A DNA stretch of 21,033 bases, taken from Promethearchaeota archaeon. GTDB lineage: Archaea > Asgardarchaeota > Lokiarchaeia > Sigyniarchaeales > SOKP01. How positions within the stretch are numbered: the first letter of the stretch is position 1; each line of letters starts with the position of its first letter. A program made the translations under genes and the position numbers. The stretch is taken from the NCBI GenBank assembly GCA_016930515.1, contig JAFGGO010000109.1, forward strand, positions 1 through 21,033. The letters are read 5' to 3'. Shown in pieces: positions 1 through 21,033 of this stretch. The notes beneath the pieces were generated by a model. The model was not told the origin of the DNA. It searched no databases and saw only the letters and a list, made by a program, of their open reading frames with translations.

Positions 1-3
1 CGA

Positions 4-759
4 TTGGAGCCAACAATGGGAATGAATTCAACCGTTTACAATATATTTGGAATTAATACCGCCGTATTTGACTTGGCTGGTCAGGAACTCGAGAACTGGC
101 TTACGAACGATCGATATGTGCTGAATAACGCTAATGTTGTTATTTGTGTGTTAGATGTGAACATGTATCTAAAAAAAATATATAATTTTTTAGAAAAGAT
201 ATTGAGAGTTTTAAACGATGTAAGAGATAGCAAGTTAATTGTATTTCTTCATAAATTTGATTCGATTGATAAATTATATGCGTATCACAAGCTAAAAGCA
301 TTAAATAATTTTGTTAATAAAAATTTAAATGATTTAATAGGACTTGAATCGTATTTGACTTCAATTACGAAAGAGTTTTTCTTTAAGACATTCAATATTG
401 TTTCTGATATATTCAAAAAATATATTTCATCAGAAGAATATTTTTACGATAATTCTAAAATCAAGAACTACAAGAATGACCTTAAAATATTGATGGAATA
501 TGATGTGGGTGTTGATATAGAAGTCTCATCTCTATTTTTTGATTTGGAATTGAAAACAAAAGAAGCGTTATTTCATCTTGAGAGATTGAAAAAAATGGGT
601 TTTGTAAAAATTATTAATACACATAATTTCTTTCTTACTGAAAAAATACGCTTCCTTAAGGTTGGATTTATAAAGAGTAACGCAATGATTGATGATACCA
701 ACACAGAATTTGAAAAAACACTCGAAAGTTTATATATATTCTCAAATTTTAAGTCGTAA
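4..759 (+). CDS. Small GTPase (Rag/Gtr1-like motifs) with C-terminal winged-helix-like domain; 5'-truncated by the window edge
   Basis: G2 'EPTMG', G3 'FDLAGQE', G4 'FLHKFD', G5 'TSI'. The P-loop is not in the window. C-terminal 'SLFFDLELKTKEALFHLERLKKMGFVKI' has a wHTH pattern. Confidence 0.8.
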   Translation: MEPTMGMNSTVYNIFGINTAVFDLAGQELENWLTNDRYVLNNANVVICVLDVNMYLKKIYNFLEKILRVLNDVRDSKLIVFLHKFDSIDKLYAYHKLKALNNFVNKNLNDLIGLESYLTSITKEFFFKTFNIVSDIFKKYISSEEYFYDNSKIKNYKNDLKILMEYDVGVDIEVSSLFFDLELKTKEALFHLERLKKMGFVKIINTHNFFLTEKIRFLKVGFIKSNAMIDDTNTEFEKTLESLYIFSNFKS

Positions 760-1032
760 TTAATTTTAAATATAAAAATAAAGAAAAGTTTTTGAAAGAA
801 ACTTCAAAAATAAATCAATTTGCTATAAAAATTTTTAATCTTAACTTAGTGATATTAAATATCCTTGATTCATTTAGATGATCAATAAATATTATAATTT
901 CTTTAACAATTTTCTTAGCACGAAAATAAAAGACTTTTTGTTATTGATTGATGATCGAAATCCAGATAACGCTTAAATCTTTTCTTTTACTTTATGACTA
1001 AACAATTTTAAGAATAATGTCTTTAAAAGAAG

Positions 1033-1608
1033 ATGAGAAAAGCCATCTGGATACTTCCAAGTAGGAAAACCTTAACAATGTTAATAGGTCTCCCTGGGTC
1101 GGGAAAGAGTACTTTAATCATGCGAATTATGAAAAAAGACGCTCGAGGCAGAATCGTGGTGTCTTCTGACGAGATAAGGTTTAGGTTATTAAATTATGAA
1201 GAATCTGGGCGTGATTTTGACCCTTCTATTGAAACTAAGGTATGGGCTCTGCTTGAAAAAGAGATCCAAGAAGCGCTCGAAAATCCTATTACGAAGGAAA
1301 TTCTTTTCGACGCCACGAATGTGAGACGAGAATTCAGGAGCAAATATTTAAATTTAGCAAGAGAAAGTGGGTTTAAAACCAAGGCTCTCGTAATTTATAA
1401 GGAGTTAACAGAAATAAAGCAACAAAACACGAATCGCTCGAGAATCGTTCCAGAAGAAGTGATCGATAAGCTTTACAAGAGATTCCAACCTCCCGACCAT
1501 ATAGAGTTTGATAAAATAGTGAATATAGGTTCTCGAAAAAAATATCTCGCTTTCCAAAAATGCAAAACCAAGAAACATTGTTTCTCAAGATTGATGGACT
1601 GGATGTGA
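1033..1608 (+). CDS. P-loop kinase, AAA_33/polynucleotide-kinase-like family
   Basis: Walker A 'LIGLPGSGKST', 'VSSDEIR', 'FDATN..R..R', lid 'RSRIVPEEVI'. The last ~20 codons are probably out of frame (see finding). Confidence 0.85.
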   Translation: MRKAIWILPSRKTLTMLIGLPGSGKSTLIMRIMKKDARGRIVVSSDEIRFRLLNYEESGRDFDPSIETKVWALLEKEIQEALENPITKEILFDATNVRREFRSKYLNLARESGFKTKALVIYKELTEIKQQNTNRSRIVPEEVIDKLYKRFQPPDHIEFDKIVNIGSRKKYLAFQKCKTKKHCFSRLMDWM

Positions 1609-1739
1609 TGAGCCTGCTTAAAATACCACAGAGCATGGTTATCACTGACATTGTTAAACGCATAAAGGAGCAAGTAAGTGAGGAAAAGACCAAAAACAAT
1701 CGCAAGAATTTACTAAAGCACCTTAATACGCAGAATTGA
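1560..1739 (+). CDS. 59-aa ORF in the -1 frame, resembling the C-terminal tail domain of CCA-adding/poly(A) polymerase-family proteins; probable frameshifted end of the kinase
   Basis: Manual translation MQNQETLFLKIDGLDVMSLLKIPQSMVITDIVKRIKEQVSEEKTKNNRKNLLKHLNTQN*. The frame is open from 1515. The 'L.I.G.D.M..L.I......I...' pattern was recognised by eye. Confidence 0.5.
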   Translation: MQNQETLFLKIDGLDVMSLLKIPQSMVITDIVKRIKEQVSEEKTKNNRKNLLKHLNTQN

Positions 1740-1929
1740 TACGAGCAAGACGATTTCTAATCTTGATTATGATGTTAATGATTTAATCTATAATTTAACA
1801 TTTAAATGAGGGAACAGAAAAATTTTTAATCAATAAAAAAAATATGTCTTAGAGAAATACCAAAATTGCGATATTAAAAATTCTTTTAAGAATCAGGAGT
1901 ATCCTACGATAAAGGGTTGTCGAAGTACC

Positions 1930-2625
1930 ATGAAACCGTGTAAAAAATGTAAGATTTTCCTCGCATTGCCAGGAAAAGAATATTGTTCGAGCTGTTATTC
2001 ACTAAAACTAGATATCACGCCTTGTCCAACAGGAATTGGGACTTTACAACAATCTCAAGAGATTTCCTCGAGTGATAATCTCGAAAAACAACAATTAGAA
2101 TTAATTGGAAACATAAATAAACAATCTCTTGAAAAAATTAATCCTAAGCTAGATAGTGTCGAATCAATAGAAAGCAAAATTAATGGAAAAATAGACCAAT
2201 TACTGATTTTCGTTGAAAGTCAGGTTAAATATCACGAGGAATTAAACCGAAATTTCGAAGCATTGACAAACGATCAAGATTATTTCAGCGATCTCATCAA
2301 TGAACACGATTCTCGAGGAGATTACGAGAATTCCTTCATGTTTCAACAACATTATCAAGAACTACAAGAAAAAATTGACTCTCTTCAATTGGAAATGCAA
2401 AGTGCTGTTGATGAAATTACAAATAATGTTTTAAAATTGCTCGAAGATCAAGAAATTGAGGAAAATTTCCTTAAAGACTGCCTTCAATCATACGATGGAA
2501 AAATCAAGCATTATTTGGTCGATTACCAAGAAAAGAAGCTGGAAAGAAGGGAACTTATTTCTAAAATATTAGAAAAAACAGGCTTGAACTCCGTAAAATT
2601 GTTAATCCGTCGTGAAAAACCTTAA
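1930..2625 (+). CDS. Hypothetical protein: N-terminal C4 zinc finger plus long acidic coiled coil
   Basis: CKKC-x11-CSSC at the N-terminus, followed by Q/E/L-rich heptad-like sequence. Confidence 0.65.
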   Translation: MKPCKKCKIFLALPGKEYCSSCYSLKLDITPCPTGIGTLQQSQEISSSDNLEKQQLELIGNINKQSLEKINPKLDSVESIESKINGKIDQLLIFVESQVKYHEELNRNFEALTNDQDYFSDLINEHDSRGDYENSFMFQQHYQELQEKIDSLQLEMQSAVDEITNNVLKLLEDQEIEENFLKDCLQSYDGKIKHYLVDYQEKKLERRELISKILEKTGLNSVKLLIRREKP

Positions 2626-2756
2626 AATTTAGTCTGATTATTTAAAGTTGAATTTTTATTACCTTGAATTTGAATATCTCAAAAAAAAATATCACATATG
2701 ATTTGATTAAATTTAATAATTCAAATGCTTTTGAAGTACCATCTCTTAACAAATCG

Positions 2757-3060
2757 TCACGCTTTTGATAGTATTTTTCGTAACCATTTTGGGAGTAAAA
2801 ACCCTAAATAAAAGAAGAAGATTACAATCAATAATATGATTTTTGAAACAACATTGAGAGCTATGAGTTCTAATGGACTAATAACTTCGATGATGAGCTG
2901 AACAAAAAATAACACGAAGGCTACCAATAGAAACCTTCCTTTCCATCGAACTGCAATATTATTTTCCCTGTTTATGGCTTTAATTGAAAAATGGATACCT
3001 GAAGCGCATCCTTACAAACGAAGAAAATAATGTAATTACATTTAAATAACTATTTTTTTT
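2757..3060 (-). pseudogene. C-terminal remnant of a multi-pass membrane protein (not in ORF track)
   Basis: 3011->2757 reads 84 sense codons: GCASGIHFSIKAINRENNIAVRWKGRFLLVAFVLFFVQLIIEVISPLELIALNVVSKIILLIVIFLLLFRVLLPKWLRKILSKA*. It is preceded by TAA. A hydrophobic 'YLNVITLFSSFV' lies upstream in an adjacent frame. There is no start codon at the beginning of the frame. Confidence 0.65.
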
Positions 3061-3224
3061 AATTTACCTCATTTATTACATTAAAGCTGGTTATAAATTT
3101 TTTAAGAATAAAACTCGTAATTTAATGGATAACACCGTAAAGAGTTAATTAATCGTTTTATTCCTTATTTCAATAACTTTATGTGTCAAAATACATTAAA
3201 AAAAAATCAAGAGAAATTAAAATC

Positions 3225-3917
3225 ATGTATGAATTAATATCGTTTGAAGATCTCAATAAAAGAATCGAGCAGGTGGATAATGCTTATTTTAAAAAAGTAT
3301 TCTCAGAACAAGCAAGTATTCTCAAGGCAAAAGAATGTTATATCCATCAAGGAGATCTTGAAGTTGATGGCGTGTTTGCTTCTGAAAAACAGATTCTTAT
3401 CGTTGATGGCAACCTCATCGTGAACGGCCTTTTTCTTGATCGCGTTCGAGGGCATTGGGATAGTTCTGTCCTAATCGTGTTAGGCGATGTGAACTGTACG
3501 AATTTATGCAATTCATATCATTCAGATATTTACATCTTAGGAAAGCTAAAAGTATCCGAGCTACTTTATTTATCAGCTCCAGATTCGATAACTCAGATAT
3601 TCAATTCAGTTGAAGCAAAATATATCAATGGAATGTGGATAACTGCTTACGATTCCGTGAAAGCGGATATTATTGAATCTTACATTCAGGACGGAATTAC
3701 TAAAAAGAAAAAGGTTATCAAGCCAAATCTCCAAGGTGTAAAACTTAGTCGAGTTTTAATTGACGATGTATTAAATTTCGAGGAATGGGATCAAATGGAC
3801 CAAGAAGAGCAGGAAGCCATGATTAATGATGCAAAAAGTAAATACGATTATTGTTTAATTGATGATAAAAAGCTTAAAGAAGTCCTTTCCCAAAGTAGAA
3901 CCGTCATTAAGAAATAA
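3225..3917 (+). CDS. Hypothetical protein with beta-helix-like (bactofilin/polymer-forming-like) repeats; ORF track starts at GTG 3183, ATG 3225 preferred
   Basis: Repeats 'HQGDLEVDG', 'LIVDGNLIVNG', 'LIVLGDVNCTNL', 'IYILGKLKVSEL', 'QIFNSVEAKYI'. Confidence 0.6.
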   Translation: MYELISFEDLNKRIEQVDNAYFKKVFSEQASILKAKECYIHQGDLEVDGVFASEKQILIVDGNLIVNGLFLDRVRGHWDSSVLIVLGDVNCTNLCNSYHSDIYILGKLKVSELLYLSAPDSITQIFNSVEAKYINGMWITAYDSVKADIIESYIQDGITKKKKVIKPNLQGVKLSRVLIDDVLNFEEWDQMDQEEQEAMINDAKSKYDYCLIDDKKLKEVLSQSRTVIKK

Positions 3918-3982
3918 ATTAGCAATTTATTTTTTTAAACCAGTAATTCATTATGCAGAATAAAAAAATAATTTATCTTCAA

Positions 3983-4583
3983 TTAAACACCCTTTTTCTT
4001 CAATTTTTCCTTATCGTAGTGAAATCGCTCTGTCGAAATACGATCTTTTTTTTTTCCGTTTTCTTTCTTTAAATTTTGAGGATCTATCAGTTTCTTGCAA
4101 ATTTCAATGCGGTTTTCCTCAAATTCCTTGTGAATTATATTATGAGTGAGCGAATTTCCAATCAAAATTCCACAAAAGCAAATTATGTATATAATTGAAG
4201 CAATCCATAAAAATCCAAAATCAATATCTGAAACGGAGGATTGTTTATAGATCGAATCAGGTCTATGAGAAAGAAAGATTGAAAAGGTAATGAGAAGAAT
4301 TATCAATATAAAGCAAGTTAAGGAGATGTAGAATGCTCAATTTATGGTATTTTCGCTATTATCGTATTTTTTTGCTTATCCTATTTAAGATTTGCTCATT
4401 TTTTGCGCTTAATATTTCTTGATGTTCTTTACATAATCCATTATGGTTGCACGGCGCTCATAATTTTTTCTTGCATACAACACATTGAAATATGGTTTTT
4501 GACCTTATTTCGAAATTACACGACTCGCAATTATACACATAGATAGGACTTTCGTATGGTTCGGGAATAAAACCGTCATTCAT
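3983..4583 (-). pseudogene. Disrupted zinc-finger plus 2-TM membrane protein; track ORF 3983..4306 is its 3' part
   Basis: ATG 4583: MNDGFIPEPYESPIYVYNCESCNFEIRSKTIFQCVVCKKKL*APCNHNGLCKEHQEILSAKNEQILNRISKK. A 1-nt shift at A7 (4367-4373) gives YDNSENTIN*AFYISLTCFILIILL..., joining the track ORF. In-frame TGA at 4458-4460 and 4337-4339. Confidence 0.75.
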
Positions 4584-4821
4584 ATGATTTTCTTTGAATT
4601 GATTTTGTATCTTTCAAATTAATAAGAATTATTTGCTTATTTAAGCATTAGCTTTATAAAATTTAAAGTACCTAAAAATTGTCGTGAATATGTTAAAACA
4701 AGTATCGTGAATAGCACGAGAATTTAAAAAATCCTTATAGGTATGATAAAGTGAAATTTAATTTATGTAAAATAAAGAAATAATAAGAAAAAAAATAATA
4801 TAGGAAAGATTGCTTGCCCGA

Positions 4822-6792
4822 TTACACTTTCATGTTTTTTCGGGCTGCCAGCAAGTCTTCTACGACGGACGGATCGGCCAAGGTGGTCGTGTTGCCAACA
4901 TCGTCTCCAGACGCTATGGCTTTCAAGATCCTTCTCATGATCTTTCCGCTTCTCGTCTTTGGTAAGGCGTCAGCGAATTGAACGACGTCTGGTTGGAACA
5001 CGGGTCCAATTTCTTTCCTGACGTGCATCTTGATTTCTTGCATCAAGGCGTCAGTCTTTTCAACACCCTTCATCAAGGTGACATATGCCCAGATGGCCTG
5101 ACCCTTGATTTCGTGTGGGAACGGAGCAACAGCCGCTTCTGCGACCTTTGGATGGCTTACGATGGCTGATTCGACTTCCATGGTTCCGATTCGGTGTCCG
5201 GATACCTTGATGACATCGTCGAGCCTGCCCAAGATCCAGTAGTAACCGTCTTCGTCTCGACGAGCGCCGTCTCCAGTATAGTAATATCCTGGATATCTGT
5301 TCAAGTAGGTCTCCTTGAATCGCTCGTCGTCGCCCCATACCGTTCGCAACATGCCTGGCCAGGGTTGAGCCATGCAGAAGTAGCCTCCCTCGTTTGCTTC
5401 GGTAACCTCTACGCCTTCAGTGTCGAAAATGATGGGTTTGATACCTAACGCTGGTAAGCAGCAAGAGCCTGGTTTTGTGGGCGTGGCCGTGGCGATGGGG
5501 GTCATGATGAATCCACCCGTTTCGGTTTGCCAATACGTGTCAACTATAGGGCATTTACCTTTTCCAACGACGTTGTGGTACCAGATCCACGCTTCGGGAT
5601 TGATTGGCTCGCCGACCGTGCCTAATACTCTCAATGAACTGAGGTCGTGCTTGAGCACGGGCTCGTCGCCGTTACCCATCAAGGCTCTGATGGCGGTAGG
5701 TGCGGTATAAAATTGCGTGACTTTGTGCTTTTCGCAAATATCCCAGAACCTGTCCACATCGGGGTAGGTTGGCACGCTTTCGAACATAAGGGTCGTGGCA
5801 CCGTTTGCGAGAGGACCGTAAACGATGTAACTGTGGCCAGTAATCCAACCAATGTCAGCTGTACAATACCACACATCTCCTTCCTTGTAGTTAAACACAT
5901 ATTTGTGCGTGAAAGAGGTATAAAGAATGTATCCTGCGGTGGTGTGCTTGACTCCTTTAGGCTTTCCAGTCGTACCGCTGGTGTAAAGGATGAATAAGGT
6001 ATCTTCGGAATCCATTTCTTCGCATGGACAATCTTCTGAAACGCCCGCAACGAAGTCATCATACATGATGTCTTTTTTAGTGTGTGGAACATCGCTTCCG
6101 GTGTGCTTTACGACTATCACGTGTTCGATGGTAGGACAATCGTCTATGATTTGGACAACATCTGTCATCTTGGGGTATTTCTTACCGCCCCTCAAGGTCT
6201 CGTCGCACGTGAATAACAAACGAGAGTTCGAGTCTTCAATCCTGTCTTTAACGGCTTCTTTTGAGAAACCACCAAATACGATTGAATGGATGACTCCAAT
6301 TCGAGCACAGGCCAACATGACGATTGCGAGCGAAGGAATCATTGGGAGCCAGATCGTGACTCGGTCTCCTTTTTTTAAGCCTAACTTTTTCATTCCATTT
6401 GCGCACTTGCTTATTTCCTTTTGAAGGTCGCTAAAGGTGAATTTCTGAACGTTTCCAGGTTCGTCAGCTTCAAAAATTAAGGCAACGTGATCGCCTTTTC
6501 CGTTTTTCACGTGTCGGTCGACGCAGTTATAGCAAACATTAAGTTTTCCGCCGGTAAACCACTTTCCTGGGAACATTTCCGATTTTTCCCATGCCTTATC
6601 GAAGGGCTTGAACCAATCGAGGGATTTAGCCTGTTCTGCCCAAAATCCTTCCATGTCATCGATGGATTGTTGCCATAATTTTTTGTATTCGTCGAAGGAC
6701 ATTCCGGTTTTTGCGTAGTCCGAATTTAAATCAACTGGGTTGAATTTTCGTCCTTCTTTGAGAATAGATTTTACTATCTTGTCATCTGACAT
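4822..6792 (-). CDS. acs: Acetyl-CoA synthetase (acetate--CoA ligase, AMP-forming); start ATG 6792 or GTG 6801
   Basis: 'ILYTSGTTGKPKGVKH', 'ADIGWITGHSY', 'TVGEPINPEAW', 'DTYWQTETGG', 'YYTGDGA', 'LPKTRSGKIMRR'. Confidence 0.97.
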   Translation of the reverse strand: MSDDKIVKSILKEGRKFNPVDLNSDYAKTGMSFDEYKKLWQQSIDDMEGFWAEQAKSLDWFKPFDKAWEKSEMFPGKWFTGGKLNVCYNCVDRHVKNGKGDHVALIFEADEPGNVQKFTFSDLQKEISKCANGMKKLGLKKGDRVTIWLPMIPSLAIVMLACARIGVIHSIVFGGFSKEAVKDRIEDSNSRLLFTCDETLRGGKKYPKMTDVVQIIDDCPTIEHVIVVKHTGSDVPHTKKDIMYDDFVAGVSEDCPCEEMDSEDTLFILYTSGTTGKPKGVKHTTAGYILYTSFTHKYVFNYKEGDVWYCTADIGWITGHSYIVYGPLANGATTLMFESVPTYPDVDRFWDICEKHKVTQFYTAPTAIRALMGNGDEPVLKHDLSSLRVLGTVGEPINPEAWIWYHNVVGKGKCPIVDTYWQTETGGFIMTPIATATPTKPGSCCLPALGIKPIIFDTEGVEVTEANEGGYFCMAQPWPGMLRTVWGDDERFKETYLNRYPGYYYTGDGARRDEDGYYWILGRLDDVIKVSGHRIGTMEVESAIVSHPKVAEAAVAPFPHEIKGQAIWAYVTLMKGVEKTDALMQEIKMHVRKEIGPVFQPDVVQFADALPKTRSGKIMRRILKAIASGDDVGNTTTLADPSVVEDLLAARKNMKV

Positions 6793-6922
6793 TTTTTTCA
6801 CTTTTTTGTGTTGTTTGAATTTAAATTCTTATTTTTCATTGAAATCAGAATGATATGAAAAATACGGTAGAAATTTTAAACTTTATCGATGTGCAATATT
6901 AAGAAAAAGGATTTCAAGCGCA

Positions 6923-7095
6923 ATATCGATATAATCGAAAAATTCGTTCCAAAAATTCTCAATACTCACGCCCTATATAGAACAAAATTCGCGGGATCGA
7001 ACACGAATCCTAATAAAATCTATTAAAAAATATTTGAGATACGCGCGATTACCGTTAAAATGTTGCGAAAGGAGTAACCATCGAAAAATTCGTTC
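6923..7095. promoter_or_regulatory. Putative operator pair in the divergent acs intergenic region
   Basis: Exact 16-bp direct repeat ATCGAAAAATTCGTTC at 6934-6949 and 7080-7095 (core CGAA-N3-TTCG dyad). Palindrome ATATCGATAT at 6923-6932. Confidence 0.55.
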
Positions 7096-7275
7096 AAATA
7101 TAATCATTTTTAGTATTAGAAATGATCGCGATCTGTTATTAGAATTAAAACAATCCCGTTAAAGGTTATTTATTATTCTCCTTTCAAGAACAATTAATTT
7201 CTTATAAGCCATATATTTTTCTTCACGCGTGAAATATTATTTATCACATCAAAACCGAGGGGGTGTAAAGAAAAA

Positions 7276-7512
7276 ATGAGTAAAAAATACGAACGTAAAA
7301 TAAAAAACTTAAAAGAGCACGAATATGATACAGAAATGCCCTTAGATCTGGAACACGATTACGATCGTGTAAAGGGTCGAGAAATAAAAGAGGAACCAAC
7401 ATTCATGACCAATTTTGAAGATAAAAATAAAAGTAGACGAAATTCCAAGGAATTTAAAAAAAAAATGCAAAGAATTCCAACGAAATTCGAAAAGAGTAAA
7501 AAAATTTGGTAA
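7276..7512 (+). CDS. Small Lys-rich, probably disordered hypothetical protein
   Basis: 78-aa ORF with 17 Lys, an acidic middle and basic ends. G-rich SD-like GAGGGGGTG lies upstream and T-rich sequence downstream. Confidence 0.65.
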   Translation: MSKKYERKIKNLKEHEYDTEMPLDLEHDYDRVKGREIKEEPTFMTNFEDKNKSRRNSKEFKKKMQRIPTKFEKSKKIW

Positions 7513-7726
7513 AATAAATTAAAGACCCAAATTTGATAATTATTTAAAAAAATTCTTTCTCTTTGGCCCTACAAGTACACTAATTAGAGTTGTATTAATT
7601 CGTTAATATCAAAAGATGATACATGAATAGAATATTATTTAACTGAAACTATTATATGTAACCTCATTTAATAATTCATATAATAGAACCAAATTTTACT
7701 GTAAATATAGAAATTTTATACATAGC

Positions 7727-9616
7727 ATGCAAGTTAAAAGTACGGGAGAAAATTGGAGAAAAGAATGGGTCCAAAAGGAGATTACACCCGAGGAAGCTAT
7801 TAAAAAAATCATCCCCGGGAATCGAATCTTTATCGGGACTGGATGCGCAGAACCGCAAGCGCTCACGAAGGAGCTTATCAAGCAGTCAGAATCGCTACTC
7901 GATACGGAAATCATCCATTTCCTCACTATTTGGCCTGAAAAATATTTTACTGATAAAGAAGAAGACCTTTTTCGCCACAACGCTTTTTTTATTGGGGGTG
8001 CCTTGAGAGAAGAAATTAACAAGGGACAATCGGATTATACACCCATTTACGCGAGTGAAATCCCTGGATTATTTGTTTCGGGAAAACGGTATGTGGATGT
8101 CGCATTGGTTCAAATCACTCCCCCCGACAAGTTTGGTTTCTGTTCACTTGGCATTAATGTTGACATTTCTAAACCCATTGCCCAATCAGCTTATCTAACC
8201 ATTGCAGAAATAAATCCTCAAATGCCTCGAACTTTAGGAAGTAGCACGATTCACATGAAAGAAATTGATTATTTTGTTTACAACGATGTTCCACTCATGG
8301 AATACGAATTTAAAGAACGAGATGTTTCAGATTTAATAGGTCAAAATGTAGCAAATCTCGTAGAAAATAAATCGACCATTCATGTTGGTTTTGGAACACT
8401 TCCGAACGCTTGCTTGAAATATTTATTTGATAAAAGAGATCTTGGAATGCACAGTCATTTTCTTACCGATAACATCATCCCACTCATAGAAAAGGGCGTA
8501 CTCACGTGTCGAAAAAAAAATTTTCATCCAGAAAAAATAATTACAAGTTTCGTGCTAGGCACTAAAAAATTATATAACTTTATTAATCTAAATCCTTACA
8601 TCGAATTTTTTCCCACGGATTATGTATGCAATCCTAACATAATTAGTCAGAACAAGAAAATGGTGTCTATTTGTCAGGCTTTCGAAATCGACATTACGGG
8701 ACAAGTAAACGCATCTACCAAGGGATACAAATTCTATTCTGGTATTGGAGACAATGTGGATTTCATGCGTGGTGCGGCCTTATCAAAAGGCGGAAAACCC
8801 ATTATCGTGCTCCCCTCTACCACATTGAACGGAAAAAAATCTAAAATTGTGGCACAATTAGAAAAAGGTGCAGGTGTAATCCTACCACGAGCTGATGTGC
8901 ACTATGTAGTCACCGAATGGGGCGTTGCGAACTTGCACGGTAAAACTATTAGGGATAGGGTCTTAGCTCTTATTTGTATCGCTCACCCAAAATTTCGGCC
9001 AGAACTTTTAGAACAAGCCAAGGAATTGAATTACATTTACACGGATCAATTACTTGCTTGTGACGAAGAAGGAAATATTTGTATATACCCAAAACAATAC
9101 GAAACATCTTTTCACACGAGAGATAAGCATAAAATACATGTTCGTCCTTTAAAAACCACGGACGAGGCACCCTTAAAAGAGCTTTATTATTCCCTTAATG
9201 AAAGAGACCGATACTTACGATATTTTGAAATAAAGAAGGAATTTCTTCATTCAAAAACGCAAGACGAGGTTAACATCGATTATGAGAATGCTTTCTCAAT
9301 AGGTGCATTCGTGGGGGATTTTCCCGACCAAGAAATGATAGGTACTGCTTCGTATCACCTTAATAAAAAAATCAACATGGCTGAATTTGACTTCATAATT
9401 AAGAAACAATGGCGAGGGTACGGTCTGGGGTCATTTCTCCTTCATCACATGATCATCATCGCAAAGGAAAAAGGCGTTAAGGGCTTTTTTGGTAACATAC
9501 ACATTGAAAACAAGGATACCATTCATATTTTCAAGAAATTGGGTAACCTCAAGGTGACTCCACCAGCAGAGGGTGAAAAAGAGCTTTATTTCGAGTTAGT
9601 TTTTGAAAAGGAATAG
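7727..9616 (+). CDS. Acetyl-CoA hydrolase/CoA-transferase domain fused to a Pat-type GNAT lysine acetyltransferase
   Basis: N-terminal part: 'DVALVQITPPDKFGFCSLG', 'AEINPQMPRTLG', 'DFMRGAALSKGGKPII', 'DVHYVVTEWGVANLHGK', 'IAHPKFR'. C-terminal part: 'IHVRPL..DE..L', 'RYLRYF', 'AEF', motif A 'QWRGYGLG'. Confidence 0.92.
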   Translation: MQVKSTGENWRKEWVQKEITPEEAIKKIIPGNRIFIGTGCAEPQALTKELIKQSESLLDTEIIHFLTIWPEKYFTDKEEDLFRHNAFFIGGALREEINKGQSDYTPIYASEIPGLFVSGKRYVDVALVQITPPDKFGFCSLGINVDISKPIAQSAYLTIAEINPQMPRTLGSSTIHMKEIDYFVYNDVPLMEYEFKERDVSDLIGQNVANLVENKSTIHVGFGTLPNACLKYLFDKRDLGMHSHFLTDNIIPLIEKGVLTCRKKNFHPEKIITSFVLGTKKLYNFINLNPYIEFFPTDYVCNPNIISQNKKMVSICQAFEIDITGQVNASTKGYKFYSGIGDNVDFMRGAALSKGGKPIIVLPSTTLNGKKSKIVAQLEKGAGVILPRADVHYVVTEWGVANLHGKTIRDRVLALICIAHPKFRPELLEQAKELNYIYTDQLLACDEEGNICIYPKQYETSFHTRDKHKIHVRPLKTTDEAPLKELYYSLNERDRYLRYFEIKKEFLHSKTQDEVNIDYENAFSIGAFVGDFPDQEMIGTASYHLNKKINMAEFDFIIKKQWRGYGLGSFLLHHMIIIAKEKGVKGFFGNIHIENKDTIHIFKKLGNLKVTPPAEGEKELYFELVFEKE

Positions 9617-9657
9617 GTTAAAAACTTTTGATATTTTACAAATTATGAGATAAAGAG

Positions 9658-10857
9658 ATGACCAACTATAATGTGGGTCTTTATTTCACGGACGAATATT
9701 ACGAGTACAACTTCGGAAATACGCACCCTTTAAGACCGCTAAGATTGGAGCTAACATATAGCTTGATTAAGAAACTGGGCTTGCTCGAAAACAAGTTACT
9801 CCATGTCTTTAAACCGCGCCATTGCACAGAAGAAGAATTAACGAGAGTTCATTCGCCCAATTATGTTCAGGTCATTCAAAAGCTCAGCGTTGATCCAAAC
9901 GATACATCGGTTAGACCTTATAGTTATGGATTGGGTCCAGGAGACAATCCTATTTTCAAGGGCATGTACGAATCGTCGACGTTAATCTGTGGAGCGAGTC
10001 TACAAGCGGCAGAAAAGGTTTTTCTTGACGAAGAATATCCAATTACTTTCAACCCAGCTGGCGGACTACATCACGCAATGCGAAATCACGCATCGGGTTT
10101 TTGCATATTTAACGACATTGGCGTTGCGATCGCCCATCTTAAAACATTAAAAGAAGATATAAAAATTGCATATTTGGATATCGATTGCCACCATGGTGAT
10201 GGCGTTCAATGGATGTTTTACGACGATCCGAATGTTCTTACCATATCCTACCACGAAGACGGAAGGTATTTATTTCCTGGGACAGGAACGATTGAAGAAA
10301 CAGGGAAGAACAGTGGTGCAGGGTTTTCAATTAACTTTCCTCTCCAGCGATGGACTACGGATAAGATTTTTCTTAATTTATTCAGGGGAACATTTCCTAA
10401 GATCCTTGAAACCTACCAACCGGACATTCTCATATCCCAACTTGGAGTTGATACGCACCATCTTGACCCGCTCACTCAAATGGGCTTATCACTCTCCGTA
10501 TATCCCGATATTGCCCAGACTATTAAAACCACGGCAAAAGAATATGCTTATAATCGTTGGCTTGCATTGGGTGGAGGCGGTTATCTAATGAGCGTTGTAC
10601 CGCGAGCATGGGCTCTATTTTTGGCAAAAATGCTCGATGTTGAGTTGGAAAATAAACTTCCAGAGGAATGGTATCAAGAATTTAAAAATAAAGTGCCTTT
10701 TGAAAAAGCACCCTTTTATTTATGGGACAGGGCCGACGAGATCCAGAGAAAAATGCTAGCCGATCCCGAAATAGCTCAAAAAATGGTTGAACATAGGAAC
10801 ACTCTAATAAAGATTTGTGAAGAAAAATACATTCCTGCAATAATCTCGCATAGGTAA
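9658..10857 (+). CDS. acuC: AcuC/HDAC-family Zn-dependent protein deacetylase
   Basis: 'HPLRPLRL', 'GPGDNP', 'AGGLHHA', 'SGFCIFND', 'DIDCHHGDG', 'LFPGTG', 'QLGVDTH..DPL', 'GGGGY'. Starts 41 bp after the GNAT fusion on the same strand. Confidence 0.92.
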   Translation: MTNYNVGLYFTDEYYEYNFGNTHPLRPLRLELTYSLIKKLGLLENKLLHVFKPRHCTEEELTRVHSPNYVQVIQKLSVDPNDTSVRPYSYGLGPGDNPIFKGMYESSTLICGASLQAAEKVFLDEEYPITFNPAGGLHHAMRNHASGFCIFNDIGVAIAHLKTLKEDIKIAYLDIDCHHGDGVQWMFYDDPNVLTISYHEDGRYLFPGTGTIEETGKNSGAGFSINFPLQRWTTDKIFLNLFRGTFPKILETYQPDILISQLGVDTHHLDPLTQMGLSLSVYPDIAQTIKTTAKEYAYNRWLALGGGGYLMSVVPRAWALFLAKMLDVELENKLPEEWYQEFKNKVPFEKAPFYLWDRADEIQRKMLADPEIAQKMVEHRNTLIKICEEKYIPAIISHR

Positions 10858-10877
10858 ATTTCTTGATAGGATTTGGT

Positions 10878-12305
10878 TTAAATTAAATCTAATTTTTGCA
10901 TTTTACGCTCGCAAATTTTAACTATTTCTACTGATTTCTCCATTGATTTTGTCGATTCACCCGAAATTCTTAAATATGGGCTTGTGCCTGAGCGACGTAT
11001 TAAAATCCAACCGTCTTCGTAATCAAAACGACATCCGTCCATTCTATTTACATTAATCAATTTTTTTCCCAGGTAATCGAAGGTTAAGGTCATTTCTTCA
11101 ATAATTTTTTTATTAACTTCTTCCGTAAACGGAATGTCTTGCTTGAGCTTGATGGCTTTACGGTAAAAAGGGTATTCTGGAATGTCTTTTAAGAGCTCGC
11201 CTAAAGTTTTTTCCGTGTCGCAAAGCATTTGCAAAATTGTTGCTATTGTTACGATTGAGTCTGGTCCGTAGTGATATCTTGGCCATATATATGTCCCTGA
11301 ATTTTCACCTCCCAAGAATCCGCCATTTTCTTTCAAGGCACAAGCTACTTTAATGTCTCCTACTTCGGTTCTAATAATTTGGCAACCTAATGGCGTTAAA
11401 ATGTCTTCTAACAAGCTAGAGGAATTAATGGGTGTGACGACTTTTAAATCCTCTTTTTTTATCTTAGATTTGTTTTTCTCAATGTAATCTTTTGCCAACA
11501 AGGCTAGTAGGCGTATGGGGTCGATTATTTCTCCAGATTCATCAAGAAATATAACCCTATCAGCGTCTCCATCTAAGGCGATACCTATGTCTTTTTGATC
11601 GGATATTTTTAAAAATTGGGATATTTTTTTCAAATTTTTCTCGCTTGGTTCCGAATATCTCCCTGGAAACCTTCCGTCCATTTGCGCATTAAGCGTGGTA
11701 ACGTTTACATCGTAAGTACCTAACAATTTAGGGACTATCTCGCAGCTTGATCCGTTACCTGGATCAACAATCACATTTAGCTTACAGCCGTCGAATTTAA
11801 TACGCTTGGTAATATCTAAAATATGCGTGTCGTTGATATCATTCACATGTGTTATTTTACCAATTTCGTCCCACCGAGTATTAATAAAGCACTTATCTGT
11901 ATAGATGCGTTCTATTTCTTCTTCCTGTTCTGGGGTAAATCCCAAACCAGAAGGATTCCATAATTTCAACCCGATATATTCTGGAGTGTTATGAGACGCG
12001 GTGATCATTACACCAGCGTCGGCTCTGAGATATCTTAGAGATATGGCTAAAGTGGGAGTGGTCACGATTCCTAAGGTAACGACTTTACATCCCGCGCTTA
12101 CGCATCCTGCAATTAACGAGTGTTCAATTGGCAATGCCGACATCCGAATGTCTTTGCCGATAACTATTGTTCCGACACCTCCTAAATATGTTCCAAGAGC
12201 TAAACCCACATCCAAGGACATGTGGGGTGTAAACATGACATCCGATTCGCTATAATTTTGAAACACTCTTCTTATTCCTGCCGTACCAAACATGTTTGTA
12301 GTCAT
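10878..12305 (-). CDS. Alpha-D-phosphohexomutase (phosphoglucosamine mutase / PMM-PGM)
   Basis: 'FGTAGIR', phosphoserine loop 'ITASHN', metal loop 'DGDADR', 'GGENSG', 'LIRRSGTSP'. Substrate specificity cannot be resolved from sequence alone. Confidence 0.93.
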   Translation of the reverse strand: MTTNMFGTAGIRRVFQNYSESDVMFTPHMSLDVGLALGTYLGGVGTIVIGKDIRMSALPIEHSLIAGCVSAGCKVVTLGIVTTPTLAISLRYLRADAGVMITASHNTPEYIGLKLWNPSGLGFTPEQEEEIERIYTDKCFINTRWDEIGKITHVNDINDTHILDITKRIKFDGCKLNVIVDPGNGSSCEIVPKLLGTYDVNVTTLNAQMDGRFPGRYSEPSEKNLKKISQFLKISDQKDIGIALDGDADRVIFLDESGEIIDPIRLLALLAKDYIEKNKSKIKKEDLKVVTPINSSSLLEDILTPLGCQIIRTEVGDIKVACALKENGGFLGGENSGTYIWPRYHYGPDSIVTIATILQMLCDTEKTLGELLKDIPEYPFYRKAIKLKQDIPFTEEVNKKIIEEMTLTFDYLGKKLINVNRMDGCRFDYEDGWILIRRSGTSPYLRISGESTKSMEKSVEIVKICERKMQKLDLI

Positions 12306-12466
12306 GATAATTTCATTTCTGGTTGTCTTTATAAAGGGAACATGCTATTTATTAAAAACACATCCTTTTTTTAATATGCATATCTAAGTTTATATTTCAA
12401 ATAAATATGTTCTTGTTTTATTTCGAGTTCTTAAAATATATCAAGAAAGATATTTTATATTGCAAG

Positions 12467-12582
12467 TGCGGAATCCGTCCCTCGGCAGCTTGAAAACGAC
12501 GGATTCCGTCGGGAAAGCGCGGGGAAAAGTGCGAAAAGCGCGAAAATCCCCCAGTAGGTACTTATTTGACCTTTTTCGCACT
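12467..12582. promoter_or_regulatory. GC-rich intergenic cluster of palindromes and inverted repeats (operator array or structured RNA)
   Basis: TGCGGAATCCGTC 12467-12479; perfect GACGGA-T-TCCGTC 12498-12510; GGGGA...TCCCC; AGTGCGAAAA 12528-12537 paired with TTTTCGCACT 12573-12582. Confidence 0.5.
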
Positions 12583-12833
12583 ATTCATTATAAAAGTGAT
12601 CGATCTCGATATAAAATCTATTTTTCTATTACTATTATAGTGTAATCAATATCAAGTCTATATCTTGATTTAAACGAAATTAAATACTTAACCAGTCAAA
12701 AATGATCCTATCTCGTACATTATTTGTTACCGAAATGATCACGATAAAGACGGATTTCGGAAATATTTATATAGTTACTTTCCCAATAAAATCATAGAGT
12801 ACTAAAAAAAATAAAATCTTGGTGAGAAAAAAA

Positions 12834-13085
12834 ATGGAAAAAAATGAAAAAATTTTCGAACAATACGAAAATATCAGGCAGGCGCTTTCTGGACTTGGGG
12901 AAATTTTGAAAATCAATTTTAACGAGAAAGATTTTTATTATCAAGCAGGAATGGACAATCTAAAAGCGTTGCACGAAAATGTCGTGGAAATGATGAGGCA
13001 TGTCAGCTCTCCTCGAGAAGTGAGAATTAAATTGCGAGAAATGGAGTGCGATGATCTAGAAGCAAATGAACCTTTTCCATTTTAA
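12834..13085 (+). CDS. Small acidic helical hypothetical protein (paralogue of 19271..19606)
   Basis: GGTGA SD at 12821-12825 before ATG 12834; TTTATATA at 12766-12773; ungapped similarity to 19271..19606. Confidence 0.85.
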   Translation: MEKNEKIFEQYENIRQALSGLGEILKINFNEKDFYYQAGMDNLKALHENVVEMMRHVSSPREVRIKLREMECDDLEANEPFPF

Positions 13086-13303
13086 ATTCATTTATTTATT
13101 TTATACCATCCTTTTCCTATTCATATTTATTAATTCATTTTCAACATGATTTCTTGAATTATATCACATCTTAGCTTAAATTATGATGTTATATCTTCCA
13201 AGATTAATTTTAAGATAATAATTAGATAAAAATCAAAGTAAATGCTTTAAGCATAAAAAATTAAGATGTTGATATTAAGCTTATTTAAAACTTAAAAGCA
13301 GTT

Positions 13304-13639
13304 TCAAAAAATTAGAAGTTCTTTTTTAAGAGATATGTTGAGATCGTTCCTTTCTTCTTTCGTCAAGTTAATTTGATCGTCCCAAATAGATGTGAAGGTA
13401 TCAGAGGGAATGTTTTGAGACAATGCGTTCAAGACAATAATAGCATTAGTGATGATATCTTTCAAGTTGTCATCGCGTTTGAGATCGTTCATGAGCTCGA
13501 TGATTTTCCGCGCCATCCATATATCGACTTCTATAGAGTTCCTGTCTTCGTTGTGAAAATATTCCATTATTTCGTCAAAACATCTTAGTTCATAGGTATC
13601 GTAGTTTACAGTTGTTTGAATGTTTTTTGTATTATTCAT
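13304..13639 (-). CDS. Small acidic helical hypothetical protein
   Basis: 111-aa ORF with SD-like AGGGATGA upstream of the ATG and TATA-like TTTATTAA at 13692-13685. Confidence 0.8.
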   Translation of the reverse strand: MNNTKNIQTTVNYDTYELRCFDEIMEYFHNEDRNSIEVDIWMARKIIELMNDLKRDDNLKDIITNAIIVLNALSQNIPSDTFTSIWDDQINLTKEERNDLNISLKKELLIF

Positions 13640-13713
13640 GTATCATCCCTTTTAATACCTCTAATTCAACAACTGTTGTAACCCTTAATAAACGGTGTAC
13701 AATTTTGTGAAAA

Positions 13714-13732
13714 TCTGTAGCAATGCTACAGA
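13714..13732. promoter_or_regulatory. Palindromic putative transcription-factor site
   Basis: TCTGTAGCA-A-TGCTACAGA, perfect 9-bp arms, about 22 bp upstream of the TATA-like box of 13304..13639. Confidence 0.6.
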
Positions 13733-13815
13733 ATTTTTATCAAAAAAAGACTATTTTGTACATAACTTGAGCTTGTTGATTTGATTAAAATTAGTAGATA
13801 ATAAAACAGATATAT

Positions 13816-14889
13816 TTATTTTTTTAAGGTGTATAATTCTCCTGATATTTTTTCTAAATTGTCACCAAAAGTTTGAATAACGATTCCTCGTTCAATTCTA
13901 TTCGATTCTTCAAGAATTATAAATTGAAAGGATAAATCTTCTTCGCTTTCTATCCGAATCCATCGAAAATTCTGGAATAATTTCAATAGTTTAGCATTTA
14001 TAAGTTCCAGATTTATCGATTTTCCAAGTAATTTAATTTTCGATTGAACGAATTCGATCCCAGATTTAATGTCTAAAAAAGAAATAATTGTTTTATTAAA
14101 TAAATGAGCGTTTAGCCAAGAGTATTCTGGAAGATCGTCGATCAAATGTTCGTATCTCACGAATTTTGCCATGTTATTAGTACTGAGCTCTAATCTTTCT
14201 CTTAGTTTTAATTTTGTTTCGCGAAATAAAAATGTCTCTTCGCAATCAATTCTCGAGTAATTTTTCATATACGCAGTATTTATTATTTTTAATCCTGCTA
14301 ATCCTGCGATTGCAGATAAAGCTTTTGAATATTCGTAGTGCAAATTCTCGTAGATCCCCTCGTATTCAAATATATGCCTTTCGTTGCTTTGATAATAGTT
14401 GAGATGTTTGGCAATCTTGTTTTGACGGACGAATTCTCCAAATCGCTCCGTCATAATTTTGATTGCCTTTCTTATGGTTTGATCTGTTTCAAAGGATGCT
14501 CCTTGCATTAAAAAACTCCTGAAAGCCAAGTACAGCTTCATTACATTGTTGCTTAATAGAAAATATTTGTTATATCTTACCGACTCTTCGGCTTGATCGA
14601 TTAAAGCCTTATATGTTAAATTATCGTAAAAATCATTTACCTCTTTATCAACAATCCTATCCAAGTCTTCTAATGTTTTTTCTTTTTCGAATATTTCCAT
14701 TAATTTTTCTAAAGAATAATGAATGAAAGAAGACACGCTTTTGTATCTCTTGTCATTTGGATCTTCTGCTTGTTTTTTTTTTATATATCTCTTGATCCAA
14801 TCGGTTAGAGCGTGAGAAGTGGAAAACGACATTTTCACATTTTTTTTTTCCGACAAGAAATTTTTAGATGGCAATAGTTGATCATTCAC
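13816..14889 (-). CDS. Putative ribbon-helix-helix transcription regulator with large C-terminal domain
   Basis: N-terminal 'NVKMSFSTSHALTDWIKRY...YKSVSSFIHYSLEKLM' fits the strand-helix-helix RHH pattern. The remainder is unassigned. Confidence 0.6.
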   Translation of the reverse strand: MNDQLLPSKNFLSEKKNVKMSFSTSHALTDWIKRYIKKKQAEDPNDKRYKSVSSFIHYSLEKLMEIFEKEKTLEDLDRIVDKEVNDFYDNLTYKALIDQAEESVRYNKYFLLSNNVMKLYLAFRSFLMQGASFETDQTIRKAIKIMTERFGEFVRQNKIAKHLNYYQSNERHIFEYEGIYENLHYEYSKALSAIAGLAGLKIINTAYMKNYSRIDCEETFLFRETKLKLRERLELSTNNMAKFVRYEHLIDDLPEYSWLNAHLFNKTIISFLDIKSGIEFVQSKIKLLGKSINLELINAKLLKLFQNFRWIRIESEEDLSFQFIILEESNRIERGIVIQTFGDNLEKISGELYTLKK

Positions 14890-15244
14890 GAATACATTTT
14901 AATTGTTATTAAAAATAAAGAAAGCTATAATTATTTAATATTTTCTTTTTATTTTGAGTTATTGAAGAACAAATTTCTGTACGAGTAAAATTTATACTAA
15001 ATTTAACTTAATAAGTCTTTAATGATATTTTAAAAGAGCATTTATGTTTAGGAAATCGAATATCAAGATTTAAAAATAAATAAATCACTATAAACAAAAA
15101 GATGGGATATTTTTTTAATAGTATCTTTAAATCATTATACTTCCAATCACGGACTTAAAAAAGGTAGGGAGAAAGAGGTAAAAACCAGGGCACCTTATTT
15201 TTTTGGCGTTTAATTAGTTCAATAAATATTAATATAAGTTGATT

Positions 15245-16261
15245 TTACATTTTTTCTAATTCTTGAGGGAGATAATTAAAATTCTCGTAAAACCTCTTTT
15301 TCACATCGTCTAAGGTATATTGGTGTGTTTGAGCTCCCTTCGTTTCAATCACGAAGGACCCAATTACAGAACCTAATCGGCAGGAATCCAATAAGGTCAT
15401 GTCAAGGCTTAAACCAGTTAATAATCCCGCTCGATAACCGTCCCCTGCACCCGTGGTGTCCTCAATCTTCTCAGGCTTACAAATTGGGATTTTCGCTTTA
15501 TATATTTCTCCCCTATCATCTCTATACATGAGCGTTGAACCTTCTCCGCCTTGAGTTATGATAACTGCCTTGATGTGTTTTAAAAGTTCTCCTTCAGAAA
15601 GTTCTGTCTTTTGAGTAATTTGCTCAATTTCATAAGTATTTCCAATTAAGATCTCGGAATGATTTAGGATGTCCAACAAAATATCTTTAGGGAAAAGAGG
15701 TGTTACTTGTCCAGGATCAAATATTTGTGGGATCTTGAGATCTTTAAGTTGTAGTGCAAAATTGGTCATGGCTTCGACGCTTTGCGTGGAATTAATGGCG
15801 TAAAGGAAATTTTCGGGATCGTTCACCTTTTCTTTTAGGTTAATGTCGGTACATTTTTCCATTGCACCTCCGTGAAATATGATCATTTGATTGGCTTTCA
15901 CATCGTTCACGATATAGCATGCTGCAGTAAATAAATTGTCGTATACATCAATACCGAGTATGATGTTGTTAAATTGGGACATGTGATCCTTGTACCCTAA
16001 ACCTTTAAAATCCTTGCCCACTGAGCCAAAAAGGTGCACGCTTGCGATGTTTAAAACGCCCAAATTGTAAGATATGTTCCCTGCCGTTCCCCCAAAAAAT
16101 TGCGTGCGACTATTAGCCGTTACCGTGCTTTGGAACTCTTCTTTTTCGAGGTTTATTGATACGGCGTTAATGAAGTTTTCCTCAAAACCCATGAGATAGT
16201 CAAACGCAATCGACCCTAACACTAAAATCTTATTTTTTTGCATTGATAAATCCTGTTGCAT
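15245..16261 (-). CDS. PfkB-family carbohydrate/nucleoside kinase
   Basis: 'GSIAFDY', 'GGTAGNISY', 'FDPGQ', 'N.YE', anion hole 'DTTGAGDGYRAG'. Confidence 0.92.
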   Translation of the reverse strand: MQQDLSMQKNKILVLGSIAFDYLMGFEENFINAVSINLEKEEFQSTVTANSRTQFFGGTAGNISYNLGVLNIASVHLFGSVGKDFKGLGYKDHMSQFNNIILGIDVYDNLFTAACYIVNDVKANQMIIFHGGAMEKCTDINLKEKVNDPENFLYAINSTQSVEAMTNFALQLKDLKIPQIFDPGQVTPLFPKDILLDILNHSEILIGNTYEIEQITQKTELSEGELLKHIKAVIITQGGEGSTLMYRDDRGEIYKAKIPICKPEKIEDTTGAGDGYRAGLLTGLSLDMTLLDSCRLGSVIGSFVIETKGAQTHQYTLDDVKKRFYENFNYLPQELEKM

Positions 16262-16375
16262 GTAATAACTATTAATTACTGATAATCATCAATGATGATT
16301 CGAATAAATATTTTCTTTTTGACTTATAATTGAAAGCAATTATTATTTTATGTCAGCATTAATTTTCCTGCAAGA

Positions 16376-17005
16376 ATGAACGAACTTGTAGCATCTGTTG
16401 AGCAATTAAAAAGCGACGAAGAAGTAAGCGCATTGATAAAGACGAGAATGGAAGAATTCCAATCAATAAAAACTTCTTCACGTGAGAATATTTTCAAGGA
16501 ATTGTGTTTTTGCGTGATGACAGCAAATTGCGGGGCTGAAAAGTGTCTTGAAGTTCATGAAAACATCGGAAATGGTTTTATTAATTACTCCGAAAAAAAA
16601 TTAGCTCAAAAATTAAAGCAATTCGGTTATAGATTTCCTAATATTCGAGCCAAATATATAGTGGAAAATCGTCCTTTCATTGAGGCACTTTACGAACTGC
16701 TCAAATCAGAGCAAAGCGATAAGGAAAAAAGAGCATGGATCGTTAAAAACATTAAAGGTTTGGGACTCAAGGAAGGGAGTCACTTTCTTAGGAATATTGG
16801 TTTTTTAAACTGTGCTATTGTTGATTTTCACATCGTAGATCTCTTAGTAGATTACGGACTAATACAAAAACCAAAAACAATGACAAAAACTGCCTACTTA
16901 GAAATTGAATGCGTTTTAGAACAATTAGCTCTCGAAACTCATCTATGTTTAGCCGATTTAGATTTATACTTGTGGTATATGGAGACAGGGAAAATTTTAA
17001 AGTAG
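16376..17005 (+). CDS. ogg: 8-oxoguanine DNA N-glycosylase/AP lyase (Ogg2 type)
   Basis: 'FKELCFCVMTAN', 'GYRFPNIRAKYI', HhH 'IKGLGLKEGSHFLRNIG', 'AIVDFH', C-terminal 'DLYLWYMETGKILK'. Confidence 0.93.
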   Translation: MNELVASVEQLKSDEEVSALIKTRMEEFQSIKTSSRENIFKELCFCVMTANCGAEKCLEVHENIGNGFINYSEKKLAQKLKQFGYRFPNIRAKYIVENRPFIEALYELLKSEQSDKEKRAWIVKNIKGLGLKEGSHFLRNIGFLNCAIVDFHIVDLLVDYGLIQKPKTMTKTAYLEIECVLEQLALETHLCLADLDLYLWYMETGKILK

Positions 17006-17121
17006 TATTTTAACGATTTTTTTATAAATCAAACTATAAAACATTTGGTATTATACGATTTTCAACCAGATTTTTAAGGAATTGCGTTTTTAACATATAA
17101 TATTAACTCGATCGTGCAAAA

Positions 17122-17622
17122 ATGTCTGAAAAAAAAGAAAGTCAAAACATCCCAACCGCTTGGCAATACGAAAAATGGATAAGCGTGCTTGGAAAATGGA
17201 CTTGGATGGTTATTCTTTTAATTGCGGTTTTATATTTATTAGCAACTATTTACACGATTGGATCTTATACAATTTCCTTTATCGAAGCAAAAAACGCTTG
17301 GGAACGCAACAATCCCTCAAGCTCTTATTTCTACGTTTACGAGTTTCAACCCTTTTGGATCTGGGACCTTTTATCTCCGATAATATTAGCAATTTTTGCT
17401 TGTAATACATTGCGAGTTCGATTTTCTAAGCCATGTGCTCAAAAGGATTGGATTAAATTATTTGACGATGTTTGGGAAGTAGGAGAGACTAGAATTCCAC
17501 GGATGCTAATATGGGTTGCAACTGCAGAGATCTTCGGATTAGGCGTGGCAGGCCTGCCAATCCTAATCATTTCAATTATATTATTATATAGAGGACCACA
17601 AACATACGAATGGAAGAAATAA
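17122..17622 (+). CDS. Membrane protein, tandem paralogue 1 (most diverged)
   Basis: Shares 'W..E.W.S.LGKW.W', 'RFSKPC..KDW..L.DDV' and 'GP..Y.WK' with the next two ORFs; 3-4 hydrophobic segments. Confidence 0.85.
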   Translation: MSEKKESQNIPTAWQYEKWISVLGKWTWMVILLIAVLYLLATIYTIGSYTISFIEAKNAWERNNPSSSYFYVYEFQPFWIWDLLSPIILAIFACNTLRVRFSKPCAQKDWIKLFDDVWEVGETRIPRMLIWVATAEIFGLGVAGLPILIISIILLYRGPQTYEWKK

Positions 17623-17919
17623 AATTATTATCCAAATGAATATTGAATTCAGAATAAGAAAATGGAAATACAAAATTCGTGTTAAAATCCTTAGTGATTT
17701 AAAGGCATTCAAATATTTACCCTAAAATGTTTAAATAGAAAATAAGAATAAATTTCTTAAAGAGATAGTTTCACATTCAAAAGATTTGAATGTTTGGAAA
17801 ACGAATCATCTCAAATTCGCACCAGATGGGTTTATATACTATAAAAACAAATTCTTCACTTAATTAAAAATAAATGTTTAATTCGAAATCAATAAACTTG
17901 AAAAAGTGAAAACAATATT

Positions 17920-18426
17920 ATGACAGAACAAGAAAAAAAACCAAAACCGAAAGGCAAATGGCAACACGAGAATTGGGTTAGTATTTTGGGTAAATGGACT
18001 TGGGTGATCCTCTTAGTAAATGCTTTAGTATACATACTTTGGCCTATTGTGACTATAGCAACGACCTATTCTGAATGGCTCTCGCTTAAACAACTTTACG
18101 ATGCAAGTTATATTCCTGGCATCATGCCACCATATCCAGCCTACCCTCTCGACGCGTATTTGATATGGGAGATTATCGCAGCAATTATACTTGTAATATT
18201 TGCGATTGCCATCGTGAGACCACGATTTTCAAAGCCGTGCGCCGATAAAGATTGGGACAAGTTACTTGACGATGTCTTGGTTTTGGGAAGCGTGAGAATT
18301 CCATGGATGCTCATTTGGGGTATTATTACCGAGATATTAGGTCAATGGTGGGGTGGAGCACCCATATTCGTGGTTGCATTCGTGCTAATATTCGCTGGTC
18401 CGAAACCGTATAGCTGGAAAACATAA
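17920..18426 (+). CDS. Membrane protein, tandem paralogue 2
   Basis: Same motifs as paralogue 1; TATA TTTATATA at 17831-17838; T-rich tract after the stop. Confidence 0.9.
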   Translation: MTEQEKKPKPKGKWQHENWVSILGKWTWVILLVNALVYILWPIVTIATTYSEWLSLKQLYDASYIPGIMPPYPAYPLDAYLIWEIIAAIILVIFAIAIVRPRFSKPCADKDWDKLLDDVLVLGSVRIPWMLIWGIITEILGQWWGGAPIFVVAFVLIFAGPKPYSWKT

Positions 18427-18475
18427 TTTTACTTTATTTTTTTAATTTTTTGTGTTATTTTCCTATTTTTTTATA
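18427..18475 (+). terminator. Oligo-T archaeal-type terminator
   Basis: Several T4-T8 runs immediately after the stop codon. Confidence 0.5.
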
Positions 18476-18611
18476 CATTATAGCTTTTTTAGCCTAGAGA
18501 GAATTTTTAAAAAAAATACCTTTTCAATTTCATCCAATAGGTCTTTAAATAGCTAGTTGAATGTCCTATACTCATAAAATTAAAAAAAAATCAGACGAAT
18601 AGGTGAAATTA

Positions 18612-19106
18612 ATGGTAGAACAAACAAAAAAAATACAAACAAAAAGTACTTGGAACCACGAAAAGTGGGTGAGCATTCTCGGAAAATGGATGTGGGTCAT
18701 CTTGCTGGTAAATGCTTTAATTTATGTCTTATTGAACATTTACTGGATGTCGGCTGCTTATACAGCATGGAACGATCTCAAGCTCTATTACGAATCTTAT
18801 GGTGTTCCTTTTACTGCTACATTTGCCATTGATGCTTCTTGGATTTGGGGCATAGTTAGTGCAATCATCCTGATCATCTTTGCGATCGCCATCGTGAGAC
18901 CACGATTTTCGAAACCTTGTGGTGAGAAAGACTGGGATTACTTGTTAGACGATGTATTGAAATTGGGAAGCATCAGATTCCCATGGATGCTCGTTTGGGG
19001 CATCATTGCCGAAATCTTTGGTCAATGGTGGGCGGGTGCACCAATTATCCTAATTGCGCTCGTGTTGCTATTTGCTGGTCCGAAACCTTATAACTGGAAA
19101 ACTTAA
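18612..19106 (+). CDS. Membrane protein, tandem paralogue 3 (ATG 18612 preferred over GTG 18603)
   Basis: Same motifs; AGGTGA SD at 18601-18606; TTTAAATA at 18544-18551. Confidence 0.9.
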   Translation: MVEQTKKIQTKSTWNHEKWVSILGKWMWVILLVNALIYVLLNIYWMSAAYTAWNDLKLYYESYGVPFTATFAIDASWIWGIVSAIILIIFAIAIVRPRFSKPCGEKDWDYLLDDVLKLGSIRFPWMLVWGIIAEIFGQWWAGAPIILIALVLLFAGPKPYNWKT

Positions 19107-19195
19107 TTTCTCTCTTTTTTTTAATTTTTTGAAAATTTGAAACGCTTGATGTTATTTAAAAATTTAATAAGTAAATTAAAAAAAGAAAAAAAAAA

Positions 19196-19248
19196 CCCCG
19201 TGAGGTAAGAGTGAAAAGAGTTAAACCCCGTGTTTATTTTTCCCCGTG
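19196..19248. repeat. Three copies of CCCCGTG (CACGGGG on the minus strand) in a convergent intergenic region
   Basis: Copies at 19196-19202, 19226-19232 and 19242-19248, each inside a short stem-loop, followed on the minus strand by a T10 tract. Confidence 0.7.
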
Positions 19249-19270
19249 AAATAAGACTGAATTTTTTCTT

Positions 19271-19606
19271 TTAAGCCCCTTTTTGTTCTTCGGTTTCTTC
19301 GCTCGCCTTATCGTTGTCCGATTCTAGCAAGAAATCTAGTGGAATATCAATTTCTATTTCAGCGCTCCTGAGTTTTTTCATGAATTGTCGCGCGCCGTAG
19401 TCGTTAAGCATGAGTTCGAGAAAATTTTGATAGATACCAATGACGTTGTCCAAGCCTACTTTAAAGTAAATATCGTTGTCCTCGAAGTTGATTTTGAAGA
19501 TTTCGTAAATACCCTTGACTGATTTTTTAATGTTTTCGAAGTTCAGTTCCGCTTTTTCTTCCAATGTCGTCGTGAATTCCGTGTTGATTGCATCTTCTCT
19601 AATCAT
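19271..19606 (-). CDS. Small acidic helical hypothetical protein (paralogue of 12834..13085)
   Basis: SD GAGGTGA upstream of the ATG; TTTATA at 19648-19643; 22/58 ungapped identities to the 12834 ORF. Confidence 0.85.
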   Translation of the reverse strand: MIREDAINTEFTTTLEEKAELNFENIKKSVKGIYEIFKINFEDNDIYFKVGLDNVIGIYQNFLELMLNDYGARQFMKKLRSAEIEIDIPLDFLLESDNDKASEETEEQKGA

Positions 19607-19727
19607 TCTTATATCACCTCAAAGTAAAGATGTTAATGGGCGTATAAAAAATCCTTCTTTTAAAGGATATTCTGTGGCAACCTCACGATCAAATATCATC
19701 CCAATAATCTTGCGACATTCTCGAAAT

Positions 19728-20762
19728 TCACACGATAATGAAGATCTGGAACATATTCATGATGTATCCTATAGCCCATATTATAAAAATGCTCACAAAA
19801 CCAACAAAAAACGCTAATAAAAGGGGAATATTCGTTGGAACCTCAGTGTTCGTTATCGAAAATATGACGCAATGTATGATGAATAATATAAAAGCGTTTT
19901 TGCCTATGACGGATATGAAATTCTCTTCTCGAAAGAATTTGAATTTGAGCTCGTATAAATCAAAAGCTACAAAAATAAAAAAGAAAACGATTGCTGAAAT
20001 TCCAGTTGTAGTGAGACAATATGGCAAGCTCATGTATTGCCTGCTGATTGCCCAATTGAAATTGAACGCTGAGATGAGATTTAATAGAAATCCTAACATC
20101 GTGAGGAAGATTCCGGAAATTAAAAAATAATTAATCATTATTGACTTATCTTGTTTTTTCTTAAATTCATAGATTCCTTCTGATATCACGGTGGATAAAA
20201 TCATGATTCCTCCCCACGAGAGGGCTCCAAAAAAACCAGCTTCTACTGCGTCGTATATCACGGATTTTAAGCTCGTTTCGAGCAGCCATTGATGAATTCC
20301 CATAAGCATTATTGCAATGATAACACGAACTCCTGGATGCAATTCTATTAAAAATAGCGCAATGAGACCCGATGTACCAAGATATTGAAGCGTACCCCAA
20401 TGGAAAACCAAGTTTCCTGCGTCGTCGAAATTAATGCTGATGACCAATCCAATAAAGAGAAATATTAAATATCTGCGAACAAAATGAAGATAAGCGCTTT
20501 TTCTTCCGTCTTTTTCAAGCCTTTTCATGAACGAGCTCTTGAAGTTCAGTGCCATCATGAAAACAAAAAATGGTGCGATTAAATCCACATAAGTCAAGCC
20601 AAAGTTCCCTGCATGTTTGCTCCAAGCAGGTATGTATTCAAATGTCCTCGTTGTATTCACAAATGTCATGAGAATGATCGTTAATCCCTTGAAAAAATCG
20701 ATACTTAATAGCCTTTTGTTCTTTGTTTCTATTGTTTCATCAACAGAAATTTCTTGATTCAT
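19728..20762 (-). CDS. Heparan-alpha-glucosaminide N-acetyltransferase-like (DUF1624/DUF5009-type) membrane acyltransferase
   Basis: 'RLLSIDFFKGLTIILMTFVN', 'H....GLTYVDLIAPFFVF', 'WGTLQYLG', 'IGKNAFILFIIH'; about 10 hydrophobic segments. Confidence 0.8.
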   Translation of the reverse strand: MNQEISVDETIETKNKRLLSIDFFKGLTIILMTFVNTTRTFEYIPAWSKHAGNFGLTYVDLIAPFFVFMMALNFKSSFMKRLEKDGRKSAYLHFVRRYLIFLFIGLVISINFDDAGNLVFHWGTLQYLGTSGLIALFLIELHPGVRVIIAIMLMGIHQWLLETSLKSVIYDAVEAGFFGALSWGGIMILSTVISEGIYEFKKKQDKSIMINYFLISGIFLTMLGFLLNLISAFNFNWAISRQYMSLPYCLTTTGISAIVFFFIFVAFDLYELKFKFFREENFISVIGKNAFILFIIHCVIFSITNTEVPTNIPLLLAFFVGFVSIFIIWAIGYIMNMFQIFIIV

Positions 20763-21033
20763 TGAGAAAATAAAAGTATCATTTCATAAAAAAAGTGTTA
20801 TTTGAAATAATAAAGGTCTATCTATTGAGTGGATCGTAAATTTTAAAAGCATGAAAGCGGTAAATACGAAATTTTAAAATTTCGCAAATATTTCACAATA
20901 CAAGCGTTATATTTCTCAAATAAGAAGATCTTTATTTTTCAAATCTCATGAGTCGTGAAAGTAAAAAATGTTATCCCAATTACCGGTTATTACAGAATTT
21001 CAAAGATTTTTATTTAATATCTTAGAAGATCCC

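Follow-up and report, generated by a model that had tools for sequence, protein, structure and literature searches.

A conserved pairing of acs with a Pat-type GNAT fusion gene in one Asgard family, joined by a class I HDAC-like gene in one genus

Does an Asgard archaeon encode a dedicated system for acetylating its acetyl-CoA synthetase (Acs)? In bacteria and eukaryotes, the reversible lysine acetylation of Acs serves as the textbook example of how acetylation regulates metabolic proteins; to our knowledge, control of Acs by acetylation is barely documented in archaea. The question is raised by a locus within a 21,033-nucleotide stretch of Promethearchaeota DNA that was analysed as a whole (the window), and the named homologues of the genes in this window come from Promethearchaeota and other Asgard metagenome-assembled genomes (MAGs). 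At this locus, acs on the minus strand stands head-to-head with a plus-strand gene encoding a fusion of a CoA-transferase-like domain and a GNAT, which is followed on the plus strand by a gene for an HDAC-like deacetylase. A preliminary description had read the three genes as target, writer and eraser of an acetylation switch, and its gene coordinates, including a 41-bp gap between the fusion and HDAC genes, were found to be as described. The link between acs and the GNAT was borne out by the Pat type of the GNAT, by synteny, by joint loss and by a domain deletion in genus g8, whereas the eraser part of the reading was weakened by the restriction of the HDAC linkage to one genus.

The proposed target, acs (4822..6801, minus strand), encodes 659 aa from a GTG start. 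The product was assigned as an Acs equivalog by TIGR02188 (948 bits, cut-off 725, residues 35-651 covered), scored 973 bits against NF001208 and contains the Pfam domains ACAS_N, AMP-binding and AMP-binding_C; the acs orthologues that adjoin the fusion gene in relatives share 77-91% identity. The A10 motif PKTRSGK spans residues 614-620, and its acetylatable lysine was confirmed to be encoded where the preliminary description had placed it, the last K being Lys620 with the codon AAG at 4942..4944 on the minus strand. LPKTRSGKIMRR was retained in all 34 Acs orthologues checked and K620 was invariant among the 33 aligned sequences of alignment A2, and this lysine is the candidate acetylation target of the GNAT. 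The GC content of acs is high. Horizontal transfer was considered as a possible cause; the within-genus nucleotide identity profile is flat and without signs of mosaicism.

The linkage of acs to the fusion gene was analysed in 66 informative species-level loci. The two genes lie within 6 kb of each other in 65 of these, and in 54 they are head-to-head and no more than 1.2 kb apart, the median distance being 272 bp; the other loci include ten divergent pairs separated by 1.3-5.8 kb, one tail-to-tail pair and one locus without acs within 5.2 kb. The pairing is conserved across about 80 species, and the module was present in 107 of 134 sampled genomes of one GTDB family and in none of 265 sampled genomes of other Asgard families. 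Going by their NCBI names (Hermod-, Hod-, Thor- and Odinarchaeota), the carriers of the pair would belong to several Asgard phyla, an interpretation that was rejected because all orthologues found fall within one GTDB family. Relatives with both genes carry them adjacent on one contig, and the four genomes of genus g4 (89-100% complete) have neither; judged by gene content, acs and the fusion gene are gained and lost together. In genus g8 (G022, G173 and G175), acs faces a stand-alone GNAT and the transferase part has been deleted. The GNAT of G022 has 175 aa and is 59% identical to fusion residues 454-626, and directly upstream of the GNAT gene both G022 and G173 still carry a remnant of fusion residues 1-50, now out of frame; the GNAT therefore kept its link to acs after the transferase part was lost. 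Conservation of the linkage in relatives, by which the preliminary description proposed to judge its own reading, was thus found for acs and the GNAT and was not found for the HDAC gene outside its genus.

The proposed writer, the fusion gene (7727..9616, plus strand), encodes 629 aa with the Pfam architecture AcetylCoA_hydro and AcetylCoA_hyd_C followed by GNAT. Its C-terminal part (residues 452-629; 9080..9613, plus strand) was recognized by PDB sequence matches and Foldseek as a Pat-type GNAT with an N-terminal extension, an architecture that differs from AcuA as the preliminary description had supposed. The best PDB matches were 4NXY and 4U5Y, the GNAT of Streptomyces lividans PatA (E 4e-9, 168 residues), followed by the C-terminal residues 709-862 of 9IT0 and 9ISQ ('Protein acetyltransferase', 877-886 aa; 5e-9) and by 3F8K (a 160-aa 'Protein acetyltransferase'; 3e-6). 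With the AF2 model, the top Foldseek match of the GNAT was again 4U5Y (TMt 0.83), a Pat GNAT crystallised with the C-terminal domain of Acs. Glu553 (codon GAA, 9383..9385, plus strand) aligns with E123 of slPatA and E809 of PatZ (886-aa chain 9IT0), both of which have been named as catalytic (PMC12184503). Motif A, R563-x-x-G-x-G, is intact, and E553 and R563 are both invariant in 120 of 120 fusion orthologues. The fusion is not an equivalog of the NCBIfam Pat model (38.9 bits, cut-off 460). A complex prediction for full-length Acs (33-row alignment) with GNAT residues 452-629 scored 0.23 against a mark of 0.32, a result that speaks neither for binding nor against it. On sequence and modelled fold the GNAT is of Pat type, the fusion is a probable protein acetyltransferase, and a writer-target link between it and Acs is strongly supported by the comparative evidence.

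The fusion might instead act elsewhere, on another protein, on a small molecule or in a metabolic CoA-ester role, and its pairing with acs would then arise from a common dependence on acetate and acetyl-CoA and from shared regulation; adjacency to acs could mirror shared metabolism and not an enzyme-substrate relation. GNAT substrates are unreadable from sequence, and Asgard genomes hold dozens of GNATs, some of them acting on histone tails (bioRxiv 10.64898/2026.07.02.735847). A clade of paralogous CoA-transferase-GNAT fusions, represented in this genome by P0123 on contig C82, has the same two-domain architecture at about 50% identity, and its named matches are all Asgard MAGs. Unlike the acs-paired fusion, these paralogues have a motif A that ends in Thr and do not adjoin acs; the C82 gene precedes one for aldehyde:ferredoxin oxidoreductase and is accompanied by genes for a methyltransferase and a ferredoxin, and a pairing with another acyl-CoA synthetase was rejected, none being found among its neighbours. 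We nevertheless regard action elsewhere as unlikely. Acs is the established substrate of the Pat enzymes, which are the closest relatives of this GNAT in both sequence and fold; the acs link outlasted the deletion of the transferase domain in g8, acs and the fusion gene are jointly lost in g4, and no orthologue retains the catalytic Glu and GGQ loop that CoA transfer requires.

The preliminary description had labelled the N-terminal part of the fusion a CoA-transferase or acetyl-CoA hydrolase and had overlooked the missing catalytic Glu. This domain (about residues 10-445; 7754..9061, plus strand) belongs to PF02550 and PF13336, and not to the ACD-like (NDP-forming acyl-CoA synthetase) family as in Pat types I and II. 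It matched solved 4-hydroxybutyrate (4HB)-CoA-transferases with E 6e-117 (9VAG), and Foldseek on the AF2 model retrieved the 4HB-CoA-transferases 3EH7, 3GK7, 2OAS and 3QLI (TMt 0.86-0.90). Family I CoA-transferases act via a glutamyl-CoA thioester on the catalytic Glu (PMC3180442). At this position the fusion has His244 (codon CAT, 8456..8458, plus strand), reading H-S-H where the solved enzymes have H-T-E, and the 22 residues from the G-x-G loop to H244 reproduce the spacing of V227 and E249 in RipA (PMC3180442). The catalytic Glu was present in 0 of 120 fusion orthologues, 114 of which have His. In this protein the G-x-G-G-Q-x-D-F loop is GIGDNVDF, most orthologues have G-x-G-[DE]-T, and GQ was found in the loop of 0 of 120 orthologues as against 110 of 110 paralogues, which also all keep the catalytic Glu. 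Compared pairwise, the orthologues are on average 77% identical in the transferase-like domain and 72% in the GNAT. Because the catalytic Glu is missing, the name 'CoA-transferase' or 'acetyl-CoA hydrolase' is probably wrong for what appears to be a sensor domain, and because the Glu-less domain is still more conserved than the GNAT, a role as an acyl-CoA or CoA sensor is probable. A His at the nucleophile position is not in itself proof that all activity is lost.

That the domain is still an enzyme, either an acetyl-CoA hydrolase or a transferase with another nucleophile, is in our view quite improbable, even though it is 77% conserved, keeps the predicted fold of the solved enzymes and has as the usual replacement a chemically competent His and not a random residue. 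The family I mechanism needs the thioester on the very Glu that is missing (PMC3180442), the GGQ loop is altered too, and the domain could be deleted in g8 while the GNAT-acs pair persisted. In the literature covered by our searches, no account was found of a fusion between a CoA-transferase or acetyl-CoA hydrolase and a GNAT.

The divergent intergenic region between acs and the fusion gene (6802..7726) is unusually long, 925 bp as compared with the median of 272 bp in the 54 related loci. A Lys-rich 78-aa ORF inside it (7276-7512, plus strand) is not conserved, and blastn and tblastn searches of the spacer against relatives, including those of the same genus, found no similarity. A conserved small gene or RNA had been considered for this spacer and was given up, the Rfam search of the window giving no match and the ORF lacking detectable relatives in other genomes, those of the genus included.

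The third gene (9658..10857, plus strand) starts 41 bp past the fusion stop codon and encodes a class I HDAC-like zinc deacetylase of 399 aa (Hist_deacetyl, E 6e-83), the candidate eraser. The gene had been called intact, and all class I catalytic motifs are indeed present: GGLHHA at 135, DIDCHHGDG at 174, GVDTHHLDP at 263 and GGGGY at 305 align with the motifs of HDAC2 and include the His-His pair, the Asp-His-Asp zinc ligands and the catalytic Tyr. The top solved matches were HDAC2 (1.6e-63), HDAC1/3, Clr6, Rpd3, Aquifex HDLP and HDAC8, with HDAC6 lower. By its sequence the protein is an intact class I enzyme, and not of the class II or acetylpolyamine-amidohydrolase type.

Orthologues of the HDAC (43-82% identity) were found in 38 of 41 relatives, and the gene adjoins the fusion gene only in genus g1, in four genomes (G000, G003, G005 and probably G004) among which the HDAC is 69-82% identical and order and orientation are kept. 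G005 retains the order acs, fusion, HDAC, glmM; G003 has fusion, HDAC and glmM, its contig stopping short of acs; for G004, the fusion-HDAC adjacency is implied by a 27-nt overlap between two contig ends. The gap between the fusion and HDAC genes is 41-45 bp in two g1 genomes and 141 and about 330 bp in the two others, a spread that makes co-transcription no more than possible. The 41-bp gap has an AT-rich sequence in which a promoter for a leaderless transcript may also lie.

In 13 genomes of other genera the HDAC gene occupies a different conserved neighbourhood, usually with a 184-aa gene of unknown kind and genes for a PDCD5-like protein, a carbamoyltransferase, an oxidoreductase and an M24 peptidase, in which no functional hint was found. 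The HDAC is also kept in G008, G020 and G012, all of which lack acs and the fusion gene, and is therefore not a dedicated Acs deacetylase. Two sirtuins and two more HDAC paralogues encoded in the same genome could be the erasers. It may be that the writer-target pair is real and that the HDAC, a deacetylase of chromatin or of proteins in general, has no relation to it and came to lie here by rearrangement in the genus ancestor, with no three-part cassette. This account, to which we give only slightly less than even odds, is favoured by the wide distribution of the HDAC apart from the pair and by its nearest solved relatives, the eukaryotic HDAC1/2/3. It fits less well with the order and orientation shared by four diverged g1 genomes, with the 41-45 bp gap in two of them and with a layout matching Bacillus acsA/acuABC, where the class I HDAC-like AcuC reverses the acetylation of AcsA (PMC13121692); a general deacetylase may, moreover, still count Acs among its substrates. 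Adjacency within one genus weakly suggests that the HDAC may erase Acs acetylation.

We favour, with a probability of about 0.65, a two-gene regulatory module of Acs and a Pat-type GNAT in one Asgard family among the genomes sampled, with the HDAC recruited in one genus. In this module, Acs makes acetyl-CoA from acetate, and the GNAT of the fusion would use acetyl-CoA to acetylate Lys620 and so block adenylation, in the manner of the bacterial Pat and AcuA. The N-terminal domain descends from a 4-hydroxybutyrate-type CoA-transferase, no longer has the Glu nucleophile and GGQ loop and continues under strong purifying selection; this seemingly dead domain would most likely bind CoA or acyl-CoA and gate or scaffold the GNAT, the part played by the ACD-like regulatory domain in PatZ. 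In the present genus, the class I HDAC-like deacetylase, conserved and general in kind, has been relocated just downstream of the writer, where it may be co-expressed with the writer and may take off the acetyl group; in other genera the removal would be the task of this HDAC, encoded at another locus, or of sirtuins. The gene identities, the motifs, the synteny and the phyletic pattern are observed; Acs as the substrate, ligand sensing by the seemingly dead domain and HDAC action on Acs are what we infer from them. A broader and more tentative proposal, which we think possible and somewhat doubtful, is a new class of prokaryotic lysine acetyltransferase whose regulatory domain, a family I CoA-transferase turned pseudo-enzyme, senses the acyl-CoA/CoA state and gates the action of the Pat-type GNAT on Acs, and to which one genus adds a eukaryote-like class I HDAC to give a complete co-encoded writer/eraser/target cassette whose assembly was independent of the bacterial acuABC.

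The module can be compared with known systems. In Bacillus subtilis acsA/acuABC, acs is likewise divergent from a GNAT gene followed by a class I HDAC-like gene, the A10 Lys is kept, and the HDAC-like AcuC reverses AcsA acetylation (PMC13121692). The writer there is the small stand-alone AcuA, whereas here it is a 629-aa Pat-type fusion; AcuB is present there, whereas no AcuB-like (CBS/ACT) gene was found in the window, in agreement with the preliminary description; the host here is an archaeon, and linkage of the HDAC is confined to one genus, its orthologues usually lying in another neighbourhood. The likeness of this HDAC to AcuC is one of layout and class I motifs, and the earlier phrase 'independently assembled equivalent' is fair for the gene layout. 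Pat/PatZ (YfiQ) and Streptomyces PatA share with the fusion the GNAT type, the aligned catalytic Glu, motif A (R-x-x-G-x-G/A) and the attachment of the GNAT to a large regulatory domain related to CoA-ester enzymes, but in Pat/PatZ that domain derives from an NDP-forming acetyl-CoA synthetase and here from a family I (4-hydroxybutyrate-type) CoA-transferase. The 4-hydroxybutyrate/butyryl-CoA:acetate CoA-transferases AbfT and RipA (PF02550 and PF13336) share the fold and 33-40% identity over the N-terminal 445 residues, and differ from the fusion in that here the nucleophile Glu is replaced by His, GGQ by G[DE]T in orthologues, and a GNAT is fused.

Five bacterial acetyltransferase types are recognized, two with ACD-like domains, one with a cAMP-, ACT- or NADP+-binding domain and two without such a domain, and none is CoA-transferase-derived (PMC12184503); the fusion thus offers a candidate kind of sensor domain absent from the current scheme. 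Set beside the paralogue clade, which keeps the catalytic residues, it allows a natural comparison of the states before and after catalysis was lost, and the module bears on the reuse of a dead CoA-transferase as a ligand sensor. On the comparative evidence, a large Asgard family has a putative acetyltransferase dedicated to Acs. It presents a concrete, clonable system for asking how acetate-using or acetate-producing Asgard archaea may throttle acetyl-CoA synthesis, and bears on the possible action of a class I HDAC on a metabolic enzyme in the lineage closest to eukaryotes.

The arrangement of acs, a GNAT fusion and an AcuC-like deacetylase, which the preliminary description had proposed as an acetylation switch, was confirmed on this contig (C162 of an Asgard MAG of 4.0 Mb in 190 contigs, 94% complete), including the coordinates, the intergenic gap and the acetylatable lysine codon. 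The acs gene (4822-6801, minus strand) passed the Acs equivalog model with 948 bits against a curated cut-off of 725, and the codon of K620, the last Lys of the PKTRSGK motif, is found at 4942-4944 on the same strand. The fusion gene (7727-9616, plus strand) lies on the opposite strand at a distance of 925 bp and encodes 629 residues, with a GNAT domain placed after acetyl-CoA hydrolase/transferase N- and C-terminal domains. The HDAC gene (9658-10857, plus strand), encoding 399 residues of the histone-deacetylase family, begins 41 bp downstream of the fusion stop codon and is followed by a convergent archaeal GlmM-like mutase gene. Elsewhere in the window, an open-ended ORF (1-759) has a match (E 2e-9) to small GTPases of the Gtr1/RagA type, a kind of eukaryote-like signature protein that Asgard genomes typically encode, and three paralogous ORFs of 166-168 aa without a Pfam match stand in tandem at 17122-19106, one copy being present at the corresponding place in the same-genus genome G005.

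A scan of species-representative genomes yielded 80 loci with fusion orthologues (67-86% identity), of which 14 were left out because the upstream DNA was too short to judge. Among the 66 informative loci, acs was head-to-head with the fusion within 1.2 kb in 54 (median gap 272 bp) and divergent from it at 1.3-5.8 kb in 10; it was tail-to-tail, downstream of the fusion, in one locus, and absent within 5.2 kb of the fusion in another. The linkage is therefore conserved in relatives, with acs within 6 kb of the fusion in 65/66 loci, and LPKTRSGKIMRR was kept in all 34 Acs orthologues checked. The fusion without the nucleophile Glu of CoA-transferases (Glu-less) was identified in 107 of the 134 genomes of one GTDB family and in 0/265 genomes of 32 other Asgard families, so that its spread by GTDB family is narrower than NCBI labels suggest. 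One orthologue (L045, 69% identity) comes from a contig that carries the label of an actinobacterial MAG (Nanopelagicaceae), which is more likely a binning error than a bacterial copy of the fusion.

Within the GTDB family, acs and the fusion travel together. Both are missing from genus g4 (four genomes, 89-100% complete). Genomes from other families of the order, two of them single-contig, encode a different Acs (56-60% identity), which does not adjoin their Glu-containing fusions. In three genomes of genus g8, acs is head-to-head with a short GNAT-only gene (L131:4986-5637, L138:2460-3105 and L137:3419-3907), an internal deletion having left a stand-alone GNAT. In G022 this gene encodes 175 residues with 59% identity to fusion residues 454-626, and in both G022 and G173 a remnant of the first 50 codons of the fusion lies out of frame just upstream. 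The GNAT thus kept its place beside acs when the transferase-like domain was lost by deletion, and this natural experiment argues more strongly than any other single observation that it is the GNAT to which Acs is functionally tied.

The composition and surroundings of acs were also analyzed. The gene is far GC-richer than its neighbours (GC 0.48; GC3 0.54 versus 0.36-0.40), with GC3 reaching 0.58-0.65 at codons 331-659, and its GC3 of 0.54 compares with a mean of 0.26 across 55 related loci. No mosaic structure was evident, nucleotide identity to same-genus acs genes being flat along the gene. The spacer between acs and the fusion (6802-7726) is 925 bp long, against the median of 272 bp in relatives, and contains a plus-strand ORF (7276-7512) encoding 78 Lys/Glu-rich aa, with GAGGGGGTG ahead of its start; relatives of neither the spacer DNA nor the ORF were detectable, the same genus included. 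A short insertion that keeps the reading frame and contains one or two stop codons was noted in acs of several related genomes (L005:1523-3526 and L079:6823-8811, and also G010, G021, G184, G216 and G249); the window acs lacks it. In L005 and L079, the two loci translated, it sits at codons 421-432, and the tblastn match to acs was split at codon 507 in L037 and at codon 316 in G180. The insertion looks like a small intervening sequence rather than a broken gene.

The C-terminal 175 residues of the fusion found their best solved-structure matches in the Pat family, namely the GNAT domain of S. lividans PatA (4NXY/4U5Y), the 877-886-aa chains 9IT0/9ISQ deposited as 'Protein acetyltransferase' (over their C-terminal residues 709-862) and the 160-aa 'Protein acetyltransferase' 3F8K. 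The best GNAT match of the AlphaFold2 model of the fusion (mean pLDDT 75.5) was 4U5Y (TMt 0.83), a co-crystal of the Pat GNAT and the C-terminal domain of Acs. In the alignment, Glu553 corresponds to slPatA E123 and PatZ E809, taken as the catalytic residue in the PatZ structure paper (PMC12184503), and both Glu553 and the motif A residue Arg563 were invariant in 120 orthologues. The assignment of the fusion GNAT as the putative writer and Acs as its proposed target is well supported by the comparative genomic evidence. The pairing suggested earlier thus gains from the genomic linkage and from the Pat type of the GNAT.

The candidate eraser presents a different picture. The HDAC contains every class I catalytic motif, and its nearest solved relatives are HDAC2/1/3, Clr6, Rpd3 and Aquifex HDLP, with the class IIb enzyme HDAC6 ranking below; a role restricted to acetylpolyamines, raised previously as an alternative, is therefore not favoured. 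Orthologues occur in 38/41 relatives (43-82% identity). They adjoin the fusion only in the own genus, in G000 (the genome of the window), G003 (gap of 45 bp), G005 (141 bp, with the order acs, fusion, HDAC and glmM as in the window) and probably G004, where the two genes lie at contig ends overlapping by 27 nt. Outside the own genus, the HDAC of 13 genomes has a different conserved neighbourhood, made up of an unknown 184-aa gene, a PDCD5-like protein, a carbamoyltransferase, a GFO-type oxidoreductase and an M24 peptidase. The 184-aa protein, of no known family, is divergently paired with the HDAC in 11 of these 13 loci (e.g. L119:9414-9968), and the PDCD5-like dsDNA-binding protein is nearby in all 13. 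The HDAC is also retained in G008, G020 and G012, which have neither acs nor the fusion, and the own genome encodes two further HDAC paralogues and two sirtuins. Because its neighbourhood differs elsewhere and it is kept without acs and the fusion, the HDAC is read as an order-wide general deacetylase that has relocated next to the putative writer in a single genus. It is not dedicated to Acs; in the own genus Acs may well be among its substrates, as with Bacillus AcuC, a class I HDAC-like enzyme that reverses AcsA acetylation (PMC13121692). Its membership of the proposed three-gene switch is backed by adjacency in the own genus, which is not conserved in other genera; an eraser role, plausible and weakly supported, would be confined to that genus.

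The layout in the window resembles Bacillus acsA/acuABC (PMC13121692). However, the writer here is Pat-type instead of AcuA-type, with a CoA-transferase-derived domain, and AcuB is absent, in agreement with the different architecture noted before. Residues 10-445 of the fusion share 33-40% identity with solved 4-hydroxybutyrate CoA-transferases and RipA, and the predicted fold agrees with these (TMt 0.86-0.90), while two catalytic features of CoA-transferases are missing: the nucleophile position reads H-S-H versus H-T-E in the solved enzymes, and their G-G-Q-x-D-F loop is G-D-N-V-D-F. The distance from the G-F222-G loop to His244 is 22 residues, equal to that between Val227 and the catalytic Glu249 of RipA (PMC3180442). 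Across 120 orthologues the nucleophile position is His in 114 and Glu in none, and GQ is absent from the loop in all 120. A paralogous CoA-transferase-GNAT fusion on contig C82 of the own genome (L115:6334-8232, 51% identical) keeps both Glu and GGQ, as do 110/110 full-length members of its clade, which appears to be Asgard-only. In the clade, motif A of the GNAT ends in Thr. The genes immediately downstream of the C82 paralogue encode an aldehyde:ferredoxin oxidoreductase and a 4Fe-4S ferredoxin.

The CoA-transferase-GNAT architecture was not found described in the literature searched. In work on Asgard chromatin enzymes posted as a preprint in 2026, the GNATs and sirtuins assayed with histone tails were others and did not include the fusion (bioRxiv 10.64898/2026.07.02.735847). 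The fusion shares its GNAT type with Pat/PatZ and differs in the origin of the regulatory domain; a CoA-transferase-derived domain is missing from the five-type scheme of bacterial acetyltransferases, which recognizes ACD-like, cAMP-, ACT- or NADP+-binding domains, or none (PMC12184503). Far from decaying, the Glu-less domain has a mean pairwise identity of 77% among orthologues, higher than that of the GNAT part (72%). Since it is conserved and catalytically disabled, this CoA-ester-binding fold joined to a Pat GNAT would, as a reasonable inference, most simply be a sensor or scaffold, in parallel with PatZ, in which the GNAT is activated by acetyl-CoA binding in an ACD-like regulatory domain (PMC12184503).

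Follow-up and report, generated by a model that had tools for sequence, protein, structure and literature searches.

In the window (the whole stretch of 21,033 nucleotides analysed here, positions 1 to 21,033 of contig JAFGGO010000109.1 from a Promethearchaeota archaeon), one gene encodes a CoA-transferase-like domain fused to a Pat-type GNAT acetyltransferase domain, and all three reaction-centre residues of the CoA-transferase-like domain are replaced. We propose, with a probability of roughly 0.6, that the Pat-like GNAT domain acetylates the acetyl-CoA synthetase (Acs) encoded by the divergent neighbouring gene and that the N-terminal domain is a non-transferase regulatory module, which probably binds CoA or acyl-CoA. 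The features on which this proposal is based are listed in Table 1.

Table 1. Position, strand and assignment of the features discussed in the text
Feature	Position	Strand	Evidence or remark
CoA-transferase-like + Pat-type GNAT fusion gene	7727..9616	+	629 aa; 141 full-length orthologue clusters, 60-86% identity
4-hydroxybutyrate-CoA-transferase-like domain, residues 1-440	7727..9046	+	PDB matches, AF2 model
Pat-type GNAT domain, residues 471-629	9137..9613	+	Pfam, best PDB matches, NCBIfam acetyltransferase Pat
His244 codon CAT	8456..8458	+	position of nucleophile Glu (AbfT Glu238, AarC Glu294, RipA Glu249)
Cys301 codon TGC	8627..8629	+	position of internal oxyanion-hole Asn (AarC Asn347)
Asp342 codon GAC	8750..8752	+	position of external oxyanion-hole Gly (second G of GGQ, AarC Gly388)
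Glu553 codon	9383..9385	+	aligned with PatZ Glu809 and SlPatA Glu123; putative catalytic base; invariant in 141/141 clusters
R-G-Y-G-L-G, acetyl-CoA pyrophosphate-binding loop (Q/R-x-x-G-x-G/A), residues 563-568	9413..9430	+	Arg563 in 141/141 clusters
AMP-forming acetyl-CoA synthetase (acs)	4822..6801	-	NCBIfam acetate--CoA ligase, 4.9e-293; divergent from fusion; likely substrate
Acs Lys620 codon	4942..4944	-	in P-K-T-R-S-G-K-I-M-R-R; conserved lysine of the acetylation site, Lys609 in S. enterica
Class I HDAC-type (AcuC-like) deacetylase	9658..10857	+	Pfam Hist_deacetyl, 6.2e-83; likely eraser

Domain architecture and replaced catalytic residues

The reading frame of the fusion is intact, and Pfam analysis of its translation assigned AcetylCoA_hydro to residues 11-189, AcetylCoA_hyd_C to residues 278-431 and GNAT (PF00583, 6.4e-09) to residues 472-606. 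The N-terminal two-domain alpha/beta fold corresponds to PF02550 (4e-29) and PF13336 (3.9e-60), and searches of this domain against the PDB matched 9vag (1.7e-116) and 3gk7 (3.5e-91). An AlphaFold2 (AF2) model of residues 1-445 built on a deep alignment reached a pLDDT of 94.9 and superposed on the Clostridium aminobutyricum enzyme (3gk7_A) with a TM score of 0.93 and an rmsd of 2.2 A; it replaced a model built on a shallow alignment of 41 orthologues, which was discarded (pLDDT 67.9, with loop 329-341 below 50). AbfT (3gk7/3qdq), RipA and AarC thus share their fold with the N-terminal domain at 36-40% identity, and the invariant residues outside the reaction centre are kept, whereas the Glu, Asn and Gly of their reaction centre are His, Cys and Asp in the window, where a GNAT domain is fused C-terminally and the gene context is regulatory (acs, deacetylase) instead of a fermentation pathway. 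Accordingly, the domain has the fold of the CoA-transferases and lacks the nucleophile Glu, the oxyanion-hole Asn and the oxyanion-hole Gly of the family.

The altered motifs are DLGMHSHF (residues 238-245) and SGIGDNVDF (residues 338-346). In ungapped phmmer alignments with five solved 4-hydroxybutyrate CoA-transferases, His244 was paired with the Glu of H-[ST]-E, which is residue 238 in 3gk7, and Asp342 and Asn343 were paired with the G and Q of GGQ. A third substitution places Cys301 at the Asn of the D-Y-V-N-D-P motif. Cys301 and Asp342 were mapped onto AarC from three alignments with that protein, in which the offset is 46 throughout, and from the spacing of 41 residues, which is identical in both proteins. 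Glu294, Asn347 and Gly388 of AarC serve as nucleophile, internal oxyanion hole and external oxyanion hole, respectively (PMC4876117); Asn347 is in contact with Glu294, the external oxyanion hole is made by the amide of Gly388, the two oxyanions lie <3 A apart, and this Gly has been described as strictly conserved across the superfamily (PMC4876117). The preliminary description of this DNA had recognised the joining of a CoA-transferase domain with a GNAT domain, placed His244 at the catalytic Glu of the C. aminobutyricum enzyme and regarded the GGQ motif as altered; the first claim agrees with the Pfam assignments, PDB matches and AF2 superposition, the second with the ungapped alignment onto Glu238, and the third with the pairing of Asp342 with the second Gly.

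All three elements of class I chemistry are replaced, and therefore no glutamyl-CoA ping-pong reaction would be expected; judging from these residues, canonical class I CoA transfer has almost certainly been lost. The other family-wide invariant residues are all kept in the N-terminal domain, and radical clade-specific changes were found only at the chemistry centre. According to the titles of the PDB entries, the nucleophile-less mutant AarC-E294A was solved with CoA and the RipA E249A mutant also folds.

The best PDB matches of the GNAT domain were PatZ (9it0/9isq) and Streptomyces lividans PatA (4nxy/4u5y). Glu553 and the pyrophosphate-binding loop are both in place, the residue roles being those described for PatZ Glu809 and SlPatA Glu123 (PMC12184503). 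The domain thus appears to keep the Pat-type catalytic residues, and we propose that it is a competent acetyltransferase. A database search with residues 445-629 recovered the same clade only, so that this GNAT-only query gave no further information on distribution.

Conservation in the orthologue clade, the paralogue and other fusions

Among the 141 orthologue clusters, residue 244 is His in 132, Tyr in 3, Gln in 3, Phe in 2 and Leu in 1, with neither Glu nor Asp in any; 140 retain Cys301, and all 141 have an acid at position 342 (Asp in 84, Glu in 57). Synonymous codons vary among orthologues at all three sites, with both Cys codons used at 301 and all four acid codons at 342. The same substitutions are present in the 141 clusters and in 20 genome loci, which belong to one clade; on the tree this clade forms a monophyletic group (SH-aLRT 100), and its sister group is a paralogue clade with Glu, Asn and Gly. 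Comparison of 18 matched genomes gave an identity of 80.1% for the CoA-transferase-like domain of this clade vs 81.6% for that of the Glu-retaining paralogue. The combination of catalytic loss and purifying selection expected of a pseudoenzyme was therefore found, because 3/3 positions are replaced and the two identities are so close. As far as sequence comparison can tell, constraint is not relaxed and the N-terminal domain is retained under strong selection.

The altered motifs, taken alone, would also suit strain-specific decay of an active domain or a sequencing or assembly artefact. The probability of this explanation is negligible, as the changes are shared by the 141 clusters and 20 loci with varying synonymous codons, the domain identity of about 80% equals that of the catalytic paralogue, and the reading frame is intact; strain-specific decay was rejected on the ground that the substitutions are common to the whole orthologue clade. 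The earlier expectations that the substitution at 244 would recur in orthologues and that conservation extends over the remainder of the domain and the GNAT motifs both held in the orthologue comparison, with Glu absent from position 244 in 141/141 clusters.

The paralogue from the same genome (contig C82, 6334-8232) keeps Glu, Asn and GGQ and is 51% identical to the window fusion. It has the same architecture and length and falls in the sister clade on the tree; unlike the window fusion, it is not beside acs. It is followed by genes for an aldehyde:ferredoxin oxidoreductase (AOR) and a ferredoxin, an arrangement found in its own genus only, and AOR linkage was thus rejected as a general feature of the paralogue. 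This Glu-retaining paralogue and the Asn-to-Cys301 change are additions to what the preliminary description had recorded. The clade would have originated by duplication inside one Asgard family, with Glu, Asn and Gly preserved in the sister paralogue.

Across the fusion family as a whole, 27/73 fusion representatives retain the complete catalytic set of three residues, vs 46/65 stand-alone proteins. Changes of the Glu state on the tree numbered at least 16 among fusions and 3 among stand-alone proteins, and 66/73 fusion representatives have retained the Glu or Asp of the GNAT domain. Because Glu is retained at the nucleophile position in 43/73 representatives, the domain may still be an enzyme in many fusion relatives. 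At the position of residue 301, Cys is found in 14/73 fusion representatives, for which the tree requires at least 12 changes, vs 2/65 stand-alone proteins, and it is also present in some fusions that keep Glu. Among the representatives, an acidic residue 342 occurs only where residue 244 is non-acidic, in six types (HCD, FSD, QND, GLD, PGE and PYE, giving residues 244, 301 and 342), which hints at compensation or new chemistry. A tree-paired test of acidic 244 against acidic 342, which was underpowered, gave 2/8 independent pairs in the expected direction (median p 0.5).

Acetyl-CoA synthetase and deacetylase genes at the locus

The acs gene adjoins the fusion in 11/19 orthologous loci and is also found beside Glu-retaining fusions of other Asgard families. 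On the other side, the HDAC-type gene starts 41 nt downstream of the fusion in the same orientation, and its product contains the motifs GGLHHA, DxHHGDG and GGGGY. A relative with 86% identity has the order acs-fusion-HDAC as well, and none of the remaining orthologous loci inspected contained the HDAC gene. Linkage to the HDAC gene, seen only in the window and in this relative, was accordingly rejected as a general feature. A search of Rfam returned no RNA family anywhere in the window, including the 925-bp spacer between acs and the fusion.

A predicted complex of the GNAT domain with the C-terminal domain of Acs scored 0.75, compared with 0.16 for the best of 3 controls; the mark set for such scores was reached by 58/80 solved complexes vs 2/110 mismatched pairs, and the pass obtained here may reflect memory of the like complex already solved, 4U5Y. 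The runs agreed in at least 96% of contacts, with partner pLDDT values of 89 or more. In the predicted complex, Acs residues 616-624 lie in the GNAT cleft, Lys620 touches GNAT residues 498-500, 555 and 590 near Glu553, and Glu553 contacts Acs residues 616-618. Lys620 of Acs is the likely target and the HDAC-type protein the likely eraser.

Function of the N-terminal domain and relation to known systems

A regulatory or ligand-sensing role of the N-terminal domain is the best reading of these data. According to this reading, the GNAT domain would acetylate Lys620 of the divergently encoded Acs and the co-oriented HDAC-type deacetylase would reverse this acetylation. The N-terminal domain would most likely bind CoA or acyl-CoA, and the open/closed motion built into the fold could gate the GNAT domain and help Acs docking, a role corresponding to that of the inactive NDP-forming acyl-CoA-synthetase-like domain in Pat/PatZ. 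Ligand binding, allostery and the choice of Acs as target are what we infer. The parallel with the inactive regulatory domain of Pat, drawn in the preliminary description, fits well with a divergent acs carrying Lys620, a downstream HDAC gene and Pat-type residues in the GNAT domain. The domain had also been called catalytically dead, and this is upheld for canonical CoA transfer; for all other chemistry the term goes further than the conserved His, Cys and acidic residues suggest, and the sensing of acetyl-CoA, CoA or acetate likewise suggested there is a putative function. As for another acid filling the active site, which had been named as evidence against inactivity, Glu and Asp are absent at 244, yet an acidic residue 342 replaces the oxyanion-hole Gly beside the former nucleophile.

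The replacement residues are conserved and do not drift, which is more than a merely emptied active site requires. Since the His/Cys/acid set is conserved, a rewired or a metal-binding site keeps some probability. In a rewired site, the Cys301 thiol would be the nucleophile, assisted by Asp/Glu342 and by either His244 or the invariant His242, and would form an S-acyl enzyme from acyl-CoA or a mixed disulfide with CoA; the domain would then act as a hydrolase, as an acyl relay or, for the GNAT domain, as a covalent sensor of acyl-CoA or of redox state. In AarC the three positions meet at the reaction centre, where the acyl-CoA thioester binds (PMC4876117), and the near-complete retention of Cys301, the invariably acidic residue 342, the repeated origin of Cys at 301 among fusions and the unrelaxed constraint agree with such chemistry; nevertheless, a strict Cys-His-acid triad would not tolerate the Phe, Tyr, Leu or Gln found at 244 in 9/141 clusters, a catalytic residue that has to be placed precisely would rarely allow the free interchange of Asp and Glu seen at 342 (84 vs 57), and Cys at 301 also accompanies a retained Glu in other fusions. 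We therefore consider rewiring possible but unlikely. The same doubtful standing applies to the specific suggestion that a CoA-transferase scaffold was turned, via Cys301, into a thiol-based covalent sensor that switches the fused GNAT domain on Acs in Asgard archaea; if this were true, the recurrence of the Asn-to-Cys change among other CoA-transferase-GNAT fusions would point to a general mechanism.

The interchange of Asp and Glu at 342 would suit a ligand or charge role, and His244, Cys301 and Asp/Glu342, perhaps with His242, could bind Zn or Fe, making the domain a rigid structural scaffold for oligomerisation and Acs docking that does not sense acyl-CoA. His, Cys and Asp/Glu commonly serve as metal ligands, and homology places them close together here; PatZ requires its regulatory domain to oligomerise, and the same domain gives the Acs pocket its shape (PMC12184503). 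This metal site is improbable, as His244 is missing from 9/141 clusters, some of which have the non-ligands Phe or Leu, and retention of all other family-invariant residues suggests that the CoA site is still in use. It is very unlikely that Asp/Glu342 is a relocated nucleophile, which would leave the domain active as a CoA-transferase or acyl-CoA hydrolase whose carboxylate has moved: residue 342 adjoins the former nucleophile by homology and is acidic only with a non-acidic 244, but the paired test on this association was non-significant (2/8 pairs), the side chain replaces the Gly whose amide forms the external oxyanion hole, the internal Asn is lost as well, and Asp and Glu are both accepted despite their different lengths. 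The regulatory module that probably binds CoA or acyl-CoA is thus the reading we prefer.

Compared with Pat/PatZ (YfiQ) of type I and S. lividans PatA of type II, the window fusion shares a Pat-type GNAT domain with an N-terminal extension, the catalytic Glu and the P-loop, a large acyl-CoA-metabolism domain without its catalytic residue, the expected target Acs with a P-x4-G-K lysine, and a predicted GNAT-Acs interface like that of 4U5Y. It differs in that its regulatory domain has the class I CoA-transferase fold and not that of an NDP-forming acyl-CoA synthetase, and the example is archaeal (Asgard) and Pat-like in its presumed function without being a member of type I or II. Bacillus subtilis acsA-acuABC resembles the window in that acs is divergent from an operon with a GNAT writer and a class I HDAC-type eraser (PMC8556138); in the window, however, the writer is a 629-aa Pat-type fusion and not the small AcuA, there is no AcuB, and the adjacency of the HDAC gene is limited to the own genus. 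Neither a 2021 review nor the 2025 PatZ paper (PMC12184503) includes a CoA-transferase-type Pat among types I-V, and a full-text literature search found no paper on a CoA-transferase-GNAT fusion. This regulatory fold is missing from the published acetyltransferase classifications.

In bacteria, the control of Acs through reversible acetylation of a lysine is textbook knowledge. Its archaeal forms, especially those of Asgard archaea, are poorly known, and the locus described here unites the likely target, writer and eraser. The replacement of the reaction centre by His, Cys and an acidic residue provides a hypothesis open to mutagenesis. Together with the repeated losses in the family, the Glu-retaining paralogue forms a natural series on the passage from enzyme domain to regulatory domain, which also bears on whether acyl-CoA sensing still needs the chemistry of the domain.

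Replacement of the reaction-centre residues

The fusion protein carries both halves of an acetyl-CoA hydrolase/transferase fold ahead of its GNAT domain (see the table below). Its top solved relatives are 4-hydroxybutyrate CoA-transferases (9vag, 1.7e-116; 3gk7, 3.5e-91), and residues 215-360 were aligned without gaps to five solved enzymes of this type. His244 pairs with residue 238 of 3gk7, the catalytic Glu of the Clostridium aminobutyricum enzyme, and Asp342 and Asn343 pair with the last two positions, G and Q, of the GGQ motif in the solved enzymes. An AlphaFold2 model of residues 1-445 (deep alignment of 137 sequences; mean pLDDT 94.9) was superposed on 3gk7_A (TM 0.93, rmsd 2.2 Å) and on the CoA complex 2oas_A (rmsd 1.6 Å). 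Both altered motifs read in the preliminary description were recovered at the same residues, His244 also at the same codon, and its placing of His244 on the catalytic Glu position was borne out by the gap-free alignment.

Features of the fusion and its neighbours in the window
Feature	Window position	Strand	Fusion residues	Remark
Acs, AMP-forming acetyl-CoA synthetase	4822-6801	-		divergent from fusion; match 4.9e-293
Fusion ORF	7727-9616	+	1-629	629 residues
Acetyl-CoA hydrolase/transferase fold, two halves		+	11-189 and 278-431	Pfam
D-L-G-M-H-S-H-F		+	238-245	His244 = CAT at 8456-8458
S-G-I-G-D-N-V-D-F		+	338-346	Asp342 = GAC at 8750-8752
GNAT domain		+	472-606	Pfam; C-terminal to both halves
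HDAC, class I HDAC-type deacetylase	9658-10857	+		41 bases downstream of fusion

In AarC, a succinyl-CoA:acetate CoA-transferase and the best-studied member of the subfamily, the chemistry rests on three elements: the nucleophile Glu294, the carboxamide of Asn347, which forms the internal oxyanion hole and also orients the Glu, and the backbone amide of Gly388, which forms the external oxyanion hole and is strictly conserved in class I CoA-transferases (PMC4876117). Alignments of the fusion with three AarC chains start at 292/338, 297/343 and 299/345, a constant offset of 46, so Cys301 of the fusion corresponds to Asn347. The spacing of 41 residues between Asn347 and Gly388 is the same as that between Cys301 and Asp342, and in solved 4-hydroxybutyrate CoA-transferases Asn and GGQ sit at exactly the 301 and 342-343 columns. 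This third substitution is absent from the preliminary description; since it comes on top of His244 and Asp342, all three elements are replaced (Glu to His, Asn to Cys and Gly to Asp). The fusion has the fold of the class I CoA-transferases but lacks all three of their catalytic features.

Conservation of the replacements in the orthologue clade

The source organism is an Asgard archaeon, and near relatives come from MAGs named in the databases as Promethearchaeota, Lokiarchaeota, Hodarchaeota and Hermodarchaeota; taxon names are kept as in the databases, and the GTDB genomes are a sample. Among 141 full-length orthologue clusters (60-86% identity), position 244 is His in 132, Tyr in 3, Gln in 3, Phe in 2 and Leu in 1, and Glu or Asp in none; position 301 is Cys in 140 and Ser in 1, and position 342 is Asp in 84 and Glu in 57. 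The same residues were observed in 20 orthologous loci from species-representative genomes. Both His, both Cys and all four acid codons are in use; with synonymous codons varying in this way, the constraint on these sites acts on the protein.

In a tree of 61 fusion proteins, the orthologues form a single group (the His clade; SH-aLRT 100), whose sister, a paralogue clade belonging to the same GTDB family, has retained Glu, Asn and GGQ. The window's own genome has such a Glu-retaining paralogue (contig C82, 51% identity to the fusion). Across 18 genomes with both copies, identity of the CoA-transferase-like domain is 80.1% in the His clade versus 81.6% in the Glu paralogue, and that of the GNAT domain is 76.2% versus 70.5%; no sign of relaxed constraint on the His-clade CoA-transferase-like domain was found in this comparison. 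Radical clade-specific differences are confined to 244, 301, 302 and 342/343, and all other near-invariant family residues are kept, in agreement with the earlier statement that the rest of the domain is conserved. The substitution at 244 is therefore common to the clade, and decay of the domain was ruled out by the 141-cluster conservation, the codon variation and the roughly paralogue-level domain identity. The linker at residues 440-460 (about 9044-9106) also holds clade-conserved residues, including Cys445 and Cys452, with lower conservation in the His clade (62%) than in the paralogue (78%).

The GNAT domain, acetyl-CoA synthetase and the locus

The GNAT domain is closest to those of PatZ (9it0/9isq) and Streptomyces lividans PatA (4nxy/4u5y) and also resembles the NCBIfam model for mycobacterial Pat. 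Glu553 lines up with the residue proposed to be catalytic, Glu809 in PatZ and Glu123 in SlPatA; the R-G-Y-G-L-G loop is present, and Glu553 and Arg563 are invariant in all 141 clusters, as expected from the earlier claim of conserved GNAT motifs. The acetylation-site motif of Acs ends in S-G-K and contains Lys620. Acs is the divergent neighbour of the fusion in 11 of the 19 orthologous loci with enough flank, and it also adjoins Glu-retaining fusions of other Asgard families. One such locus (L029, G170 contig C64, 3247-7313) has two tandem CoA-transferase-GNAT genes beside acs, neither of which has lost Glu, Asn or Gly.

Complex prediction was carried out for the GNAT part (436-629) and the Acs C-terminal domain (525-659) with three controls; of solved complexes, 58 of 80 attain the score mark, as do 2 of 110 mismatched pairs. 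The pair scored 0.75 (best control, 0.16), at least 96% of contacts were common to the runs, partner pLDDT was at least 89, and Acs 616-624 was placed against GNAT 496-505, 542-555 and 588-594. Since a like complex (4U5Y) is solved, the pass is to be read as likeness to a Pat-Acs pair, and it may come from the model's memory of such a complex.

The G+C content of acs is 47.7% (up to 0.55 in 150-nt windows), compared with 31-41% in neighbouring genes and about 24-31% in spacers, which might be explained by acquisition from a foreign source or by strong constraint on composition; acs is long resident, because its Asgard orthologues are 71-91% identical. The His-His, Asp-His-Asp and Tyr motifs of HDAC are intact, and its top solved matches are the eukaryotic class I enzymes HDAC2, HDAC1, HDAC3 and Rpd3 (1.6e-63), with bacterial HDLP behind (5e-51). 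The order acs, fusion, HDAC, phosphoglucomutase is repeated in an 86%-identical relative and was not found in the more distant orthologous loci compared. In that relative, acs and the fusion are separated by a 708-aa gene without Pfam match (L063, 3331-5457); the corresponding spacer of the window is 925 bp long and AT-rich, contains no notable ORF and matches no Rfam family. The paralogue of the window's genome is followed by aldehyde:ferredoxin oxidoreductase and 4Fe-4S ferredoxin genes (locus L023, contig C82, 6334-10818), a neighbourhood common to the same genus only (L043).

Proposed mode of action and the wider family

As we infer, four points together make up the best reading. The fusion would be a Pat-like acetyltransferase acting on Acs Lys620; its N-terminal domain would no longer form the glutamyl-CoA intermediate; CoA or acyl-CoA would still be bound there; and ligand-driven closure of the CoA-transferase fold would gate the GNAT and aid Acs docking. 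In PatZ, an inactive synthetase-like domain gates the GNAT and aids Acs docking (PMC12184503). The fusion would be alike in mode of action to Pat/PatZ, but the synthetase-like regulatory domain that defines Pat types I and II is absent from it. On free CoA, AarC resists closure, and with its nucleophile removed it closes completely around acyl-CoA analogues (PMC4876117); solved nucleophile-less CoA-transferase mutants still bind CoA (structure titles); a ligand-closure switch is plausible on these grounds.

The chief rival is a site that is rewired, not dead, given that His, Cys and acid meet at the thioester location and that Cys301 and the acid at 342 are nearly invariant; a strict triad, however, is at odds with Phe, Tyr, Leu or Gln in place of His244 in 9 of the 141 clusters and with the free exchange of Asp and Glu at 342. 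The same residues might form a metal site, or the carboxylate might have been relocated. Among representatives of the best 150 relatives, acidic residues at 342 are restricted to proteins with a non-acidic residue at 244; a paired tree test of acidic 244 against acidic 342 was not significant, with too few pairs.

About 11,000 relatives were found among 1.84 billion cluster representatives, named members including Thorarchaeota, Heimdallarchaeota, Desulfobacterales and Myxococcales. The best 150 gave 73 usable representatives with GNAT and 65 without; these are 50%-identity representatives and not independent, and changes were counted on a tree. Within this set, Glu, Asn and Gly are all intact in 27/73 fusions and 46/65 stand-alone proteins, with minimum Glu-state changes of 16 and 3, respectively. 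Cys at 301 occurs in 14/73 fusions (at least 12 changes) and 2/65 stand-alone proteins, and 66/73 fusions retain Glu or Asp at the catalytic position of the GNAT. A stand-alone 4-hydroxybutyrate CoA-transferase-like subfamily of about 425 aa (12/65 representatives; P0221, P0234, P0250, P0252, P0258 and others), with Gly for the nucleophile Glu, His for the oxyanion-hole Asn and GGQ kept, is apparently a further case of an active site remodelled within this fold. Longer fusion relatives of 955-1067 aa (P0149, P0155, P0177, P0196, P0255), one named from Myxococcales, contain an additional region some 330 residues long, and several are without the catalytic Glu.

A 2021 review and a 2025 PatZ paper list regulatory domains only of synthetase, cAMP, ACT and NADP types, and full-text literature searches found no study of a CoA-transferase-GNAT fusion. 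New here are an Asgard clade in which a His/Cys/acid replacement is fixed, a sister paralogue, putatively catalytic, carried by the same genomes, and an arrangement of putative writer (fusion), eraser (HDAC) and target (Acs) at one locus. After fusion with a GNAT of the Pat type, the CoA-transferase domain is often without its chemistry, as would be expected of a domain that serves the fusion mainly in some way other than CoA transfer.
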